This document shows, piece by piece, positions 1 through 64,000 of a stretch of DNA of 64,000 nucleotides (positions are counted from its first letter, which is position 1; each line of letters begins with the position of its first letter). Location: positions 148,826 to 212,825 of the forward strand of contig JAUXUQ010000010.1 in NCBI GenBank assembly GCA_030680605.1, read 5' to 3'. Source of the stretch: Gammaproteobacteria bacterium. GTDB lineage: Bacteria > Pseudomonadota > Gammaproteobacteria > SURF-13. The notes beneath the pieces are model-generated. The model was not told the DNA's origin. It saw only the letters and a list, made by a program, of their open reading frames with translations, and searched no databases. Made by a program: the position numbers and the translations under genes.

Positions 1-1
1 G

Positions 2-1126
2 CGCAGTGAGCGATTACAACAGCTTGCAGAGAAGGAACGTCTGGCAAGCAGGCTGGAGACCCTGCTCAATGCATTGCCCGCCGCTGTCGTGGTGCTTGAT
101 GGATCAGGGTGTATCGCCGAGTATAATCCTGTCGCGTGTGATTTTCTGGGTGAGCCGCTGATGGGGCGGCGCTGGGCCGAGGTGTTTGACCGCGCATTTG
201 TTCCGCGCCTGGTCGAACAGCAGGAGCTCAGTCTGCGTGATGGGCGGCGCGTTCATATGTCGCAAAGCACGCTCGGCGCTGAGCCGGGACGCATTCTTCT
301 GTTCAAGGATGTGACTGAGGCGCGTGTGTTGCAGGAGCGTCTGGGCCACCACCAGCGTCTTTCGGCCATGGGTGAAATGACCGCCAGTCTTGCCCACCAG
401 ATACGTACACCGCTTGCGGTAGCACTGCTCTATAGCGAACAACTCCTCAATCCGGGTCATGCTCCGCAGGAAGTAAGGCGTTACGCTGAAAAAATCCGCT
501 CTCGCCTGCACCATCTGGAGGCGCTGGTTAACGATATGTTGTTGTTTGCACGTGACGGCAGTGGCGGAGAGGTGGAGCCATTGCCGGTTGGATCGTTGCT
601 GCATGAGTTTTCGCAGGCAATGGAAACCTACATATCAGCCGGTCAGTGTTCGCTGACCATCGTGGACGAAACGCACAATACACTGTTGCACGGTTATCAG
701 CAGGCCTTGCTGAGTGTGCTGCAGAATCTTGCCACCAATGCCATGCAGGCGTGTAACGGTAAAGCCCAGCTTGCTCTTGGTGCGCGGTCTGTCGTCGATG
801 GGCAAGGCTACCCGCAGGTATTGATTGCGCTCAGTGACAACGGGCCAGGCGTGCCTGTGGAGATACGCGAGCGCATCTTCGAGCCGTTTTTTACCACGCG
901 CTGCGACGGCACCGGGCTCGGACTTGCCGTAGTGCAATCTATCGTACATGCCCACCACGGCAGTGTGCGGCTTGAGTCGGTGCCCGGAAAAGGCAGTACT
1001 TTTATTCTGAGCCTGCCGGTCTTTTCCCCCGGGGAAGCAATGGCAAGCGGTGTCCGCACGACGACATTGAACAGCGCCACATCCCATCCCGATTTATCCA
1101 ACACTGCAACAAGGAGCACCCCATGA
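2..1126 (+). CDS. fleS: Flagellar sensor histidine kinase (FleS/FlrB-like), 5'-partial: the reading frame is open from the window edge
   Basis: H-box 'MTASLAHQIRTPL' and HATPase_c motifs (DxGxG 'LSDNGPGV', 'GTGLGLAVV'). Sits directly upstream of a sigma-54 response regulator and fliE. The frame has no stop back to position 2. Confidence 0.8.
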   Translation, partial: RSERLQQLAEKERLASRLETLLNALPAAVVVLDGSGCIAEYNPVACDFLGEPLMGRRWAEVFDRAFVPRLVEQQELSLRDGRRVHMSQSTLGAEPGRILLFKDVTEARVLQERLGHHQRLSAMGEMTASLAHQIRTPLAVALLYSEQLLNPGHAPQEVRRYAEKIRSRLHHLEALVNDMLLFARDGSGGEVEPLPVGSLLHEFSQAMETYISAGQCSLTIVDETHNTLLHGYQQALLSVLQNLATNAMQACNGKAQLALGARSVVDGQGYPQVLIALSDNGPGVPVEIRERIFEPFFTTRCDGTGLGLAVVQSIVHAHHGSVRLESVPGKGSTFILSLPVFSPGEAMASGVRTTTLNSATSHPDLSNTATRSTP

Positions 1127-2541
1127 GTTCGTCCACAGTTCTGGTTGTTGAAGATGATGCCTCGCTACGTGAAGCCTTGTGCGACACACTGCAGCAGGCG
1201 GGCTATGGTGTGGCTACTGCCGCAGACGGGCGTGCCGCGTTGGAGCTGTTGGGCGATAGTCAGCGTGGCCCGGCAATCGGCATGGTGGTGAGTGACGTGC
1301 AGATGAACCGTATGGACGGTCATACCCTGCTCAAGCAACTGAGACAGCAGCGGCCTGATTTACCGGTGTTGCTGATGACGGCCTATGGAACCATCAAGCA
1401 TGCAGTGGAAGCCATGCGTGATGGCGCGGTGGATTATCTTGTGAAACCATTCGAGGCCGAAGCCCTGATCCAGCGCGTTACACGCTTTGTGGTGCGGGAC
1501 ACGACTGCTGGTCCGGAGTGGACGACAAGGGATGCGCGCACGCGCGAGATTACGGAGCTGGCCCGGAGAGTGGCGGGCAGTGATGCAACCGTGATGATCG
1601 GTGGAGAATCCGGCACAGGCAAGGAGGTGCTGGCACGCTTTATTCATCAGCACTCGAGGCGCAGCAAGCAGCCGTTTATCGCCATCAATTGTGCGGCAAT
1701 ACCCGACAATATGCTGGAGGCAACGCTGTTCGGGTATGAGAAAGGTGCGTTCACAGGTGCCTACCAGGCCTGCCCCGGCAAGTTTGAGCAGGCCGATGGC
1801 GGTACCTTGTTGCTGGATGAAATATCCGAAATGAATCTTGGCCTGCAGGCAAAGCTGCTACGTGTGCTGCAAGAGCGCGAGGTAGAGCGGTTGGGTGGGC
1901 GCAAGACGATACCACTCAATGTGCGTGTTCTCACAACCTCGAACCGGATCATGCGGGAGGAGGTTTCCGCAGGACGTTTCCGCGAAGACCTGTTTTACCG
2001 GTTGAATGTATTCCCGCTTTACCTGCCGCCCCTGCGCGAACGCATCCAGGATATTCTGCCGCTTGCCACCCATCTTCTTGCGCGCCACGCGCGCGCCGCA
2101 GGCCAGACCAGGCCGGAATTTACACCAGCGGCGGAGCAGAAGCTGCTGGCCCACCAGTGGCCGGGGAATGTGCGGGAACTCGACAATCTGATTCAGCGTG
2201 TCCTGATCCTGCATTGCGGCGACAAGATTGGGGTCGAGGCCTTGTCATTCGATATCGACCAGGGCGGGCCTTCAGGCACTGAGACAGCCGTTACCGTGCA
2301 GGGTGATGTGCTGGGGCACGACCTCAAGGCGCGTGAGCAGGATCTCATTGTCGAGGCGTTGCGTGCTGGCCGGGGCAGCAGGAAATACGCGGCAGAACGT
2401 CTGGGTATCAGCGAACGCACACTGCGCTACAAGCTGGCGCGTCTGCGTGAGGCCGGTGTTTTTCTGCCAGGCTCGGTGCTGGATTCCGCGCAAACGAAAC
2501 CATTCAAGACCCAGGCCCGGTTTGGTGTGGAAAATGCATAA
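1123..2541 (+). CDS. fleR: Sigma-54-dependent flagellar response regulator (FleR/FlrC-like): REC + AAA+ sigma-54 activation + C-terminal Fis-type HTH domains
   Basis: N-terminal receiver 'LVVEDD...D' is followed by Walker A 'GESGTGKE' and the GAFTGA loop 'EKGAFTGA'. The C-terminus carries the HTH 'AAERLGISERTLRYKL'. The ATGA start overlaps the fleS stop. Confidence 0.88.
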   Translation: MSSSTVLVVEDDASLREALCDTLQQAGYGVATAADGRAALELLGDSQRGPAIGMVVSDVQMNRMDGHTLLKQLRQQRPDLPVLLMTAYGTIKHAVEAMRDGAVDYLVKPFEAEALIQRVTRFVVRDTTAGPEWTTRDARTREITELARRVAGSDATVMIGGESGTGKEVLARFIHQHSRRSKQPFIAINCAAIPDNMLEATLFGYEKGAFTGAYQACPGKFEQADGGTLLLDEISEMNLGLQAKLLRVLQEREVERLGGRKTIPLNVRVLTTSNRIMREEVSAGRFREDLFYRLNVFPLYLPPLRERIQDILPLATHLLARHARAAGQTRPEFTPAAEQKLLAHQWPGNVRELDNLIQRVLILHCGDKIGVEALSFDIDQGGPSGTETAVTVQGDVLGHDLKAREQDLIVEALRAGRGSRKYAAERLGISERTLRYKLARLREAGVFLPGSVLDSAQTKPFKTQARFGVENA

Positions 2542-2604
2542 CAGGAGCACAGTAACACGACCTCAAGCGGGTATAACCGCAGGGCTTGGGATCAGGAGGC
2601 GCAC

Positions 2605-2922
2605 ATGAATGATATTGACACTACACAGCTGCTTACACAGCTGCGCACGATGGCGGCACAGTCCCAGGGACTGTCGCCACCGACCACAGGGGCAGCCAGC
2701 ACAGATTTCTCCGGCCTGCTGAAGAATGCCGTAAACCAGGTCAACGAAACGCAGCAGACGGCCAGCAAGCTGGCATCTGCCTTCGAGACCGGCAACAGCA
2801 AGGCTGACCTGTCGGAAGTGATGGTGGCGCTGCAGAAGGCCAGTATTTCTTTTCAGGCCATGACGCAGGTGCGTAACAAGCTGGTATCGGCATACCAGGA
2901 CATCATGAACATGCAGGTATAA
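2605..2922 (+). CDS. fliE: Flagellar hook-basal body protein FliE
   Basis: 105 aa with the conserved FliE C-terminus 'FQAMTQVRNKLVSAYQDIMNMQV'. Lies upstream of fliF. Confidence 0.88.
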   Translation: MNDIDTTQLLTQLRTMAAQSQGLSPPTTGAASTDFSGLLKNAVNQVNETQQTASKLASAFETGNSKADLSEVMVALQKASISFQAMTQVRNKLVSAYQDIMNMQV

Positions 2923-2997
2923 GCAGTGGTGAGCAATAACAGCTTGCTGTCATGTGCTCGCTACTTGCTATTATCCACTCGCAACTGTATTTAATAT

Positions 2998-4630
2998 GAA
3001 AATGGATTATTCAGCCCCGATGCAAGGTTTCATGCGCTTGCCAATGGTGCGTCAGTTGATGCTCATGCTGGGCCTCGCGGCCAGCATATCGCTGGGTGTC
3101 ATGCTGGTGCAGTGGTCGCAGGAGCCAGGCTATCGTCCGCTTTACAGCAGCCTCGCGGACAAGGATATGGGCCATGTGGTAGACGCCCTGCAAAAGCTCA
3201 ATGTGCCGTACAAGATGGAGGGTGGCAGTGGTGCCATACTGATCCCGGCCGAGCGTGTGTATGATACGCGCCTGAAACTGGCTGCTCAGGGCTTGCCAAA
3301 AGGCACAGCCGGCGGCTTCGAAATCATGGATGAACAGCGGAGTCTGGGTACAAGCCAGTTTATGGAGGCGGCGCGTTATCAGCATGCCCTGGAAGGCGAG
3401 TTGGCGCGTACTATCGGTGCGCTCAGCAATGTGCAAAGTGCCCGTGTTCACCTGGCAATTCCGAAGCAGTCGGTGTTTCTGCGCAGCAAGCAGGATCCCA
3501 CTGCGTCAGTGATGGTAAACCTGTATGCCGGGAGAAACCTGGAAGAGGGCCAGGTGGCAGCCATTGTGCACCTGGTGGCATCCAGCATCCCCAACCTGGC
3601 AACGGGCAATGTGACGGTGATTGACCACAAGGGACAGCTGCTCACGGTGCAAGACGGTTCACGCGACATGCGTCAGAGTTCCAGCCAGCTGGCATACGCG
3701 CAGCGACTGGAGGAATCCTATATCCGTCGTATCGAGGAAATCATTACCCCTATTACGGGGGTCGGCAAGATGCGGGCGCAGGTGGTGGCTGACCTTGATT
3801 TTACACAGACGGAGCAGACCGCAGAAATTTTTGATGCCGAGAAACCAAAACTACGCAGCGAGCAGTCTAATCAGCAACAGACCGTAAACAGCGCGGGCGC
3901 CACCGGCGTACCGGGTGCATTGTCAAATCAGCCGCCGGTAGCTGCCACTGTCCAGGAGCCGACGGACGTTGATACCGTTAATCCGCCGGCTGACGCTACA
4001 TCTGCGCCGCCAGTGCCCATGAACAGCAGCAACAACACCGTGCGCAATTACGAACTCGACAAGACGATCAGTCATACCCGCAACCCTGCCGGCACCATAC
4101 GCCGTCTTTCGGTGGCGGTGGTGGTGGATGACCGTCAGGTTCTGGATGAAGACGAGGAACTGGTGCGGACGCCTCTGCAGCCTGAAGAGCTTGAGCGCAT
4201 CACCACCCTGGTGAAGGAGGCGGTGGGTTTCAGCGAAAAGCGCGGTGACACGGTAAATGTCATCAATGCCTCGTTTACTGCCCCTGAGGTGATAGAGCCG
4301 CTGCCGGAACCCTCGTTCTTCAGCAAGCCATGGGTGGCAACGGCGGGCAAGAACATCATGGCCGGTGCGTTTATACTCCTCATTGTCTTTGGCGTGCTGC
4401 GTCCGGTGCTGAGCGGACTGGCCACTCGGGCGCTGCCAGGACCGGCCCTGGACCAGGAGATGCTGATGGATGACCGGGTGAGTATCGGTGCAGGAGGGCG
4501 TCAAGGTAACCGACTGCCAGCTCCTGCCAATGATTACGAGACCAATCTGAACGCAACCAAGGCGCTTGCCGCGCAGGATCCGAAGCGCGTGGCGCAGGTT
4601 GTCAAGAACTGGGTGGCAAGCGATGGCTGA
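2998..4630 (+). CDS. fliF: Flagellar M-ring protein FliF
   Basis: About 545 aa with an N-terminal TM helix, the conserved 'LYSSLADKDMGHVVDALQKLNVPYK' region and a C-terminal TM helix. Start chosen at ATG 2998 (an alternative is 2954). Confidence 0.85.
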
Positions 4631-5636
4631 GGTCAGTACGCAACTTCCAGGTTCCGAGCGTGCGGCAATACTGTTGCTTACGCTGGGTGAGCAATATGCT
4701 TCGGAAGTACTCAAGCACATGGGGCCGAAGGAGGTGCAGAAGGTGGGCACCTCCATGGCTGCACTCGCCAATATTTCCAAGGATCAGGTGGGTGTGGTGC
4801 TGGCAGATTTCTGTAGCACCGCAGACAATCAGACTGCTCTGGGTGTCGGCTCGGATGACTATATCCGCAATGTGCTGGTTAAGGCGCTGGGCGAAGACAA
4901 GGCCGGCGGTGTTATCGACCGCATACTGCTTGGCAGCAACAGCAAAGGCCTGGAGGCCCTCAAGTGGATGGAGCCGCGTTCGGTGGCGGAAATCATTCGT
5001 CTTGAGCATCCCCAGATCATTGCCATCGTGCTGTCCTACCTCGACAGCGATCAGTCTGCCGAGGTGCTGGCGTTGTTCCCTGAGCGGGTGCGTGTCGATG
5101 TTCTGATGCGCGTGGCTACGCTGGATGGGATTCAACCCTCGGCGCTGCACGAGCTCGATGAAATCATGGAGCGGCAGTTTTCCGGAGACAGCACGAGTAA
5201 CGTCAAGTCATCCTCGGTGGGAGGTATCAAAACTGCTGCCAACATACTGAATAATATGGATAGCTCAGTCGAGTCCGGGCTTCTGGAGAAGGTGAAGGAG
5301 AACGACGCCGAGCTTGGGCAGAAGATACAGGATCACATGTTTGTGTTCGAAAACCTGCTGGAAGTGGACGACCGCGGGATCCAGGCGCTGTTGCGCGAGG
5401 TGTCGTCGGAAAATCTGCTGCTGGCGTTGAAGGGCGCAGACCAGGCGATGAAGGACAAGATTTTCAAAAATATGTCGAAGCGCGCATCGGAAATGATGCG
5501 CGACGACCTCGAGGCCAAGGGGCCAGTGAAACTGTCAGAGGTAGAGGCGGCGCAGAAGGAAATCCTGACCGTTGCACGCCGCATGGCAGATGCCGGACAG
5601 TTGGCGCTGGGCGGCGGTGGCGAAGAGTATGTCTAG
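4623..5636 (+). CDS. fliG: Flagellar motor switch protein FliG
   Basis: Conserved FliG N-terminus 'AAILLLTLGEQYASEVLKHM' and the C-terminal torque helix. The ATGGCTGA start overlaps the fliF stop. Confidence 0.88.
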   Translation: MAEVSTQLPGSERAAILLLTLGEQYASEVLKHMGPKEVQKVGTSMAALANISKDQVGVVLADFCSTADNQTALGVGSDDYIRNVLVKALGEDKAGGVIDRILLGSNSKGLEALKWMEPRSVAEIIRLEHPQIIAIVLSYLDSDQSAEVLALFPERVRVDVLMRVATLDGIQPSALHELDEIMERQFSGDSTSNVKSSSVGGIKTAANILNNMDSSVESGLLEKVKENDAELGQKIQDHMFVFENLLEVDDRGIQALLREVSSENLLLALKGADQAMKDKIFKNMSKRASEMMRDDLEAKGPVKLSEVEAAQKEILTVARRMADAGQLALGGGGEEYV

Positions 5637-6261
5637 GGTCATACCAAGTGAGGAGCTTAGTGACTATAAAGAAGGCGAAGCCCCCTGGGTGCATGTTTCA
5701 GAAATCGCAGCTAATGGCTCGGGCAAGATCACCGCGAATCAGCTCGAACTGCTGCAGAAACAGGCCTATGACGAGGGCTTTGCGCTGGGGCACCGTGAAG
5801 GGCTGGCTGCGGGGAAGGCTGAGCTGCATGCGAATGCCCAGAGACTGAATCAGTTGATGGTAAAGTTAAATACCCCCTTCATCGATCTCGACCAGCAGGT
5901 GGAGCAAGAACTGCTGCTGCTGGTGATGACAATGGTAAAGCAGATGGTGCGGCGTGAGATAAAGGCCGATCCTGGCCAGGTGGTGGCGGTGGTGCGGGAG
6001 GCGATGGCCAGCTTGCCGGTAGTTGCACGGAACGCGCGTCTGAACGTGCATCCTGAGGATGCAGCACTGCTGCGGGATGTGCTGGCGATGGGCGAAGAGA
6101 GTGCATCATGGCGCATCGTCGAAGATCCGGTGCTGACGCGTGGCGGCTGCCGGGTAGTCACAGATACATCCTATATCGATGCGAGCGTGGAGACGAGACT
6201 GGCCACACTGATCGCCAATCTCATGGGGGGCGGACGCGAACATGACACAGCGTCACGCTAA
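5630..6261 (+). CDS. fliH: Flagellar assembly protein FliH
   Basis: About 210 aa and positioned between fliG and fliI. ATG 5630 overlaps the fliG stop codon. The middle of the protein is charged and helical. Confidence 0.7.
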
Positions 6262-7657
6262 CGCTTCTCCCGGACTCGATCGTGCACCACTATGGAGTAT
6301 GCGGCTTGCGCAGCTGCGTGAGCGAATCAAGGTCCCGCCTGCACTGGTGGTAGAGGGAAAGCTTACGCGCATGGTTGGACTGACGCTGGAGGCCGTAGGC
6401 TGCCGGGCTGCGATAGGCGCACGGTGCCTGATTATCGGTCCGGATGGAGGCAAGGTTGAAAGTGAGGTAGTGGGATTCTCCGGCGATAAACTGTTTCTGA
6501 TGCCAACGGGAGATACGCGCGGGATCAGTGCCAATGCCCGTGTAATTCCGGAGGAAGGTGGCTATGAAGCCATGGTGGGAAAAACGCTGCTGGGGCGGGT
6601 GCTGGATGGTGCAGGATGCCCGCTTGACGGGCTTGGTGCGCTGCAGCTGGAAAAGCGCATGCCACTTACAGGCAGAACCATCAACCCGCTGGCGCGGCGC
6701 CCTATTCGCGAACCGCTCGATGTCGGTGTGCGCGCCATCAACGCACTTGCCAGTGTTGGCCGTGGCCAGCGCATGGGTTTGTTTGCCGGCAGTGGCGTGG
6801 GTAAAAGTGTGCTGCTCGGCATGATGACGCGCTTTACCAGCGCCGATGTGATCGTAGTGGGGCTGATTGGCGAGCGTGGACGTGAAGTAAAGGAGTTCAT
6901 TGAAAATATCCTCGGTCCTGAGGGGATGTCCCGCGCGGTGGTGGTGGCGGTACCGGCGGACAATCCGCCCCTGCTGCGCATGCAGGGCGCGGCACTGGCT
7001 ACCACCATCGCCGAGTACTTTCGCGACCAGGGCCAGCAGGTGCTGTTGCTGATGGATTCGCTAACGCGCTATGCCCAGGCGCAACGTGAAATTGGCCTCG
7101 CAATCGGGGAGCCGCCAGCGACCAAGGGTTACCCGCCATCGGTTTTTGCCAAGCTGGCACAACTGGTCGAGCGGGCTGGCAATGCGGATATCGCTGGAGG
7201 GTCCATCACGGCTTTTTACACTGTGCTTACGGAAGGTGACGATCAGAGCGACCCAATCGCTGATGCCGCGCGTGCCATCCTGGATGGCCACATCGTCCTG
7301 TCGCGCCGGCTGGCCGAGGGTGGACATTATCCCGCGATCGATACCGAAGCCTCCATCAGCCGTGCCATGGCGGATATCACGACGCCAGCGCACCAGCAGG
7401 AGGCGCGGCGTTTCAAGCAGCTGTATTCCACCTATCAACAAGGGCGCGATCTTATCAGTGTCGGTGCGTACACGCCGGGCAGTGATCGCCAGCTGGATGA
7501 GGCCATAGCGATCAACCCTCGGCTGATCGACTTCCTGCAGCAGGACATGCACCAGCAGGTGACACTCAACGACAGCTTGCACGACCTGGCACAATTGATC
7601 AAGACGGCTGACGTGGAACCGGTATTGAGCCAGCAGGATGTCAAGGATCTGGTTTAA
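6242..7657 (+). CDS. fliI: Flagellum-specific ATP synthase FliI
   Basis: Walker A '[11 protein letters not shown]' and Walker B '[12 protein letters not shown]', with F1-ATPase beta-like organisation. Confidence 0.92.
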
Positions 7658-7687
7658 ACGTATCACTTACCTTCGAAGATCACAGAA

Positions 7688-8128
7688 ATGACAAAATCAC
7701 AGCGGCTTTCACCTATTGCCCAAATCGCTGAAGCAAGAGAGCTCAGCGCGTCGCACATACTGGCTCAGGCACAACGCATGTTGAGTGAGGGTGAGGAGCG
7801 ATTGTCCGAGTTGCTCTCCTACCGCGATGAATATCAGCGGCGTTTGCATGAGGCGGGCGCGGCAGGCCTTGCCTCCGGGCATATGCAGGAGTACCTGTTA
7901 TTCATTGCCAAGCTCGACCAGGCAGTCGGGAGTCAGCGTGAACGGCTGCAGGAGGCGGCGCTCAACTACGAGCAGCAAAAAGTACACTGGCTTGCATTGC
8001 ATGGCAAGACGCTTGCCTTGGACAAGGCAGTGGAGCGGTGCCGGGGTGAAGAGTCGCGCATGGATGATCGGCGCGAGCAGCGTGAAGCGGACGAACGTGC
8101 ACAATACGCCAAGCCGAAATCCAGCTGA
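7688..8128 (+). CDS. fliJ: Flagellar export chaperone FliJ
   Basis: 146-aa coiled-coil protein downstream of fliI, with a FliJ-like N-terminus 'LSPIAQIAEARELSASHILAQAQ'. Confidence 0.75.
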   Translation: MTKSQRLSPIAQIAEARELSASHILAQAQRMLSEGEERLSELLSYRDEYQRRLHEAGAAGLASGHMQEYLLFIAKLDQAVGSQRERLQEAALNYEQQKVHWLALHGKTLALDKAVERCRGEESRMDDRREQREADERAQYAKPKSS

Positions 8129-8240
8129 ACCAAGCCTCTCTACATTTGACCTAAGCGCTGTTTAATTCGATGCTTGGCAACAGGCTAAGCAGCGTCCAAC
8201 CATATAAATCCACACTATTAGTATTTAATTTCTCCCGCGC

Positions 8241-8263
8241 CATATATGATGGCATCATATATG
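8241..8263. promoter_or_regulatory. Perfect 11-1-11 palindrome CATATATGATG-g-CATCATATATG in an AT-rich intergenic island (candidate dimeric-regulator operator)
   Basis: Read directly: positions 8241-8251 are the reverse complement of 8253-8263. It is the only strongly AT-rich stretch in the window. Confidence 0.5.
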
Positions 8264-8313
8264 CAAGCTATAAATGTGCGAAATCTTATGCAAGGTTACG
8301 CTCCTAGTTTTTT

Positions 8314-8349
8314 GGAGCTATGGGTGTTTGACATCCATAGCTCTTTTTC
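8314..8349. terminator. Rho-independent, potentially bidirectional terminator between convergent fliJ and yggT
   Basis: Stem GGAGCTATGG (8314-8323) pairs with CCATAGCTC (8335-8343) around an 11-nt loop. It is followed by TTTTTCTT and preceded by a T-run that gives a U-tract on the opposite strand. Confidence 0.6.
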
Positions 8350-8673
8350 TTGGGCGCCTGTCTTAATGGCAATGGCGTGCCTGTTGAGAAATATTCTTTA
8401 AAAGCCAGCAGCTTCAGTATCAGGAACGACAGCGGCAAGCAGTAAGAAGGGTGCTAGGTGCTCGCGGTAGATGGCGGCGCAGATACACATCGGCTGTTGT
8501 GCCGTGCCTTACGGTAGGTCGGATATTACTGCCTGCTTGAGGTTAGGGGTGGACGCGCAGCTGACTATATTGGAGGGCGAGTATGGCAGTGTACGAGTTG
8601 GCGCTCGAGGCAGTGCGTGCGCCAGCTGTATCGCCAGGGCCAGAGGTGGTCTAGCGGTAAGGTTTGCCCGTCC

Positions 8674-9243
8674 TTATCCCAGCGCCAAGGCGCGCAGGGG
8701 TGCGACAATCAGCATTGAGGCCAACTGTAATGCGATCAATACTACAATAGGAGACAGGTCCAACCCACCCATTGGAGGCACCATGCGACGTGCCGGTGCC
8801 AGCAGTGGTTCATTCAGGCTGTGTAACAGGGCGGTCAGCGGGTTGTGTTCGCCCGGGCGGATCCAGCTCAGGATGACCTGTATCAGAATCGAAAACAGAA
8901 ATACATGAAACAGAAGTCCGAGTAGTTCGGCCACCGAAACCAGCAATAAACTCCCGATGTTCCAGCTGTGGCCGGCGAGCAGGCCAAGCAGCACAAGTTC
9001 CGTCATCTTCAATGCCAGCAACAGCAGTACCGAGGCGAGGTCGATATTGAGCAGCCCCGGTATGACGCGCCGCAGCGGTACGACGACAGGATTGGTGGCC
9101 TTGACCAGAAACTGTGAAAGCGGGTTGTAAAAGTCGGCGCGTACCAGCTGCAGTAACAGGCGCAACAGCACGATGAGGATGTATAGATGAAACAGGGTCT
9201 GTATCAGGAACACCCCGGCATTGCTGAAATATCCGCCACTCAT
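8674..9243 (-). CDS. yggT: YggT family inner-membrane protein
   Basis: 189 aa with multiple TM helices. The proC-yggT adjacency matches the conserved yggS-proC-yggT cluster. Confidence 0.75.
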   Translation of the reverse strand: MSGGYFSNAGVFLIQTLFHLYILIVLLRLLLQLVRADFYNPLSQFLVKATNPVVVPLRRVIPGLLNIDLASVLLLLALKMTELVLLGLLAGHSWNIGSLLLVSVAELLGLLFHVFLFSILIQVILSWIRPGEHNPLTALLHSLNEPLLAPARRMVPPMGGLDLSPIVVLIALQLASMLIVAPLRALALG

Positions 9244-10067
9244 GTACTCTCTCCCAACAGGTGAGCAAGCTCTACAGAGCGCGCGTGTGCTGCACGCAGC
9301 GCCGATTCAAACAGGGTCTCGATATGACCTTCTTGCAGCACGCGTAGGGCCTGCTCTGTGGTGCCTCCCGGCGATGTGACGCGTACGCGCAGTGCGCGGC
9401 AGTCCTCACTGCTCTCCAGGGCCATTTTGGCGGCGCCGAAGGCGGTTTCCAGTGTCAGCAGGTGCGCGGTGTCGCGCGGCAGGCCGAGCCGGATGGCGGC
9501 TTCTTCCAGCGCTTCCATCACCAGAAAAAAATAGGCAGGGCCGCTGCCGGACAGGGCGGTGACCGCATCCATTTGGGATTCATCCGTGAGCCACAGGGTA
9601 AGGCCTACTGCGCGCAGGATATTTTCGGCCTGGCTGCGCTGTGCCTCCGAGACCCGGGCGTTGGCATGCATCGCGGTGGCACCGCTACCGACCAGTGCGG
9701 GTGTGTTGGGCATGGCCCGCACCAGTGCGAGATTGCCGCCCAGCCAGTTGGACAGCGCCGATTCGCGGATTCCGGCAGCAATAGAGATGACCAATGGCCG
9801 GTGTTTCTGTGCCAGAGGTCCGAGCTCGCATGCCACTATTTTCAGTGCCTGCGGCTTGACGGCAAATACAAGTATCTCGGCATGCAGCACGGCATCGTGA
9901 TTCGAAGTGGCTGTATGCACCGCGTAATCGCGTTGCAGTGCGTTGAGCTTGTCCTGATCGGGATCCGTAACCCAGATCTTTCCGGGCGTGCAGCCATCGG
10001 CGATCAGCCCCCCGATCAGGCTGCGCGCCATGTTGCCGCCGCCAATAAAGACAATGGTGTTTTTCAT
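9240..10067 (-). CDS. proC: Pyrroline-5-carboxylate reductase
   Basis: N-terminal Rossmann motif 'IVFIGGGNMARSLIGGL' and the P5CR C-terminal dimerisation domain 'SPGGTTEQALRVLQE'. Confidence 0.9.
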   Translation of the reverse strand: MKNTIVFIGGGNMARSLIGGLIADGCTPGKIWVTDPDQDKLNALQRDYAVHTATSNHDAVLHAEILVFAVKPQALKIVACELGPLAQKHRPLVISIAAGIRESALSNWLGGNLALVRAMPNTPALVGSGATAMHANARVSEAQRSQAENILRAVGLTLWLTDESQMDAVTALSGSGPAYFFLVMEALEEAAIRLGLPRDTAHLLTLETAFGAAKMALESSEDCRALRVRVTSPGGTTEQALRVLQEGHIETLFESALRAAHARSVELAHLLGEST

Positions 10068-10108
10068 GGGTTCAAGTGTAGCGTATGGAATGTTACAGGC
10101 GCCAGAGT

Positions 10109-10810
10109 TTATGGCCGGCTGCCAAAAATTGCGCTACCCACACGCACCAGTGTAGACCCCTCAGCGATGGCGGCCTCGAAATCCCCCGACATGCCCATGG
10201 ACAGCGTATCCAGTGTCAGTCCACGCTGGCGCAGAGTTTCAAATGCCGTGCGCAGGGCACGAAACGGCAGGCGTTGCTGCTCAAATTCGTGGCAGGGTGC
10301 CGGTAGCGTCATCAGGCCGCGCAGGTGCAGGTGCGGCAAACCGGCAACGGCCACGGCGAGCTCTGGCAGATGCTCAAGGTCAATGCCGGATTTCCCGGGT
10401 TCCCGGCTGATGTTGACCTGCAGACAGATATTGAGGGGTGGACAGTGGGCGGGGCGTTGCGCGCTAAGCCGTTGTGCGATGGACAGGCGGTCGACGCTGT
10501 GTACCCAGGAGAAATGTTCTGCAACGCCATGAGACTTGTTGCTTTGCAGAGGGCCGACAAAATGCCATTCGATGGGTAAGCGTTGTAACCGTTCGTCGCT
10601 GATTTTTGGCAGGGCCTCCTGCAGATAGTTTTCGCCAAACCGACGCAGCCCACACGTATTGCAGGCAGTCTCAATGGTGGTGACTGCTACGGTCTTGCTG
10701 ACTGCGACCAAATCTACAGAGCCCGGTGCGCGGCCATAGCGCTGCTCAGCCCGGACGATCCGCTCCTGCACGGCGGCGATGCGGGCGGCAAGAGAGTATG
10801 TTGCAAGCAT
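10109..10810 (-). CDS. yggS: YggS family pyridoxal-phosphate homeostasis protein (alanine-racemase N-domain fold)
   Basis: 233 aa with the PLP-lysine context 'DLVAVSKTV' and the motif 'HFVGPLQSNK'. Diverges from pilT as in Pseudomonas. Confidence 0.85.
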   Translation of the reverse strand: MLATYSLAARIAAVQERIVRAEQRYGRAPGSVDLVAVSKTVAVTTIETACNTCGLRRFGENYLQEALPKISDERLQRLPIEWHFVGPLQSNKSHGVAEHFSWVHSVDRLSIAQRLSAQRPAHCPPLNICLQVNISREPGKSGIDLEHLPELAVAVAGLPHLHLRGLMTLPAPCHEFEQQRLPFRALRTAFETLRQRGLTLDTLSMGMSGDFEAAIAEGSTLVRVGSAIFGSRP

Positions 10811-10866
10811 GGGGCGTCCGTTGTACCTTAGTTACTTCCCGGGGACATCATACCAGCAGGACGTTT

Positions 10867-11904
10867 ATGGATATTGCAGAACTGCTCGCCTTCAGTGTAA
10901 AGAATAACGCCTCGGATCTGCATCTGTCTTCCGGATTACCGCCCATAATTCGTGTCGATGGCGACATCCGGCGCATCAATTTACCGCCGCTGGAGCACAA
11001 AGAGGTGCACGCTCTGATCTACGATATTATGAATGACAAGCAGCGCAAGGATTACGAGGAGTTCCTTGAGACTGACTTTTCGTTTGAAATCCCTGGCCTC
11101 GCGCGGTTTCGTGTCAATGCCTTCAACCATAACCGCGGCGCAGGCGGCGTGTTCCGAACCATTCCATCCAAAATAAAAACCCTGGACGAGCTGGATTGTC
11201 CGAAGATATTCAAGGAGATCATTGATCAGCCGCGTGGTGTGGTGCTGGTCACCGGCCCCACCGGCTCGGGTAAATCCACCACACTGGCAGCGATGATCGA
11301 CTATATCAACGACCGGGAGTTTGGGCATATTCTTACGGTAGAAGACCCCATCGAGTTTGTGCACGAAAGCAAAAAGAGCCTGATAAACCAGCGCGAGGTG
11401 CATCGCGATACGTTGGGTTTTAATGAGGCCTTGCGTTCGGCCTTGAGGGAGGATCCGGATATTGTGCTGGTGGGGGAGATGCGGGATCTGGAGACCATCC
11501 GTCTGGCTCTTACCGCTGCCGAGACCGGGCATCTGGTATTTGGCACGTTGCACACCAGCTCTGCTGCCAAGACCATCGACCGCATAATCGATGTGTTTCC
11601 AGCGGCCGAGAAAGACATGGTGCGTGCCATGCTGTCGGAGAGTCTGCGTGCAGTTATTTCACAGGCATTGTTGAAGAAGAAGGGCGGTGGCCGTATTGCA
11701 GCACACGAAATAATGATCGGCACAGCAGCGATCCGCAATCTGATTCGCGAAAACAAGGTGCCGCAAATGTACTCCGCCATCCAGACCGGGCAGGCCGTAG
11801 GCATGCAGACCCTCGACCAGTGCATGCAGGGCATGGTGGCAAAAGGCCTGGTGGAGAAAGCGGAGGCGCGCAGCTACGCCATGAACAAGGATACCTTCAG
11901 GTAG
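10867..11904 (+). CDS. pilT: Type IV pilus twitching-motility retraction ATPase PilT
   Basis: Begins 'MDIAELLAFSVKNNASDLHLS'. Walker A 'GPTGSGKST'. The Asp-box and His-box are typical of PilT. Confidence 0.92.
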   Translation: MDIAELLAFSVKNNASDLHLSSGLPPIIRVDGDIRRINLPPLEHKEVHALIYDIMNDKQRKDYEEFLETDFSFEIPGLARFRVNAFNHNRGAGGVFRTIPSKIKTLDELDCPKIFKEIIDQPRGVVLVTGPTGSGKSTTLAAMIDYINDREFGHILTVEDPIEFVHESKKSLINQREVHRDTLGFNEALRSALREDPDIVLVGEMRDLETIRLALTAAETGHLVFGTLHTSSAAKTIDRIIDVFPAAEKDMVRAMLSESLRAVISQALLKKKGGGRIAAHEIMIGTAAIRNLIRENKVPQMYSAIQTGQAVGMQTLDQCMQGMVAKGLVEKAEARSYAMNKDTFR

Positions 11905-11914
11905 GCACTGCACG

Positions 11915-13042
11915 ATGGACTTTAATGAACTGCTGAGAATGGTGGTGCAGAAAAACGCATCGGATCTGTTTATTACTGTGGGCATGCCTCCCAGCATGAA
12001 GGTGCATGGCGCCATCGCACCGGTATCACAGGATGCACTCAGCGCCGAGCAGGCGCGCGCCCTGGCCCTGGGCTTGATGGATGCCAGGCAGCGCGAGGAG
12101 TTTGAGCGTACCCACGAGTGCAATTTTGCCATCAATCCCGAGGGCATCGGGCGCTTCCGTGTGAACGTATTCATACAGCAGCAGCGTACAGGCATGGTGC
12201 TGCGCAAGATTGAAACTGTGATTCCGGATTTCGAGCAACTGAATCTGCCACCCCTGCTGCAGGATATCGCCATGACCAAGCGGGGCTTGGTGCTTTTTGT
12301 CGGTGCTACCGGTTCTGGCAAGTCTACTTCGTTGGCCGCGATGGTGGGTTACCGCAATGAGAACAGCACAGGCCACATTATTACCATCGAGGATCCGATT
12401 GAATTCGTCCATCAGCATCGCCGCTGCATCGTGACGCAGCGCGAGGTAGGCGTGGATACCGAGAGTTTTGAGGCCGCGCTCAAGAACACCCTGCGCCAGG
12501 CGCCGGATGTGATACTGGTGGGCGAGATACGCGCGCGCGAAACCATGGACTATGCCATCGCCTTTGCCGAGACCGGCCACCTGTGCCTGTCCACCCTGCA
12601 CGCCAACAATGCCAATCAGGCCATGGATCGCATCATCAATTTCTTCCCGGAGGAGCGGCGCGCCCAGTTGCTGATGGATCTGTCTCTCAATCTCAAGGCC
12701 GTGATTTCCCAGCGTCTGATCCCGACCATAGACGGCAAGAGCCGGCGTGCGGTGGTGGAAATACTTTTAAATACACCACTCGCCGCTGACTTTATCCTCA
12801 AGGGTGAAGTACATGAGCTGAAGGCGCTGATGGCACGTTCCAACGAGCTGGGGATGAAGACCTTTGATCAGGCGTTATATGAACTCTACTCGGCGGGTGA
12901 GATCAGTTACGATGAGGCCATTCGTAACTCTGACTCACCCAATGAGCTGCGGCTGATGGTCAAACTCAACGAGAAGGACGGTGTCAAGAAGCTGGGCGAT
13001 GCGACAGAGGGACTGTCACTGGTGGATGCGGACAAACACTGA
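11915..13042 (+). CDS. pilU: Type IV pilus retraction ATPase paralogue PilU
   Basis: Begins 'MDFNELLRMVVQKNASDLFIT'. Walker A 'GATGSGKST'. Lies immediately after pilT. Confidence 0.9.
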   Translation: MDFNELLRMVVQKNASDLFITVGMPPSMKVHGAIAPVSQDALSAEQARALALGLMDARQREEFERTHECNFAINPEGIGRFRVNVFIQQQRTGMVLRKIETVIPDFEQLNLPPLLQDIAMTKRGLVLFVGATGSGKSTSLAAMVGYRNENSTGHIITIEDPIEFVHQHRRCIVTQREVGVDTESFEAALKNTLRQAPDVILVGEIRARETMDYAIAFAETGHLCLSTLHANNANQAMDRIINFFPEERRAQLLMDLSLNLKAVISQRLIPTIDGKSRRAVVEILLNTPLAADFILKGEVHELKALMARSNELGMKTFDQALYELYSAGEISYDEAIRNSDSPNELRLMVKLNEKDGVKKLGDATEGLSLVDADKH

Positions 13043-13048
13043 TCGGGT

Positions 13049-13930
13049 TCAGGTGAACTCCATGATCGCCGCTGCATCAAACACCGGCCCATCGACGCAG
13101 ACACGTTTCATTGCTGCCCCCTGTGCGGTCTGAAGTTTGACCACACACCCTGCGCAGCCGCCTACGGCGCAGGCCATGAACTCCTCCAGTGATACCTGAC
13201 ACGGCAGCCCATAATCGCGTGCCAGCTGCGCGCAGGCCTTGAGCATGGGTTGCGGCCCGCAGGCAAACAGCTCTACTTCGGCACGCTGTGCGGTGCTCAA
13301 GGCATTGAGCCAGTGGCGCGCCAGTTCGGTAACATAGCCCTCGAAGCAGCCGGGATAAGCTTGCAGACTGGCGAGCCGACTGGCAATACCCCAGTCCTCC
13401 ATCAAAGGCATGGCGGCGATCACACCCTCAGGCATGCCTGGCACGATGATTTTTGACGGACGGCTGGTGAAGGGAAAGGGTATCTCAGAGCCCATGATGA
13501 CAAACGGCTGATATAGTTTCTGCGCGCGCAAGTGCTCGGCCAGAAATACCATGGGCGGAATGCCGACACCACCGCCGATCAGCAGCGCACGGGGCTTGTT
13601 CGCATGCGCCGTAAAGGGGACACCGATAGGCCCCAGGAGACTGAGCCGTTCGCCCATCTTGCGTTGTGCCAGCAGGCGTGTGCCCAGCCCGGTGATTTTG
13701 TAGAGCAGTTCTACCCAGCCACCCTTCGCGTCCACACGCATGAGCGAGAGCGGGCGGCGCATGGGCAGTTGTGGGTCACAGGTCAGGTGCACAAAGTTAC
13801 CCGGCAGCGCACGGGCCGCGGTGTCGGGTGCATGCAGACGCAGGATGTATTGGTTGCCGGCGCGGGCCTGGTGCGAGAGCACCTCGGCGTCTTCGACGAA
13901 GAGGGTGGCGCGATGGGGTTGGGCGGTCAT
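13049..13930 (-). CDS. PyrK-like FAD/NAD(P)-binding oxidoreductase with a C-terminal 2Fe-2S cluster (dihydroorotate dehydrogenase electron-transfer-subunit family)
   Basis: FAD motif 'RRPLSL', NAD motif 'LLIGGGVGIPP', and C-terminal Cys cluster 'CGPQPM...CAVGGCAGC'. Confidence 0.7.
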   Translation of the reverse strand: MTAQPHRATLFVEDAEVLSHQARAGNQYILRLHAPDTAARALPGNFVHLTCDPQLPMRRPLSLMRVDAKGGWVELLYKITGLGTRLLAQRKMGERLSLLGPIGVPFTAHANKPRALLIGGGVGIPPMVFLAEHLRAQKLYQPFVIMGSEIPFPFTSRPSKIIVPGMPEGVIAAMPLMEDWGIASRLASLQAYPGCFEGYVTELARHWLNALSTAQRAEVELFACGPQPMLKACAQLARDYGLPCQVSLEEFMACAVGGCAGCVVKLQTAQGAAMKRVCVDGPVFDAAAIMEFT

Positions 13931-15207
13931 GGCGACAGTTGGTGTACCAGTTTTCCGCCTAATAGCGTATGCGTCACACGGCCCTTGAGCTCCCAGTTGA
14001 GGAACGGTGTGTTGTGACCGCGGCTGACGAGCGTGCGCTCAGTGAGCGTCCAGTAGTGTTCCGGGTCGAAGATGCAGATATCCGCAATCCTTCCGGGCTC
14101 CAGTGTGCCTGCCTCAATACGCAGTATTTGTGCAGGCTTGCTGGTGACGAATGCAAGCGCCTCCGGCAGGGACAGCAGGTTTTCATCGGCCAGACGCAGG
14201 GTCAGCGGCAGCAGGGTTTCGAGTGCGGATATGCCGGGCTCGGTTTCGGTAAAAGGTGCCAGTTTGGCGTCGGGTTCATGCGGCTGATGATCCGAGCAGA
14301 TCGCACCCAGGGTGCCGTCGGCGAGGCCGTTACGCAGGCCATCGCGGTCACGCAGGGTGCGTAGCGGTGGCAGTACATGACAGTGGCTGTTGAACAGGCC
14401 AATGTCCATTTCGGTGAGGTAAAGCGGGTGGGCGCATACGTCGGCGGTGACTGACAGGCCCTCGTGCTGCGCGCGGGCCACCATGCGCACTGAGCGGGCG
14501 CTGGAGAGGCGGCAAAAGTGGGCACGTACCCCGGTTTGCTCAATCAACGCCAGATCGCGTGCCAGCGCAGCGGTCTCGGCAGATTCCGGAACCCCCGGCA
14601 GCCCGAGACGGGTGGCGACGGCGCCTTCATGTGCGCAGCCGTGATTGGCAAGTGCGCTGTCCTCGGGGTGCAGAAATACCGTGATGTCGTGGGTTGCGGC
14701 GTACTCCATGATACGCCGCATCACCAGTGAGTTATTAATGGGCAGGCGGGTGTTGGTGAGGCTGGTGCAACCCACTGCCTTCAAGGCGGCCATTTCGGTG
14801 AGCTCAGCACCGGCCAGTGCCTTGGTCAACGCCCCCAGGGGAATGACGCGTGCGAATCCGGCCTGTTCGGCGCGGTGACGGATCAGCTCTACCACCGCAG
14901 GCGTGTCGATGACCGGATCGGTATCCGGCGGGCAGCACAGGGTGGTGATGCCCGCTGCAGCAGCTGCACGGGTCTCACTCGCGATAGTGGCCTTGTGCTC
15001 GGCGCCAGGCTCGCGCAGATGGGCGGAAAGATCCACCAGGCCGGGGCATACGATGTGCTTGCGCACATCGATCGTATGGTCGGGGCGAAAGCCCTCGGGA
15101 GGCTTGCCCAGCGCTGCAATGCGACCGTCGGCGACATACACATCCTGCAACTTGTCGATGCCGTGTGCGGGATCGATGACACGGCCGCCCTTGATCAGGA
15201 TGCGCAT
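13927..15207 (-). CDS. pyrC': Dihydroorotase-like non-catalytic protein (PyrC', structural partner of aspartate transcarbamoylase)
   Basis: Amidohydrolase fold, but the N-terminal metal-binding HxH is degenerate ('DLSAHLREPG' in place of 'DxHVH'). Placed immediately downstream of pyrB as in Pseudomonas. Confidence 0.75.
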   Translation of the reverse strand: MRILIKGGRVIDPAHGIDKLQDVYVADGRIAALGKPPEGFRPDHTIDVRKHIVCPGLVDLSAHLREPGAEHKATIASETRAAAAAGITTLCCPPDTDPVIDTPAVVELIRHRAEQAGFARVIPLGALTKALAGAELTEMAALKAVGCTSLTNTRLPINNSLVMRRIMEYAATHDITVFLHPEDSALANHGCAHEGAVATRLGLPGVPESAETAALARDLALIEQTGVRAHFCRLSSARSVRMVARAQHEGLSVTADVCAHPLYLTEMDIGLFNSHCHVLPPLRTLRDRDGLRNGLADGTLGAICSDHQPHEPDAKLAPFTETEPGISALETLLPLTLRLADENLLSLPEALAFVTSKPAQILRIEAGTLEPGRIADICIFDPEHYWTLTERTLVSRGHNTPFLNWELKGRVTHTLLGGKLVHQLSP

Positions 15208-16169
15208 TATTCGTCCTTTCCGCTGCGCATGGCGAGCGTCATGATGGCCATGCGCACCGCGATGCCGTGCGTAACCTGCTGCAGTATCACCGAGCGACTG
15301 CCGTCTGCTACCAGTGAGTCGATTTCCACACCGCGATTGATCGGTCCCGGATGCATGACGATGGCGTCGGCTTTGGCGTATTGCAGTTTTTCCGCTGTCA
15401 GACCATAGAGATGGAAGTATTCACGCTCACTCGGCAACAGGGCCCCCTGCATGCGCTCATGTTGCAGACGCAGCGTCATCACCACATCGACGTTGCGTAA
15501 TCCTTCGCGCAGCTCGTGAAACACATGCACGCCAAGTGTTTCCACGTGTGCCGGGAGCAGTGTCTTGGGTGCAATCACACGCACCTCGGCCACACCCAGG
15601 GTAGTCAGGGCATGGATTTGCGCCCGTGCCACGCGTGAATGCAGGATATCGCCCACGATGGCAACACTCAGTTGCCCGAAATCCGGCTTGTGACGGCGCA
15701 GGGTAAACATGTCGAGCATCGCCTGAGTAGGGTGTGCATGCCGTCCATCACCGGCATTGATCACGCTGACGTGAGGCGCAGCATGGCGGGCGATGAAGTG
15801 TGCTGCGCCGCTTTCGGGATGGCGCACGATGAACATGTCGCAATGCATGGCCTCCAGGTTGCGTAGCGTATCAAGCAGCGTTTCGCCCTTGGCGGCGGCG
15901 GAGGTGGCTACGTTGATGTTGAGGACATCGGCAGAGAGACGCTTGGCGGCAAGTTCGAATGTCGTGCGGGTGCGGGTACTGGCTTCAAAAAACAGGTTGA
16001 CGATGGTTTTGCCACGCAGCAAGGGAACCTTTTTCACCGTTTGTTCGCCCACGGTGGCAAAGGATTCAGCTGTATCCAGAATTTCCGTGAGCAAGTTGCG
16101 GCTCAGGCCTTCCAGTGTGAGGAAGTGGCGCAGGCGACCGTCGCTGTCGATTTGCATGTTGCTGCTCAT
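15207..16169 (-). CDS. pyrB: Aspartate carbamoyltransferase catalytic subunit
   Basis: Carbamoyl-phosphate binding 'STRTR' ('[11 protein letters not shown]') and the aspartate-binding 'HPGP' region ('[13 protein letters not shown]'). Confidence 0.92.
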
Positions 16170-16675
16170 GGGGTGCTGCGTTGCAGCGTGAGGCGAAGAT
16201 CACCCGGATCGCCCAGCTTCACGTATTCGTTGTCGGCCAATGCCATGTGACAGCCCACTATCTGTGCCTCTATCGGCAGTTCGCGTCCTGGACGCTCGAC
16301 CAGCACCGCAAGCGTCACGCTGGCTGGTCGGCCATAATCAAAAATTTCGTTGAGCGCGGCACGTATTGTACGCCCGGTATGCAGCACATCATCCACCAGT
16401 ATGATGTGGCGCTCATCGACGCTGAATGGCAGACAGGAAGGCTTGACCTGCGGATGCATGCCGATGCGGGTAAAATCGTCGCGATAGAATGAGATATTCA
16501 GTGTGCCCAGGGGCTGGGTCATATTCAGCAGTGTATGCAGGCGTTCCGCTATCCAGGCGCCGCCAGTATGAATCCCGATCATCACAGGTTCTGTCTTGCG
16601 TTCTGCGCTGATCAATTGGCGCAAGGCCTCGGCCATGTCGGCGAGCAGTGCGTGGGTGTCTGGTATTGTGGTCAT
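16166..16675 (-). CDS. pyrR: Bifunctional pyrimidine operon regulator / uracil phosphoribosyltransferase PyrR
   Basis: 169 aa with PRPP-binding motif '[12 protein letters not shown]'. Confidence 0.88.
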
Positions 16676-17100
16676 GGCGCAGGGCCGGGTGAGGGATGAT
16701 TGAGCCAGGTTTGCAGAATGATCTGTGCTGCGAGCATGTCGATTGCGCCGTGCGCCCTGCGGCCTGTGGGCTTTCCTGCCAGCTGCGCTGCGGCATGCGA
16801 TGACAGGTGCTCATCTATCGTGTGTACCGGCAGACGATAGCGCTCATGCAGTTGCTGGCCAAAGCGCTGCGCTGCGCGGGAGACCGCATTTTCGCTGCCG
16901 TCACGGCTGAGGGGCAGGCCGACGACAAAGGCCTCCGGCCGCCATTCGTCCACGAGGCGCGAGATCGCTGTCCAGTCAGGTTTGTTGTGGCGCAGCGAGA
17001 GTGTTTCCAGTGCGGTGGCAGTGTGGGTGATTTGCTGGCCAACGGCGACGCCGATATGTTTGGTACCGTAATCAAAGCCCAACAAGGTACGTGGCGTCAT
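16672..17100 (-). CDS. ruvX: Holliday-junction resolvase-like protein RuvX/YqgF
   Basis: 142 aa starting 'LLGFDYGTKHIGVAVG', the YqgF RNase H-like motif. Confidence 0.88.
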   Translation of the reverse strand: MTPRTLLGFDYGTKHIGVAVGQQITHTATALETLSLRHNKPDWTAISRLVDEWRPEAFVVGLPLSRDGSENAVSRAAQRFGQQLHERYRLPVHTIDEHLSSHAAAQLAGKPTGRRAHGAIDMLAAQIILQTWLNHPSPGPAP

Positions 17101-17690
17101 GCGTGACCCACTTCACCGGAGAGACGGCTGATATCCACGCCCAGCAATGCTGCCGCCCCCGCCCAGCGCTGTTCGGCTGGGGTGTTGAACAGGATGTCGA
17201 TAGCGGCCTCGCCACTCAGCCAGGCATTGTCAGCGATTTCCTGCTCCAGCTGCCCGGCAGACCAGCCGGCATAACCTAACGCTACCAAGGCCTGGCCCTG
17301 GAATTCATCCGTCGCCAGCGCGCTGAGGATATCCGGCGAGGTGGTGACGCCAACAGAGTCCGTCACGGCCAGCGTGGATTCCCAGCGCTGGAGTGGTTGA
17401 TGGATGACAAACAATGCGTCACGCCGCACCGGCCCGCCAAGATAGACGGGGTGCTGTTTCGCATCCTGGGTAGGGGTTGCAATGGTGGTATGTTGCAGCA
17501 CCTCACCCAGCGTAACGACCAAGGGCTGGTTGACGACGATACCCATGGCACCCTCTGCGCTGTGTTCGCAGAGGTAGACGACACTGTGGAAAAAGTAGGG
17601 GTCCGCCAGCATTGGCATGGCGATGAGGAAATGGTTTTTCAGGTAACCGGGTTCCATGTCTCGATGGGCGCCCTCATAAGACTTGCGCAT
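17097..17690 (-). CDS. YqgE/AlgH family protein
   Basis: 197 aa with the conserved 'GAMGIVVNQP' and 'LGGPV' motifs. Adjacent to ruvX as in many gammaproteobacteria. Confidence 0.8.
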   Translation of the reverse strand: MRKSYEGAHRDMEPGYLKNHFLIAMPMLADPYFFHSVVYLCEHSAEGAMGIVVNQPLVVTLGEVLQHTTIATPTQDAKQHPVYLGGPVRRDALFVIHQPLQRWESTLAVTDSVGVTTSPDILSALATDEFQGQALVALGYAGWSAGQLEQEIADNAWLSGEAAIDILFNTPAEQRWAGAAALLGVDISRLSGEVGHA

Positions 17691-17728
17691 TGTAGCATGG
17701 CGCGCCTGCAGAGGACACAGGCGGAGGC

Positions 17729-18616
17729 TTAGCCGCCGCCCGACAAGCGGTTGCCGCGCAGGAATTGCCAGGTGCGCGTGATATGCAGCACATCTGTTTC
17801 CTTGCGGATATTGTCCGGGAATTCGGCGAAAGGGGCGGCCAGGCGCACGATGGCGATGGCCGCGTCATCCAGCACCCTGTGCCCGGAGGAACGCCGCAAA
17901 GTGATGTTGTTGATGCTGCCGTCGGTATTGAGGGCCACATCAAGTATCAGGCTGCCGGAGAGGTTCCGCCGGCGTGCCTCGTCGGGATAATTCAGATTGC
18001 CTATGGTCTCCACTTTGCGCCGCCAGGCCTCCATGTAACTGGCATATTTGTACTCCCGTGTGGCAGCAGAGATGAATGTCTGGCGTGGCCGTTTGGCATA
18101 GATGGCGCGTGACTCGTCGAGCGCGGCAGAGAGGCTGTCGATTTGCATGCTGCGCGCGACAAGTTCGGCAGCAGATGGTGTTTCGGCAGGCGCTACAGAG
18201 GCCGCTTCATCCGGTATGGCCTCACGGGGTGTCGGCGTCTTTGCTGTGAGCCTGTTTTTCGGCGTGGGCTGGACGGGTGTGATTTCAGGCTGCGGTTGTG
18301 CCGCCGCAGCAGGTTCCTGCGGCGCGGGTTGGGCGGCGGGTGGCGGTGTCAGCGGTGTGGGTGTATCGACGTTACCGCCACCTTGTTGCTGTGCCTGGGC
18401 CAGAAAATCGGCGTGTGCGGGGGCGTCCGGTGTGCGCTGGTCGACCAGCGTGATCTCCATGCTGGGGAAAGGATTTTTGAGCGGTAGCGTGATGAGATCA
18501 AAGCGCACACCGAGGATAAGCAGTGCGTGCACAACCACTGCGAAAAACAACGTGAGCCCCAGCCTGTCATAGGCGGTGACAGGCGCTGGCAGGGGCAGTG
18601 TGGCAGTGACAGACAT
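17729..18616 (-). CDS. tonB: Energy transducer TonB (TonB3-like by position)
   Basis: N-terminal TM anchor, a Pro-rich spacer 'PTPLTPPPAAQPAPQEPAAAAQPQP', and a C-terminal TonB domain. It sits where tonB3 (PA0406) lies in P. aeruginosa. Confidence 0.8.
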   Translation of the reverse strand: MSVTATLPLPAPVTAYDRLGLTLFFAVVVHALLILGVRFDLITLPLKNPFPSMEITLVDQRTPDAPAHADFLAQAQQQGGGNVDTPTPLTPPPAAQPAPQEPAAAAQPQPEITPVQPTPKNRLTAKTPTPREAIPDEAASVAPAETPSAAELVARSMQIDSLSAALDESRAIYAKRPRQTFISAATREYKYASYMEAWRRKVETIGNLNYPDEARRRNLSGSLILDVALNTDGSINNITLRRSSGHRVLDDAAIAIVRLAAPFAEFPDNIRKETDVLHITRTWQFLRGNRLSGGG

Positions 18617-18620
18617 GGCT

Positions 18621-19136
18621 TCAAGTTACCCTGTCGAGCAGGGCTTGTGCAACCCTGCCACTGACCAGCCCGAACAGCAGGGCGGCAGTCATCAATACGG
18701 GCAGCAGGTGTAGCAGTGCCGGGTGGGGGATGAACAGTGCATAGGCGACAAAAAACTGGCCGGCCATGTGCGCAAGTGCGGCCAGCATGCTGTAGCCGAG
18801 GGCACCGAGACCCGTGCCCGGCAGGCGGGTTGACAGGGCATGGGCCACACCCAGCGCCAGTATGCCGCAGACCGCTCCGGACAGGCTCAAGATAAAGGTG
18901 GGAGAGAGGAAGGTGCCGAGCAGCAGGCTGCCGACCAGTACCCGCAACAGCGTAATCCAGGCCGCCATACGCCAGCCATAGCGCAGCAGTACCGCAATTG
19001 TGACCACATTGGCCAGCCCGGGTTTAATGCCGGGCAGGGGCGAAGGCAGTGCGCTTTCCGCGATGTGAATGCAGATGGCCAGCGCCGTGAGCCAGGCAAT
19101 CAGATGGTCTTCGCGGGTGGTGGTGAAGGCAGTCAT
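18621..19136 (-). CDS. Gx transporter family membrane protein (heptaprenyl-diphosphate-synthase component-I-like, PF07456)
   Basis: 171-aa polytopic membrane protein. It has a Gly-rich TM 'SGAVCGILALGVAHA', and 'LANVVTIAVLLRYGW' is characteristic of this family. Confidence 0.6.
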   Translation of the reverse strand: MTAFTTTREDHLIAWLTALAICIHIAESALPSPLPGIKPGLANVVTIAVLLRYGWRMAAWITLLRVLVGSLLLGTFLSPTFILSLSGAVCGILALGVAHALSTRLPGTGLGALGYSMLAALAHMAGQFFVAYALFIPHPALLHLLPVLMTAALLFGLVSGRVAQALLDRVT

Positions 19137-19197
19137 ATTTTATCGGCGCGTGGCAAGGTACAGCAAAAGGCCGGTGAGCATGATCCCGGGTATTGCA

Positions 19198-19566
19198 TCA
19201 GAAATTAATGGCGTCGAAGCGTGGTTCACGCCCAATCACCTGCACGGTGATACGGTTGGGCAGACAGGCCGCGACTTCACCGCCCAGTGCCAGCCAGCCG
19301 GTATGGATGCACTGCTTGCCCTGACATGGAGCGTCGACGAAACGAATCTTGCCGGCGCGGATTTCGAGTTCACTGATCCCCAGCGTGCCGGGGATATGCA
19401 GCCGCTGGTCTTTATACAGCGACACCACGCTGAACTCGCTGCCGCCGACCAGAATACGTGCCTGTTCGCCTTGCGTGGCGTCACCCCAGAAGCGGAGGTA
19501 CAGGAATGCCAGCAAGGCCAGCGCTGCAATCAGGATCACGCTATCGGCCCGGTTCAGTGCAAGCAT
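19198..19566 (-). CDS. NusG domain II-containing protein (DUF1312)
   Basis: 122 aa with an N-terminal signal anchor followed by a small beta domain containing conserved Cys ('DAPCQGKQCIHTGW'). A stereotyped partner of Gx-transporter and ApbE genes. Confidence 0.55.
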   Translation of the reverse strand: MLALNRADSVILIAALALLAFLYLRFWGDATQGEQARILVGGSEFSVVSLYKDQRLHIPGTLGISELEIRAGKIRFVDAPCQGKQCIHTGWLALGGEVAACLPNRITVQVIGREPRFDAINF

Positions 19567-20657
19567 TATAGCGCAGGGCTGATGACAAGTTCAGGCGCCG
19601 GTTCGATCTCAAAGCGGATGCGTTTTGCCAGCGCCGGGTCAATATGCACGGTGCCTTGGGCGTCGATCAGCATCACGTGTTTGACGCCCATGGCGTGTGC
19701 GATGCGCTGCCAGTCGTGTACGCCTGCGACCAGCAGTGCGGTGCTCGCGGCGTCTGCGGTGGTGGCGTCGTGCGCCAGCACGGTGACCGACAGTGTGCCT
19801 TGCGCGGGATAGCCGGTGCGCGGATCGAGCACATGGTGGTAGCGTTTGCCCGCGTACTCAAAATAACGTTCGTAGGTGCCGGAGGTAACGATGCTCTCAT
19901 CGCCTTGCAGTTCGATGGAGGCGAAGATGCCGCTGCCACGCGGGTTACGGATGCCAATGCGCCACGGGCGGTCACCGTGTTTGCCGATCACGCGAATATC
20001 GCCGCTGGCATTGACTATCGCATTCTCGACGCCCAGTGTGCGCAGGTGCGCGATGGCGACATCCACCGCATAACCCTGACCGATGGCGCCGACATCGAGT
20101 TGTACGGCTGGATTGGTGCTGTGCAATTGGTTGCCTTCTATCACCACAGCGTCCATGGTCGGGTGCTGTGTGAGCAGTGCGCTGATGACGGCAGGATCCG
20201 GCGGTGGACCTTTGGGTTCGTCGCTCTGAAATCCCCAGTACGCGAATAGCTGGCCGATGGCGGGATTGAACAGGTAATCACTGGCGCTGGACAGGGCGCG
20301 CGCCCGTTCAAGCAGCGGTATCATGTCGGGGTCAACGGAAAATGTCTGACCCGTGGCCAGTTGCGTGTTGATGCGGGTGAGTGGGCTGGGCAGCCACGCA
20401 TGCCAGGTGGTGTGGAAGTGGTTGAAGTCTGCCGTGATGGCATCGGCCGCCCGCCGGGCGGCGTCAGGCTCCAGGCCCCAGATGCTGATGTCTACCAGCG
20501 CACCCAGTGCCAGCAGTTGCTCCTGATACAAGGGCTCCGGCTTACTGCACGATACAGTGGTAAGCAGTGCGATGAGGCAGCAGAGTGGTGCGAATCGCGA
20601 GTGGCGAGTGGCGGGTGGAGAGGGTGCAATAAAAAGCCGGTTATGCACGATTTTCAT
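19566..20657 (-). CDS. apbE: FAD:protein FMN transferase ApbE, predicted lipoprotein
   Basis: ApbE-family motifs 'DVGAIGQGYAVD' and 'LIDAQGTVH', with lipobox 'LLTTVSC'. Start placed at ATG 20657 (MKIVHN...). The longer ORF from 20705 would overlap gshB by 65 nt. Confidence 0.8.
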   Translation of the reverse strand: MKIVHNRLFIAPSPPATRHSRFAPLCCLIALLTTVSCSKPEPLYQEQLLALGALVDISIWGLEPDAARRAADAITADFNHFHTTWHAWLPSPLTRINTQLATGQTFSVDPDMIPLLERARALSSASDYLFNPAIGQLFAYWGFQSDEPKGPPPDPAVISALLTQHPTMDAVVIEGNQLHSTNPAVQLDVGAIGQGYAVDVAIAHLRTLGVENAIVNASGDIRVIGKHGDRPWRIGIRNPRGSGIFASIELQGDESIVTSGTYERYFEYAGKRYHHVLDPRTGYPAQGTLSVTVLAHDATTADAASTALLVAGVHDWQRIAHAMGVKHVMLIDAQGTVHIDPALAKRIRFEIEPAPELVISPAL

Positions 20658-20690
20658 CGCTACTCGCCACTTGTTTTTCAACCACATCGA
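20586..20690 (-). repeat. Junction repeat element copy 2 (gshB/apbE), with inverted GTGGCGAG heptamers flanking ATGAAA
   Basis: On the minus strand the layout is caaGTGGCGAGTAGCg-ATGAAAATC-(41 nt)-CGCCACTCGCCACTCGC. The exact 17-mer CGCCACTCGCCACTCGC also occurs in copy 1. Confidence 0.7.
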
Positions 20691-21648
20691 GAAAAGTGTC
20701 TGCAATATTTAGTCCATACAACGCATCAAGTTCACGCACGCAGGTCGGGCTGGTGACATTGATCTCGGTGAGATAATCACCGATCACATCCAGGCCCGCG
20801 AACAGCAGTCCGCGCGTGCGCAACTCCGGCCCGACTTCGGCGCAGATCCAGCGGTCGCGGGCAGACAGCGGCACGCCTTCGCCGCGTCCGCCTGCGGCCA
20901 GATTGCCGCGGGTTTCGCCAGCAGCGGGAATACGGGCCAGTGCATAGGGCACGGGCTCGCCGTCAATCATCAGGATGCGCTTGTCGCCGGCGCTGATCTC
21001 GGGAATAAAGCGCTGAGCCATGATCAGGCTGGCGCCATTCTGCGTCAGGGTTTCGATCACGACATTAATGTTGGGGTCGCCGCTGCGCAGGCGGAATACC
21101 GACGCGCCGCCCATGCCGTGCAGGGGTTTGAAGATGGTGTCGCCGTGTTCGGTCACAAAGGCGCGCAGTGCCTGAGCGTTGCGCGTGACCAGCGTCGGTG
21201 GTGTGCACTGCGGAAACCAGGTGGCGAACAGCTTTTCATTGCAGTCGCGTAGCGCCTGGGGTTTGTTGATGACCTGTACTCCCGCTATTGCCGCACGTTC
21301 CAGCAGCTGGGTGGTATAGAGATACTCCATGTCAAAGGGCGGATCCTTGCGCAACAGGATGATATCAAGCGTATCGAGCGCAGTGAATTCCGCAGCGCCA
21401 AGCTCAAACCAGTGTTCGGCGTTGTCCTGCACGCTCAGTGTCCGTATCTGTGCAAACACGCGCCCGTCGCGCAGAAACAGGTCACCCTGCTCCATATAAT
21501 GCAACGACCAGTGGCGGCGCTGTGCCGCCAGCAGCATGGCGAAGGTAGTGTCTTTCTTGATGTTGATATCCGCGATGGGATCCATCACCACGCCAAGCTT
21601 GATGCGCGGGTGAGTAGCGAGTGGCGAGTGGCGAGAAAAATCTTTCAT
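20641..21648 (-). CDS. gshB: Glutathione synthetase
   Basis: 'RIKLGVVMDPIADINIKKDTTFAMLLAAQRR' matches the E. coli GshB N-terminus (MIKLGIVMDPIANINIKKDSS). An ATP-grasp C-terminal half is present. A 14-aa N-terminal extension is encoded by the repeat element. Confidence 0.9.
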   Translation of the reverse strand: MKDFSRHSPLATHPRIKLGVVMDPIADINIKKDTTFAMLLAAQRRHWSLHYMEQGDLFLRDGRVFAQIRTLSVQDNAEHWFELGAAEFTALDTLDIILLRKDPPFDMEYLYTTQLLERAAIAGVQVINKPQALRDCNEKLFATWFPQCTPPTLVTRNAQALRAFVTEHGDTIFKPLHGMGGASVFRLRSGDPNINVVIETLTQNGASLIMAQRFIPEISAGDKRILMIDGEPVPYALARIPAAGETRGNLAAGGRGEGVPLSARDRWICAEVGPELRTRGLLFAGLDVIGDYLTEINVTSPTCVRELDALYGLNIADTFLDVVEKQVASSDENRA

Positions 21649-21712
21649 AACCAGTCTTTGGGTGTCCCCTCGTTACTAGCCACTAGCCACTAGCTACTCG
21701 CCACTGCTTGCA
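21601..21712 (-). repeat. Junction repeat element copy 1 (gshA/gshB), with heptamer arrays
   Basis: On the minus strand the layout is GTGGCGAGTAGC + 3 further heptamers (TAGTGGC x2, TAGTAAC), then ATGAAAGAT, then CGCCACTCGCCACTCGC. It spans the gshA stop and the gshB start. Confidence 0.7.
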
Positions 21713-23027
21713 ATTCCCTCGCCGCAGCTACCAGTGCCAGGCGCGCGATCACGCCGTAGGCATAGAAACGGTTGGGGCTGGCGTCCGGTTCCTGCGTCTG
21801 GTCGGGTGAGGTACAGGACTCGGCAAAGGCGAGTGGCTCAAAGTGCATGCCGGGGGCGTTCAGATTTTCATCCGTCCCACGGTTTTTGTGCACACGGTAA
21901 AAGCCGCCCACGACATAATGGTTGATCATGTAGACTACCGGCTCGGCGACGGCCTCGTTACCGGCTTCACCCAGTGTCTCGAAGGTGTATACGCCCTCCT
22001 GCATGATGACCTTGCTCACGGCCTGGCCACCCTTGACCGCTGCCATGCGGGTGCGCTCCTTGCGGTTCAGTTCCCGCATCTCGCTACCGCTGTACACACT
22101 CATTACGCCCATGCCGTAGGTGCCGGCATCGGCCTTTACCACCACGAAGGGCTGCTTTTCGATGCCATATTCATCGTATTTACGCCGGATCGCACCAAGC
22201 AGGGCGTCGACATTGGTGGCGAGGCAGTCTTCGCCCTCGCGCTGCATGAAGTTGATTTCACCACAGCGGCGGAATAACGGATCAATCAGCCATGGATCGA
22301 TATCGATGAGACTGGAAAACTCTGCGACCACCTGTTTGTAGTGCTCGAAGTGGTCGGATTTGAGTCGGTTGGCCCAGCCGAGGGAGAGTGGCGGAAGCAC
22401 GGGTTGCGCCAGGCCTTCCAGCAGGGACGGTCGTCCGGCGGACAGATCATTATTGAGCAGCACCATGCAGGGGGTGAAGCCGTCTACGCTGATGCGTTCG
22501 TCATTGCGGCGTATGGGCTCCAGTTGCAGGCTGCGCTTCGAGGGTAGTATCACATCCAGCGGTTGTTCTAGGCCGGGCAGCAGCGAACCGATACGAACCG
22601 CAAATCCCGCTTTCCTGACAATGTCGCGCAAGGTGGCCAGGCTTTCGAGATAAAACAGGTTTCTGGTGTGATTCTCAGGGATAATCAGTATGTTGGCTGC
22701 GCGTGGGCAGGTGCGTTCGATGGCCGTTTGTACCGCGTGGATACACAGCGGCAGGAAGGCTGGGTTGAGGTTGTTGAAGCCGGCCGGAAACAGATTGGTG
22801 TCGACCGGTGCCAGCTTGAAGCCGCTGTTACGCAGGTCAACCGAGGCATAAAAGGGGGCGGGCGTTGTCAGCCATTGGTGACGTAGCCAGTGTTCAATCT
22901 GCACCTGCTGGGCCAGCAGGTGGCTCTCTATCAGTTGCAGCGGGCCATTGAGCGCCGTGGTGAGGTGGGGAACGGCATGCAGCGCTTCACTACGCATCAG
23001 ATAATCTCTAATGGGGTATTTCGCCAT
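21691..23027 (-). CDS. gshA: Glutamate--cysteine ligase, probably of the rare Acidithiobacillus ferrooxidans-type family
   Basis: About 445 aa from 'MAKYPIRDY'. It is not the E. coli-type GshA, and its position upstream of gshB suggests the function. The family assignment comes from memory of TIGR02049, not from a search. Confidence 0.5.
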
Positions 23028-23138
23028 CCCCGGGGTTGTCAGCTTCGATGCACGCCGGAGACGACAAGCATCATAACATGAGAGCTTTCCCGGGGTGGAG
23101 TCCCGTTGGTCAGGGCGGGAAAACGCCATGGAGCACAG

Positions 23139-23167
23139 TTGTGAAATCGAGGTTAATATCCTACCAT
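23139..23167 (+). promoter_or_regulatory. Candidate sigma-70 promoter for pilG (TTGTGA-17 nt-TACCAT)
   Basis: Read in the divergent gshA/pilG intergenic region, about 40 nt upstream of the pilG ATG. Confidence 0.35.
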
Positions 23168-23208
23168 GCCAAACATAGGGGATCCCATGCTGGGGCAAGA
23201 GCGACAGG

Positions 23209-23616
23209 ATGAGCGCTGACGCAGAAAAAGACGGCTTCAGTGGGTTGAGGGTGATGGTAATTGATGACAGCAAGACCATCCGGCGCACCGCCGAAACGCT
23301 GCTGAAAATGGCAGGCTGCGAGGTGGTCACGGCCACCGATGGTTTTGAGGCCCTGTCCAAGATTGCCGACCAGAAGCCCGAGATCATCTTCGTGGATATC
23401 ATGATGCCGCGTCTGGATGGCTACCAGACCTGTGCGCTTATCAAGCACAACAAGACCTACCGGCATACACCAGTAATCATGTTGTCGAGCCGCGACGGCT
23501 TGTTTGACAAGGCCCGCGGACGCATTGTGGGCTCGGCACAATACCTTACCAAGCCCTTCACCAAGGATGAGTTGCTCGGCGCGATCAAGCGCCATGTTAT
23601 CGACGCGCATTGCTGA
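23209..23616 (+). CDS. pilG: Twitching-motility CheY-like response regulator PilG
   Basis: Single REC domain ('VMVIDDSKTIRR', 'IFVDIMMPRLDG', 'YLTKPF'), first gene of the pilGHIJ-chpABC cluster. Confidence 0.88.
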   Translation: MSADAEKDGFSGLRVMVIDDSKTIRRTAETLLKMAGCEVVTATDGFEALSKIADQKPEIIFVDIMMPRLDGYQTCALIKHNKTYRHTPVIMLSSRDGLFDKARGRIVGSAQYLTKPFTKDELLGAIKRHVIDAHC

Positions 23617-23699
23617 GTACGGTAGACGTCATTGCTAGCGGCCTGCGGCACCCTGCCACAGCGTGCTGTTGTTATTCGCATTAGAATTGTTAGAGGAAC

Positions 23700-24074
23700 A
23701 TGCCACCCATGGCCCGCATATTGATAGTGGACGATTCCCCCACTGATACCCATGTGTTGCAAACCATGCTGGAGCGCAACGGTTACCAGACCCTTGCCGT
23801 GACGACGGGTGAGGCAAGCGTCGCCAGGGCGCGGGAGGAAAGGCCTGACCTTATCCTGATGGATATTGTGATGCCGGGAATAAGTGGCTTCCAGGCTACC
23901 CGACAGATTGCCAAGATACCGGAAACGGCCTCCATTCCTATCATTATTGTGACCACCAAGGATCAGGAAACGGATCGTGTCTGGGGGCTGCGTCAAGGCG
24001 CGCGTGATTACATTACCAAACCGGTAGCAGAGACTGACCTGATCAACAAGATCAAGGCGGCACTGGGGAGCTGA
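23700..24074 (+). CDS. pilH: Twitching-motility CheY-like response regulator PilH
   Basis: Single REC domain ('ILIVDDSPTD', 'ILMDIVMPGISG', 'YITKP'). Confidence 0.88.
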   Translation: MPPMARILIVDDSPTDTHVLQTMLERNGYQTLAVTTGEASVARAREERPDLILMDIVMPGISGFQATRQIAKIPETASIPIIIVTTKDQETDRVWGLRQGARDYITKPVAETDLINKIKAALGS

Positions 24075-24085
24075 TCGACCGGGCC

Positions 24086-24634
24086 ATGGAACACCGCCCC
24101 CGTCTTCAGCCGTTGCTGCTGCTGCGCGATATGGAAGCGCGCGGGCGTCTGCGTGCAAGAGATCTGCCGCACAAGCTAGACGTGAAGCGGGCCTGGACCG
24201 GAATCGGTTTTCGGTTGGGCGAGATGGACTTGGTGGCGCCATTATCCGAGGTGCACGAAATGATGCCATACCCGGTCCTGACGGTAGTGCCGGGAGCCAA
24301 GCCCTGGGTTAAGGGTATAGCCAATGTGCGCGGCAATCTGCTGCCAGTTGTAAGTTTGGCGGGCTATCTGGCAGACCAGGGTGGCGCGCAAATCGCGCGC
24401 CGTACACGTGTGCTGGTAGTGCGTGATGGTGATATCTACGTTGGCCTGGTTGTTGATTCGGTCTACGGGCTGCAGCATTTTTGTGAAGAAGAACGCTGTG
24501 CAGAAGAGTCTCGGGTGGAGGCGTCGATCCAGCCGTACCTGCAAGGCGCTTTTCTGCAGGCGGGGCGATACTGGCGTGTGTTCAGCCTGCATCGGCTGAC
24601 ACACAGTCCTCAGTTTCTGCAGGTGGCAGTGTAA
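24086..24634 (+). CDS. pilI: CheW-like coupling protein PilI
   Basis: 182-aa CheW domain between pilH and the MCP gene. Confidence 0.8.
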
Positions 24635-24687
24635 CGACTGGAGGGCGACAGGTCGACCGTGCCATCGGTACGGTATCTTTAAAAAGT

Positions 24688-26751
24688 GTGAACAGGGAGT
24701 CTGTTATGCAAGTGAAATCTAAAGCCGCCGGGCAGGTTCGCGGCCTCGATCTGGGATTGGGATACCTGATTGCTCTGCTGGTGACGCTCATCGTTCTGCT
24801 GGCGCTCGTTTTTGGGTACCTGGGTCGTCAGGCGGCGCATGACAAGCAATATCTCACGGATGCGAGTGAGTTGCGCCTGCTTGCAGAAACAACGGCCAAG
24901 GATGCCGTAGCGGCGGTGACTGTCAATGCCCGGCCTGAGGTGTTCAAAAGTCTGACCAATGCACGCGATCAGGCCGGGAAGATATTAAACCGCCTCCGGC
25001 TGGGTGATGCCGCAACTGGTTTGCCGTCCTCGCCCGCAACGGTTAACGCATCCCTGTCCAAGGTGGTTGAGCAATGGAAGGATGTGCGCCGCAATATCGA
25101 TACCATTCTCTTGAACCAGGCTCTGCTTGAGTCTGCGGCCGCATTCGTGGCAACGACCAATGAGGTGGTGCCTCAGCTTGTCACGGCCTCGGAGCTCCTG
25201 ATACAAACCATGAAGGAGCGAGGTGTGGGCGCGGAAGACCTGTTGGCAGCCAGTGGTCAGGTGCTATTGATTGAGCGCATCAGTTCCAGCGTAAACCGCG
25301 TATTTCAAGGTGCACAAACTTCACAGGAAGCAGCGCAGGCTGCGGATATTTTCCGTCGCTCGGTGTCATTGTTTTCAACAACCCTGGAAGCAATGCGGAG
25401 TGGCAATCCGGCTATGAGGATCAGCGCGATCCCGGATTCCGAGATTCAGAAACAGCTGCGGGAAATATCACACATGCTGAGCGCCATACTTGATCTTGAC
25501 CTGCTGATCCTGGAAAAATTTCCGGACATATTCAAGACCCAGGATGCTGCTACATCTATTAGTCGGGTCAGCCACACACTGTTCGAGGACGGCAAGCAAC
25601 TGGTGGGTGCCTATGCCGGCTTGGAGGGGCAGCGTCTGATATTGCCATGGTACGGTTACGTACTGGGTGCGCTTGCCTTGATTACCCTGATTGTGCTCGG
25701 TTACAAGCTGCAGCGCGATGCCCTCCAGCGGTTGGAGGCGAGTACCGAGCAGAACCGCCGCAACCAGGCGGCAATTCGCAGCCTGCTGGATGAAATGGGT
25801 GGGCTCGCGGAAGGTGATCTTACCGCCCGCGCGACTGTGACGGAGGCGTTCACTGGCGCGATTGCCGATGCCGTCAACTATGCCATCGACGCCCTGCGCA
25901 GTTTGGTGACAGTCATCAACGAGACCACGGCACAGGTGTCGGTAGCCGTCCAGGAATCGCAGGCTACGGCGATCCAGCTCGCCGAGGCGAGCGATAACCA
26001 GGCGCAGCAGATTACGGAGGCGAGTAACGCGGCGAATGAGATGGCGGCGTCCATTGAGCGGGTGTCTGCCAATGCTGCGGAGTCATCAGAGGTGGCGCTG
26101 CGTTCGGTGGCGATCGCAGACAAGGGTGTGAATATGGTGCAGAGCACTATTCAGGGTATGGATGCAATCCGTGAACAGATACAGGAGACATCAAAGCGCA
26201 TCAAGCGTCTGGGCGAAAGCTCACAGGAGATTGGTGACATCGTTGAACTGATTAATGATATTGCCGACCAGACCAATATTCTGGCGCTCAACGCCGCTAT
26301 CCAGGCCGCCATGGCCGGTGAAGCTGGCCGCGGTTTTGCGGTAGTGGCGGACGAAGTGCAGCGCCTCGCGGAACGCTCTGGTAGCGCGACCAAACAGATT
26401 GAGGCCCTGGTGAGGACGATCCAAGCCGATACCAATGAAGCAATTGCCTCCATGGAAACAAGTACTGCCGGTGTGGTGAACGGAGCGCGACTGGCGCAAG
26501 ATGCAGGCGAGGCGCTGAAGGAAATAGAGCGCGTATCGGTACACCTGGCGGAGCTGGTGCAGAATATTTCGCACGCCGCGCGTCAGCAGTCATCTGCGTC
26601 GGCCAGTATTTCAGATACCATGAGTTCCATCCGCGAAATTGCTGCCCAAACCTCGGTGGGCTCGAATGAAACTGCGGCCTCGATCGGCAGTCTCGCTGGT
26701 CTGGCGAATGATCTACGCACCTCGGTTGCGGGCTTCAAGTTACCGGGTTGA
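24688..26751 (+). CDS. pilJ: Methyl-accepting chemotaxis protein PilJ
   Basis: N-terminal TM helix, periplasmic domain, second TM helix, HAMP domain, and the MCP signalling domain with the highly conserved '[39 protein letters not shown]'. Confidence 0.9.
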
Positions 26752-26757
26752 GGGCGG

Positions 26758-27237
26758 ATGCTCTCCGGGTACATGAAGAATACGGCACACTGTCGGTTGG
26801 CTGGTGTGTCAGGCATGGGTGATGCAGAGTTCGCGCAGCGGATCAGGCTGCTGCTGGAGGTTCGTACCTATATCCGTCCTGCAATGCCCGGGGCAGCAGG
26901 TTGGGGGGCATTTCACAGGCATAAACGGGGTGTGCGTGAGCCTGCCTCGCTGAGGCGCTATTTTATCCAGGTGGTGGATGATCACTGCCAGATAGGTGAG
27001 TGTCTGGGTAATCGCATGCGTATCGAGTGTGCCAATTCCCTGAAACCAGTTTTATCCACCCTTGCCGGAATCGGCGCTATTTTTTGTCAGAATGTACTTG
27101 TCTATTTCAGTCAGCAGCAGCGCGCAGATATCCTCGGCAGGGTGCCAAATCCGGCAGAGAGCATGCCATGGCCTCATCCGGATATGAGGCGTGTGTCTTG
27201 CGAAGCCAGTTTGGCGTATTACCGTCCCGTCTCATGA
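26758..27237 (+). pseudogene. Possible remnant of the cheR-like methyltransferase gene pilK. The ORF has no methyltransferase domain.
   Basis: This is the position pilK holds in Pseudomonas. Only a 159-codon ORF is present, with faint CheR-N-like 'EFAQRIRLLLEVRTYI' and no SAM-binding motifs. Confidence 0.25.
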
Positions 27238-30200
27238 AGGTGGCGAGGTTGGCAGATTACAGTGCGCTCAACTGGGTCAAGCCAGAGATCGACGAGACCT
27301 TGAGGCAGGCACGCCATACCCTGGAGGCCTATGTAGCCGATCCGAAGGATGTGATGCAGATGCGCTTTTGTATTGCGCATCTGCATCAGGTGCACGGCAC
27401 ACTGAAGATGATTGAGTTCTATGGTGCGGTGCTGTTGGCGGAAGAGATGGAGCTTCTCGCGCGCTGGCTGGTGGAAGCCGAAACCAGGCAGACAGATGAT
27501 GTCAGAGAAGTGGCTTATGAAATATTGATGCGAGCCATCTTGCATCTGCCTAATTATCTGGAGCGCCTGCAGAAGGGTCACGTCGATAGCCCGATTGTCA
27601 TATTGCCTCTGCTTAATGAGCTGCGCGCTGTGCGGGATCTTCCGTTGTTGTCTGAAAGCATGCTGTTTATGCCGGATCCCTCAGTGGTGCCAGCGCCTGC
27701 AGCCTCTTCACCCGAACGTGCTGGTGAACCTACGGCAAGGAGGGATGCGCGCGAGCTTGCATTCAAGCTGCGGCCCATCTACCAGCATACATTACTGAAC
27801 TGGTATCGGGGCCGCTATGCGGTGGAAAGCCTGCATCAGCTTGCCGTTATCGTCGATGAGTTGCAGCAGGCTGCAAGCACAGACAGGGTGGCCCAGGTCT
27901 GGTGGGTGGCCGGTGCTTTCATTGAAACGCTTGTCGATGCCGACAATGATGCAGGGGGGGCGGCCAAACAGTTGCTGGGCCAGATTGATCGCGAAATAAA
28001 GCGACTGATAGATGCTGGTGAGCAGGAGTTTTCCGCAAAACCTCCCACGGAGCTGCTCAAGAGTCTACTTTATTATATCGGGAGAACACAATCTGCGCGC
28101 GCGCGTGTCAATGAGGTTCGACAGGCCTTTCGCCTTGATGTGCTATTGCCGTGTGCTCAGACAATTGATGCTGAGCGCGCGTATCTCACGGGCCCGAATC
28201 GGGAACTGATGAGATCTGTATTCACGGTATTGCATGAAGATATCTCCAAGGTAAAGGAAGGAGTCGACATATTTGTACGCAATGAAACGCAGGAATTGTC
28301 CGCGCTTTTACCGCTGGAGGAAATCCTGCGCAGGGTGGCTGATACACTCGGTATGTTGAATCTCGGTGCGCCACGCCAGTTGATACTGGAGCAGATGAAT
28401 GTCGTTGCCGCCATTGCGCGCGGTGTTGTGCCGCCCGGTGAGGTTGCGTTACTGGAGATGGCGGGTGCCTTACTGCAGGCTGAGTCTGCGCTGACGGAGT
28501 CGGATATCGTCAAGGCTATGGCAGATGAGGCGTCGGTGGCAGATGGTATCGCAGAGGATGCCGGTTGCTTGCCGAACGCGGAATACCGCGAGATGCAGGA
28601 TGCTGTGATACGTGAGGCGCAGGTGGACATCTCCCGTATTAAAGACAGTCTGGCGGCATTTTTTGGCATGCCCCGGCAGCGAGATCTGCTTGCAGACATA
28701 CCCAGGCTGCTGCTGCAGGTCGGCGGTGGTCTGTCCATGCTGTCACTCACGCGCGCCGTTGAAGTGCTGCAGGTGTGCCACGATTTTATCGCACTGGAAC
28801 TGATCGGATGTGAGGCTGTGCCCAAGCCGCAGCAGCTGGATGCGCTGACCGAGGCCATCAGCGCCTTGGAGTATTATCTTGAGGCGCTGGGTGAAGGCCG
28901 CGCTGAACGAGAAATCATTATCGAGCAGGCATTGGGTTGTGCGCGGCGGCTTGTCCAGCCAGAGATGGCCGGCGAGGATGCGGCGGTGTCTGGGGGTCGG
29001 CAGTTGCAGCAGGGCGTGACGGAGTCTGTATTCCTTTCCGCGCCAGCCAGGCCGTTGCGCATGGAAGAAATCGATGACGAGATCATGGCGGTGTTTCTGG
29101 AAGAGGCCGATGAGGAGGTTGCCTCCATCAGGAGCCAGGTGCAGATATGGAAGGACGATCATGAAGGCCAGGATGCGCTGCATACATTGCGGCGCTCGTT
29201 TCACACCTTGAAGGGCAGTGGGCGGCTGGTGGGCGCATCAGAGTTGGGTGCGTTCGCCTGGTCGTTCGAGAATCTGCTCAACCGCGTCATAGACAACACT
29301 GTAGCTGCCACGCCGGGGCTGATCACCCTTGTAGAGGAAGCAGCAAGCCAGCTACCCGGGCTGGTGGAGGAGTTCAAGGGAAATGCAGCATCACTGGGAG
29401 ATATTCCGGGCTTGGTGGAGCGCGCACGTGTACTAAGCCAGCCGAATCAGGCGGCCACAATGAACACAGTCATGCCTGCCGCACAGCAAGTTGCCGCAGC
29501 GGGATCGGTTGTCACTGTGTCGCGGCCGGCAACGTACATAGAACCCGTGATGGATCCCGTATTGCTTGAGATATACAGCAGGGAAACCACTGCACATCTT
29601 GCGGCTCTGCGGGCATTTATCTCGCGCTGCGAAACCGATGCCGCATGCAAGGTGGACGAAGACCTGGTGCGCAGGTTTCATACACTGCATGGTAGCGCGG
29701 CTATGGCCCGCGTGTCTGACATCGCTGCTCTCTGCGATGTAATGGAAGAATATGTCAAGGTACTGCGTGATACGGACACTGCGTTCAGTGGCGAGGCTCT
29801 GGACGCGCTGAACAGGGTGTGCGATGCAATTCAGGCCAGAGTTTATGCATTACAGTCCCCCGGTAATATGCAGCCCGATAGTAATGCCCTGCGGATGCAC
29901 ATTACCGATCTTTTCGTCAGGGCGCGGCAGCAACATGGCCTGCAGGCTGGTTTTGCTGCCCCTGTCGTACCGGTCCCGGAACACGTAGAGCGCGATAGCG
30001 ATATGGCGGCAGTGTTCATGGATGAGGCAAAGGAGGCCCTGGATGCCAGTGATGCTGTTCTGCAGCAATGGATAAAGCAGCCGGTTGACCGCAAACTTCT
30101 GGAGGAGCTGCGGCGCGAGCTCCATACCCTCAAGGGGGGCGCGCGTATGGCGGATGTTACCGAGATGAGTGATCTGAGTCACAGTCTCGAGTCTCTGCTT

Positions 30201-32309
30201 ACCGCTATGCTAGAAAGGCTGATTCTGCCCTCAGATGCCATCAGTGCACTGATTCAGCAGGCCCATGATCGGTTGCTCGCAATGCTGGACCGTCTGCGTA
30301 TGGGCCAGCCACCGGCCGCTGCCGGTGACCTTATTGCGCAGATCAATGAGACGTTACATCCCGCTCCCGCCATGCCCCCTGTCACCGCGCAGGGGGCACA
30401 TAATTCAGAACCGGATGCCGGGTTTCCTGTGGCTATGGAAGAACAGCCTGTGGAGATGGAGGATGGCCGTGCTGGTACATACGCTCAGCGTGAACAGATA
30501 CGTGTCCGCTCAGATATGCTGGATAATCTGGTTGGCCACGCTGCTGAGCTGAGTATCTTGCGCTCGCGCATTGAACAGAAAATAACCGCATTCAAATTCA
30601 GCTTGGTGGAGATGGAGCATACTGGAACGCGTCTGCGCGATCAGTTGCGCCGGCTTGAAATTGAAACAGAAACGCAAATCCTGTTCCGCTATGCCGAGAG
30701 TGGGCGGCCTCATGAGCAGGAGTTTGACCCGCTGGAGCTTGACCGTTTTACCCAGATGCAACAACTTTCACGCAGCTTGCTGGAGAGCGTGAGCGACATC
30801 GCAAGCATTCAGGGGTTGCTGCAGGGCCTGGTGAGTGAATCAGAGATGCTCCTGATGCAGCAGGCGCGAGTGAATACTGACCTGCAGGAGAGTCTGTTGC
30901 GTACGCGCATGGTGCAATTCTCCGCGGTGCTGCCGCGTCTACGTCGTATCCTGCGTCAGACAGGTGAAGAACTGGGAAGACAGGTCGAGCTGCACGTCTC
31001 CGGCGCGGAAAATGAGTTGGATCGTACTTTGTTGGACCGTATGGTGCCTGGCCTGGAGCACATGCTGCGTAATGCCGTGGGCCACGGTATTGAGGGCAGG
31101 GAAGATCGGCTGGCAATGGGTAAGCCGGAAACGGGTACCATCAGCCTGAGACTTGTGCGCGAAGGCACCCATGTCGCTGTCAGTATCAGCGATGACGGGC
31201 GCGGTCTTGATCTGGAGGGCGTGCGCACCAAGGCTATCGAGCGCGGCTTGCTGAGCAAGCACGCCCAGGTAACTGACAGCGAACTGATGCAGTTCATTCT
31301 TGAACCGGGATTCAGTACGGCGCCGGAGATCACACAGATCTCCGGACGCGGTGTGGGTATGGATGTGGTGAGCAGCGCTATCAAGCAGCTTGGGGGGACT
31401 CTTTCCATCAGGTCAGAGAGAGGTGCAGGATCCACATTCACCATGCGCCTTCCCCTTGCATTGTCAGTGAGCCATGTATTGATGGTGCAAGTGGGTGACG
31501 ACGTTTACGCTGTTTCACTCGCCACTGTCGAGCGTGTTATGCGTATCTCACATGAGGAGCTGAAACAGGTATACGCGAGCGAGGAGCGTACATATCGTGT
31601 TTCAGGGCAGAAGTACCCGTTTTTACATCTGGGAACGATGCTGCACGCAAGTCACCCGCAATTGCCGGGACCGGGGGGAAAGGCGACAGCCTTGTTGCTG
31701 CGTACGGGTGAGAAGCGCATCGTAATTCATGTCGATGGTCTGATCGGGAGCCGTGAAATCGTAGTGAAGTCAGTGGGCGTGCAGATCAGCACCATAAGGG
31801 GTATTACCGGAGCCACTATCATGGGCGATGGGCGTGTGGTCTTGGTGCTCGATATTGCTATCATGCTGGATGGCAGTGCCATGTCCTCCACAGTGCCATC
31901 GGCTGCGGGGGAGGCAGGGCATGAGGGTATTACCGTCATGATAGTGGATGATTCCATTACCGTGCGCAAAGTAACCACCCGTCTGCTCGAGCGCCACAAT
32001 ATTTCCGTACTTGCAGCCAAGGACGGTATGGATGCGATTACATTGTTGCAACAGCATGTGCCGGATGTAATGTTGCTGGATATCGAAATGCCGCGTATGG
32101 ACGGCTACGAGCTCGCCGCACATATGCGTGGCGATGAGCGTCTGCGCGATGTGCCGATCATGATGATTACCTCGCGTACCGGTGACAAACACCGCGATCG
32201 TGCCTTTGCACTGGGCGTGAACCGCTATCTGGGAAAGCCCTTCCAGGAGATAGACCTGTTGAACAATATTCATGCCTTGCTGGCCGAACATGTGGAAGCT
32301 CGGCACTGA
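27235..32309 (+). CDS. chpA: Multi-Hpt hybrid histidine kinase ChpA (CheA-like) with a C-terminal receiver domain
   Basis: N-terminus 'MKVARLADYSALNWVKPEIDETL'. At least four Hpt-like motifs (HQVHGTLKM, FHTLKGSGRL, FHTLHGSAAM, LHTLKGGARM). CheA HATPase ('GHGIE', 'DDGRGLD', 'GRGVGMDVV') followed by CheW and REC domains ('VMIVDDSITVRK...DIEMPRMDG...GKPF'). Confidence 0.9.
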
Positions 32310-32319
32310 GGTGGCGTCC

Positions 32320-33369
32320 ATGCCAGGCCCGCTGCCACGCATCGCCATCGTCTCCTGCTCGGAGCAGCAGCGCATGAATCTGGGGCGAATACTTGCCAGC
32401 AATGACTTGCAGGTGGTGCTCAACCAGTCGCCCAGCCACGAACTGTTGACGCTGGCGCGAGAACACAAGGCCGAGGTGCTGCTCATTGACCTGGGCGATG
32501 ACGCCTGCTTCGATGAAGAAGTGCTTGCGTCTTTACTGGGGCAGAATGTATTACCTATGCTGTTCAACGACAGTGCTGCGACGCGGTTCAGTGCCGGAAT
32601 GCCGACAGGGGACTGGGGGCGACGCCTGGCGCGCAAGCTGGCAGTGATCGCGGCTGAAACCCGTAGCCAGTTACCGGTATCCACGCTGTTGCCGCGGCCT
32701 GTGGCCACGCCCGTCAGTGCGCAGAGCCTTGGCAGTGGAGTGCTGCCGGCAGCCGTTGATGTCTGGGTGCTATGCGCTTCAATCGGCGGCCCGCATGCAT
32801 TAAAGAAGTTTCTGGCAGCACTGGCGCCTGGCTTGCCGCTGGCCTTCATACTGGCGCAACATATCGGCATCAAGTTCATTGCCTTGCTGGCTCGGCAACT
32901 GAATCAGGTTTCAGACTACCAAGTACTGCCGGTGCAGGCGGGGGCAACGCTATGTCAGCGGCAGGTAGTGCTCGCGCCCGTGGACGAGGAGATTGATTTT
33001 GACTCTGCAGGGTGCATCCGGTGCACGCCGGTTGCCGAAAATGATGTATTGTACCGTCCGTCCATAGATTCGGTGCTGGCGAAAGTTGCCCGGCGTTATG
33101 GCAAGGGCAGTGGTGCAATAATCTTCAGCGGTATGGGCAATGATGGTGCCGAGGGTGTGCGTGCCATTGCTGCGCAGGGTGGTGAGGTGTGGGCGCAGGA
33201 TTACGCCAGTTGCCTTGTGAGCAGTATGCCGGATCAGGCGCGATTGACCCGCGTTGTGAGCTTCAGTGGTACGCCGGAAATTCTTGCGCAACGGCTGTCG
33301 CAGCGTTACGCAACTTCGGTTGCTGCAGTCGCACATCCGTTGCCAATGCAGCAGGAGCGCACTGCATGA
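32320..33369 (+). CDS. chpB: Chemotaxis methylesterase ChpB (CheB-like) with a degenerate N-terminal receiver
   Basis: C-terminal CheB methylesterase with catalytic serine context 'VWVLCASIGGPHAL'. The N-terminal REC-like domain has 'IAIVSCSEQQ' where the Asp-Asp pocket normally lies. Confidence 0.85.
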   Translation: MPGPLPRIAIVSCSEQQRMNLGRILASNDLQVVLNQSPSHELLTLAREHKAEVLLIDLGDDACFDEEVLASLLGQNVLPMLFNDSAATRFSAGMPTGDWGRRLARKLAVIAAETRSQLPVSTLLPRPVATPVSAQSLGSGVLPAAVDVWVLCASIGGPHALKKFLAALAPGLPLAFILAQHIGIKFIALLARQLNQVSDYQVLPVQAGATLCQRQVVLAPVDEEIDFDSAGCIRCTPVAENDVLYRPSIDSVLAKVARRYGKGSGAIIFSGMGNDGAEGVRAIAAQGGEVWAQDYASCLVSSMPDQARLTRVVSFSGTPEILAQRLSQRYATSVAAVAHPLPMQQERTA

Positions 33370-33830
33370 GCGCTGCCGAATCAGCAGTCCATTGTCAGTT
33401 ACTGCCGCTCAGGAATGAGCATTTGTTGCTACCCAGCACTGTCATCGCCGAGGTGATACGCTTTGGCGCACTGGAGCCGATGGAGGGGGTGCCACCCTGG
33501 CTGCTGGGGCGGATTGCGTGGCGGGATCGTGCCATTGCGGTGGTTTCATTTGAGGTCGCCTGCGGTGAGCAGATCCCTGCGGAAAGCCGGCAGACGAAGA
33601 TTGTGGTATTGAGTGCCCCGGGTGACAATGCCCAACTGGATTTCTGGGGGGTAGTGGTGCAAAACATGCCGCAATTGCTGCAGGTCAGTGAAGCCAACCT
33701 TGACATGGTCGAGCACGAGACCGAGCTGCACCCGCTTAGCTACTGCCACGTGATCGTGAATGGCAAGACCGCCATCATACCCAATCTGAGCGCACTGGAG
33801 GAAAGGCTGCTGGCTAGTATGCCCGGTTAG
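33366..33830 (+). CDS. chpC: CheW-like protein ChpC
   Basis: About 154-aa CheW domain. The ATGA start overlaps the chpB stop. Confidence 0.75.
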   Translation: MSAAESAVHCQLLPLRNEHLLLPSTVIAEVIRFGALEPMEGVPPWLLGRIAWRDRAIAVVSFEVACGEQIPAESRQTKIVVLSAPGDNAQLDFWGVVVQNMPQLLQVSEANLDMVEHETELHPLSYCHVIVNGKTAIIPNLSALEERLLASMPG

Positions 33831-35116
33831 CCCAGGACTTCACGCGCGATAGCGCGATGGCCGATGTCGGTACGGTAATACATGTCGTTCCAGTGTATGA
33901 GCCGGGCCAGCGTGTACGCACGCCGCTGTGCTTCACCCACGGTATCCCCCAAGGCGCAGGCGCACAGTACGCGTCCACCCGCCGTTGTCACCACATGGTC
34001 ACGCAACTGGGTGCCGGCATGAAACAACATGCTGTCGGCAGGCGGTATCTGATCCAGGCCGTGGATGACATCACCGCTGCGATACGGTCCGGGATAGCCG
34101 CCTGCGGCCAGCACCACACCCAGTGCCGCGCGCTCGTCCCATTTTGCATGGATCTCGTGCAGGCGCTGGTCGAGCGCCGCGTTACACAAATCAACCAGAT
34201 CGGAGCGCAGGCGCATCAGGATCGGCTGAGCCTCCGGATCGCCGAGCCGGCAATTGAATTCCAGTACGCGCGGGCTGCCGTCCTGGGCAATCATTAGCCC
34301 GGCATAGAGGAAGCCGGTATAAGGGTTGCCTTCGCTGGCCATGCCGCGCAGGGTGGGCTCGATCACCTCGCGCAGGATGCGCGCATGCAGTTCCGGTGTC
34401 ACTACCGGCGCGGGTGAATATGCCCCCATGCCGCCGGTATTGGGGCCGCGATCACCATTGTCGCGCGCCTTGTGATCCTGCGCAGTCGCCAGTGGCAGGG
34501 CGTGGCTGCCGTCCGCCATCACAATGAAGCTCACTTCCTCGCCAACCAGGAATTCCTCAATCACCACCCGCCGACCGGCACTGCCGAGGCTATTGCCACC
34601 CAGCATGTCACGAATGGCGCTGGTGGCTTCGGCCTCGTTCTGTGCGATCACCACTCCCTTGCCAGCGGCCAGGCCATCGGCCTTGATGACTATGGGCGTG
34701 CCGACAGACGCTACATAGGTACAGGCGGCATCGATGTCAGTAAAGGCGCAATAGGCCGCGGTGGGGATATGGTGGCGTGCGAGAAAGTCCTTGGCATAGG
34801 TTTTCGAGCTTTCCAGCTGTGCCGCTGCGCGCACAGGGCCGAAGCAGCGCAGCCCTGCCGCAGTAAAGGCATCGACCACGCCGAGCGCGAGCGGTACTTC
34901 CGGGCCGACAATGGCGAGGGCTATGGCGTTCTCGTGCGCAAAGCTGGCCAGGGCGCCGATGTCATCGGCCGCGATGGTGACATTTTCCAGCTTGGGTTCA
35001 TGCGCCGTACCGGCGTTACCGGGCGCGACAAAAACTGTGCGCACCTTGGGCGACTGTGCAACTTTCCATGCCAGCGCGTGTTCGCGTCCGCCGCCGCCAA
35101 TGACAAGCACCTGCAT
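33827..35116 (-). CDS. purD: Phosphoribosylamine--glycine ligase
   Basis: N-terminus 'MQVLVIGGGGREHALAWK' and an ATP-grasp domain. Confidence 0.92.
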   Translation of the reverse strand: MQVLVIGGGGREHALAWKVAQSPKVRTVFVAPGNAGTAHEPKLENVTIAADDIGALASFAHENAIALAIVGPEVPLALGVVDAFTAAGLRCFGPVRAAAQLESSKTYAKDFLARHHIPTAAYCAFTDIDAACTYVASVGTPIVIKADGLAAGKGVVIAQNEAEATSAIRDMLGGNSLGSAGRRVVIEEFLVGEEVSFIVMADGSHALPLATAQDHKARDNGDRGPNTGGMGAYSPAPVVTPELHARILREVIEPTLRGMASEGNPYTGFLYAGLMIAQDGSPRVLEFNCRLGDPEAQPILMRLRSDLVDLCNAALDQRLHEIHAKWDERAALGVVLAAGGYPGPYRSGDVIHGLDQIPPADSMLFHAGTQLRDHVVTTAGGRVLCACALGDTVGEAQRRAYTLARLIHWNDMYYRTDIGHRAIAREVLG

Positions 35117-35119
35117 GTG

Positions 35120-36688
35120 TTAATGCCGGAAGTGGCGCATGCCGGTAAAGACCATGGCAATGCCATGCTCGTTGGCGGCAGCGATGACCTCCGGGTCGCG
35201 CATCGAACCACCCGGCTGGATCACGGCGCTGACGCCGGCTGCCGCTGCGGCATCCAGGCCGTCGCGGAAGGGGAAGAAGGCATCACTGGCCAGTACGGAA
35301 TCATTGATAGTGAGACCGGCGTCGGCGGCCTTGATGGCGGCGATGCGCGCGCTGTAGACGCGACTCATCTGGCCGGCGCCAATGCCGGTAGTCATGGCGT
35401 CCTTGCAGTAGACGATGGCGTTGGACTTGACGAAGCGCGCCACCTTCCAGGCAAACAGCAGGTCTTGCATCTGTGTTGGCGTCGGCGCGCACTGGGTAAC
35501 AATTTTGAAGTCCTGGGGATTAATAATGCCGAGATCCTGATCCTGTACCAGCAGCCCACCGTTGATGCGCTTATAGTCGAAGCTGGCGATGCGCGCCGCA
35601 GACCAGGGGTCGCAGGCGAGTACGCGCAGGTTGGGTTTGGCGGCAAGCAGTACCCGCGCCTCGTCGCTGTAGGCGGGCGCGATAATGACCTCGACAAACT
35701 GCCGTTCGAGGATGGTCTGCGCCGTGGCGGCATCCAGCGGCTCGTTGAAGGCAATGATGCCGCCGAAGGCCGAGGTGGGGTCGGCGCTGTAGGCGCGCTG
35801 ATAGGCCTCGCGCGGCGTCTTGCCGAGTGCCACGCCGCAGGGGTTGGCATGCTTCACGATCACGCAGGCCGGCGCCTCGGTGAATGATTTTACGCATTCC
35901 AGCGCGGTGTCGGCGTCGGCGATATTATTGAATGAAAGCTCTTTGCCCTGGATTTGACTCGCGTTGCTGACGCAGGCCGCCGGTGGTTGATGCTCGGTGT
36001 AGAACGCGGCCCGCTGATGCGGATTTTCGCCGTAACGCAGCACCTGGGTCTTGCGAAACTGGGCGGTATAGGTGCGCGGGAAGACGGTAACGCGCTGACC
36101 GGTGCTGTCGAGTGTGCCGAGATAGTTGGCGATGGCGGCGTCGTAACACGCGGTGTGTTCAAACGCCTTCACCGCCAGCAAAAAACGCTGCTGGTCGCTG
36201 ATGCCACCGTGGGCTGCAATCTCGTCCAGCAGCGGGCCATAGTCCGCTGCATCGACCAGCACCGTGACGGCGGCAAAATTCTTGGCCGCCGCGCGCAACA
36301 TGGCTGGACCGCCGATGTCGATATTTTCAATCGCCTCGACAAAGCTGCAGCCGGGCCGGGCAATGGCGGCCTCGAAGGGGTAGAGGTTGACGATCAGCAG
36401 ATCGATAGGAGCAATGTCGTTCTGCGCCATCACTGTCTCATCCATGCCGCGTCGACCCAGCAGGCCGCCATGGATTTTGGGATGCAGGGTCTTGAGGCGG
36501 CCGTCCATCATTTCGGGAAAGCCGGTGTGGTCGGAGACCTCAACGACTTGGACACCATTCGCGGCCAGCAGTTTGGCGGTGCCACCGGTGGAGAGAATTT
36601 CAACGCCGAGTTGCTGCAAGCGCTGTGCACATTCGATGATGCCGGTCTTGTCGGAGACGCTGATAAGGGCGCGTTTAATCAGGGGCAT
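35120..36688 (-). CDS. purH: Bifunctional AICAR formyltransferase / IMP cyclohydrolase
   Basis: N-terminus '[11 protein letters not shown]' with MGS-like and AICARFT domains. The purH-purD order is conserved. Confidence 0.92.
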
Positions 36689-36712
36689 GCAGTGTTCAAA
36701 CGTGAAAGCGGC

Positions 36713-36996
36713 TTATTCCAGGCCATGCAGGTTGAGTTTCTTGCGCAGGGTGCTGCGGTTCAGGCCCAGTATCTCGGCGGCCTTGCTCTGGTTGCCATGC
36801 GTATGTTGCATCACGCTTTGCAGCAGGGGCTGTTCGACTTCGCAAATGACCATCTGGTAGAGGTCACCTGACTTGTGGCCGTCAAGATCCTTGAAGTAGG
36901 TTTCCAGCGCAGTACGGATACAGTCGCGCAGGGGTTTATTGGGGCGGTTGTCGCACGGTAGTGCAGACTTGCCGTGGTGTGTTGCGCTGCTCATGC
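36713..36996 (-). CDS. fis: DNA-binding protein Fis
   Basis: 94 aa with C-terminal HTH 'QSKAAEILGLNRSTLRKKLNLHGLE'. Sits downstream of dusB, the conserved dusB-fis operon. Confidence 0.9.
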
Positions 36997-37986
36997 TGCC
37001 AGCTCCGTTTGATTTGCACCATCCACCAGTCGGTCGAAGAACTCGCGGGTGAGCGCCACCTGCTGTTCGAGGCCGCTGGCGGCATTGATGGTTTGGCGGA
37101 ACAGCGCTCCTCCGCTTTGGCCCTTGCTGTACCACGATAAATGTTTGCGGGCCATCAGCACACCGGTATGCTCACCATAAAATGCGTACAGATTGCGCAT
37201 GTGATCGAGCAGGATGTCACGAATTTCATGTATGCCGGGCTCCGGCAGGTGTTCGCCGGTGGTGAGATAGTGGGTAATGGCGCGGAAAATCCAAGGCCGT
37301 CCCTGGGCGGCGCGGCCGATCATCACGCCGTCGGCGCCGGTATAGTCGAGTACGTGTTTGGCCTGTTCCGGGGTGCGGATGTCGCCGTTGGCGAGTACCG
37401 GGATGCGGACCGCGGCCTTGATCGCGGCGATGGTGTCGTATTCGGCCTCGCCGGTGTAGGCGCAGGCGCGGGTGCGGCCATGCACCGCCAGTGACTGGAT
37501 GCCGCAGGCCTCGGCGATGCGGGCCACCACCACGCCATTGCGGTTGTCCTTGTTCCAGCCAGTGCGGATTTTCAGGGTGACCGGTACGTCGGCGGCTTTG
37601 ACTACAGCCTCGAGGATGCGCGCGACCAGTGTTTCGTCCTGCAGCAGGGCCGAGCCCGCCATGACGTTGCATACCTTTTTGGCCGGGCAGCCCATGTTGA
37701 TGTCGATGATCTGGGCGCCGTTGTCGGCGTTGTAGCGGGCGGCTTCGGCCATCAGCTTGGGGTCGGCGCCTGCAATCTGTACCGCGCGCGGCTCGATCTC
37801 GCCTTCGTGGTTGGCGCGGCGGCGGGTCTTCTCGCTGCCCCACAGCAGGGAGTTGGATGACACCATTTCGGAGACGGCCATGCCTGCGCCCAGGCGCTTG
37901 CACAACTGGCGGAATGGCCGGTCGGTAACGCCCGCCATAGGTGCAAGCACCAGAGAATTATGAAGTGTGTAGGGTCCGATCTGCAT
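36991..37986 (-). CDS. dusB: tRNA-dihydrouridine synthase B
   Basis: TIM-barrel Dus family with 'LAPMAGVTD' and 'IDINMGCP'. The stop overlaps the fis start. Confidence 0.9.
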   Translation of the reverse strand: MQIGPYTLHNSLVLAPMAGVTDRPFRQLCKRLGAGMAVSEMVSSNSLLWGSEKTRRRANHEGEIEPRAVQIAGADPKLMAEAARYNADNGAQIIDINMGCPAKKVCNVMAGSALLQDETLVARILEAVVKAADVPVTLKIRTGWNKDNRNGVVVARIAEACGIQSLAVHGRTRACAYTGEAEYDTIAAIKAAVRIPVLANGDIRTPEQAKHVLDYTGADGVMIGRAAQGRPWIFRAITHYLTTGEHLPEPGIHEIRDILLDHMRNLYAFYGEHTGVLMARKHLSWYSKGQSGGALFRQTINAASGLEQQVALTREFFDRLVDGANQTELAA

Positions 37987-38075
37987 AGGGAAGGCTTTTT
38001 TAATGTACACGTGTCTGCTGGGCAGACGATTTTATTATAGTTTGTGCGCCGCGTGTTCAGCGACGCGCCTGCACG

Positions 38076-38390
38076 TTAGCTTATGGTGGTCTCGAGGGCG
38101 TCACGCCCGCCCAGATTATCTACCCAACTCAATGCGATGGTATCGCCTTTTTTCCCGCCCTTGAAGTTAAAGGCAATATAGGGATTTTTTGAGACGGCTA
38201 TGCCCCAGTCAGCTGACAACACAACAGCGCCATTATGCGTACAGGTGATTTCCTGGACGAAGTGCGCGGGGATCGGAGCACCGGTCTTTCTGTCCTTGAA
38301 CAGGCCGGTCTCCATCACGTGCAGAATCAGGGCCTTGACGGTGGTGACATCACCTTCCAGTGTTGCGCGTAGCTTGATGGTATCTGACAT
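38076..38390 (-). CDS. soxZ: Thiosulfate-oxidation carrier protein SoxZ
   Basis: 104 aa with SoxZ-like 'IKLRATLEGDVTTVKALI...FKGGKKGDTIALSWVDN'. Sits directly downstream of a soxY-like gene. Confidence 0.75.
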   Translation of the reverse strand: MSDTIKLRATLEGDVTTVKALILHVMETGLFKDRKTGAPIPAHFVQEITCTHNGAVVLSADWGIAVSKNPYIAFNFKGGKKGDTIALSWVDNLGGRDALETTIS

Positions 38391-38414
38391 AGAGTTTTTT
38401 GCCTGCTTCAGTCT

Positions 38415-38879
38415 TCAGTTGCCGCAGCCGTTCAGTACAACCCTGACTTTCTTGCGCGTGCTGTAGCGCCTGCCGCCCGCCACGACCACCGCCGTGACGT
38501 GCGAAGTCTGCGCCATTTTGATGTTGGCTTTGATGAACGGGTTGACGTTCGATCCAAGCTTGAAGTGGGCTACCAGGGCGCTCGGGTTCTTCTCCACCAG
38601 AATCAGGATGGCCTCGGCTTGGGGCAGAGAGCTTTCGATGGTGACCGGCACCACGGCGCCATTTTCGGCCAGATCCGTGACGCTCAGTTGTATCTTGTCA
38701 CCGGCCTCTACCGTCTCGCCGTCACCAAACAGGGCGCGCAACGCCCCATGGGAATTCCTCTCGCGGAAGGCCTCGACGGGCCAGGCGGCGACCGCCAGTC
38801 GCGGGAGGTACAACAGCATCCCCCCCAACGCGCTCGCCAGCGTGCCCAATAAAAAGCGTCGGCGTGAATTGTCCATCAC
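38415..38879 (-). CDS. soxY: Sulfur-carrier protein SoxY (Tat signal; variant C-terminus ...NGCGN)
   Basis: Twin-arginine signal 'NSRRRFLLGTLASALGG', a SoxY beta-sandwich region, and a C-terminal Cys within 'GCGN' (canonical is 'GGCGG'). Confidence 0.7.
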   Translation of the reverse strand: MMDNSRRRFLLGTLASALGGMLLYLPRLAVAAWPVEAFRERNSHGALRALFGDGETVEAGDKIQLSVTDLAENGAVVPVTIESSLPQAEAILILVEKNPSALVAHFKLGSNVNPFIKANIKMAQTSHVTAVVVAGGRRYSTRKKVRVVLNGCGN

Positions 38880-38961
38880 GGGTGTGGTACTCCTGGCTTG
38901 CCGGGAAAGTCAGCCTGCGGAACTGAACGCCAATTATAGCCGATGTGGGGGTGGGGCGTCA

Positions 38962-40443
38962 TCAGTGTTTGTCCTCCTCGGACAGCTCGTCCTGGAGCTG
39001 TTTCAGCCGCGCCTCCATCTGCGAGCTGCGGTAGAAGTCGCTGTCTGCGGCCTTGATACCGGCCTGGAGCTGCTCGACAGCGGCTCCGGTCTGGCCATTG
39101 AGATAGTAATGCTCGGCCAGCGCCTGATGTGCAGCTGCGGTCTGGCCGGCGGCGATCTCGGCATCGGCCAGCAGCTTGTACAGCGCCGGGTCGGGCAGGC
39201 GGCGACGCACGAAATCACCCAGCAGGCGGCGTGCCTGATCCGGCTGGCCAGCCCGCAACAGGGCGCGGCTGTAGTTCAGGGTCAGCACCGGGTTACCGGG
39301 CAGTAACTGCAGGGCGTCGGCATAGGCGCGCAGTGCCTGAGGTATACGGTTGTCCGCCAGATCGACCTGGGCCAGGGCATTAATATAGGCCGTGCGCTCC
39401 CTGTCCGTGGCCAGCAGGGCGTTGAGTTCGGTGCGCGCGGCGGCATACTCGCCACTGGCGGACAGTGCCAGCGCGTAGCCATAGCGTTCTGCGGCCGCGT
39501 TGCGGTATTGCCCGCTTTCCAGTGCGGCGGCAAAACGTTGCGCCGCTTGCTTCGGGTTGACTTCCTTCAGCACCCGCAGCTTGGTGCGCACCAGATGGTA
39601 GTTGAGATTGTCGCTGAGCTGGCGGTAGGGGTATTGCTCGGCGCGGTTGCGGGTGTCGGCAATACGCGATTCGTCGACCGGGTGGGTGCGCAGGAATTCC
39701 GGCACACTGGCCCCGACATAACGGCTGGTCTTTTGCAGGCGCTCGAAGAAGCCCGGCATGTAACGCGGGTCGAAGCCGGCGCGCGCCAGCATCGGCACGG
39801 CTACCCGATCGGCCTCTTCTTCGTTGCTACGGGTGAAGTTGATCTGCGCCTGCACGGTACCTGCCTGGGTTGCGGCCAGTGCGGCCTGGCCCAGTTGGCT
39901 GTTCTGCGTGCCGATGAGGATGGCGGCGAGAAAGGCCGCGGTACTGGGCAGGCTCATCTTGTTGGCCGCCTCAATCCGGCGCGCCAGGTGGCGCTGGGTC
40001 AGGTGCCCAATTTCGTGCGCGATCACCGAGGCCAGTTCACCCTCGGACTCGGTCGCCATGATCAACCCGCTGTGCATGCCGATAAAACCGCCGGGCGCGG
40101 CAAAGGCGTTGATGGAGGGGTCGTCCACCACGAAGAAGGTAAAGTCGAGCGACTGGTTATCGCTGTGCGCCGCCAGCTGGTAGCCCAGCGAGTTGATGTA
40201 CTGGCTGACCTCCGGGTCGTCCATGATCTTGAGCGACCGGCGGATCTCGCGCATGAAGGCCTCACCCATCCGGCGCTCATCGGCAGGCGAGATGCTGCTG
40301 CCCGCCGTGTCGCCGATGTCCGGCAGATTGAGGTTGAGCGCAGCGGCCTGGGTGGGCTGCTGAAGGGCAGCGAGCAGAAACAGGGTGCACAAGTGACGCA
40401 GCTTCAAGCGGTAGTCCTGGCTGGCTGGAGGATACGGCATCAA
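38962..40443 (-). CDS. bepA: M48-family zinc metalloprotease with C-terminal TPR repeats (BepA/YfgC-like), periplasmic
   Basis: HEXXH 'HEIGHLTQRH', a signal peptide, and multiple TPR-like repeats C-terminally. Confidence 0.8.
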   Translation of the reverse strand: MMPYPPASQDYRLKLRHLCTLFLLAALQQPTQAAALNLNLPDIGDTAGSSISPADERRMGEAFMREIRRSLKIMDDPEVSQYINSLGYQLAAHSDNQSLDFTFFVVDDPSINAFAAPGGFIGMHSGLIMATESEGELASVIAHEIGHLTQRHLARRIEAANKMSLPSTAAFLAAILIGTQNSQLGQAALAATQAGTVQAQINFTRSNEEEADRVAVPMLARAGFDPRYMPGFFERLQKTSRYVGASVPEFLRTHPVDESRIADTRNRAEQYPYRQLSDNLNYHLVRTKLRVLKEVNPKQAAQRFAAALESGQYRNAAAERYGYALALSASGEYAAARTELNALLATDRERTAYINALAQVDLADNRIPQALRAYADALQLLPGNPVLTLNYSRALLRAGQPDQARRLLGDFVRRRLPDPALYKLLADAEIAAGQTAAAHQALAEHYYLNGQTGAAVEQLQAGIKAADSDFYRSSQMEARLKQLQDELSEEDKH

Positions 40444-40538
40444 TGGTTAAGACCGCGCCGGCCGCTATCGGTTCAGGTGGGCGGTCCCGGGGCTCTCCTA
40501 TATACTGCGACAGTTTAACGTAACCTTTGGAAGGAAAC

Positions 40539-41927
40539 ATGCTCGCCGACCTGATTGCCCGTATTCCGGCCCGTGCCTGGGTTCTGGCCGCCCTGCTGAT
40601 CTGGGGTGGATTGGCCTTGCTGCTGTTGCGGCAGGACGGCTATGGCATCGAGGAGGGGGCGGCGCATGCCCTGTTGCTGAACTGGACGCTGATCGACAGC
40701 GTGGCCAGCCCGGTGTTTACCTTCGGTGTGCCGGATTTTCGCGCCGTGCTGTTCATCCCGGTGGCGGTCTACTGGTCAGGCAGCCTGCTGGCGGCCAAGG
40801 TGTTTACGTTGCTGATCACCTTTGGCGCCGGGCTGCTGTTTTACCGCTGGTGCAGCCGGACGGCGAGCCCGGAGGCCGCCCTGATCGCGACCGGTTTGTG
40901 GTTGATTGCGCCGATCACCCTATATGTCGCAAACAGCCTCGGCGCGGGCATTTATCTGGTGGCGCTGTTTGCACTGGGCGCCTGGCTGGATGAGGCCTAT
41001 CGCGCCGAGCCACGGCCTCTGGGAGGCAAATATTTTGCCCAGATGGTGCTGGCGGCCATCAGCGTGAGCCTGCACCCGGCAGGGCTGGCGCACCCGCTCG
41101 CGCTCGCCCTGCGCTGGCACAAGGCGCCACTCAGCCGCCGGGAGCAGCGGCAGGTTTTTATCGGGCTGGCGGTGGCGGTGGTTGCCGTCGTGCTGGTGCG
41201 CATGGGCTGGTCGGGTCTGGCGTGGTGGAGTAATCTGCTCCCCGTGTTGTCGGGGCTGCTCACTACGCCCGGCACCACCGTGGGCGATGCGGCGTACTGG
41301 CTGGGTTTTGTGGCGGGCGTACTGACCGTGTGGGTGCTGTGGGTGAAGCGCACGGCCTGGCTGCATGACACCACCGGTCTGATGCTGGTGCTGGGATTGG
41401 TGCTGGGGCTGAGTGCGACGGACAATACCTGGGCGCTGCTCGCGCTCACTGCCGTGATTTACTACGGCGTGCCGCAACTGATTGCGCTGAACAGCGCCTG
41501 GGGCGGTGACGGGCTGTGGCGTCAGCGCGGCGGGGTGTTGCTGCTGGTGATCGTCGTGGCCACGCTGTTCATGAGTCAGGACCGGCAACAGGCAGCGTAT
41601 GCCCGCGCTGCCCCGCTGGCGGCGCAGGATCGCTTGTTGCAGGCGCTGGTACTGGAGGCGGGAGATGAAAAACAGCCGTTTCGGGTAGCGAGTCAATGGC
41701 CGGCGCGCACCATGCTGGTCACCCGCCGCGATGCCTTGCCGCTACCCCCGGCGGCCAAAGACAGCGTGGCACAGTTACAGATGCTGTCCGGGGTGACCCA
41801 CCTGGTGTTTGATCCCTACCGGGTGGAGCGTGCCCTGGCGCGTAATCTTTCCGAACTGGGCGCCGAGATCGAAACCGTGGTGCGGCAGGAGGGTGGCGTG
41901 ATACTCAAGGTGCGCACGGCTGACTAG
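40539..41927 (+). CDS. Hypothetical polytopic membrane protein with a C-terminal soluble domain (possibly GT39/ArnT-like topology)
   Basis: At least 8 predicted TM helices in the first ~330 aa, then a ~130-aa hydrophilic tail. Strong SD 'GGAAGGAAAC' before ATG 40539. Confidence 0.5.
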   Translation: MLADLIARIPARAWVLAALLIWGGLALLLLRQDGYGIEEGAAHALLLNWTLIDSVASPVFTFGVPDFRAVLFIPVAVYWSGSLLAAKVFTLLITFGAGLLFYRWCSRTASPEAALIATGLWLIAPITLYVANSLGAGIYLVALFALGAWLDEAYRAEPRPLGGKYFAQMVLAAISVSLHPAGLAHPLALALRWHKAPLSRREQRQVFIGLAVAVVAVVLVRMGWSGLAWWSNLLPVLSGLLTTPGTTVGDAAYWLGFVAGVLTVWVLWVKRTAWLHDTTGLMLVLGLVLGLSATDNTWALLALTAVIYYGVPQLIALNSAWGGDGLWRQRGGVLLLVIVVATLFMSQDRQQAAYARAAPLAAQDRLLQALVLEAGDEKQPFRVASQWPARTMLVTRRDALPLPPAAKDSVAQLQMLSGVTHLVFDPYRVERALARNLSELGAEIETVVRQEGGVILKVRTAD

Positions 41928-42373
41928 GGCAGCGGTGCCTTGGGTACGTTGTCCAGCATGCTCTTTTCGCGTTGATACACCAGCACCGAGCCGATGCGCA
42001 GTGCGCCCAGCACAAACAGCAGCGCGCTCAGGGCATAGATCTCATCCGTGGTGATCTGGTGCTCAAACAGCTTGATCATGATCTCGCGCAACACAAACAC
42101 GATGCCGGCGTCGACGATGAACGTCATGCGCAGGCGCCGGGTGGTGAAGTAATCCACCAGCGAGCGTGACAACTCAATCAGAATGAACAGCGTGAGTACG
42201 TCCGAGATGATGCGCTGATATTCCCGCGCCAGATCATTGGTACCGATCAAATCGCCCAGGTTGAGAAACAGCATGCCCACGCCGATGATGATGCCGAGGG
42301 TAATGAAGGCCAGCATCACGCCAAGCACCAGGCCGGTGATGACATTGAAAATTTTGAAGAAGTCCATTTTCAT
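41924..42373 (-). CDS. psiE: Phosphate-starvation-inducible protein PsiE family
   Basis: 149-aa 4-TM protein with the family-typical 'ALRIGSVLVYQRE' C-terminal region. Confidence 0.65.
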   Translation of the reverse strand: MKMDFFKIFNVITGLVLGVMLAFITLGIIIGVGMLFLNLGDLIGTNDLAREYQRIISDVLTLFILIELSRSLVDYFTTRRLRMTFIVDAGIVFVLREIMIKLFEHQITTDEIYALSALLFVLGALRIGSVLVYQREKSMLDNVPKAPLP

Positions 42374-42978
42374 CGGGAAAGGCTGATTCTGGCTTCCGTG
42401 CCGCTGAGCAGGTTGCGGATATTACCCTGATGCCGCCACAACAAAAAGGTGGTCATGACAACTGCCACCAGCATAAACTCGGCCGGGGCGCCGATCCAGT
42501 GCATATACAAGGGTGCCAGAAAAGCTGTCGTGAGGGCTGCGAGTGACGAATAGCGCGTCAGCAGGGCGATGACAAGCCAGGTGAGTATGGCGCCACCGCC
42601 TACCCACCAAGTGAGTCCGAGCAGCACGCCGAGGAAGGTGGCCACGCCCTTGCCGCCGCGAAAACCAAAAAATACCGGATACAGATGGCCGAGAAAGGCG
42701 GCCAGAGCCACCGCGGCCAGCGCCAGTGACGGCAGCCCCAGATATTTTGCAATCAACACCGGCATCAGACCCTTAAGCGTGTCGCCGAGCAACGTCAGTG
42801 CTGCCGCCCGCTTGCCCGCCAGGCGCAGCACATTGGTGGCGCCCGGATTGCCGGAGCCATTGACGCGTGGGTCGGGCTGGCCTAAAAGTTTGCTTACCAG
42901 AATCGCACTCGAGACCGAGCCTGCAAGATAGGCTGCAACGAGCAGGGTAACAGTAATAATTGCAGGTACGCTGTCCAT
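42370..42978 (-). CDS. plsY: Glycerol-3-phosphate acyltransferase PlsY
   Basis: 'GSGNPGATNVLRLAGKRAAALTLLGDTLKG' and 'FGFRGGKGVATFLG' motifs. Start taken at the internal Met 'MDSVPAIITV'. Confidence 0.88.
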   Translation of the reverse strand: MDSVPAIITVTLLVAAYLAGSVSSAILVSKLLGQPDPRVNGSGNPGATNVLRLAGKRAAALTLLGDTLKGLMPVLIAKYLGLPSLALAAVALAAFLGHLYPVFFGFRGGKGVATFLGVLLGLTWWVGGGAILTWLVIALLTRYSSLAALTTAFLAPLYMHWIGAPAEFMLVAVVMTTFLLWRHQGNIRNLLSGTEARISLSR

Positions 42979-43078
42979 GGTGCGCCCATTGGAACCGGTT
43001 GCGCGTTCCGGGTCAAGCCCGGCAACGGCCATGCACGTTTTTTTTCGCACAAAACGCACGTGCCAGACGGAGAAAAAC

Positions 43079-43513
43079 ATGCTTCGAATCGAGTTCATGT
43101 TGTTGATCTACGCGTTTCTCGTCAACCTCCTGTGGGAGATGCTGCAGATGCCGCTGTTTACGTATCCTGTCACGGTAACTGTGTGGCAGGCCAGCCTGGA
43201 ATGCGCGCAGGTGTCGGCGGGCGATGCGCTGATGCTGCTGGTGTCGTTCTGGGGGGTCGCGCTGGTGCGGCAGAGCCGGCGCTGGATACTCCAGCCCACG
43301 GCCGGTGCGCTGGCCCTGTTTCTTGTGCCGGGCCTGGTCATGACGGTAGTATTTGAGGCGCTTGCCACGGGATCATGGAGCCGGTGGGAGTATTCCGCCG
43401 TCATGCCGGTGTTGCCAATTACAGGAACTGGTCTTGCGCCGTTGCTGCAGTGGTTGCTGTTGCCGCTGTTGATTGCGTGGCTGGTGCGGTGCTGGCCAGC
43501 TGGCGTAAGATGA
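43079..43513 (+). CDS. Hypothetical small (144 aa) 4-TM membrane protein
   Basis: SD GGAGA lies 8 nt before ATG 43079. Hydrophobic and Trp-rich. No family recognised. Confidence 0.4.
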   Translation: MLRIEFMLLIYAFLVNLLWEMLQMPLFTYPVTVTVWQASLECAQVSAGDALMLLVSFWGVALVRQSRRWILQPTAGALALFLVPGLVMTVVFEALATGSWSRWEYSAVMPVLPITGTGLAPLLQWLLLPLLIAWLVRCWPAGVR

Positions 43514-43615
43514 GTCGCGGGCAGCAGTTGTTGCGCCGTGAGTGATTTCATTCCTGCGCCTGTCCGTATACACTCACGCGGTTCCTGCCACTCACTCATC
43601 CTGATCGCCTGCCCT

Positions 43616-43972
43616 ATGGATATTATCTACCTGCACGACCTGAAGATCGACGCGGTTATCGGCATCTTCGACTGGGAGCGGCGCGTCAAGCAGACCATTA
43701 CCCTCGGTCTCGACATGGCGGCGGATATCCGCACGGCGGCGGCGAGCGACAGCATCGCGGACACGCTTGATTACAAGGCGGTGTCGAAGCGGTTGATCGA
43801 TTTTGTCGGCCACAGCGAGTTCCATCTGGTGGAGACGATAGCGGAGCGCGTGGCGGAAATTGTACTCACCGAGTTTAACGTCGCCTGGGTGCGCGTGCGC
43901 GTGAACAAGAAGGGCGCGGTGCGGGGTGCGATGGACGTGGGCGTGATTATCGAGCGTGGTGAGCGTCCATGA
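43616..43972 (+). CDS. folB: Dihydroneopterin aldolase
   Basis: 'MDIIYLHDLKIDAVIGIFDWER' is a typical FolB N-terminus. Followed by folK. Confidence 0.88.
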   Translation: MDIIYLHDLKIDAVIGIFDWERRVKQTITLGLDMAADIRTAAASDSIADTLDYKAVSKRLIDFVGHSEFHLVETIAERVAEIVLTEFNVAWVRVRVNKKGAVRGAMDVGVIIERGERP

Positions 43973-44481
43973 CGCGCGTCTACGTAAGCATGGGCAGCAA
44001 CATCGAGCGCGAGCGCAATACCCGCGCCGGCCTTGCCGCATTGCGCGAACACTATGGCCCGCTCACCGTGTCGTCCGTCTACGACAGCAAGGCGGTGGGC
44101 TTTGCGGGCGATGACTTTTACAATCTGGTGGTGGGGTTCGATACCGCCGAGGACGTGCACGCGGTGGCGCACACGCTGGAGCGCATCGAACACGAGCACG
44201 GCCGCGCACGCGGTGCCGCGCGCTTCAATTCGCGCACCCTCGACCTTGATCTCCTGCTCTACGGCGACCTCGTGCTGCACGAGCCCGGCCTGAAGCTGCC
44301 GCGCCCGGAGATTTTGAGATATGCCTTTGTGTTATGGCCGCTGGCAGAGATCGCCGGCCAGTGGCGTCACCCGCAGGATGGGCAGACGTATCAGGAGTTG
44401 TGGCAGCGCTTCGATAAAGGCCAGCAGAAACTCGTGCGGGTGGATTTTCCTGCCGACCTCGATGTTGCGGCAAACAGTTAG
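43969..44481 (+). CDS. folK: 2-amino-4-hydroxy-6-hydroxymethyldihydropteridine pyrophosphokinase
   Basis: 'MTRVYVSMGSNIERERN' and 'RTLDLDLLLYGD' HPPK motifs. The ATGA start overlaps the folB stop. Confidence 0.9.
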   Translation: MTRVYVSMGSNIERERNTRAGLAALREHYGPLTVSSVYDSKAVGFAGDDFYNLVVGFDTAEDVHAVAHTLERIEHEHGRARGAARFNSRTLDLDLLLYGDLVLHEPGLKLPRPEILRYAFVLWPLAEIAGQWRHPQDGQTYQELWQRFDKGQQKLVRVDFPADLDVAANS

Positions 44482-45230
44482 GCGTTGATGGAGCGTCCGC
44501 CATCTACGGTAATCACCTGACCGGTGATGTAGCCTGCATCACGGATCAGAAACAGCACCGCGCGCGCGATGTCGCCAGGCTGGCCTTGATGCTTGAGCAG
44601 CGTGCGCGAAATGATGCGTTGCTGAGTGACCTGGTCCAGTGCTTCCGGCCACAGAATGGCGCCGGGCGCGACAGCGTTCACGCGCACGTGAGGCGCGAGT
44701 TCGCAGGCCAGCGCCTTGGTCAGCATCACCAGCCCGGCCTTGGCCGTGCTGTAGACGGGGTAGGTCTTGAGCGGACGGTCGGCGTGGATGTCGACGATAT
44801 TGATGATGCATCCGCTGGATTCGCCGAGCGCGCGCGCGGCGGCCTGTGCCGCAAAAAACGGCGCGCGCAGATTGCTGCCCATGATCTCATTCCAGTGCTC
44901 ATCATTTACTGAGCCGATCGGGGTCGGATAAAAACTGGAGGCGTTGTTGATCAGCACATCGAGCCTGTTCCAGGCCTGGATGGAGTTCTGTACCATGCGG
45001 GCTACCTTCGCGTTGTCGAGCAGGTCGGCCTGTACGAGTACCACGGAGTCGGCGCGCCGGGCGTTGAGTTTTTGCTGGAGAGCATGTGCTGCCTGTTTCG
45101 ATCGGCGGTAATGCAATACCAGATTCAGGCCCTCGGCATGCAGTGCTTCAGCGATGGCCGCGCCGATGCGCTGCGCTGCGCCGGTGATGAGCGCCACTTT
45201 CCCGTTCAGCGGGTTTGTATTATTCTGCAT
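44478..45230 (-). CDS. SDR-family oxidoreductase, pteridine-reductase-like (FolM/PTR1-like)
   Basis: 'GKVALITGAAQRIGAAI' and the YxxxK motif 'YSTAKAGLVMLTK'. Converges with folK. Confidence 0.65.
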   Translation of the reverse strand: MQNNTNPLNGKVALITGAAQRIGAAIAEALHAEGLNLVLHYRRSKQAAHALQQKLNARRADSVVLVQADLLDNAKVARMVQNSIQAWNRLDVLINNASSFYPTPIGSVNDEHWNEIMGSNLRAPFFAAQAAARALGESSGCIINIVDIHADRPLKTYPVYSTAKAGLVMLTKALACELAPHVRVNAVAPGAILWPEALDQVTQQRIISRTLLKHQGQPGDIARAVLFLIRDAGYITGQVITVDGGRSINA

Positions 45231-45303
45231 GATACCCCTTGCCGTCTTTCTGTTGCATGCGGCTAGCGTAACCTAAAATGTTTCCGCATAAAATCACTTC
45301 CGA

Positions 45304-46491
45304 ATGAACATGGCACCGAGAGACCTGCCCACACCGGATGCGTCCGAGGCGGCGCACAGCGAACGTTTGCAGCAGATGATCCGCCACGAGATCGAGCAGG
45401 CAGGCGGGCGCATGACCTTCGCGCGCTATATGGAGCTTGCGCTCTACGCCCCCGGCCTTGGCTATTACAGCGCAGGCTTTCAGAAATTCGGGGCAGGCGG
45501 TGATTTCACCACTGCGCCAGAGATATCAGCCCTGTTTGCCTGTTGTATTGCACGCCAGTGCCAGCAGGTGCTGAGGCAGGTGCCGGAGAGTGACATTCTC
45601 GAAGTCGGTGCGGGTTCCGGTGCGATGGCGTGTGATGTGTTGATCGAGTGCGAGCGCTTGGGCTGTCTGCCACGACAATACCTGATTCTTGAGCTCAGCG
45701 CCGAACTGCGTGCACGGCAACAGGTCAGGCTGGAGCAATGTGTGCCTCACCTGATGCAGCGGGTGCGCTGGCTGGATGGGCTGCCGCAGCCGGGATTCCG
45801 CGGTGTGGTGCTGGCAAACGAAGTGCTGGATGCGATGCCGGTACACCGCTTTCGCCTCGATGAGGGTGTTGTCAGTGAGCGCCTTGTCGGGCATGAAGCC
45901 GGACGCTTTGTGTGGCGCCATGGACCGGTAAGTGATGCTGAGCTGGCCGCGTATATCGATACCCTGTTGCCTGCTATGCAGGGTGCGCCGACAGTGCTGG
46001 AGTCAGAGGCAGGCGTTATGGTGTCTGCGTGGATTAGCAGTGTGGCGCAGGTGATCGAGCAAGGCCTGCTGCTGTTGATTGATTACGGTTATCCTCGTCA
46101 CGAGTTTTACCACCCGCAGCGTGTGCAGGGCACACTGCAATGCCACTATCGCCACCATGCGCATGCTGATCCCTTCCGCTACCCCGGCTTGCAGGATATT
46201 ACCGCGCACGTGGATTTTACCGCCGTGGCCGAGGCCGGTCATGGGGCTGGCCTCGATGTGGCTGGCTACACCAGTCAGGCATTTTTTCTGCTGGCGTGTG
46301 GATTGATGGACAGGGTGGGCGAGATGGGTGGTGCAGGCAGTACGGCGGAGCAACTGGCGCTGATGCAGCAGGTCAAGCGACTGACCCTGCCGGATGAGAT
46401 GGGTGAGCTATTCAAGGTGATCGCGCTCACGCGCGGTATCGATACTCCGCTGCTCGGATTTTCAATGCGGGACAATCGCGGCAAGTTGTAA
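45304..46491 (+). CDS. Class I SAM-dependent methyltransferase, MidA/NDUFAF7-like (DUF185)
   Basis: 'ILEVGAGSGAMACDVL' SAM motif with a MidA-like C-terminal region. Confidence 0.65.
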   Translation: MNMAPRDLPTPDASEAAHSERLQQMIRHEIEQAGGRMTFARYMELALYAPGLGYYSAGFQKFGAGGDFTTAPEISALFACCIARQCQQVLRQVPESDILEVGAGSGAMACDVLIECERLGCLPRQYLILELSAELRARQQVRLEQCVPHLMQRVRWLDGLPQPGFRGVVLANEVLDAMPVHRFRLDEGVVSERLVGHEAGRFVWRHGPVSDAELAAYIDTLLPAMQGAPTVLESEAGVMVSAWISSVAQVIEQGLLLLIDYGYPRHEFYHPQRVQGTLQCHYRHHAHADPFRYPGLQDITAHVDFTAVAEAGHGAGLDVAGYTSQAFFLLACGLMDRVGEMGGAGSTAEQLALMQQVKRLTLPDEMGELFKVIALTRGIDTPLLGFSMRDNRGKL

Positions 46492-46495
46492 CGTG

Positions 46496-47704
46496 TCAGG
46501 TTAGCGCCCGTATCGCCTCAATGCGCAGTTGCCGCAGTTGTCGGGCAATGGCCTCGCCCTTGAGGCCGGACGCCGCAAGCGGCTGCGGATCAATACTGGC
46601 GTAGGCGTCGCGTGCCTGGCGGAAGACATCTGCCTGCGGGTAGGGTGCGTCTTCGTAGCCGGTGCGACCGCGTGCGTCGGCCTCACACGCCAGCAGAAAC
46701 TGCTCAAAGCGCTCCGGGCGCCTGGTGGCATCCAGTGCTTCCAGTTTTTCCAGCAAGGTATCAGGCCGCAGTTCTGCCGCCCGATGACAGTCACCGTGAT
46801 AACGGGCGACGAGTACGGCAAGGTCACGATAGTCATTCGGAACCCGGAACCGTGTACAGATGTCCTGTGCCAGCTCCACGCTGCGTGCTTCGTGACCGAT
46901 ATGCCTTGGCCACTGCTCCTGGGGTGTGGTGCCCTTTCCAAGATCGTGCATCAGCACGGCGAAGCGCACGCGCGGGTCGGGCGACAGCCGCGTAGCCTGC
47001 TCCAGCACCATCATGGTGTGCAGGCCGGTATCAATTTCCGGGTGGTGGTTTTGCGGCTGAGGCACGCCGTAAAGACGCGCGATTTCGGGTAATAATCTTT
47101 GCAGTGCGCCGCAGGCACGCAACACCTCAAAAAACCGGGTGGGGGTTTTCTCTGCCAGCGCGCGCTCAAGTTCCACCCACACACGTTCGGGTACCAGCGC
47201 ACCCACCTCGCCGTTGTCAACCATTGTGCGCATGAGTGCCTGCGTTTCATCAGCCACGCGAAATCCGGCGAAGCGGGCGGCAAAGCGGGCAACACGCAGG
47301 ATGCGCACCGGGTCTTCAGAAAATGCGGGCGACACGTGGCGCAGGATTTTGTTTTTGATGTCGGTCACGCCGTTGAAGGGATCGGTGAGGTGGCCGTGCT
47401 CATCCATGGCGATGGCATTAATGGTGAGGTCGCGTCGCTTGAGGTCATCCTCCAGTGTTACGTCGGGTGCTGCATGCACGGCAAATCCCTTGTAGCCAGG
47501 TGCAGTCTTGCGCTCGGTGCGCGCGAGTGCGTATTCCTCGTGTGTTTCGGGATGCAGGAATACAGGGAAATCCGCGCCGACCAGTTTAAAGCCCCGGGTT
47601 AGCATTTCTGCGGGTGTGGCGCCGACCACCACCCAGTCGCGATCCTGCACCGGCAGGCCCAGCAGCTTGTCGCGTACCGCGCCGCCCACCTGGTAGATAT
47701 GCAC
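46496..47704 (-). CDS. cca: Multifunctional CCA tRNA nucleotidyltransferase (with an HD phosphohydrolase domain)
   Basis: GTG start giving '(M)[27 protein letters not shown]' and an HD motif 'HDLGK'. Confidence 0.88.
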
Positions 47705-47709
47705 GGCGT

Positions 47710-48670
47710 CTAATCCCGGTTGGCGTGAGTGCGGTAGCCGGGGTAGCGCGTCCTGACTCCGCGCGGCGCGAGATAGTCCGGTACGATAAACTCCAGCGGC
47801 GTGGGTGTGATGCCGAAGATGGCCGGGAAGTCGTGGTGACACAGACTGTCAACCTGCAGGGAGAGGTAGTTATCGCGCGAAAACGGTTTGCCCGGCAGAT
47901 ACTCGAAGGCAGCGGCCTGCAGGCGCGACAACCTGTCGTTGAGCCCAAGTATCCGGCGTTTTATGCCAAGTACGCGGGCGGTATATTCAACCAGTTGCTG
48001 GAGCGTGTATGTTCGCGGGCCGCACAGGTTATAGCGCTTGCCGACGGTGTGGAAGTCCGGCAGGGCGCGCACCAGGGTCTCAACCACATCTTCGACATAC
48101 ACCGGTGCAAAACGCGCCTGCGGGCAGGCCAGTGGCAGGATGAAGGGAATCCGCCGCAGCAGATTGGCGAAGCGGTTGATGAAGCTGTCACCCGGGCCGA
48201 AGATGACTGAAGGACGAAAGCTGGTGACTCGCAGGTCAGGTGCGGTATGCAGCAAATCCTCGCCCTCACCCTTGGTGCGCAAGTAATGGCTGGGTGCAGT
48301 GCGGGCGCGAGCATTAAGCGCGCTCATGTGCAGCACGCGCTCGATGCCTGAAGCGAGACAGGCACGCACGATTTTATCCGGAAGATCGACGTGCGGCGCA
48401 CGAAATCCGCTGCCATCATGGCCTTTTTCATTAAGAATGCCGATCAGGTTGATAACCGCATCACAGCCGGTGAATTGTTCGGCCAGTGTGCGCAGGTTAT
48501 GAATGTCTGCCTCGACGAGGTCAAGCGCAGGCAGGATGAGCAGGTCGCGATGGCATTCGCGCCGACGCGTCAGGATACGCACGCGATAGCCGTCCTCCAC
48601 CAGTCGGTGGGCAAGGTGGTGTCCAACGAATCCCGTACCACCCAGGACACAAATCGTTTTCTCGCGCACG
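47710..48670 (-). CDS. NAD(P)H-binding epimerase/dehydratase-family protein (NDUFA9/complex-I-associated-like)
   Basis: '[25 protein letters not shown]' Rossmann motif. GTG start inferred at 48670. Confidence 0.7.
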
Positions 48671-48703
48671 TGGATAACCCCGGCAGTAGGTAGTATGGAG
48701 CGA

Positions 48704-50686
48704 CTATTCGCCGTACGCTGGAACGTCCGGCATACGCTCACGCAGGGGTACGATAGCACGCCCAAGGCGGTGGCCGAAGATGGCGCTGTAAGCCATCACC
48801 TGCTGGACGTAATTGCGCGTCTCCGTGAACGGAATATTCTCCACCCAGATATCGGCCTTTTGTGTGCTATCCGGCAGCCATTGCCTGATGCGTGACGGGC
48901 CGGCATTGTAAGATGCCGTCGCCAGGGCCTGGTGATCATTGTTTTTGTCCAGCACATGGCGTAGATAGGCACTGCCGACTTGAATGTTTTTGTCGATTTC
49001 GAGCAGGTCGTTGATGTGGCGGAGGGGGGAGTTCAGCAGTTTTGCCGTCTGCTTGCCGGTGGCTGGCATGAGTTGCATGAGCCCGAGTGCGCCTGCGCTG
49101 GAGCGTGCATCCGGCATAAAGGCGCTTTCCTGCCGTATGACGCCATAGATCCAGGCAGGATCGAGACCCTGCTGTTCTGCACTGGCCAGCACCTGGTCGC
49201 GAAATGCCGTAGGAAAGCGTAACTCGAGGTCATCATTGTGTTCGGCCTTGGCCAGGGTGAAGATACTGCGGTCATGCCAGCCCCAGCGGCTGGCAATTAC
49301 GGCGGCGAGTTGCCGCTCACGTTCACCCATCGCTGCTGTGACATAGTCCCACTCGCGCCGCGCGCTCGGGATCAGATCCAGCTGGTAGAGTTCCCGGCAG
49401 CGCATGATTCCCGGGAGTGTGCTCACTTTGCCCAGTTCGGCCTCGGTGAGCTCGATAGGCCGGTCATTGAATACATAAGGTTGCTGCAGACGGTCAGCGG
49501 CGAGAAACCCATAGTAGCTGCGTTTCTGCGCCAGAGAGGTATACAGCTGTTCCGGGTTGGCGTGTGGCCCGACGCCTGCCGTGGCGGATCCGGCCTGCTC
49601 CAGAGCGCGTGCGCGCCAGTAGCGCCATTGTTCGTCTTCGCGCTCTGCGGGCGTCAGGGCGTCAAGCGCGGCCAGTCCTGCTCGCCAGTCCTGCCTGGCG
49701 AGCGCGGCCCGTACGCGCCACTGACGCACACGCTCATCGGCCTGATCGGGGTTGATGGCTGCCAGCCAATCCAGCGCCTGTGGCAGGCGTTGCAGTGCGG
49801 CAGAAACGGCAATATCGCGTTCGGTGACACCGATTTCTTCCGGGCTGAAGGTATATCCAGACTTGATGCGCTGCCAGTGTACGGCGGCTTGGGCCGCATC
49901 AGTGCGCGCCAGCCGCTTGACGCCGTGACGCACGATGTCACGGGCCTTGGGTGTGTCGCGCTTGAAGTCGGCGTGTACAAGCATGTCCCCGGGATTGTTG
50001 TGCATGCGCTGAAAGCGCTGTACCCACTGTCGCTCGTCCGCGCCCAGCTCCTTGGCGAGCAGGTCGGCGAAATCCGTCTGGCGGTTGTCCATGGCGAGGC
50101 GGATACGCTGCCACGACAGATCGGGTGTGAGGTGTCCTGCCGCACGCCACAGCTTGAACACACCATCACACTCGCCCGGCTGCGATTTGCCTGTCAGCCA
50201 CAACTCCTGCACCTCTGCAAACCAGCCGGGCGGTACAGGCGGGCCCTCGTGGGCGCGGTAACGTGCCAGTAACTCATAACAGCGCAGCGCCACACCTTGT
50301 TCATTGGGATAAGGGCGATACTCCTGCAGATAGGTCTGCCACTGTTTGGCGCTGATGAGGGCGGAGAGCCAGGCCGCACGTAACCGGCTGCTTACCGCCG
50401 AGTCACTGTAGCGGCTGAGGAAGTCGCGTATTTCGCCTTCCGGAACATCCGCAATCCGCTGGCGCAACTCGTCGTAGCGCAAATAGGGGTACAGGGGATA
50501 ATCGCGCAACTGGTCGGCCAGGCGCTGATAGGTCTTCATGTCGCCCTTGTCCAGGGCCTGACGTGCCGCGAGAAAGCCGGAGCGCTGCTGTTCCAGCGTG
50601 TTCGCGCCGTCAGCATGTGCTGATGTCCAGATGAACGGGGTGATACACAACAATAAGGCGGGCAGGCTGCGGCAGCATAATCTCAT
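48704..50686 (-). CDS. slt: Soluble lytic murein transglycosylase (Slt70-like)
   Basis: Signal peptide, superhelical repeats, and the catalytic 'ESAFMPDARSSAGALGLMQLMPATG' motif. Confidence 0.88.
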   Translation of the reverse strand: MRLCCRSLPALLLCITPFIWTSAHADGANTLEQQRSGFLAARQALDKGDMKTYQRLADQLRDYPLYPYLRYDELRQRIADVPEGEIRDFLSRYSDSAVSSRLRAAWLSALISAKQWQTYLQEYRPYPNEQGVALRCYELLARYRAHEGPPVPPGWFAEVQELWLTGKSQPGECDGVFKLWRAAGHLTPDLSWQRIRLAMDNRQTDFADLLAKELGADERQWVQRFQRMHNNPGDMLVHADFKRDTPKARDIVRHGVKRLARTDAAQAAVHWQRIKSGYTFSPEEIGVTERDIAVSAALQRLPQALDWLAAINPDQADERVRQWRVRAALARQDWRAGLAALDALTPAEREDEQWRYWRARALEQAGSATAGVGPHANPEQLYTSLAQKRSYYGFLAADRLQQPYVFNDRPIELTEAELGKVSTLPGIMRCRELYQLDLIPSARREWDYVTAAMGERERQLAAVIASRWGWHDRSIFTLAKAEHNDDLELRFPTAFRDQVLASAEQQGLDPAWIYGVIRQESAFMPDARSSAGALGLMQLMPATGKQTAKLLNSPLRHINDLLEIDKNIQVGSAYLRHVLDKNNDHQALATASYNAGPSRIRQWLPDSTQKADIWVENIPFTETRNYVQQVMAYSAIFGHRLGRAIVPLRERMPDVPAYGE

Positions 50687-50728
50687 GGCGCTATACTAGC
50701 GCTAACAAGCACTCTGGGGAACCCGGTA

Positions 50729-52093
50729 ATGACGTTCACCTCGATCAATCCCGCTACCGGCGCACTGCTCAAGACGGTGCAGCCCTGGGGCGAGTCTGCA
50801 CTGGAGCAATGTCTGCGGCAGGTGGCGCGGGCTGCACCGGCCTGGGCGGCACAACCACTGGCAGGCCGTGCGGCACTGCTGCGCCAGGTGGCGACGCTGT
50901 TGCGTACGCGCCAAGAGGCGCTGGCGCGCCTGATTACGCAGGAGATGGGGAAGTTGCTGGCGGAGGCGCAGGCGGAAATAGAGAAGTGTGCAGCGGGTTG
51001 CGAGTATTACGCCGAGCAGGGTGCGCAGTTTCTCGCCCCGGAAATTATTGCCAGTGACGCGACACGGAGCTATGTACGCTATGAACCACTCGGCACCGTG
51101 TTGGCGGTGATGCCGTGGAATTTTCCCTTCTGGCAGGTATTCCGCTGCGCCGCGCCCGCACTAATGGCGGGCAACAGCGTGGTGCTGAAGCATGCCGCTA
51201 ATGTGCCGCAGTGTGCACTCGCCATTGAGGAGTTGTTCGGTGCCGCCGGGTTTCCGGCGGATGTATTTCGCACGCTGCTGATTGAAAGCCAGCAGGTCGA
51301 GCGGGTGATTGCCGATCCACGGGTACAGGCGGTGAGCGTCACCGGCAGCATCGGGGCAGGGCGTGCCGTGGCCGCCGCTGCAGGCGGACAGTTGAAGAAA
51401 ACGGTGCTGGAGTTGGGCGGCTCGGACGCCTTTATCGTGCTCGACGATGCCGATCTGGAGGTCGCCGTGGCGCAGGCGGTGACCGCGCGTTTCCTGAATG
51501 CCGGGCAGAGCTGTATCGCTGCCAAGCGTATGATCGTGGTGCAGGGCGTCGCCGATGTGTTTGTGCAGGGTTTGAAGGCGGCCGTGGAGAGGTTACGTCC
51601 GGGTGACCCGCTGGCAGCAGCGACCACACTGGCGCCTTTGGCGCGTGCCGACCTGCGTGATGAATTGCACGCCCAGGTCAGCGACAGCATTGCGCAGGGC
51701 GCCCTAGCGGTGACTGGTTGTGCGCCGTTACCGGGGCCGGGCAATCATTACGCGCCCTCACTGCTGGATCAGGTCAAGCCCGGCATGCGTGCCTGGCACG
51801 AGGAGTTGTTCGGGCCGGTGGCGTGCGTGCTGCGTGCCCGCGATGAGCGCGATGCCGTGCGCATTGCCAATGACAGCTGTTTTGGTCTGGGCGGCAGCGT
51901 GTGGACGCAGGACAGCGCGCGCGGTGAGTACATTGCCTGCGCGCTGCAATGCGGGGCGGCCTTTGTGAACGGCATCGTGAAGAGCGACCCGCGTCTGCCC
52001 TTCGGCGGCATCAAGCAGTCCGGCTATGGCCGCGAACTGTCGCGCCACGGTCTGCTGGAGTTTGTGAACATCAAGACCGTGTGGATCAAATAG
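50729..52093 (+). CDS. NAD(P)-dependent aldehyde dehydrogenase (succinate-semialdehyde dehydrogenase-like)
   Basis: Catalytic Cys context 'NAGQSCIAAKR' and Glu 'LELGGSDA'. Confidence 0.85.
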   Translation: MTFTSINPATGALLKTVQPWGESALEQCLRQVARAAPAWAAQPLAGRAALLRQVATLLRTRQEALARLITQEMGKLLAEAQAEIEKCAAGCEYYAEQGAQFLAPEIIASDATRSYVRYEPLGTVLAVMPWNFPFWQVFRCAAPALMAGNSVVLKHAANVPQCALAIEELFGAAGFPADVFRTLLIESQQVERVIADPRVQAVSVTGSIGAGRAVAAAAGGQLKKTVLELGGSDAFIVLDDADLEVAVAQAVTARFLNAGQSCIAAKRMIVVQGVADVFVQGLKAAVERLRPGDPLAAATTLAPLARADLRDELHAQVSDSIAQGALAVTGCAPLPGPGNHYAPSLLDQVKPGMRAWHEELFGPVACVLRARDERDAVRIANDSCFGLGGSVWTQDSARGEYIACALQCGAAFVNGIVKSDPRLPFGGIKQSGYGRELSRHGLLEFVNIKTVWIK

Positions 52094-52097
52094 CGGC

Positions 52098-52889
52098 ATG
52101 GAGATTCTGCTGCTGTACCTGTTGCTGGGTGCCTTTGTCGGTGTCGTGGCGGGTTTGTTTGGCGTCGGTGGCGGCTTGATTATAGTGCCAGCGTTGCTGT
52201 TTATCTTTCACGGCAGTGGCATGTCCGCAACGGTGGTTATGCACATGGCGATAGGCACCTCGCTTGCCACCATCATGGTTACGTCGCTGTCCTCGGTGCG
52301 CGCCCATCATCAGCACGGCGCCGTGCTGTGGCCGATAGTGGCAAAGCTCGCGCCGGGGATTGTGGCGGGCACCCTGTTTGGGGCCTACATCGTGAATCAA
52401 CTGCCCAACGCCACACTGCGTATTATTTTTGGCGTGTTTGAGCTGCTGGTGGCGGCGCAAATGGCCTTTGGTATCAAGGCTGCACCGCACCGTCAGTTAC
52501 CGGGCTGGCCCGGCATGAGCGTGACGGGGGCGATCATCGGCAAGGTCTCCGCCATCATCGGTATCGGTGGCGGTACGCTCACCGTACCGTTTCTGGTCTG
52601 GTGCAATACCGGCATACGGCAGGCGGTGGCCACGTCCGCCGCCTGTGGCCTGCCTATCGCCGTCGCCGGTACGGTGGGGTTTGTCATCACCGGCTGGAAT
52701 ACGCCGCAATTGCCGGCCTGGAGTACGGGTTATATCTACTGGCCAGCCTTTGCCGGTATTGCGCTCGCCAGCGTGTTGTCTGCGCCGCTGGGTGCGCGGC
52801 TCGCACACACGCTGCCTGTTGGTCAGCTCAGGATTTATTTTTCTTTACTGCTGGCATTGCTTGGTATGCGGATGCTGTTATTCTCCTGA
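52098..52889 (+). CDS. Sulfite exporter TauE/SafE family membrane protein
   Basis: 263 aa with two 4-TM repeats, each carrying a '[10 protein letters not shown]' / '[10 protein letters not shown]' motif. Confidence 0.8.
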
Positions 52890-52942
52890 GGTATTGCAGG
52901 GCAGCGCAGGTTACATTTGGGCTCTTAATGGAGGGATATCTC

Positions 52943-53689
52943 ATGGCACAGAAAACTGCACTGATCGTCGGCGGTAGCAGTGGAATCGGTCTTTCGGTCG
53001 CACTGATGCTCATGAAACAGGATGTCGCAGTGACCATCCTGGGCAAGAGTCCGCACAAGCTCAGCGCCGCGTACAAGTTGCTCGGTAAGGTGGCTACCAT
53101 CCAGGCCGATATTACGCTGAATGATGTGCAACGAGTGATAGAGGCCGTTAACAATGCGCCGGCCTATGACTACCTGGTGAGTGCCGCAGGTGTATTTGTG
53201 CCGAAGAAATTTGTTGAACACACTGCGGCAGATTATGAAAAGTACCTTTCCATAAACAAGGGCCACTTCTTTATCACGCAAGCGGTGGTGCGCAAGATGG
53301 TCGAGCGTGGACAGGGCGGGAGCATTGTCAATATCGGCTCCATGTGGGCACATCAGGCGGTGCTCGCTACGCCGTCATCTGCGTATTCCATGGCCAAGGC
53401 TGGATTGCACAGCCTTACGCAGCATCTCGCCATGGAGTTGGGCGAGTATCGGATTCGAGTGAATGCTGTTGCTCCCGCCGTGGTCGAGACGCCGGTCTAC
53501 GAAGCGTTCATTGAGCCGAGCAAGGTCAAGGAGACGCTCAAAAGTTTTGACAAATTTCATCCTATCGGGCGCATCGGTACGCCGGAGGATGTTGCCGAAG
53601 TGATCTGTTTCCTGCTTTCCGATCGCGCAGCCTGGGTGACTGGCGCGATCTGGGATGTAGACGGCGGTGTGATGGCGGGGCGGAACTGA
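52943..53689 (+). CDS. SDR-family oxidoreductase
   Basis: '[12 protein letters not shown]' and '[13 protein letters not shown]' (YxxxK). Confidence 0.8.
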
Positions 53690-53902
53690 TGGGGTGTGTC
53701 TGTCGCGATGGCTTTTGTGCTGGCATGGTTCGGTACCAAGCTCCGCAGGTCGAGGCAGGAAGACAGAGTGCGCCATGAAAAGACGCGCCGCATGCTGTAG
53801 AGCCTCCCGGTGCCCAGCGGTTGGTGCAGTTTTCGCTCGCAACAGTGGTTGAGACGAGAGATGCATTGCCACTGCGCTGGAAATTCGATAATTACTCGCA
53901 GT

Positions 53903-55117
53903 TCAATCCGGGTTCGTAGTGCAGCGACGCATGACGTACAACCACAGCATGCCGAACAGAATGAGCACGCCAAAGCCGAATGCGACATACGTAATTGATA
54001 CGCCCGTGCCGATGATCAGGGTATACAGCCCGACCAGCACCAGCATGGCAATATTCTCGCTGAAATTCTGTACCGCAACCGCATGCCCGGCACCGACCGT
54101 TTCATGACCGCGCTCCTGCAACAGCGCATTTAGCGGCACCACAAACATGCCGCCGCAAGCGCCGATCAGCACCAGCAGGACAATACCGGTATAGATATCC
54201 TGCACGAAGGCAAGCGCCATGACCACACACCCCAGCAGCAGACCGGGGTAGAGCACGCGGTTTACCGTCGGCAGGGTGATGTAACGGGCGGCGAGTAGCG
54301 CCCCCAGCGCGATCCCCACCGCTACGACTCCACTCAAATTGGCCGGGGTTTTGTTGTCGCTGATCAGCAGCGCTATCGGCACCCAGGCCACCAGCAGAAA
54401 ACGCAAGGTGCTGCCGCTGCCCCAGAATAAACTGGTGCCGACCAGTGAGAAGCGTGCGTCACGGTTGCGGTACAGGGTAGACAAGGCAAGGCGAAAATCC
54501 TTGACCAGTACCTGCAAGCCCGTGCGCTGTAACGGGTGCTCGGGTGCGAGGCGCGGAATCAGGAGATTGCTGAGCGCTGCCAGCAGATAACAGAGGGTGA
54601 TGGAGACCAGCGCCAGTTGTACCGAGATGTCAGCGAGTATGCCGCCTGCCACAGCGCCCAGCAGAATGGCAATGATGGTGGAGCCTTCCATCAGGCTGTT
54701 GGCCTTGACCAGCTGATCGGTGCTGACCAGTTGGCGCAGAATGCCGTATTTCGCCGGCGAATAGGCGGCGGCGCCCAGCCCCACCAGACCGTAGGCCAGC
54801 CAGGGATTGAGTCCGCCCAGCATCGCTGCGGCGCCAAAGAATTTCAGGCCATTGCCCAGCATCATCACCCGCCCTTTGGGAAAGCTGTCGGCGAAGGGCC
54901 CGACAAAGGGCGCGAACACAATAAAGGCCAGAATAAAAAACTCCTGCAACAGCGGTGCGTGCCAGTTTTGGTAGGTGGCCAGTGATTTGACCAGTGCAAT
55001 CGCGGCAAACAACAGTGCGTTATCCGCCAGGGCGGACAGAAACTGTGCCACCAGCACGGCCAGTATCGGGCGCGACATGAGTTTTACATCCAGGGTGTTA
55101 TTGGCAAGGCTGGTCAT
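53903..55117 (-). CDS. lplT: Lysophospholipid transporter LplT (MFS)
   Basis: 12-TM MFS protein in the same operon as aas. Confidence 0.8.
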   Translation of the reverse strand: MTSLANNTLDVKLMSRPILAVLVAQFLSALADNALLFAAIALVKSLATYQNWHAPLLQEFFILAFIVFAPFVGPFADSFPKGRVMMLGNGLKFFGAAAMLGGLNPWLAYGLVGLGAAAYSPAKYGILRQLVSTDQLVKANSLMEGSTIIAILLGAVAGGILADISVQLALVSITLCYLLAALSNLLIPRLAPEHPLQRTGLQVLVKDFRLALSTLYRNRDARFSLVGTSLFWGSGSTLRFLLVAWVPIALLISDNKTPANLSGVVAVGIALGALLAARYITLPTVNRVLYPGLLLGCVVMALAFVQDIYTGIVLLVLIGACGGMFVVPLNALLQERGHETVGAGHAVAVQNFSENIAMLVLVGLYTLIIGTGVSITYVAFGFGVLILFGMLWLYVMRRCTTNPD

Positions 55118-56346
55118 GTGGGTTTGAAAAATGTACGGGTTTCAAAAATGGAGCGGGCAAACTGTCTGGCGCCAAGGCGTAGCTGGCGCTTGGTGACAAA
55201 ATCAAACAGCAATGGGTTGTAGGTGCGCAGCGCTTGCAGAATGGGTACGGCGGCGGCATCCAGCAACTGCAAGTCAACCAGCAGGCGCATTGAGAACAGC
55301 GGCATGACGCCGGGTAGCGGGTAGTCCGAACCGTTGAGCAGTCGCGCGTGCCAGTCATCACGTTGCAGTACCCGTTTGAGATGGTGCGCGCGGTTGGTCT
55401 GCGTCATGGCCGAGATGTCGCCAAACAATTTGCCATAGTAGCGCGGGTCATCCATAAGGCGCTCGAACAAATCGATGCTGTCCACCCACGGGCCGTTTGT
55501 GCCGCGATCCAGGTCGCGATCCTGGCCCAGCGAGGCGCAGTGTGCTGTTACTACGCGCACGCCGTGCTCCAGGGCGCGGCGCAACCTGAGCGGGTTGCCG
55601 TATTCCTGGTGGTTGCCACCGTGCAAGGCACGCTCAGTGCCCGCATGGGTAATGAGCGAAATGTCATGCCGGGCCAGCGCCGCATAAAAGCGGTCACACA
55701 ACGGCGAGGCGGGATCAATACCCATTGCCGCTGGCAGCCATTTTATGGCGCGCGCACCCTGGGTAACGGCATCATCCAGGGCCGCTACGCAATCACGCCG
55801 GTAGGGATGGATAGAGGCCACCCACTCGTACCAATCCGGGTGTTGCTGCGCCACCTGGCGGGCGTAATTGTTCGGTGTATAAAGTGTGGTGCGGCGCTCA
55901 TCGGGTGCGCCGGCCTCGGTGTAGTAGCGGTCAAAGGCCAGCAACAGCAGCTTGCTGCCGTTGCGCATGTCCCCCATCAGGCGGTTCATGCGCCGCAGAT
56001 AACCCCGGTCAATTCCATCGCTGCCGCCGCTGGCGCAGCCGCCATTCAGAAAGAATCGCTTTTGCGCATATTGAACCGGGTGTAACAGACTGTCCATGTC
56101 AATGCTCACCCGGATACCACTGCCGCTGTCGCCGGTACCTATGAGGTGGGCATGGCTGTCCCAGACATTCTCGGGGCGCAGTCCGTGCCATGCGGCCTGC
56201 ACCAGTTCATGTTGCGCGAGACGGCTCGGTAAACTATCGAGACAGGGATTGATGAAACCTTGTTCCGGCCATAGCCGCCAGCCGGTCACGCCCAGCACCG
56301 GCAGTGCAAGTGCGGCCCCGCCCCGCAGGAAATCCCGCCGCTTCAT
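55114..56346 (-). CDS. Tat-exported amidohydrolase-family (amidohydrolase_2-like) metal-dependent hydrolase
   Basis: 'MKRRDFLRGGAALALPVLG' Tat signal with a TIM-barrel hydrolase His/Asp pattern. Four-base ATGA overlaps on both sides with aas and lplT. Confidence 0.65.
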   Translation of the reverse strand: MKRRDFLRGGAALALPVLGVTGWRLWPEQGFINPCLDSLPSRLAQHELVQAAWHGLRPENVWDSHAHLIGTGDSGSGIRVSIDMDSLLHPVQYAQKRFFLNGGCASGGSDGIDRGYLRRMNRLMGDMRNGSKLLLLAFDRYYTEAGAPDERRTTLYTPNNYARQVAQQHPDWYEWVASIHPYRRDCVAALDDAVTQGARAIKWLPAAMGIDPASPLCDRFYAALARHDISLITHAGTERALHGGNHQEYGNPLRLRRALEHGVRVVTAHCASLGQDRDLDRGTNGPWVDSIDLFERLMDDPRYYGKLFGDISAMTQTNRAHHLKRVLQRDDWHARLLNGSDYPLPGVMPLFSMRLLVDLQLLDAAAVPILQALRTYNPLLFDFVTKRQLRLGARQFARSIFETRTFFKPT

Positions 56347-58517
56347 GACATCTGCTCTGCCAGTGCGTGGATGGCAACGTAATCAAGCTTGCCGGTGCCG
56401 AGCAGGGGCAGTTCGGTGACATGCAGAATTCTGCGCGGCACAGCAATGTCGGCGTGGCCGAGTGCGCGCCCTGCGTGCTGGAGGGCCTCTCTGGAGAGCT
56501 GTGCGTCGGTGCTGACCAGTACGATGGCCTCGCCTCGCTGTGGATCAATGAGCGCCGTGGCCGCATGTTGTGCGTCAGGCGAGGCATGTCTGGCGATCTG
56601 CTCCACCACTTCCAGAGACACCATCTCGCCGGCCACCTTGGCGAAACGTTTGACGCGGCCAACGATACGCACAAAGCCATTGTTATCAATCTCGACGATA
56701 TCACCGGTGCAATACCAGCCCTGTCCTGCCTCTGACGCGGGCGGCTCAAGCACCCCGGGACGCTCATGCCGGTAATAACCGGACATGATATTCGGCCCGC
56801 GCACATGCAACAGGCCGCCGCGCTCGATGCCGGGTACGGGCAGCAGGCGCGTCTCAATGCCGGGGAGAAACTGGCCGACTGTTCCGGCAGAATAGGCCAG
56901 AGGGGTGTTGACGGCCAGTACCGGAGCGGTTTCGGTAGCGCCATAGCCCTCCAGTATGCGTACGCCGAATTTTTCAGACCACACGCTGCGTACCGCATCT
57001 GATAATTTCTCGGCGCCGGCGATCACGTAGCGCAGGCGGTGGAAGTCGTAGGGGTGGGCGAACTTGGCATAGTTACCGAGAAAGGTGCTGGTACCGTACA
57101 GCACCGTGCATGCCTGGTCATATACCAGCTCCGGGATGATGCGGTAATGCAGTGGCGACGGGTACAGAAACAGCCGGGTGCCGGTCAGCAGGGGCAGCAG
57201 TGCGCCTGCCGTCAGTCCAAATGAATGGAACACAGGCATGGCATTGAGTATCTTGTCCTGCGGGGAGAAATCTATCACCGAGCGTATCTGGTTTATGTTG
57301 GCGAGCAGCGCGCGATGCGATAACACCACCCCTTTGGGTTTTCCTTCCGAGCCCGACGTAAACAAGACCACGGCGGTAGCCTCCGGATCGCAGGCTTTGA
57401 TGGCGCGGCGAGGGAAGGGTAATGCCAGCAGCACCAGCCACAGCTTGTCGAGGAGGGTAAGGCGTGCGCGCATGTCCTCCAGATAAAGCAGGCGGACATC
57501 GCTCAGTGCCGCAAGCTGCTGTGTGAGATCGGCCTTGGCAACAAACTCGCGCGAGCTAATGATGGTTTTTATCCGGGCTGCATGACAGGCGCTTTGCATG
57601 GCTTCCAAGCCGGCCGTGTAGTTGAGCATGGCCGGCACACGGCCCCAGGCGTTCAGGCCCAGAAGCAGACAGAGCGTGCTGGTGATGTTGGGTAGCAGGA
57701 TGCCTACCTGCTCATGCGGTTGACTGAACTTGGCGCTCAAGCGCCCCAAGGCCAGCGTCATTTTCAGGATCTGCCCGTAGGAGTACGCGGCTTGCTTGAT
57801 GTCGCCCACGACGACGTGGTTACGCCCATAGCGCCGTATCGTAGTGAGTAGCTGGCCGTGGAGAGTTTGTTTCGGCTGGCTATTAAATACCATGGCCTGC
57901 ATGATTTTGCGCAAGGCCTCGCCTGCCAGTTGGCGATATTGCTTGGGGTTGTCCGTGGCGGGCAGGGATAGACGGATGGGGGGCTGGATCGCAATGCGTA
58001 CCGTGGGAAACAGCGTGTGCGGGTAGCTGTCGCGGGTGCGGCTGAACCAGGAGCCGATCAGGCCCTCAATCCCGATCGGGATGATCGTGGCATTTGTTTT
58101 GGCGGCGGCAAAGGCCGGGCCATCATAGATTTTCATCAGGCCGCCGGTGGTGGTGATGCGGCCTTCCGGGAAAATCATCACCGGGCGGCCTTGCTCCAGC
58201 AGCCGGATAACCTTCTTGATGGCCAGGGGATTTGCCGGATCAATTGTCAAATGGTCTATCAATGCCAGCACAACACGGAATGAGCGTACACGTGCAATAT
58301 CGGTGTTGACGACGAACACCGGATCGACAGGCAGAAACAGGCCAAACAGCAACCCATCCAGAAACGACTGATGGTTGGCGATGATGAGCAGCCTTTTGTC
58401 CGCAGGCAATACCAGTTCTCCGGTAACTTGCACCCGGTATACGAGGCGGAACAAAAGTCTCAGAAATGTTTTTAATAGCAGTCTGAACATGTTCTCTCCA
58501 TCAGTAACATGCGACAC
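56343..58517 (-). CDS. aas: Bifunctional 2-acylglycerophosphoethanolamine acyltransferase / acyl-ACP synthetase Aas
   Basis: N-terminal PlsC acyltransferase 'ANHQSFLDG' (HX4D) and a C-terminal AMP-binding domain 'LFTSGSEGKPKGV'. Confidence 0.88.
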   Translation of the reverse strand: MSHVTDGENMFRLLLKTFLRLLFRLVYRVQVTGELVLPADKRLLIIANHQSFLDGLLFGLFLPVDPVFVVNTDIARVRSFRVVLALIDHLTIDPANPLAIKKVIRLLEQGRPVMIFPEGRITTTGGLMKIYDGPAFAAAKTNATIIPIGIEGLIGSWFSRTRDSYPHTLFPTVRIAIQPPIRLSLPATDNPKQYRQLAGEALRKIMQAMVFNSQPKQTLHGQLLTTIRRYGRNHVVVGDIKQAAYSYGQILKMTLALGRLSAKFSQPHEQVGILLPNITSTLCLLLGLNAWGRVPAMLNYTAGLEAMQSACHAARIKTIISSREFVAKADLTQQLAALSDVRLLYLEDMRARLTLLDKLWLVLLALPFPRRAIKACDPEATAVVLFTSGSEGKPKGVVLSHRALLANINQIRSVIDFSPQDKILNAMPVFHSFGLTAGALLPLLTGTRLFLYPSPLHYRIIPELVYDQACTVLYGTSTFLGNYAKFAHPYDFHRLRYVIAGAEKLSDAVRSVWSEKFGVRILEGYGATETAPVLAVNTPLAYSAGTVGQFLPGIETRLLPVPGIERGGLLHVRGPNIMSGYYRHERPGVLEPPASEAGQGWYCTGDIVEIDNNGFVRIVGRVKRFAKVAGEMVSLEVVEQIARHASPDAQHAATALIDPQRGEAIVLVSTDAQLSREALQHAGRALGHADIAVPRRILHVTELPLLGTGKLDYVAIHALAEQMS

Positions 58518-58536
58518 AGATTCGGTCGTGGTAATG

Positions 58537-58848
58537 CTAGCTTTTGTTTTTCACGTAGTCTCGCACGTCTTTCATGATCTGCAATAGCAAGGGTTTGTTG
58601 ATCCACAGATACACTTCCTTGCCGACTTTCTCGCTCAGTAATACCTGAGCCTCGCGCAACACCCGCAAGTGGTGATCCACGGCCGAGCGTGAGAGGCTGG
58701 AAACAGCCACGATCTGGCTTACATTCAGCCGCTCACCTGGCTCGAAGGTGAGCAGGATGCGCTGGCGGTGTTCATCGCCCAGGGCGGTAAAGGCCTTGGA
58801 GACCGATCGCCATTGTGTTGGAAGGGCGCGAAGATAATGCTTATTCAT
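58537..58848 (-). CDS. ArsR/SmtB-family transcriptional regulator
   Basis: 103-aa wHTH protein with 'LNVSQIVAVSSLSRSAVDHHLRVLREAQVL'. Confidence 0.8.
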   Translation of the reverse strand: MNKHYLRALPTQWRSVSKAFTALGDEHRQRILLTFEPGERLNVSQIVAVSSLSRSAVDHHLRVLREAQVLLSEKVGKEVYLWINKPLLLQIMKDVRDYVKNKS

Positions 58849-58862
58849 AACTACATGCTTAT

Positions 58863-58878
58863 TTATATAGTTATATAA
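58863..58878. promoter_or_regulatory. 7-2-7 inverted repeat TTATATA-gt-TATATAA immediately upstream of the ArsR-family gene (candidate autoregulatory operator / -10 region)
   Basis: Read directly, 15 nt upstream of the regulator start codon, in an AT-rich 60-bp gap. Confidence 0.4.
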
Positions 58879-58909
58879 GTCAAGCGCCTGTTGAGAGGTT
58901 TTTTACGGA

Positions 58910-59857
58910 TCAGGCGGAGCGCTGGTTTTTTGCCTGTAAATCAGCATGGTACGATGAGCGTACCATGGGGCCGCTGGCTACATTGCTGAAGCCCATGCGC
59001 CTGCCGGTTTCAGCCAGCTGGTCAAATTCCTGCGGGGTGACAAAGCGTTCCACTGCGAGGTGATGGCGGCTGGGTTGCAGGTACTGGCCAAGGGTCAGCA
59101 TGTCGACGTCGTGCGCGCGCAAATCCTGCATCACCTGCTCGATCTCGGCCAGCTCTTCACCCAGACCCAGCATCAAGCCAGATTTGGTGGGCACCCCGGG
59201 GTGGGCGGCCTTGAAGCGCTGGAGCAGGGTGAGTGAATACTGGTAGTCAGCGCCGGGACGGGCCTGCTTGTACAAGCGCGGCACGGTTTCCAGATTGTGG
59301 TTGAACACATCGGGCGGTGCCTGCTGCATGATGTCGAGGGCGATATCCATGCGGCCGCGAAAGTCCGGCGTCAGGACTTCAATGCGTGTCTGGGGTGACT
59401 GCTGGCGCACGGCCTGTATGCAATTGACGAAGTGCTCCGCACCGCCATCACGCAGGTCATCACGATCTACCGAGGTGATCACGACATATTTCAGACCCAT
59501 GGACTGGATGACGTGGGCCAGATTGGCGGGTTCCTGGGTATCCAGCGCTTCGGGTTTGCCGTGCGCGACATCGCAGAACGGGCAGCGTCGAGTGCAGATC
59601 GCCCCCATGATCATGAAGGTGGCCGTACCGTGGCCGAAGCATTCGCCGAGATTGGGGCAGGCGGCCTCCTCACACACGGTGTGCAGGCGGTGTTCGCGCA
59701 AAATGCCCTTGAGGCGTGCGACCTCCGGGCTGGCGGTGGATTTGGCGCGTATCCAGGCCGGCTTGCGCCCCAGCGTGGTGCTGGGAACGACCTTGATCGG
59801 GATGCGCGCCATCTTGGAGGCGCCTTTCAGTTCACGCAGAGTTTCGTTGTTGGCCAT
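58910..59857 (-). CDS. lipA: Lipoyl synthase
   Basis: Radical-SAM 'CTRRCPFC' and auxiliary cluster '[12 protein letters not shown]'. Confidence 0.93.
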
Positions 59858-59869
59858 GTGCAGATGCTA

Positions 59870-60562
59870 TCAGTAGCCGACCGTGGGGTGGGGCGGGTCG
59901 GCAGGTAAGGTGTGGGTGGTCTGTTCCAGCGCGCTAGTGTAACCCAGGTGATGTGCCAGTTGGGCAACCAGACGGCTGGCCGTCTGGGCCGGGTCGGCCG
60001 GGATGCCGAGCGTGCGCATGTCGGTGACTGGCAGCCCGGGCTGGCCGCAAGGCTGGATCTGCGCGTAGGGGGTGAGATCCATGGCCACGTTGAGGCTGAG
60101 GCCGTGGTAGCAATGGCCATGACGCACGCGCAGGCCGAGGGCGGCAATCTTGGCGCCGCCGACATACACGCCAGGTGCGTCGCGGCGGGCGCTGGCGCTG
60201 ACGCCATGGTCGGCGAGCAGGGCGATGACGGACTGCTCCAGCGCGTTGACCAGCTGGCGGACGCCGAGGCCGCGTCGGCGCAGATCAAGCAGCACATAGG
60301 CGACAACCTGCCCCGGGCCATGATAGGTCATCTGGCCGCCGCGATCGCTGTGTACGACGGGAATCGCAGCACTGCCGCAGTCAGCAGGTGTGTATTGCGC
60401 GTTGAGCCCGCAGGTGAATACCGGCGGGTGCTGTACTAACCAGATTTCATCCGTGGTCGAGGGGGTGCGGGCGGCGGTAAAGGCGCGCATGGTCTCCCAT
60501 ACCGGGGTGTAATCACGCACACCCAGTTGCCGCACCCGTACCTCGGTGGCGGGTTCAGGCAT
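59870..60562 (-). CDS. lipB: Octanoyltransferase LipB
   Basis: 'RGGQMTYHGPGQ' and 'KIAALGLRV' motifs. Confidence 0.9.
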   Translation of the reverse strand: MPEPATEVRVRQLGVRDYTPVWETMRAFTAARTPSTTDEIWLVQHPPVFTCGLNAQYTPADCGSAAIPVVHSDRGGQMTYHGPGQVVAYVLLDLRRRGLGVRQLVNALEQSVIALLADHGVSASARRDAPGVYVGGAKIAALGLRVRHGHCYHGLSLNVAMDLTPYAQIQPCGQPGLPVTDMRTLGIPADPAQTASRLVAQLAHHLGYTSALEQTTHTLPADPPHPTVGY

Positions 60563-61436
60563 GGGTGCCGCTGCGCAACTGCTGCTTGTAGTCCTGATAC
60601 AGCGCGGTCATGCGTTGCCACAGCGGGCCGGGTTTGCCATCGCCGACGGCGGTGTCATCCAGCCGGGTCACCGGCATGATTTCCTTGGTGGAGCTGGTAA
60701 GCCAGACTTCATCGGCGGTGCGCAGCTCCGCCTCGCTGATGGCGGCCTCGCGGTGGGCAATACCGGCGGCTTGCGCCAACTCCAGAACCAGGTCGCGGGT
60801 GATGCCGGGCAGCAGCAAAGGGCCTTTGGGCGGGGTGATGACGGTACCCTGGTTGACGATAAACAGGTTGCTCGCGGCGCCCTCGGTGACGGCGCCGTCA
60901 CGGATCAGGATGGCCTCCGTTGCGCCGCGTTCGACCGCCTCCTGCCGCAGCAGGATGTTGGGCAGCAGGGCAATGGCCTTGATGTGGCAGTATTTCCAGC
61001 GGATATCTGGCAGTGTGACAGCGGTAATGCCCTGCGTGGCATAGGCGTCCGGCACCGGCGGCAGCGGATTGCTCATGGCCAGCACTGTCGGCGTCACCCC
61101 GGAGGGGAAGGCATGGTCGCGCTTGGCAACGCCGCGCGTCACCTGCAGGTAGATGTACTGGTCGGGGTTGTCCGGTGTTGTATTACGGCGCAGCAGTTCG
61201 CTCAGTATCTCGTCCCACTGGGCGTGTGCGAGCGGGTTGCTGATGCGTACCCCGGCCAGGCTGTGGTCGAGGCGCGCGAGGTGTTCCGCCAGCCGAAACA
61301 GTTTCCCACCATAGGCGGGAATCACTTCGTAGACGCCGTCACCGAAGATAAAGCCGCGATCCAGCACCGGTACCGTTGCCTGGTCGAGCGGCAGAAAGCT
61401 GCCATTCAGATAAACAGTGGGGGAGGTGTTGGTCAT
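60555..61436 (-). CDS. dat: Class-IV (fold-type IV) aminotransferase, D-amino-acid transaminase-like
   Basis: 'FIFGDGVYEVIPAYGGKLFRLAEHLARL' N-terminus typical of Dat/IlvE-family fold IV. 293 aa. Confidence 0.7.
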   Translation of the reverse strand: MTNTSPTVYLNGSFLPLDQATVPVLDRGFIFGDGVYEVIPAYGGKLFRLAEHLARLDHSLAGVRISNPLAHAQWDEILSELLRRNTTPDNPDQYIYLQVTRGVAKRDHAFPSGVTPTVLAMSNPLPPVPDAYATQGITAVTLPDIRWKYCHIKAIALLPNILLRQEAVERGATEAILIRDGAVTEGAASNLFIVNQGTVITPPKGPLLLPGITRDLVLELAQAAGIAHREAAISEAELRTADEVWLTSSTKEIMPVTRLDDTAVGDGKPGPLWQRMTALYQDYKQQLRSGTHA

Positions 61437-61475
61437 AAATTTATAAGCGCCGCGCTACCTGTGCAGCACTGTCTT

Positions 61476-62654
61476 TTAATTCCACCACAAGCGGATAGTA
61501 TCGATCAGGCGGCGCCACAGGCCGCCCTGGGCGACCTCATGCAGTGCGACCAGCGGCGGCTTGGCGATCGTATCGCCTGCAAGTGATACCGTTACGTTGC
61601 CAAACGACTGGTTCTTGGCCACTGGCGCAATGAGATGCGCGTGCATGTCCATGGAGGCTGAGAGATTCCTGTATTGACCACGCGGCACGGTGACATACAG
61701 ATCGCTGTTGAGGCCAAGACGCAGTGTGCGTTCGGCACCTTTCCAGACCGGCAGGGTATAGAGCTCTTGCCCGGCGGCATACAGACGGTGGGTCTCGAAG
61801 AAGCGAAAGCCATAATTCAGAATCGCCAGGCTTTCCTGCGCGCGTGCCTTCTCGTCCTTGGTGCCGAGCACTACCGAGATCAGGCGCATACCGTCACGCA
61901 GTGCCGAGGCCACCAGGCAAAACCCGGCACTGTCGGTGTAGCCGGTCTTTACGCCGTCAACGCCCTGATCACGCCACAGCAGCTGATTGCGGTTGAACTG
62001 GGTGATGTTGTTGTAGCTGAATTCCTTGGTGGAGTACCACGCGTAATACTCGGGAAATTCCATGATGATGGCACGCGCCAGCAGTGCGATATCGTGCGCT
62101 GTGACGTAGAGCTCGGGGTCTGGTAAACCGGTACTGTTGGTGAAATGACTGTCAGTCATGCCCAGTTCTTTGGCGTGCTGGTTCATCAGCGTGGCGAAGC
62201 CAGCTTCTGTGCCCGCCACGTGTTCGGCCAGCGCCACGCTGGCATCGTTACCGGACTGAATGATCATGCCCTTGAGCAAATCCTCCAGCGAAACCCGGGT
62301 GTTCACCTTCACAAACATGCGCGAGCCTTCCGTGCGCCAGGCCTTTTCACTGATGGTGGCCTGATCGGCAAGCTTGAGCTTGCCGGCCGCGAGCTCCTTG
62401 AATACGGTGTAGGCGGTCATGAGTTTGGTCAGGCTGGCAGGCTCCATCCGTTCATCAGCATGGCTCTCCGCGATGACGCGCTGGCTGTGTACGTCGATCA
62501 GGATATGGGCACGTGCTGCAATGGCGGGTGCCGCCGGGATGGGTTGTGCCGCCGGGGCAGGCGTATCGGTGGAGGGTGCGGCCTGCACCGCATGCAGGGC
62601 GGTGAGCAGCGCAAGACTGCACAGCATACGAGTCATAGTCATCATGATAAACAA
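61476..62654 (-). CDS. dacC: D-alanyl-D-alanine carboxypeptidase (PBP5/6 family)
   Basis: Signal peptide, SxxK 'ASLTKLMT', SxN 'SGND' and KTG 'KTGYT'. Confidence 0.9.
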   Translation of the reverse strand: MFIMMTMTRMLCSLALLTALHAVQAAPSTDTPAPAAQPIPAAPAIAARAHILIDVHSQRVIAESHADERMEPASLTKLMTAYTVFKELAAGKLKLADQATISEKAWRTEGSRMFVKVNTRVSLEDLLKGMIIQSGNDASVALAEHVAGTEAGFATLMNQHAKELGMTDSHFTNSTGLPDPELYVTAHDIALLARAIIMEFPEYYAWYSTKEFSYNNITQFNRNQLLWRDQGVDGVKTGYTDSAGFCLVASALRDGMRLISVVLGTKDEKARAQESLAILNYGFRFFETHRLYAAGQELYTLPVWKGAERTLRLGLNSDLYVTVPRGQYRNLSASMDMHAHLIAPVAKNQSFGNVTVSLAGDTIAKPPLVALHEVAQGGLWRRLIDTIRLWWN

Positions 62655-62710
62655 TCGCCTTTGAGTAACATTATTGGGTGAAGCACGCAGGAGCGTTGAA
62701 TCGGGTCGCG

Positions 62711-63634
62711 TCAGTCAATCACTACCTGCGGGGTACTGAATCCGAGCTGATTGAGCATACCGCTCAGGCGGTCTGTTTCCTCGGCGCTTTGCACCGGCCC
62801 GATACGCACACGGTAAAGTGTGCCGCCGGGGCTGGGCGCTTCCGTGATCTGCACAGTTATGCTTGCCTTGCTCAGCAGCGTGTCACGCAGACGTTCGGCA
62901 TTGCCACGACTCTGAAAGGCGCCCATCTGAAGGTAGGTGGGGGCTGCAGGTGCAGACTGAGATGTCTGGGGTAAGGCAGCTATTGACCGGTCATGGGCGG
63001 CAACAGCCGTGGATGCTGGCGTGGAGACATCAATCACCCGCACCTCGACCTGGCCGGTGCCTGTATCGAGTATGCCGAGTCGGCTCGCTGCAGCATAGGA
63101 GAGATCAATCAGGCGGTCACCCACGAACGGCCCGCGATCATTGATGCGCACGATCAGCGTGCGCCCGTTGCGCAGGTTGGTGACCTGTGCATAACAGGGG
63201 ATGGGCAGCGTCTTGTGCGCGGCGGTGAAGGCGTACATGTCGTAGGGTTCGCGGCTGGAGGTGTATTGGCCGTGAAACTTGGTGCCATACCACGAGGCCG
63301 TGCCGCGCTCGACATAGCCTGTGCTGCTCTCCATGACAAAGTAGCGCTTGCCGTAAACGGTATAAGAAGGCGGGTTGCCATATCTGCTGCGTGGCTCGGG
63401 GCGCGGCACCGGCTCGGGCAGGGAGGCGAGATCGGGTGGATTCGCGGGTGCGCCATCCCGCGCGGGCCGTTCCGGCGACGACGGAGGCGCTACGACTGAC
63501 TTCGGTGCCGTGCCACAGGCAGACAGTACGGCAACCAGCAGGCAACAGACGGCCAGCGGCAAGCGGGTGGGGAAGGGGTAACTGCATGCCCCCCGGGGCG
63601 TGTAGCAGGATACAGGGTTACTGGCGTTGCGCAC
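62711..63634 (-). CDS. rlpA: Septal-ring lytic transglycosylase RlpA (DPBB + C-terminal SPOR domain), lipoprotein
   Basis: Lipobox 'LSAC', DPBB 'ASWYG...FHG', and a SPOR domain at the C-terminus. Confidence 0.85.
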   Translation of the reverse strand: MRNASNPVSCYTPRGACSYPFPTRLPLAVCCLLVAVLSACGTAPKSVVAPPSSPERPARDGAPANPPDLASLPEPVPRPEPRSRYGNPPSYTVYGKRYFVMESSTGYVERGTASWYGTKFHGQYTSSREPYDMYAFTAAHKTLPIPCYAQVTNLRNGRTLIVRINDRGPFVGDRLIDLSYAAASRLGILDTGTGQVEVRVIDVSTPASTAVAAHDRSIAALPQTSQSAPAAPTYLQMGAFQSRGNAERLRDTLLSKASITVQITEAPSPGGTLYRVRIGPVQSAEETDRLSGMLNQLGFSTPQVVID

Positions 63635-64000
63635 GAATCTCCTGGCTCAACTGGTAGACAGCCATGGCATAAAGGGCGCTGATATTATAACGGGTAATCG
63701 CATAAAAATTCTGCATACCTACCCAATATTCCAGGCCATTGTTGCCTTCGAGCTCCAGCAGCGTGCCGCGAACGATGCCCGAGCCGGGTGTAGGCGCGGG
63801 GTCGGTAGCATCAAGTGTAACGCCGTACCGGGACAGTTGGTCGATGCCCATCTCTGGCTTGAGTCCCGCATCAAGCAGGAGGGTGTATTTGTCGCCCTGT
63901 ACCCGGGCCCGGTTCGCAATGGGTGCGCCGGGCTGCCAGCCATGCACGCTGAGATAGTTGGCGACACTGCCGATCACATCGTCAACACTGCCCCACAAAT
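63618..64000 (-). CDS. mltB: Lytic murein transglycosylase B, C-terminal part (gene continues beyond the window)
   Basis: C-terminal MltB/SltB1 motif 'YWVGMQNFYAITRYNISALYAMAVYQLSQEI'. Confidence 0.8.
   Translation of the reverse strand, partial: LWGSVDDVIGSVANYLSVHGWQPGAPIANRARVQGDKYTLLLDAGLKPEMGIDQLSRYGVTLDATDPAPTPGSGIVRGTLLELEGNNGLEYWVGMQNFYAITRYNISALYAMAVYQLSQEIRAQRQ

Follow-up and report, generated by a model that had tools for sequence, protein, structure and literature searches.

Small RNAs transcribed from sigma-54 promoters include Qrr in Vibrio as well as CrcZ and NrsZ in Pseudomonas. Sigma-54-linked flagellar sRNAs are represented by CJnc230/FlmE of Campylobacter (PMC11187230) and FlaX of Vibrio (bioRxiv 10.64898/2026.08.28.747715), both of which are processed from the 3' end of a flagellar mRNA. 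In Pseudomonas putida the HptB-HsbR-HsbA partner-switching module is encoded downstream of fliJ, in an hsbAR-hptB-fliK... operon, with an hsbA promoter that has an extended -10 element and resembles those read by sigma-70 (bioRxiv 10.1101/2021.08.29.457346).

The interval described here also follows fliJ, in a stretch of 64 kb (the window). It is probably what decay has left of a hybrid histidine kinase locus under sigma-54 control, namely the promoter, a leader of ~76 nt ending in a terminator hairpin, and stubs of the receiver and Hpt domains.

Layout of the gap between fliJ and yggT

As the original prediction had it, fliJ and yggT are convergent, and the gap that separates them measures 545 bp. 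Open reading frames (ORFs) upstream of fliJ encode a histidine kinase and a response regulator of the sigma-54 activator type. A search of the genome collection returned one FliJ relative only. The features of the gap and of its two flanking genes are listed below, where L001 and L014 are the corresponding loci of two relatives.

7688–8128, + strand: fliJ, an ORF whose homologs carry PF02050 (FliJ); by context the final gene of a fleS/fleR-fliEFGHIJ cluster
8172–8190, no strand assigned: imperfect inverted repeat GCTTGGC-AACAG-GCTAAGC, one mismatch away from a perfect 7-5-7 repeat; perfect in L001
8241–8263, no strand assigned: perfect 11-1-11 palindrome CATATATGATG-g-CATCATATATG, in which the self-complementary TGGCA at the core of the -24 element has been extended in this lineage only
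8250–8265, + strand: predicted sigma-54 (RpoN) promoter TGGCATcatatATGCA (TGGCAT-N5-ATGCA), with GG at 8251–8252 (-25/-24) and GC at 8263–8264 (-13/-12)
8269–8275, + strand: TATAAAT, downstream of the -12 element and ahead of the predicted start; unsupported as a promoter
8276–8351, + strand: predicted short transcript or leader RNA of ~76 nt with two hairpins, bounded by the predicted promoter and terminator
8278–8301, + strand: 5' hairpin GCG.AAUCUU-AUGC-AAGGUU.CGC, with 7 of 8 pairs kept in three lineages and one U.G to C-G change
8292–8305, + strand: invariant 14-mer AAGGTTACGCTCCT, identical in the window, L001 and L014, containing the anti-Shine-Dalgarno-like run CUCCU
8314–8351, + strand only: intrinsic terminator, a 14-bp stem (8314–8344) followed by UUUUUCUU
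8352–8457, + strand: residue of a former 5' UTR, absent from L001 and with no detectable homology to relatives past CTTGGGCGC
8458–8562, + strand: remnant of an N-terminal receiver domain (about residues 7–41), with an in-frame TAG at 8515–8517 common to L001
8559–8673, + strand: frameshifted remnant of a C-terminal Hpt domain, 82% identical to L001 7201–7307
8674–9243, - strand: yggT, an ORF whose homologs carry PF02325; by context the first gene of a convergent yggS-proC-yggT unit

The palindrome, the TATAAAT and the hairpin (8314–8344) were each found where they had been placed. The AT-rich island of 540 bp that had been described held for part of its length: positions 8129–8420 are AT-rich (GC 0.418) and include the 150-nt stretch with the lowest GC content in the window (8202–8351, 0.36 vs. 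a mean of 0.60), whereas 8421–8673 are at background (GC 0.601). The AT-rich part is probably regulatory DNA and the part of normal GC content coding debris. A search for tRNA and tmRNA genes found none, and comparison of the gap with the rest of the window showed no self-similarity. The inverted repeat at 8172–8190 (fold of -12.6 kcal/mol, z = -2.5) may be a 3' hairpin of the fli operon mRNA or an activator site; a search of the window for GCTTGGC-N5-GCCAAGC as an activator site gave 7 hits vs. 9 expected, none of them a second good copy.

Probable kinase debris and a predicted sigma-54 promoter

In relatives, the space between fliJ and yggT is occupied by genes for STAS, receiver-PP2C-kinase and Hpt-bearing proteins. 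The intact kinase is an 837-aa hybrid (receiver-receiver-HisKA-HATPase-receiver-Hpt) encoded convergently with yggT in L014 and in two further loci, L016 and L017; in L012 and L013 an Hpt gene is the only remnant of the kinase locus, and in L003 and L010 only a scar of 189–190 nt remains. The window has lost the STAS and PP2C genes, and of its kinase gene only debris is left. By tblastn the kinase of L014 matches the window gap (E 2e-5) and, over 128 aa with 65.6% identity, the L001 gap (E 2e-51). A stretch of the L001 remnant (7072–7227) that adjoins and overlaps the part similar to the Hpt remnant of the window matches kinase residues 756–809 (E 4e-13) as well as the intact Hpt protein of L012 (E 5e-18). 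The L001 pseudo-protein is recognized by the Pfam models Response_reg (E 9e-14), despite three in-frame TAGs, and Hpt (E 2e-4). The disabling lesions in the window comprise the TAG shared with L001, the loss of the start codon and an internal deletion of ~750 codons. Judged by these matches, positions 8458–8673 are most likely debris of the hybrid histidine kinase, which has been a pseudogene since before the window and L001 split. A remnant of the STAS (hsbA-like) gene was sought between the promoter and the receiver stub by blastn and tblastn, with no significant match.

The predicted sigma-54 promoter coincides with the right half of the palindrome, whose core TG-G-CA is the self-complementary -24 element, and it places the predicted transcription start near 8276. 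Its GG and GC doublets lie exactly 10 bp apart in the frame of TGGCAC-N5-TTGCW, the sole departure being an A instead of T at -15. It is the only sigma-54 pattern match in the window; about one is expected there by chance, and the case for a promoter is one of position and conservation. L001 (TGGCATcatatTTGCT) and L014 (TGGCATcctgcTTGCA) each have such an element at this position, and in L017 another (TGGCACttaaaTTGCA) stands in front of the orthologous kinase. Strict matches to TGGCAY-N5-TTGCW precede the kinase gene or pseudogene in these three loci, and only two others occur in ~130 kb of loci. A FleR-like sigma-54 activator is encoded at 1123–2538 (PF00158, AAA+ Sigma54_activat, E 6e-67). 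Positions 8250–8265 are best interpreted as a sigma-54-type promoter of the kinase gene, with promoter, start and termination all being predictions. A looser sigma-54 scan was discarded as it performed at chance level window-wide, and the equation of the window promoter with the promoter upstream of the STAS gene in L002 was dropped since by comparison with L014 it is the kinase's own.

The predicted leader RNA and its terminator

The segment 8276–8351 is predicted to fold with -28.5 kcal/mol (z = -5.35) into two hairpins, an architecture common to the window, L001 and L014 (three lineages, all metagenome-derived), in all of which 15 of the 16 leader pairs are kept. Conservation and covariance in relatives, originally proposed as a check, bear out a compact unit: a covariance model built from the window and L001 recovers the L014 leader at full length (36 bits, E 1.3e-5). 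Of 8 pairs in the terminator stem, 5 differ at both positions when the three lineages are compared, and all 8 can still form. The hairpin 8314–8344 followed by TTTTTCTT folds with -21.2 kcal/mol (z = -5.45). Termination on either strand had been suggested; it holds for the + strand, the only one on which the terminator scan lists a site, and fails for the - strand, where the hairpin is followed by an A-run.

The invariant stretch upstream of this stem, also delimited as AAGGUUACGCUCCU with the anti-Shine-Dalgarno CUCCU, is a candidate seed or protein site. The 14-mer occurs neither in the other 14 loci nor elsewhere in the window, and no target-like complement of it was found in the 64-kb window. 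Searched against Rfam, the gap and the L014 leader matched no family and gave only sub-threshold look-alikes of terminators, and two exact-pattern scans of JGI metagenomes for the leader returned no further copies. There is no conserved ORF in 8276–8351: a leader peptide was rejected, since the frame does not hold from the window to L001 and the ATG in L014 is followed directly by TAA. An ANTAR-type dual hexaloop target was likewise rejected on loop sizes and A/G spacing (judged from the sequence).

In L014 the unit sits between the sigma-54 promoter and the kinase ATG, with the terminator ~45–80 nt past the predicted start and ~100 nt before the ATG. There it is by position the 5' leader of the hybrid histidine kinase gene and not a free-standing sRNA gene. 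The compact promoter-terminator unit originally proposed is to this extent retained (~76 nt, three lineages, compensatory changes) and given another ancestry. A search for an antiterminator revealed none that was convincing, the sole alternative structure being a weak 5-bp GCUCC/GGAGC pairing seen in the sequence, and for this reason an attenuator mechanism in L014 is assumed. Alignment of the distal UTR (8352–8457) to the L014 UTR scored no better than shuffled sequences.

The events that these features suggest may be outlined as follows. While the kinase gene was intact, as it still is in L014, the terminator would have served as an attenuator ahead of its ORF. In the window, if the promoter is still fired by an activator, sigma-54 RNA polymerase would start near 8276 and stop at the terminator, releasing an RNA of ~70–76 nt; the same terminator would end read-through from the fli operon and shield yggT from antisense transcription. 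The receiver stub carries its old nonsense codon. The palindrome would have originated by a sequence change just upstream of the -24 TGGCA together with the T-to-A change at -15.

Alternative readings and known systems

The layout was originally read as a sigma-70 promoter with TATAAAT as its -10 element and a palindrome-binding repressor, together driving an sRNA of ~70 nt. A perfect palindrome, unique in the window, a TATAAAT and a terminator 40–75 nt downstream of it would suit such a unit, yet no -35 element accompanies the TATAAAT, a scan for sigma-70-like sites on the + strand gave none, and the sigma-54 element at 8250–8265 takes the place of the proposed promoter. The TATAAAT is not conserved (CTAT--ATGT in L001, TTAT---TTC in L014) and both relatives lack the palindrome's left arm, in contrast to the -24/-12 element of the right arm, which is conserved; the operator and repressor therefore lack comparative support, and with the TATAAAT gone as well the sigma-70 reading fails. 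Under a first-order Markov model 0.17 perfect palindromes (arms ≥11 nt, spacer ≤4 nt) are expected per 64 kb, so that the 11-1-11 palindrome is unusual, not extreme, and no second copy with up to 3 mismatches, of the kind that had been proposed as a sign of a regulon, was found in the window. The perfect palindrome is best taken as a recent accident that arose in this lineage only and not as an operator, and sigma-70 transcription under a repressor is very unlikely. As little credit is due to the view that the AT-rich segment was acquired horizontally, for example as the scar of a mobile element. The segment does have the lowest GC content in the window, and the yggT-proximal junction is variable among relatives, with a fragment of an AbiEii toxin gene in L009. 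Against this, the gap shows no similarity to plasmids or phages and no repeats elsewhere in the window or the loci, both of its halves are orthologous to a kinase locus that is vertically syntenic, and the corresponding regulatory gaps of relatives are likewise AT-richer than their own genomes. A remnant it is, as had been suggested, but apparently of a gene passed on vertically, whose synteny with yggT extends to distant relatives, i.e., a scar of vertical decay and not an acquired island.

The two other alternatives concern what the surviving leader does today. Its identity between the window and L001 is 0.88, compared with 0.81–0.82 in the pseudogene debris and 0.77 at four-fold degenerate sites; as this is only modestly above the latter values, the retention of the leader in both could be incomplete decay. 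One possibility is that the promoter is dead and that the hairpin is kept purely as the terminator of fliEFGHIJ, avoiding collision with yggT-proC-yggS. It is the sole intrinsic terminator between the convergent genes and acts on the + strand only, and in the window activation could suffer from the T-to-A change at -15 and from the new sequence upstream. This reading is nevertheless improbable: both pseudogene lineages retain the -24 GG and the -12 GC at their proper distance, no reason is offered for the 5' hairpin and the invariant 14-mer ahead of the terminator, and L003 and L010 manage without such a terminator. Somewhat better placed, though still doubtful, is the proposal that the ~76-nt unit is a trans-acting sigma-54-dependent sRNA, retained by selection after the neighbouring kinase gene died, with an Hfq-type layout (seed, U-rich stretch, terminator hairpin, U-tail) in which AAGGUUACGCUCCU would base-pair with the mRNAs that it targets. 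The unit is a short non-coding segment bounded by its own predicted promoter and terminator, with a strong fold (z = -5.35), compensatory changes in the terminator stem and a 14-mer invariant in three lineages; it is the best-kept part of the gap, with small indels only between large independent indels on both sides, and it is still present although the kinase has been dead since before the window and L001 split. Sigma-54-linked flagellar sRNAs, moreover, exist elsewhere (CJnc230/FlmE and FlaX). On the other side, the unit in L014 is a leader ~100 nt upstream of an intact ORF; it is also gone from L003, L010 and L012, where the kinase is more completely lost; the 14-mer has no target-like complement in the window; the two metagenome scans gave no further copies; and the excess of conservation over neutral expectation is small. 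Set within the preferred reading of a decayed kinase locus, the ~76-nt RNA may conceivably be a leader that is becoming, or has already become, an independent regulatory sRNA, having outlived the kinase in two lineages with promoter, 14-mer and terminator preserved, but the likelihood of this is rather low. The other mRNAs that such an orphaned sRNA would control may belong to the flagellar or the partner-switching network, and the sRNA itself would respond to a sigma-54 activator.

As a decayed kinase locus, the gap accounts for an odd AT-rich 'island' by gene decay and for a palindrome, otherwise taken for an operator, as a lineage-specific feature. The combination of a sigma-54 promoter, a 5' hairpin, an invariant 14-mer and a terminator is a new candidate RNA element outside Rfam. 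The same leader has an intact kinase behind it in one relative and a dead one in two lineages, which provides a testable contrast between leader and sRNA. If the orphaned leader is indeed now an sRNA, the locus would be a natural snapshot of sRNA birth from a 5' leader and, in an uncultured clade of gammaproteobacteria, the founder of a new RNA family.

The promoter resembles those of sigma-54-dependent polar-flagellum and two-component genes (-24 GG/-12 GC, TGGCAC-N5-TTGCW) in its exact hexamers and spacing, in its conservation before an orthologous gene and in the presence of a FleR-like sigma-54 activator 6 kb upstream; it differs in the A instead of T at -15 and in that the gene served is now a pseudogene. 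The L014 leader shares with attenuator control a strong intrinsic terminator between promoter and ORF, and differs from it in having no leader peptide (ATG-TAA), no Rfam riboswitch or leader and no ANTAR-type hexaloop pair. Like the sigma-54-linked flagellar sRNAs, the unit would give a short RNA linked to sigma-54 transcription; it lies where a flagellar gene cluster ends, contains a conserved stretch that resembles an anti-Shine-Dalgarno sequence and closes with a terminator hairpin. Unlike CJnc230 and FlaX, to which it has no sequence similarity, it has its own predicted -24/-12 promoter and was ancestrally a 5' leader. The STAS, receiver-PP2C-kinase and Hpt genes that relatives carry between fliJ and yggT recall the fliJ-hsbA-hsbR-hptB order of P. 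putida, although here Hpt is part of the 837-aa hybrid kinase. The two groups would also differ in regulon, the signalling genes beside fliJ in this clade having promoters of the sigma-54 type, in contrast to the sigma-70-like hsbA promoter of P. putida.

The fliJ-yggT gap and a decayed kinase gene

The convergent genes fliJ and yggT are separated by a gap of 545 bp. The genes preceding fliJ are fliE-I, one for a histidine kinase and one for a response regulator of the sigma-54 activator class (PF00158, E 6e-67), which makes this a fleSR-fliEFGHIJ cluster of the Pseudomonas/Vibrio type. The features of the gap and its borders are:

7688-8128, + strand, fliJ, adjoining the gap on the left
8241-8263, perfect 11-1-11 palindrome CATATATGATG-g-CATCATATATG
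8250-8265, + strand, predicted sigma-54 promoter TGGCATcatatATGCA, GG/GC at canonical spacing, forming the right arm of the palindrome
8269-8275, + strand, TATAAAT, originally read as a -10-like element
~8276-8351, + strand, predicted RNA unit: 5' hairpin, single-stranded ...ACGCUCCUAG UUUUUU stretch, terminator hairpin and U-tail
8314-8344, + strand, terminator hairpin: 14-bp stem, then TTTTTCTT (-21.2 kcal/mol, z = -5.45)
8674-9243, - strand, yggT, adjoining the gap on the right

Public gene calls of FliJ (7688-8128; P0001, P0004) begin 30 codons later (116 aa vs 146 aa), and the window also holds a 1760-aa ORF on the + strand at 27027-32309.

The lineage is rare and known from metagenomes only. 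Loci of relatives were reached through FliJ (L005, identical to the window; the MAG locus L001, 93% identity; L002, 81%; L003, 78%; L004, 72%) and through YggT (L009, 94%; L010, 84%; L012 and L013, 80%; L014 and L015, 77%). L010 resembles L003, and L014 and L004 belong to the same MAG, in which they may be adjacent contigs with the inferred order fliJ-MCP-STAS-PP2C-kinase-yggT.

The original prediction described an AT-rich island of 540 bp, the only strongly AT-rich segment of the window. The lowest GC content of any 150-nt stretch (0.36) is indeed found here, at 8202-8351, but the AT-rich portion spans 8129-8420 only (GC 0.418), 8421-8673 being at background (0.601). As 58344-58961, the second most AT-rich stretch, also reaches 0.40-0.46 (150-300-nt windows), the gap is the strongest low-GC segment and not the sole one.

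By translated comparison, the GC-normal half of the gap is a dead kinase gene. L014 has an intact gene, convergent with yggT, for an 837-aa hybrid histidine kinase (receiver-receiver-HisKA-HATPase-receiver-Hpt); genes for a receiver-PP2C-kinase protein, a STAS protein and an MCP lie upstream of it. In tblastn searches this kinase matches the L001 gap with its N-terminal 128 residues (65.6% identity, E 2e-51) and residues 756-809 (Hpt; E 4e-13), and the window gap with residues 7-41 (E 2e-5). Despite 3 in-frame TAGs, the pseudo-protein of L001 continues to match Response_reg (E 9e-14); within this receiver pseudogene (6729-6860) the three stops, all TAG, fall in ~20 codons, two being private and one common with the window. 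The in-frame TAG at 8515-8517 is common to both, therefore the gene died before the window/L001 split; internal codons lost since number roughly 750 in the window and about 630 in L001. Positions 8559-8673 align with the Hpt stub of L001 at 82% identity.

The kinase locus is at other stages of decay elsewhere: L012 and L013 keep an Hpt ORF only, L003 and L010 a scar of 189-190 nt in which the Hpt tail can still be recognised, and in L009 no more than the final ~45 nt of the Hpt remnant survive, next to a fragment of an AbiEii (type IV toxin) gene (1318-1763; PF08843, E 1.6e-11) that abuts yggT. The junction on the yggT side seems prone to rearrangement. In L012, the region preceding the stand-alone Hpt gene (7100-7250, - strand reading) contains several direct and inverted copies of GTGCGCAAGCGCACCCTACG, which look like a REP-type element. 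More distant kinase orthologs (50-55% identity) in L016 and L017 are likewise convergent with yggT-proC-yggS, therefore the kinase-yggT adjacency is old. The alternative first offered, a horizontally acquired remnant, was right as to the remnant; acquisition of the AT-rich segment is very improbable, given kinase orthologs syntenic with yggT and no plasmid or phage similarity found for the gap, which is a product of vertical decay.

The predicted sigma-54 promoter and the palindrome

The element at 8250-8265 has the sequence of a sigma-54 promoter and is the single such match in the window. About one match per 64 kb is expected by chance, and the argument therefore rests on position and conservation. 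This -24/-12 element is conserved at the homologous place in L001 (TGGCATcatatTTGCT), within the 280-nt gap 5' of the intact kinase gene in L014 (TGGCATcctgcTTGCA) and 37 nt ahead of the kinase ATG in L017 (TGGCACttaaaTTGCA); these sites account for three of the five occurrences of the strict pattern in ~130 kb of fetched loci. The transcription start in the window is predicted near 8276. Sigma-54-type promoters also lie directly downstream of fliJ in L002 (1922-1937, before a STAS gene) and L004 (6574-6589, before a membrane-protein ORF), thus in this clade sigma-54 promoters serve the signalling genes adjoining fliJ. In L017 two consensus sigma-54 promoters stand back to back, 22 nt apart (2979-2994, - strand; 3017-3032, + strand), one towards the hybrid kinase and the other towards a divergent ABC-substrate-binding/sCache-kinase operon.

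The original prediction placed here a sigma-70 promoter (TATAAAT) under a repressor bound at the palindrome. TATAAAT is present, but no accompanying sigma-70-like site was found on the + strand and the motif is not conserved in relatives. The palindrome is perfect as described, with 0.17 such repeats (arms of at least 11 nt) expected per window under a Markov model; allowing 3 mismatches brings up no further copy in the window. It is centred on the TG-G-CA of the -24 element, a sequence that is inherently self-complementary. To the left, the window has the 11 nt CATATATGATG, whereas L001 has GGATTATTTTG and L014 has CAGCCATCTTG; in these two, only 6 of the 11 positions can pair with the right arm of the same locus. 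An indel of ~48 nt, which reaches exactly up to the -24 element, separates the window from L001, and a T-to-A change at -15 in the window creates CATATATG, likewise self-complementary. It follows that the perfect palindrome is derived and confined to a single lineage. Comparison of the window, L001 and L014 gave no support for an operator role, and a sigma-70 promoter with operator is hardly credible. The new upstream sequence may affect promoter activity in the window. Next in rank among the perfect palindromes of the window is a 10-1-10 repeat at 22902-22922 (CACCTGCTGG-g-CCAGCAGGTG).

The predicted RNA unit

The unit at 8276-8351 folds at -28.5 kcal/mol (z = -5.35), and those of L001 and L014 adopt the same two-hairpin fold. 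The hairpin at 8314-8344, thought able to terminate either strand, has the form of an intrinsic terminator on the + strand only, an A-run following it on the - strand. The 14-mer AAGGTTACGCTCCT is identical in the window, L001 and L014; neither the other 14 loci nor the remainder of the window contain it. Aligned by structure, these three lineages all retain 15 of 16 pairs; in the terminator stem five of eight pairs differ on both sides and one on a single side, with no pair broken. When only the window and L001 are used to build a covariance model, the model detects the L014 copy over its full length (36.1 bits, E 1.3e-5, E-values being rough) and nothing further in 168 kb. No Rfam family matches the unit, and no conserved ORF was found (the frame breaks between window and L001, and is ATG-TAA in L014). 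The element is carried by three lineages only, all sequences metagenomic.

Window/L001 identity is 0.88 in the promoter-to-terminator block, 0.81-0.82 in the pseudogene debris, 0.80 in the gap upstream of the promoter and 0.77 at four-fold degenerate sites (n = 979); the block has small indels only, with large independent indels on either side. These patterns are suggestive of constraint, if not compelling. The original observation was largely right; of its interpretation the promoter-to-terminator layout stands, but the promoter type and the operator do not.

Possible roles and related systems

In L014 the unit is the leader of the kinase gene. With the locus intact, transcription driven by a sigma-54 activator would for the most part end at the leader terminator (attenuation), and the kinase would be expressed by read-through. 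The promoter of the window, should it still be activated, would give only a ~70-76-nt RNA, and the terminator may also stop fli-operon transcription short of yggT, which would otherwise be read antisense. An independent sRNA is an unlikely alternative: retention beside a dead kinase gene, the invariant anti-Shine-Dalgarno-like 14-mer and an Hfq-like layout speak for it, whereas the leader position in L014 and loss along with the kinase in L003, L010 and L012 speak against it. A relic kept for its terminator only is less probable still.

The unit is a new, small, uncatalogued leader/sRNA-like element on a predicted sigma-54 promoter, from a gammaproteobacterial clade that is rare and uncultured, and occurs with its gene (L014) as well as without; interest in the orphaned RNA would rise if it were a functional sRNA. 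It may be likened to leader-terminator systems, although without recognisable antiterminator, leader peptide or aptamer. The sigma-54-linked flagellar sRNAs CJnc230/FlmE (PMC11187230) and FlaX (bioRxiv 10.64898/2026.08.28.747715), which are 3'-end-derived, resemble it in theme only and are unrelated in sequence. The STAS, receiver-PP2C and Hpt genes next to fliJ in relatives parallel the Pseudomonas HsbA-HsbR-HptB module; in P. putida, however, the hsbA promoter is sigma-70-like (bioRxiv 10.1101/2021.08.29.457346), in contrast to the sigma-54 promoters of the fliJ-adjacent signalling genes in this clade.

Follow-up and report, generated by a model that had tools for sequence, protein, structure and literature searches.

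An apbE-eetA-eetB gene trio between gshB and a tonB3-like gene as a likely extracytoplasmic flavinylation module of Gammaproteobacteria

Why should a gene for a flavin transferase be found between a glutathione synthase gene and a TonB-like gene, a short way from a divergent set of pil genes, when nothing for the enzyme to flavinylate is encoded around it? This is the question raised by positions 18621-20657 of the 64-kb stretch of DNA analysed here (the window). A first-pass annotation, made from the letters of this DNA, had read there three ORFs on one strand, encoding an ApbE, a DUF1312 protein and a 'Gx transporter', and had placed them between gshB and a tonB3-like gene. All of this holds: a gene call made independently on an identical Logan contig returns the same three products (363, 122 and 171 aa), and the three family assignments (PF02424, PF07009 and PF07456) are all far above threshold in HMM searches. 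The trio begins with apbE, for an FAD:protein FMN transferase (19566..20657, minus strand, 363 aa when read from the ATG at 20657, the longest ORF having an alternative TTG start at 20705), continues with an eetA-like gene for a NusG_II/DUF1312 single-pass membrane protein (19198..19566, minus strand, 122 aa) and ends with an eetB-like gene for a six-helix ECF-S-type membrane protein of the 'Gx transporter' family (18621..19136, minus strand, 171 aa). Its downstream neighbour is the tonB3-like gene (17729..18616, minus strand), whose product has a TonB_C domain (PF03544, E 1.5e-15). Upstream lies gshB (20641..21648, minus strand), which matches the TIGR01380 and PRK05246 glutathione synthase equivalogs (E about 1e-139) and beyond which come a ferrooxidans-type gshA and then the divergent pilG/H/I/J.

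The genes are closely packed. gshB and apbE overlap by 17 nt (gshB stop at 20641-20643, apbE ATG at 20655-20657), the eetA start shares a single base with the apbE stop, a gap of 61 nt separates eetA from eetB and one of 4 nt separates eetB from the tonB3-like gene. The three genes probably form part of one long transcription unit, gshA-gshB-apbE-eetA-eetB-tonB-algH-ruvX-pyrR-pyrB, and are probably coupled in translation as well; in the region 16.5-24 kb, scans for promoters and terminators gave no signal above chance. The tonB3-like gene is taken as a conserved neighbour of the flavin module.

The overlap of gshB with apbE lies, as the first-pass annotation had it, inside a repeat element, one of two inverted heptad-repeat hairpin copies, which lie on either side of gshB and in which gshB and apbE have their start codons. 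Copy A (20590..20683, no strand; inverted repeat I1, 94 nt, 71% complementary) covers the end of gshB together with the start of apbE: its 5' arm encodes the C-terminus of the gshB product (VASS...), its loop holds the apbE ATG and its 3' arm encodes the n-region of the ApbE signal peptide (PPATRHSRF). Copy B (21608..21701, no strand), inverted relative to copy A and 78% identical to it in alignment, covers the stop of gshA together with the start of gshB, whose ATG (21648) lies in the loop. The predicted RNA folds reach -35.4 kcal/mol (z -3.8) for copy A and -47.3 kcal/mol (z -5.4) for copy B. Related copies occur at the same junctions in two related loci (L008 and L060), and hairpins sharing these arms occur widely in metagenomes, where a crude look at the ORF context of the matches found mixed orientations. 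Rfam searches with copy A and the 16.5-24 kb region returned nothing above chance (one sub-threshold mir-483 match, 24.8 bits against a gathering score of 60), and no literature on the heptad hairpin sequence was found. The locus may be more unusual for these hairpins, which carry the starts of both gshB and apbE, than for the trio.

The match of ApbE to its family is strong (PF02424, E 2.4e-76, 257 bits against a cutoff of 25.6), and homologues in the PDB, with E values from 1e-43 to 1e-25, include TM1553 (1vrm, 1e-43), V. cholerae ApbE (6nxi, 2e-33), T. pallidum Ftp (4ifu) and an E. coli protein (2o18). The catalytic motifs are retained. RYHHVLDPRTG aligns with RYSHIIDPTTG of the PDB homologues (RY(H/S)H..DP being conserved), the region of the catalytic histidine, RYHHVLDPRTGYP, has RYSHIIDPTTGRP as its aligned counterpart in V. 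cholerae ApbE (6nxi), and the T-A-D motif is kept, ATTADAAST standing opposite CMTADGLAT of the same V. cholerae enzyme. The roles of these residues, catalysis for the histidine and metal/FAD binding for T-A-D, we take to be those seen in the structures of the V. cholerae and T. pallidum proteins. The E. coli ApbE equivalog PRK10461 is reached with 109.8 bits against a cutoff of 498; judged by its sequence, the protein is a member of the family and not an E. coli-type orthologue. Its N-terminus has a charged n-region (TRHSRF) and a hydrophobic h-region (APLCCLIALLTTV), then SC, which gives a lipobox-like TVSC, and canonical lipoboxes (e.g. LLTAC, LLAGC) are found in at least 38 of 59 orthologues. 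That of Alkalilimnicola ehrlichii was scored LIPO(Sec/SPII) by SignalP in Data Set S1 of a published survey (PMC9973259). ApbE is predicted to be a periplasmic lipoprotein, in agreement with what had been proposed from the sequence at the outset.

The EetA-like protein belongs to PF07009 (NusG_II, E 4.3e-22, 78.7 bits against a cutoff of 29.6), a family whose members carry the label EetA in Data Set S1 (PMC9973259), and matches in sequence the DUF1312 protein of R. gnavus in the PDB (4ESN, E 4.6e-7). Its AF2 model (pLDDT 84.8) retrieves 4esn with Foldseek at a target-normalised TM-score of 0.87-0.89, together with Aquifex NusG domain II and Lin0431, so that at the level of the model the DUF1312 fold is confirmed. 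The signal anchor and the cysteine pair that had been pointed out in this protein are real: the former is an N-terminal helix (residues 6-27), the latter C81 and C86, to which C101 is to be added. Among homologues C81, C86, C101-L-P-N and D118 are invariant, and H88 and W91 nearly so. In Listeria, deletion of eetA has no phenotype; EetA-EetB fusion proteins have already been published.

The EetB-like protein covers positions 1-146 of the 147 of PF07456 (E 1.7e-35, 122.6 bits against a cutoff of 30), the family by which eetB homologues are defined in the published survey (PMC9973259). A sequence search against the PDB found no match, so a fold search was needed; this returned RibU as a close structural match of the model and BtuM as a further one, confirming an ECF-S fold for the modelled protein. 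EetB of Listeria is an ECF-S-type FAD exporter feeding the ApbE-like FmnB (Rivera-Lugo et al. 2023, PMC9973259), the one member that has been shown to bind FAD and to be required for its export to FmnB (PMC9973259). By analogy, we infer that the EetB-like protein would export FAD in this organism as well. Across the 4,214 genomes of the survey, eetB adjoins eetA in 3,328 and apbE in 2,169 (PMC9973259).

The trio thus invites the reading, already made in the first-pass annotation, of extracytoplasmic flavinylation and flavin trafficking, which is borne out by the families, the folds and the Listeria EetB/FmnB literature (PMC9973259). It is not new, since the trio has been published under the names FmnB/ApbE, EetA and EetB (PMC9973259). 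Nor is its placement out of the ordinary. The idea that the genes are inserted at an unusual place, peculiar to this genome, is contradicted by synteny. At least 558 of 600 pattern-matching stretches from a collection of species-representative genomes encode a close relative of EetB, and 80 loci were retained, all from gammaproteobacterial or unclassified MAGs. The order gshB-apbE-eetA-eetB-tonB beside divergent pilGHI is found in about 49 of the 67 informative species-level loci among the matches listed (Chromatiales, Ectothiorhodospiraceae, Thiohalomonadales and unclassified Gammaproteobacteria), with tonB directly after eetB in 65/72 and gshB immediately before apbE in 45/48 loci, again among the matches listed. 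A. ehrlichii MLHE-1 (NC_008340, genes 349-360) has pyrB-pyrR-ruvX-algH-tonB-eetB-eetA-apbE-gshB and divergent pilGHI (Data Set S1, PMC9973259). The first-pass annotation had itself named as telling against its view a triad universal at this position in the lineage and next to an Rnf/Nqr operon just outside the window; the first half of this is borne out, the triad standing in the standard arrangement of this lineage. Departures from it occur. In several loci (L004-L006, L029, L074 and L077) eetB-tonB is kept without the upstream apbE-eetA, and Beggiatoales-like loci (L052 and L062) have a lone eetB among genes for caspase-like proteins, RNase R, PhoX, PFK and a T2SS pseudopilin, so EetB can be retained apart from ApbE. 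Two ORFs upstream of eetB in L005 (7786-8541 and 8637-9242) have no Pfam match. In L027 the triad is split by an insert encoding an M48 peptidase, PFOR, a GltD-like oxidoreductase and phosphoglucomutase, which was rejected as part of the flavin module, these being unrelated genes on the opposite strand.

Comparison with known systems helps to narrow down what the module may do. In Listeria monocytogenes, the same PF02424, PF07009 and PF07456 genes lie side by side in the EET locus (Light et al. 2018; Rivera-Lugo et al. 2023, PMC9973259), with a lipoprotein ApbE, an ECF-S-fold EetB and a single-pass DUF1312 EetA. However, no FmnA (ECF-T), PplA (FMN_bind lipoprotein), Ndh2 or DmkA/B is encoded near the trio described here, the neighbours being gshB, tonB, algH, ruvX, pyrR, pyrB and pil genes, and it is therefore not an extracellular-electron-transfer locus. 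A. ehrlichii MLHE-1 has the identical gene order and proteins of similar lengths (182, 121 and 351 aa for EetB, EetA and ApbE; PMC9973259), but this MAG differs from it in having a ferrooxidans-type gshA between gshB and pilG, and in having heptad-repeat hairpins where gshA meets gshB and where gshB meets apbE. Bfe, the MATE-family FAD exporter of Shewanella, has the same proposed role of bringing FAD to a Gram-negative periplasm (PMC9973259), yet comes from an unrelated family and shows no linkage to apbE. The apbE genes beside nqr/rnf operons (e.g. V. cholerae nqrABCDEF-apbE) encode enzymes of this family that share its catalytic motifs. In those operons the transferase stands beside its substrate, without EetA or EetB, whereas here its neighbours include a putative FAD exporter and no substrate.

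That the window holds no flavinylation substrate was rightly seen at the outset. A six-frame scan for the flavinylation motif D-x-x-[ST]-G-A-[ST] found it in no real gene of the window, and the same scan found no substrate in the +/-10 kb flanks of the 80 related loci, the sole hits in window and flanks together being ProC, a CheA-like domain and spurious ORFs. Pfam searches with ten otherwise unassigned ORFs of the window found no FMN_bind, Rnf or Nqr protein; they did identify SoxYZ, which points to a free-living sulfur oxidiser as host. Since rnfABCDGE is present in cultured relatives (Thioalkalivibrio), we infer that the targets of ApbE are probably Rnf proteins, most likely RnfG and RnfD encoded elsewhere in the genome. 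A search of the literature for ApbE with NusG-domain/DUF1312 proteins in flavinylation found nothing useful, FAD export is not discussed in a 2025 review on ApbE and these taxa are not mentioned in a paper on Nqr evolution. We consider it likely that the locus serves extracytoplasmic flavinylation as a housekeeping module, parts of which are orthologous to Listeria FmnB/EetA/EetB. Cytoplasmic FAD would be carried across the inner membrane by the six-helix, ECF-S-type EetB, which EetA, a single-pass protein with a DUF1312 beta domain, would accompany in a putative accessory role, and the lipoprotein ApbE on the periplasmic face would transfer FMN from FAD to Thr/Ser of redox proteins. The host being apparently a Gram-negative sulfur oxidiser, the destination would be the periplasm, unlike in Listeria.

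Readings diverge on how such an EetB would work. Listeria EetB requires the ECF-T protein FmnA and EcfA/A' (PMC9973259), and it is possible, if rather doubtful, that the protein described here likewise docks onto an ECF-T/EcfA-A' module encoded elsewhere, FAD export being then ATP-driven. In favour of this, most surveyed eetB are likewise not beside ECF-T (only 291/4,214 are; PMC9973259). In helix 1, an Ala-x3-Ala motif (A14...A18) is kept without exception in the gammaproteobacterial EetBs and fits such docking. Motifs of this type mediate the contact between S-component and EcfT in ThiT and RibU. However, no ECF-T (FmnA-like) or ECF-A gene was found either in the window of 64 kb or within +/-10 kb in the 80 related loci, whose conserved flanks offer no space for such a gene. 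BtuM, too, is one of the structural matches of EetB. Solitary S-components (BtuM, solitary BioY) occur mainly in Proteobacteria, and shared group-II ECF modules are reportedly rare in Gammaproteobacteria, which likewise tells against docking. The bolder proposal is that in this large clade of sulfur-oxidising Gammaproteobacteria EetA and EetB form a stand-alone FAD exporter, working without an ECF module and passing FAD directly to the lipoprotein ApbE; it is put forward tentatively, with odds that we would call modest at best. EetA, with its conserved Cys-x4-Cys-x-His...Cys-Leu-Pro-Asn motif, might then replace the ECF-T scaffold or be a hand-over adaptor. The solitary ECF-S-type BtuM and BioY of Proteobacteria are importers, of B12 or biotin, and we know of no ECF-S-type exporter shown to work alone.

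Nearly all ECF-S proteins that have been characterised act as importers. With RibU as a close structural match of EetB and T. pallidum Ftp among the sequence homologues of ApbE, the locus could be read as one of flavin salvage, in which ApbE would be mainly a periplasmic FAD pyrophosphatase like Ftp and EetB would import FMN or riboflavin. This is improbable, as a free-living sulfur oxidiser, which the SoxYZ genes of the window suggest, is assumed to make its own flavins, and as EetB is strictly paired in many species with a lipoprotein ApbE, which fits supply of ApbE better than scavenging. Moreover, the only characterised PF07456 member exports FAD (PMC9973259). Still less probable, to the point of being hardly credible, is a functional tie of the triad to its neighbours, be it TonB3, the type IV pilus and Pil-Chp signalling or glutathione synthesis. 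The adjacency to gshB and tonB in most of the matches listed and the probable co-transcription would suit it, but no neighbour carries a flavinylation motif, and an order kept in a long housekeeping operon is no evidence of common function. The P. aeruginosa PAO1 map also tells against such a tie, PA0401-PA0408 presumably comprising the gshB-tonB3-algH-ruvX-pyrR-pyrB block without the triad. In the parallel drawn earlier with that species, the identity of tonB3 as PA0406 is upheld by the literature; the gene presumably abuts gshB there. Finally, the Pfam and KEGG names, and the JGI name of many homologues, would make the PF07456 protein component I of heptaprenyl diphosphate synthase, in isoprenoid-quinone biosynthesis, a legacy annotation effectively refuted by the ECF-S fold and by the lack of an adjacent polyprenyl synthase (component II) gene.

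The likely flavinylation module is, then, ordinary, having already been described and being found at the same place in many related bacteria; a published module in the place usual for its lineage matters little as found. This group of loci nevertheless points to relatives in which to ask whether an S-component exports FAD alone and what EetA does. If true, a stand-alone EetA/EetB would be the first case of an S-component working in export on its own and would explain how periplasmic FAD is supplied for the flavinylation of Rnf, Nqr or NosR in Gram-negative bacteria lacking Bfe.

The triad at 18621-20657 is an already known module, including its gene order. It belongs to a tightly packed row of minus-strand genes between 13.9 and 23 kb (pyrC'-like, pyrB, pyrR, ruvX, algH/DUF179, a TonB_C protein gene, the triad, gshB and gshA), from which pilG, pilH, pilI and pilJ diverge on the plus strand. 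The TonB_C protein gene (17729-18616), which follows algH/DUF179, is succeeded by an eetB-like gene (18621-19136; 171 aa; full-length match to PF07456, E 1.7e-35), an eetA-like gene (19198-19566; 122 aa; PF07009 NusG_II, E 4.3e-22) and apbE (19566-20657; 363 aa; PF02424 ApbE, E 2.4e-76), which adjoins gshB (20641-21648) and then gshA. The coordinates and three family assignments of the first-pass annotation were thus confirmed, since the ORFs are present, the matches hold and genes called independently on an identical Logan contig yield the same three products (NCBI product names include 'Gx transporter family protein' and 'NusG domain II-containing protein'). Within the triad and at its borders, genes overlap by 17 nt (gshB/apbE) and 1 nt (apbE/eetA) or stand 61 nt (eetA/eetB) and 4 nt (eetB/tonB) apart, and scans of the triad region for terminators and promoters gave no signal above chance; the triad and its neighbours are probably transcribed together and coupled in translation. 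The gshA gene, of ferrooxidans type (TIGR02049; 21690-22930), sits between gshB and pilG, as it does in ~22 related loci; in other loci, as in Alkalilimnicola ehrlichii, pilG abuts gshB.

The EetB of Listeria monocytogenes binds FAD and resembles ECF-S proteins, and FAD export to the ApbE-like FmnB requires EetB together with the ECF-T protein FmnA and EcfA/A' (Rivera-Lugo et al. 2023, PMC9973259). The same study defined eetB homologues by PF07456, found eetB adjoining eetA in 3,328 and apbE in 2,169 of 4,214 genomes, and gave PF07009 proteins the EetA label in its Data Set S1, where the order pyrB, pyrR, ruvX, DUF179, tonB, EetB, EetA, ApbE (lipoprotein), gshB and divergent pilG, pilH and pilI is listed for A. 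ehrlichii. This is exactly the order in the window, from pyrB to gshB plus the divergent pilGHI, and the triad, its meaning and this synteny have therefore already been published.

To find related loci, 24 EetB homologues were aligned, and the alignment was used to seed a pattern scan that took one genome for each species. An EetB relative is encoded in 558 of the 600 stretches listed (hence at least 558), of which the best 80 were kept and the window proteins mapped onto them by tblastn. These 80 stem from MAGs labelled Chromatiales, Chromatiaceae, Ectothiorhodospiraceae, Thiohalomonadales or unclassified Gammaproteobacteria, and 67 have sufficient upstream sequence. In about 49 of these 67, apbE, eetA and eetB are contiguous (45 by a strict script rule, plus L014, L019, L071 and L075, with a few-base overlap or a gap of 400-540 nt); an insertion splits the triad in four, and eetB lacks upstream apbE/eetA in 14, seven of them Beggiatoales-like. 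Still among the best 80, tonB lies directly 3' of eetB in 65 of 72 loci, gshB directly 5' of apbE in 45 of 48, and pilG-pilH-pilI is divergent from gshB or gshA in most loci reaching that far. With ~49 of 67 informative loci and A. ehrlichii sharing one order, the triad's position is standard for the lineage and not an insertion; the first-pass annotation was right about flavin trafficking, as the families and the published system attest, but mistaken in calling the placement between a tonB3-like gene and gshB unusual. In P. aeruginosa, tonB3 adjoins gshB with no triad between them, and by comparison with that species the triad is indeed an extra. This tonB3 is PA0406 in the literature.

Some related loci (L004-L006, L029, L055, L074 and L077) have eetB beside tonB with no apbE-eetA in the upstream sequence examined (up to ~10 kb), and in the four split loci (L018, L026, L027 and L041) 1-8 kb is inserted between eetA and eetB, the L027 insert encoding unrelated metabolism (M48 peptidase, PFOR, GltD-like, PGM). 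Thus, eetB remains tied to tonB, and the position of apbE-eetA can shift. The Beggiatoales-like loci (L046, L048, L052, L054, L061, L062 and L078; Thiomargarita, Thioploca, Marithrix, Albibeggiatoa) have a solitary eetB, 56-67% identical, in surroundings that vary and are unrelated to those here; neither eetA nor apbE nor tonB can be recognised alongside.

Two heptad-repeat hairpins of ~94 nt, mutually inverted, flank gshB: copy A (20590-20683) at the gshB/apbE junction, where a repeat element had indeed been noticed at first pass, and copy B (21608-21701) at the gshA/gshB junction. In each, arms of tandem heptads GTGGCGA / TCGCCAC enclose a loop of ~45 nt, and the RNA folds are more stable than shuffled sequence (z -3.8 and -5.4). 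At both junctions, the 5' arm holds the end of the upstream gene (gshA and gshB both end in ...VASS), the loop holds the downstream ATG (gshB 21648, apbE 20657) and the 3' arm supplies the N-terminal residues of the protein that follows, which in ApbE include the signal peptide's basic n-region. Compared with the E. coli GshB start, GshB has a hairpin-encoded 15-residue N-terminal extension, MKDFSRHSPLATHPR, before the usual IKLGVVMDP. This extension and the VASS ends indicate that the element has been absorbed into three coding sequences (hairpin-encoded stretches 21604-21648, 20641-20670 and 21690-21704). Related copies occupy the same junctions in two related eetB loci, L008 (7215-7365) and L060 (3800-3920). 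An exact-pattern scan of metagenome contigs for the arms returned at least 120 stretches (L082-L201), and among these listed matches the same heptad arms enclose unrelated loops, on contigs of 43-75% G+C and usually once per contig. In an Rfam scan of the hairpin region, the sole match, to mir-483, was a chance one below threshold (24.8 bits versus a gathering score of 60), and a literature search did not find the hairpin sequence.

Elsewhere in the window, three sizeable ORFs have no Pfam match (55114-56346, minus; 40527-41927, plus; 43108-43599, minus), one of them encoding a 410-aa protein with a twin-arginine-like signal, MKRRDFLRGGAALALP, whose neighbours read, from start sequences alone, as an LplT-like MFS gene and an Aas-like gene. 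A SoxY gene (PF13501; 38076-38879, minus) beside an ORF read as SoxZ from its sequence fits a sulfur-oxidising gammaproteobacterium.

ApbE is homologous to solved FAD:protein FMN transferases (TM1553, 1e-43; V. cholerae ApbE, 2e-33; T. pallidum Ftp; E. coli ApbE), comparison with which shows that it keeps the RY-x-H-x-x-DP and T-A-D motifs. At its N-terminus, a basic n-region and a hydrophobic core lead up to the Cys of a TVSC sequence; most orthologues have canonical lipoboxes, and that of A. ehrlichii is scored as a lipoprotein (PMC9973259, Data Set S1). The model of the EetA-like protein (pLDDT 84.8) shows a transmembrane helix at residues 6-27 and, after it, a beta domain that resembles 4ESN, a crystal structure of DUF1312 (target-normalised TM-score 0.87-0.89), and also matches Aquifex NusG domain II and Lin0431. 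From Gammaproteobacteria to a Clostridia homologue, there is no variation at C81, C86, C101-L-P-N or D118 and hardly any at H88. The resulting C-x4-C-x-H...C-L-P-N motif (residues 81-104), common to the Clostridia structure 4ESN, might bind a metal or form a disulfide.

Probably, then, EetB, EetA and ApbE supply FAD and flavinylate periplasmic redox proteins: EetB, with EetA as its accessory protein, would bring FAD to the periplasmic face, and the lipoprotein ApbE would put FMN on Rnf-type or other redox proteins encoded elsewhere. That the window holds no target, as first proposed, was borne out: none of the window's real genes contains a D-x-x-[ST]-G-A-[ST] site, and no FMN_bind, Rnf or Nqr protein was found among ten otherwise unassigned ORFs. 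Flanks of the 80 related loci (the best of at least 558) yielded spurious motif matches only, so this absence extends to the clade's neighbourhoods. Since cultured Ectothiorhodospiraceae (Thioalkalivibrio) encode rnfABCDGE according to the literature, RnfG and RnfD would be the most likely targets.

The most plausible rival, a variant of this flavinylation reading, has FAD export driven by ATP via a distant ECF module. The A14-x3-A18 of EetB helix 1, invariant in the homologue alignment, may be a weak hint of an ECF-T-type contact, and neither the window nor the conserved neighbourhood of the related loci (best 80 of at least 558) holds an ECF-T or ECF-A gene; we regard this variant as possible and rather doubtful. 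Next comes uptake or salvage of flavin, in which ApbE would work as a pyrophosphatase like Ftp; this appears improbable. A functional tie of the triad to TonB3, pili or glutathione is very unlikely, and the legacy prenyl-synthase annotation is hardly credible. BtuM and solitary BioY work without an ECF module. EetB may likewise export FAD on its own in Gram-negative bacteria, independently of any ECF module, the one reading that, if true, would raise the interest of the triad.

What the first reader, a model, noticed from the sequence alone, without database searches (positions are those of the whole stretch)
20586..21712. Duplicated start-codon-bracketing repeat element at two consecutive gene junctions (gshA|gshB and gshB|apbE)
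Two ~100-bp segments share the same architecture on the coding (minus) strand. Each has an upstream arm GTGGCGAGTAGC, then ATGAAA(A/G)AT, then an exact 17-mer CGCCACTCGCCACTCGC 15-41 nt later. Copy 1 adds three more upstream heptamers (TAGTGGC x2, TAGTAAC).

The upstream arm encodes the C-terminal residues 'VASS' of both gshA and gshB. The downstream arm encodes an N-terminal 'ATRHS / SRHSPLATH' peptide in both gshB and apbE.

The arms are mutually complementary (GUGGCGAGU versus ACUCGCCAC). In the mRNA they can therefore form a stem that encloses the start codon, and neither ATG has an adjacent Shine-Dalgarno.

This looks like either a small mobile/recombinogenic junction cassette or a shared translational-control hairpin coupling glutathione synthesis to the ApbE flavinylation locus. 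I do not recognise it as a described element.
Basis: seen in the sequence. Interest (0 to 1): 0.65.

Follow-up and report, generated by a model that had tools for sequence, protein, structure and literature searches.

The report
Heptamer-repeat hairpins flanking gshB
The two look-alike segments on either side of the glutathione synthetase gene are hairpin-forming pairs of short 7-base tandem repeats, a kind of bacterial repeat already described in Xanthomonas and cyanobacteria, which here have grown into the ends of the neighbouring genes; they are not a dedicated glutathione/ApbE control element.

Summary
Both exact repeats (the 17-mer and the 12-mer) occur twice, at the stated places, far above chance.

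The "arms" are short tandem arrays of a 7-nt unit. GGCGAGT/GGCTAGT lies on the 5' side and its complement ACTCGCC on the 3' side. Each pair folds into a long mRNA hairpin (z = -3.7 and -3.2).

In each hairpin the 5' array holds the last codons of the upstream gene; at gshA|gshB it also holds that gene's stop codon. The loop holds the downstream start codon. The 3' array is translated as an N-terminal extension of GshB and ApbE.

Relatives with the same gene order carry hairpins at the same junctions. Unit number varies, and three different unit types occur, each with a complementary partner arm. One lineage has lost both hairpins and one lacks the gshA|gshB hairpin. The same hairpins also sit at unrelated junctions.

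The 17-mer itself occurs as heptamer arrays in more than 120 loci from many phyla.

This matches the published class of heptameric simple-sequence-repeat pairs (Xanthomonas GGGAATC, cyanobacterial STRR hairpins). The likely local effect is occlusion of the downstream start, which would give translational coupling; this is inferred, not shown.

Verdict: a new member of a known kind, of modest interest.

The parts
21690..22997 (-). gshA (glutamate-cysteine ligase, 435 aa from ATG 22997). Its last codons (AVASS) and its TAG stop (21690-21692) lie inside the J1 5' array.
   Evidence: TIGR02049 match at 9e-179. The start and C-terminal tail were compared with orthologues.
21673..21705 (-). J1 5' array: GCGAGTA GCTAGTG GCTAGTG GCTAGTA (G-rich arm). 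It carries TAG triplets in successive frames.
   Evidence: TRF period 7, 4.4 copies. Sequence read. Pairs with 21610-21635 in the MFE fold.
21636..21672 (-). J1 loop, containing the gshB start codon ATG at 21646-21648.
   Evidence: The ATGAAAGA start is conserved in L124, L135 and L136.
21610..21635 (-). J1 3' array: CTCGCCA CTCGCCA CTCGCTA CTCAC (C-rich arm). It is translated as GshB residues SRHSPLATH within a 15-aa N-terminal extension.
   Evidence: TRF period 7, 3.4 copies. The GshB profile match starts only at residue 16. The extension is kept in frame in four lineages.
20641..21648 (-). gshB (glutathione synthase, 335 aa).
   Evidence: NF003573/TIGR01380 match at about 1e-139.
20658..20673 (-). 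J2 5' array: CAAGTGGCGAGTAGCG, coding GshB residues QVASS.
   Evidence: The same heptamer-coded tail (KQVASSK / KQVASGK) is seen in many GshB homologues.
20623..20657 (-). J2 loop. It contains the apbE ATG (20655-20657), an alternative GTG (20646-20648) and the gshB stop TAA (20641-20643). The genes overlap by 17 nt.
   Evidence: The gene call of 363 aa from this ATG is on an independent contig.
20590..20622 (-). J2 3' array: CTCTCCA CCCGCCA CTCGCCA CTCGCGA TTCGC. It is translated as part of the long n-region of the ApbE signal peptide (PSPPATRHSRF).
   Evidence: TRF period 7, 3.7 copies. Fold.
19566..20657 (-). apbE (FAD:protein FMN transferase, putative lipoprotein).
   Evidence: NF007774 match. 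Pfam ApbE on the called gene.
19145..19184 (-). Decayed third copy at the NusG_II|Hpre junction. It has the J2-type loop and a relic of the 3' arm, but no 5' arm.
   Evidence: nhmmer hit to loop positions 23-64 of the element model, E = 0.002. The intact copy in relative L122 lies at 12481-12555.

Best explanation
Each "cassette" is an inverted pair of short heptanucleotide tandem arrays. A G-rich array of GGCGAGT/GGCTAGT units is followed, 44-54 nt later, by a C-rich array of the complementary ACTCGCC units. This is repeat DNA of the heptameric simple-sequence-repeat kind. It grows and shrinks by whole units, its two arms stay complementary while the unit sequence drifts, and it is scattered over gene junctions in this lineage.

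At the two tight junctions around gshB the repeats have been absorbed into the genes:
- The 5' array provides the last codons of the upstream gene, and at gshA|gshB also its stop codon.
- The downstream start codon lies in the loop (gshB) or at the top of the stem (apbE).
- The 3' array is translated as an N-terminal extension.

In the operon mRNA the pair folds into a 13-19 bp stem. The most likely consequence is that the downstream start is occluded until a ribosome finishing the upstream gene melts the 5' arm. That would give translational coupling. The stem could also act as a barrier to 3' exonucleases.

Shown: the anatomy, the folding potential, conservation with co-variation of the arms, dispensability, and generic distribution. 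Inferred: any effect on translation or mRNA stability.
For: Anatomy:
- Period-7 arrays.
- Exact repeats far above chance.
- Hairpins with z = -3.7 and -3.2.
- The GshB profile match starts at residue 16, so the 3' array is an add-on.

Orthologous loci with the same gene order:
- Hairpins sit at the same two junctions in most relatives, with z down to -5.3.
- The 5' arm differs by exactly two units between the window and the 91%-identical relative.
- At gshA|gshB three unit types occur: GGCGAGT, GAGGAGT and GGCTAGG. The first and third face the complementary unit in every lineage that carries them. GAGGAGT does so in L125, while L128 keeps only a 1.4-unit 3' arm.
- GshA tails and GshB N-termini are lineage-specific translations of these arrays.

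Generic nature:
- Hairpins of the same kind lie at pyrB|pyrC, tonB|DUF179 and NusG_II|Hpre in relatives. Five of six extra arrays are intergenic.
- The 17-mer occurs in more than 120 loci from many phyla. 121 of 129 arrays have at least 3 units. 30 have an inverted partner 5' of them, against 7 of 599 control flanks.
- Period 7 dominates the tandem repeats in those loci.

Literature:
- The same layout is described for Xanthomonas GGGAATC repeats. There the G-rich array lies within 50 bp after a stop on the sense strand, the C-rich strand lies before the next ORF, and each genome holds 70-75 convergent pairs (PMC4692102).
- Cyanobacterial STRR hairpins between hupS and hupL were proposed to affect transcript stability or translational coupling (PMC2670836).
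Against: - The copy number in the source genome could not be measured. The 64-kb window holds only these two loci plus one relic.
- No expression data exist, so coupling or occlusion is pure inference.
- The hairpins are absent from one close relative (L136) and from the gshA|gshB junction of L127. Whatever they do is therefore not essential.
- Three junction copies share a loop sequence. Pure in-place slippage does not explain that.
Confidence: 0.75

Rival explanations
1. It is a small mobile element (MITE- or REP-like) that inserts as a unit of arms plus loop into gene junctions and is moved by a transposase encoded elsewhere.
For: - Copies at gshB|apbE (window, L122) and at NusG_II|Hpre (L122 intact, window relic) share a loop, GAAAATCGTGCATMACCGGCCTTTTGYTGTRCC. 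The gshA|gshB copy in L122 shares only its 5' part, AAAACCGTGCACAACC.
- L136 has an 8-nt empty site where L122 has the 75-nt element.
- A fixed arm polarity, as expected for terminal inverted repeats, holds in 42 of 43 pairs.
Against: - No target-site duplication is visible at the filled versus the empty site.
- All loop-sharing copies lie within 2.5 kb of each other, so local gene conversion is enough to explain them.
- The gshA|gshB copy in the window has a different loop.
- A metagenome scan for the loop found only 4 unrelated coding matches.
- No transposase was looked for or seen near the copies.
- Arms change by whole heptamer units, which is slippage behaviour.
Confidence: 0.15
2. It is a dedicated translational-control hairpin that couples glutathione synthesis to the ApbE flavinylation locus.
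For: - The start codons of gshB and apbE are enclosed by or abut the stem.
- Adjacent Shine-Dalgarno sequences are weak or absent.
- The hairpins persist at both junctions in several relatives.
Against: - Both hairpins are absent in L136, which keeps gshA-gshB-apbE. The gshA|gshB hairpin is absent in L127.
- The gshB 3' hairpin persists in L127 and L130, where apbE is deleted.
- Hairpins of the same kind flank unrelated genes and do not enclose their starts.
- The unit is generic across phyla.
Confidence: 0.05
3. It is a transcription terminator or attenuator between the cistrons.
For: In L130 and L128 the gshB 3' hairpin is followed by a run of T. In L130 it is an 18-bp perfect stem followed by CTACTTTTTTG.
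Against: In the window neither hairpin is followed by a T-run, and the terminator scan reports nothing at either junction. The 3' arms lie inside coding sequence.
Confidence: 0.04
4. It is a phase-variation switch. Gain or loss of one 7-nt unit in the translated 3' array would frameshift gshB or apbE on and off.
For: The unit length is not a multiple of three and the 3' arrays are inside the ORFs. Unit number does vary, in the non-coding part of the 5' arm.
Against: - The arrays are short (3.4-3.7 units).
- The 15-aa GshB extension keeps the same length and frame in four lineages.
- The genes are housekeeping genes.
Confidence: 0.01

Closest known systems
Convergent pairs of heptameric simple sequence repeats in Xanthomonas (GGGAATC) and Nostoc (GGGGAYT) (Rehm et al. 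2015, PMC4692102)
   Same: - 7-nt units in tandem, mostly about 4 units.
- Frequent pairs in convergent orientation that can form stem-loops.
[quoted passage not shown]
- Unit number varies between related genomes while the type (single or pair) is kept.
- Found in a gammaproteobacterial host.
   Different: - The unit here (GGCGAGT) has no G3 tract, so it cannot form the G-quadruplex that defines that class.
- Here the arrays overlap the coding ends and are translated.
- The genome-wide copy number is unknown.
Cyanobacterial STRR heptamer hairpins in intercistronic regions such as hupS-hupL (PMC2670836). STRR sequences also occur inside the RNase P RNA gene (Vioque 1997; only its title was seen, in the reference list of PMC2858038).
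   Same: 7-bp tandem repeats that form a hairpin between two cistrons of one operon. Proposed roles are transcript stability or translational coupling.
   Different: Different phylum and different units (CCCCAGT, TTGGTCA, CAACAGT; recalled from my own knowledge of Mazel et al. 1990). Those hairpins are intergenic and not translated.
TAACTGA heptamer direct repeats of marine Beggiatoaceae (MacGregor 2015, PMC4679880)
   Same: Heptamer arrays concentrated directly upstream of start codons in Gammaproteobacteria. Stop codons fall in successive frames, as with the GCTAGTG units of the J1 5' arm. A translational role was proposed.
   Different: Those are almost all direct repeats (169 direct sets, one inverted). 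They are AT-rich and do not form hairpins.
REP/BIME extragenic palindromes of enterobacteria (my own knowledge: Newbury et al. 1987 on mRNA stabilisation; Liang, Rudd and Deutscher 2015 on REPs within 15 nt of a stop codon)
   Same: Dispersed palindromes in operon junctions. They form mRNA stem-loops that protect upstream mRNA and can affect translation termination of the upstream gene. The heptamers contain GTAG/GTGG, which resembles the REP head.
   Different: REP arms are not tandem arrays. REPs are extragenic. Their link to a RAYT transposase was not tested here.

Membership tests
Heptameric SSR pairs (Xanthomonas/Nostoc type, PMC4692102) | Head-to-tail copies of a 7-nt unit, 2-26 units with about 4 preferred | tested here: met
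   TRF period 7, 3.4-4.4 copies at three arrays.
Heptameric SSR pairs (Xanthomonas/Nostoc type, PMC4692102) | Two arrays close together in convergent orientation (G-rich strands pointing at each other) | tested here: met
   Both junctions have the G-rich arm 5' and the C-rich arm 3'. Across all loci 42 of 43 pairs do.
Heptameric SSR pairs (Xanthomonas/Nostoc type, PMC4692102) | Located between co-oriented ORFs, within 50 bp of the stop (G-rich on the sense strand) and of the next start | tested here: met
   Here the arrays even overlap the ORF ends.
Heptameric SSR pairs (Xanthomonas/Nostoc type, PMC4692102) | A G3 tract in each unit, giving G-quadruplex potential | tested here: not met
   The units GGCGAGT and GGCTAGT have at most GG. 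This is the same kind of repeat but not a member of the G4-forming class.
Heptameric SSR pairs (Xanthomonas/Nostoc type, PMC4692102) | Spread all over the genome (about 180 sites) | not testable with these tools
   Only 64 kb of the source genome is held, with 2 loci and 1 relic. About 140 kb from relatives adds 6 arrays at other sites. The genome scan stopped before reaching the source MAG.
Cyanobacterial STRR | Units CCCCAGT / TTGGTCA / CAACAGT in heterocystous cyanobacteria | tested here: not met
   Different unit. The host is a gammaproteobacterial MAG.
REP / BIME / REPIN | 20-40 nt imperfect palindrome with a conserved GT[AG]G head, extragenic, hundreds of copies, with a cognate RAYT gene | tested here: inconclusive
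   It is a palindrome, and GTAG/GTGG is present in each unit. But the arms are tandem arrays, they are partly coding, the copy number is unknown, and no RAYT was searched for.
MITE | Terminal inverted repeats plus a target-site duplication, with empty sites in relatives | tested here: inconclusive
   Inverted arms are present, and there is an empty site (L136 versus L122 at NusG_II|Hpre). No duplication is visible at the borders.
Intrinsic terminator | GC-rich stem followed by a U-tract | tested here: not met
   No terminator-like site at either junction in the window. T-runs follow the stem only in L130 and L128.
Phase-variable contingency SSR | Unit-number variants that shift the reading frame of the gene | tested here: not met
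   The translated 3' array keeps its length and frame in four lineages. Variation is seen only in the 5' arm after the stop.
Any Rfam family | Score at or above the gathering threshold | tested here: not met
   The only match is mir-483 at 24.8 bits against a threshold of 60, a generic hairpin match.

The most novel reading that the evidence does not exclude
Inverted heptamer-array hairpins may be a cross-phylum class of self-renewing elements with a fixed build, rather than passive slippage products.

- In 42 of 43 complementary pairs, covering more than 15 unrelated unit sequences from Flavobacteriales, Planctomycetota, Chloroflexota, Alphaproteobacteria and this lineage, the G-rich array is 5' and the C-rich array 3'. 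That topology is the same on both strands.
- Both arms change unit sequence together.

This would point to a dedicated origin or maintenance process. One possibility is repeat addition to 3' ends at a break followed by head-to-head joining, as in telomere fusions. Another is arm-to-arm correction in an extruded hairpin. A third is a strand-symmetric RNA-level constraint such as never exposing the C-rich arm single-stranded.
Probability: 0.15. Interest if true: 0.65.

Novelty: new member of a known kind. Interest (0 to 1): 0.33.

Why it matters
On its own it matters little: it is a clear, well-resolved example of a known but poorly studied repeat class. It shows three things worth keeping.

1. 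Such repeats can be absorbed into genes. They supply stop codons, house start codons and add lineage-specific terminal peptides, including part of a signal peptide. This misleads gene callers and inflates apparent protein diversity.
2. Both arms co-evolve through at least three unit types at one orthologous site. That gives a natural system for asking how palindromic repeat arrays are kept complementary.
3. They mark deletion breakpoints of the adjacent apbE module in relatives.

If the polarity rule holds in an unbiased survey, it would constrain models for the long-noted but unexplained excess of 7-nt repeats in bacteria.

Tried and rejected
- Exact look-up of the 335-aa GshB found nothing. 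Other window proteins identified the source as an NCBI gammaproteobacterial MAG with a 308,587-bp contig.
The within-genome copy number therefore stays unknown.
- Two crude attempts to relate arrays in the 120 loci to gene starts and gene orientation were uninformative.
  - With long-ORF starts the control rate was already 38%.
  - With GC-phase strand calling only 71% of test windows were called correctly, and no orientation bias was seen: ++ 26, -- 18, -+ 8, +- 8.
- The metagenome scan for the J2 loop pattern gave 4 unrelated coding matches.
- Rfam gave nothing.
- No promoter or terminator signal stood out at the junctions.
- Literature searches for the repeat sequence itself returned no paper.
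- Chance was rejected.
- I did not attempt a column-wise covariation count. The arms differ in unit number and register between lineages, so any alignment would be fitted to the structure. Unit-level co-variation is reported instead.
Full report
**Setting**

The window comes from an uncultured gammaproteobacterial MAG in NCBI. Ten window proteins match entries MDP1708490-MDP1708543 exactly, on a 308,587-bp contig. On the minus strand the genes run in this order:
- gshA (TIGR02049 type; 435 aa from ATG 22997)
- gshB (20641-21648)
- apbE (ATG 20657 to 19566)
- a NusG_II-domain gene
- an Hpre_diP_synt_I gene
- tonB

These assignments rest. The gshB and apbE ORFs overlap by 17 nt.

**Observation**

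- The 17-mer CGCCACTCGCCACTCGC is exact at 20597-20613 and 21617-21633. With up to 3 mismatches there are 9 matches against 0.84 expected.
- GTGGCGAGTAGC is exact at 20659-20670 and 21693-21704.

The decisive extra fact is that the "arms" are tandem arrays of a 7-nt unit. Tandem Repeats Finder reports period 7 at 21675-21705 (4.4 copies), 21612-21635 (3.4) and 20597-20622 (3.7).

On the coding strand the upstream arm reads GCGAGTA GCTAGTG GCTAGTG GCTAGTA. The downstream arm reads CTCGCCA CTCGCCA CTCGCTA, which is its complement.

Folded as RNA, both junctions give one long arm-to-arm hairpin.
- J1 (gshA|gshB): -56.7 kcal/mol, z = -3.66, with a core of 7+6+6 pairs interrupted by one mismatch per unit.
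- J2 (gshB|apbE): -37.5 kcal/mol, z = -3.15, with 10+3 pairs.

At J1 the 5' array holds the last codons of gshA and its TAG stop (21690-21692). At J2 the 5' array holds gshB codons QVASS, and the gshB stop (20641-20643) lies in the loop. The downstream ATG lies in the loop at J1 and at the top of the stem at J2. The 3' array lies inside the downstream ORF.

The GshB family profile begins to match only at residue 16. The peptide MKDFSRHSPLATHPR is therefore a repeat-encoded extension.

**Relatives**

GshB homologues at 73-91% identity show N-terminal extensions and C-terminal tails that read like translated heptamer arrays. Examples are SRLTPHSS...SLLTPHSS, APSPQPPAPL and VASSKWQVASGK. Others start canonically with MSLRLG or MTLRLG.

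I fetched nine independent loci with the same gene order and read both junctions.

At J1:
- The window, L122, L124, L130 and L135 carry GGCGAGT/GGCTAGT arrays facing ACTCGCC arrays.
- L125 and L128 carry GAGGAGT/GTGAGGA arrays. In L125 they face long CCTCACT arrays. In L128 the 3' arm is reduced to about 1.4 units.
- L129 carries GGCTAGG/GGCTGGG facing CCCTAGC/CCCCAGC.
- L127 has no heptamers and a canonical start.
- L136 has only decayed traces.

So the unit sequence has changed at least twice at one orthologous site. Apart from L128, the opposite arm is complementary each time.

The folds are strongly non-random in most of these loci: z = -5.1 for L125 J1, -3.6 for L129 J1, -5.3 for L122 J2, -4.1 for L130 J2 and -4.7 for L128 J2.

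The closest relative (L135, 91% identity) differs from the window by exactly two units (14 nt) in the untranslated part of the 5' arm. Its translated 3' arm keeps its length and shows only substitutions. The start ATGAAAGA is conserved even in L136, which lacks the arms. It is therefore the real gshB start.

GshA tails after the conserved LALVAAAREL differ by lineage: AVASS, TVRNEG, LTAEAGG and INDSGQ.

**Not specific to gsh or apbE**

In the relatives TRF finds further heptamer arrays, and five of six are intergenic.
- A perfect inverted pair lies at pyrB|pyrC in L128 (z = -5.9).
- One lies at tonB|DUF179 in L125 (z = -3.6).
- One lies at NusG_II|Hpre in L122 (z = -4.4).
- Single arrays lie before DHODB in L124 and between two response-regulator genes in L128.

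These hairpins start at or just after the upstream stop codon but do not enclose the next start. The start-bracketing seen in the window is therefore a by-product of very short spacers.

The hairpins are also dispensable. L136/L137 (88% identity) keep gshA-gshB-apbE with no hairpins, an ordinary ApbE signal peptide and an 8-nt NusG_II|Hpre spacer.

**Generic across bacteria**

Hits came from Flavobacteriales, Planctomycetota, Acidobacteriota, Chloroflexota, Cyanobacteria, Brevundimonas, Chromatiaceae, Vibrio and others.
- Almost all hits are true arrays: 121 of 129 have at least 3 units.
- Thirty arrays have a complementary array within 150 nt on the 5' side and only two on the 3' side. Control flanks gave 7 of 599.
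- In these 855 kb, period 7 is by far the commonest tandem-repeat period (298 arrays against 85 or fewer for any other period). 167 arrays have other unit sequences.

**What is known**

- Heptanucleotide repeats have been reported as the most abundant class of longer simple sequence repeats in most of the prokaryotic genomes surveyed (Mrazek 2007, as summarised in PMC4679880 and PMC4692102).
- Rehm et al. describe, in Xanthomonas, GGGAATC arrays of about four units lying between co-oriented genes. They lie within 50 bp after a stop on the sense strand or within 50 bp upstream of an ORF on the antisense strand. Each genome has 70-75 convergent inverted pairs able to form stem-loops, and repeat length varies between species.
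- In filamentous cyanobacteria, 7-bp STRR repeats form hairpins between hupS and hupL. Proposed roles are transcript stability or translational coupling.
- TAACTGA arrays upstream of start codons in Beggiatoaceae are another relative.

The feature here has the same anatomy and placement. It differs in three ways: its unit cannot form a G-quadruplex, its host lineage is different, and it is partly translated. I therefore file it as a new member of a known kind, not as a member of the G4-forming class or of STRR in the strict sense.

**Mechanism**

Shown:
- the repeat anatomy
- the hairpin potential
- unit-number change between relatives
- co-variation of the arms
- absorption into the ORF ends

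Inferred:
- In the operon mRNA the stem hides the downstream start.
- A ribosome finishing the upstream gene must unwind the 5' arm, because that arm lies within the upstream ORF's last codons at both junctions.
- That unwinding frees the loop and gives translational coupling.

A stabilising effect on the upstream mRNA segment, or stalling at the stop codon as reported for REP elements, is equally possible. That comparison rests on my own knowledge.

Coding constraints are visible in the arms. The untranslated part of the J1 5' arm uses GCTAGTG units, which give TAG in successive frames. The translated 3' arm uses CACTCGC, which has no stop. This explains the regular one-per-unit mismatch in the stem.

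**Recombinogenic behaviour**

Copies share a loop sequence.
- The copies at gshB|apbE (window, L122) and at NusG_II|Hpre (L122) share it in full.
- L122's gshA|gshB copy carries only its first part.
- The window keeps a relic of it at 19145-19184.

Whole hairpins have therefore been copied between junctions 1-2.5 kb apart.

The apbE-NusG_II-Hpre module is decaying in three relatives, always with its left breakpoint at the gshB 3' hairpin.
- L124 has an ApbE(17-311)-Hpre(93-167) fusion without a signal peptide.
- L127 keeps the hairpin, then a CCTCACG/CCTCACA/CCTCACC array, then remnants of Hpre.
- L130 keeps the hairpin plus a T-run, then the last codons of Hpre, then tonB.

It does not show transposition. 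No target duplication is visible, and a metagenome scan for the loop found only unrelated matches.

**Unexplained**

Among all complementary period-7 pairs in the sequences I hold, 42 of 43 have the G-rich array first. The ratio is 19:1 for units unrelated to GCGAGTG. By my own arithmetic the binomial p is about 1e-11.

This topology is identical on both strands, so gene orientation cannot explain it. It agrees with the "convergent" pairs reported in Xanthomonas. My sample is biased by how the loci were chosen, so the rule needs an unbiased survey.

**Verdict**

Interest is modest.

Noticed in passing
all loci held (L002-L130, window); examples L016 2955-3005, L028 7689-7794, L075 5681-5749, L128 16654-16745: Polarity rule. 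In 42 of 43 complementary heptamer-array pairs the G-rich array is 5' and the C-rich array 3'. For units unrelated to GCGAGTG the ratio is 19:1. The topology is the same on both strands, so it is not a gene-orientation effect.
   Followed up: partly
window 19145-19184 (minus); L122 12481-12555: A third, decayed copy of the gshB|apbE-type hairpin (loop and 3'-arm relic only) lies in the NusG_II|Hpre spacer of the window. It is intact in relative L122. L136 has an 8-nt empty spacer there.
   Followed up: yes
L124 10993-12039; L127 10958-11250; L130 4593-4697: The apbE-NusG_II-Hpre module is independently degraded in three relatives, each time with the left breakpoint at the gshB 3' hairpin. L124 has an ApbE-Hpre fusion lacking the signal peptide. 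L127 and L130 keep only remnants of Hpre.
   Followed up: partly
L128 12430-12695; L125 12430-12612: The NusG_II|Hpre spacer of other relatives holds different, much larger palindromes. L128 has a roughly 250-nt hairpin at -115.7 kcal/mol built from ACGCAAAG/GCGCCAAG-type units. This junction seems to be a hot spot for palindromic inserts.
   Followed up: no
L124 16740-16840: Two REP-like palindromes (GGGTTAGGCGCGG...GCGCCGTAACCC and GTTGGGTTACGCG...CGCTAACCCAAC) lie in the pyrC|DHODB spacer, next to a single ACTCGCC array 4 nt upstream of the start.
   Followed up: no
window 55120-55157: A 17-nt direct repeat (GGGTTTCAAAAATGGAC, 2.2 copies) lies immediately upstream of the lplT start (ATG 55117), inside the 3' end of the upstream amidohydrolase gene.
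   Followed up: no
window 20590-20683 versus 21608-21701: The two whole hairpin elements (94 nt each) are 71% complementary to each other. The gshB body is therefore bracketed by a 94-nt inverted repeat 924 nt apart (I1).
   Followed up: no
L127 16245-16848; L128 18102-18691: Toxin-antitoxin pairs (VapB/PIN in L127, HigB/HTH in L128) are inserted between pyrC and the DHODB gene in two relatives but not in the window.
   Followed up: no
window 21690-23402: The longest gshA ORF is 570 aa, but orthologues and the family profile place the start at ATG 22997 (435 aa). The upstream 135 codons are an open-frame artefact.
   Followed up: yes
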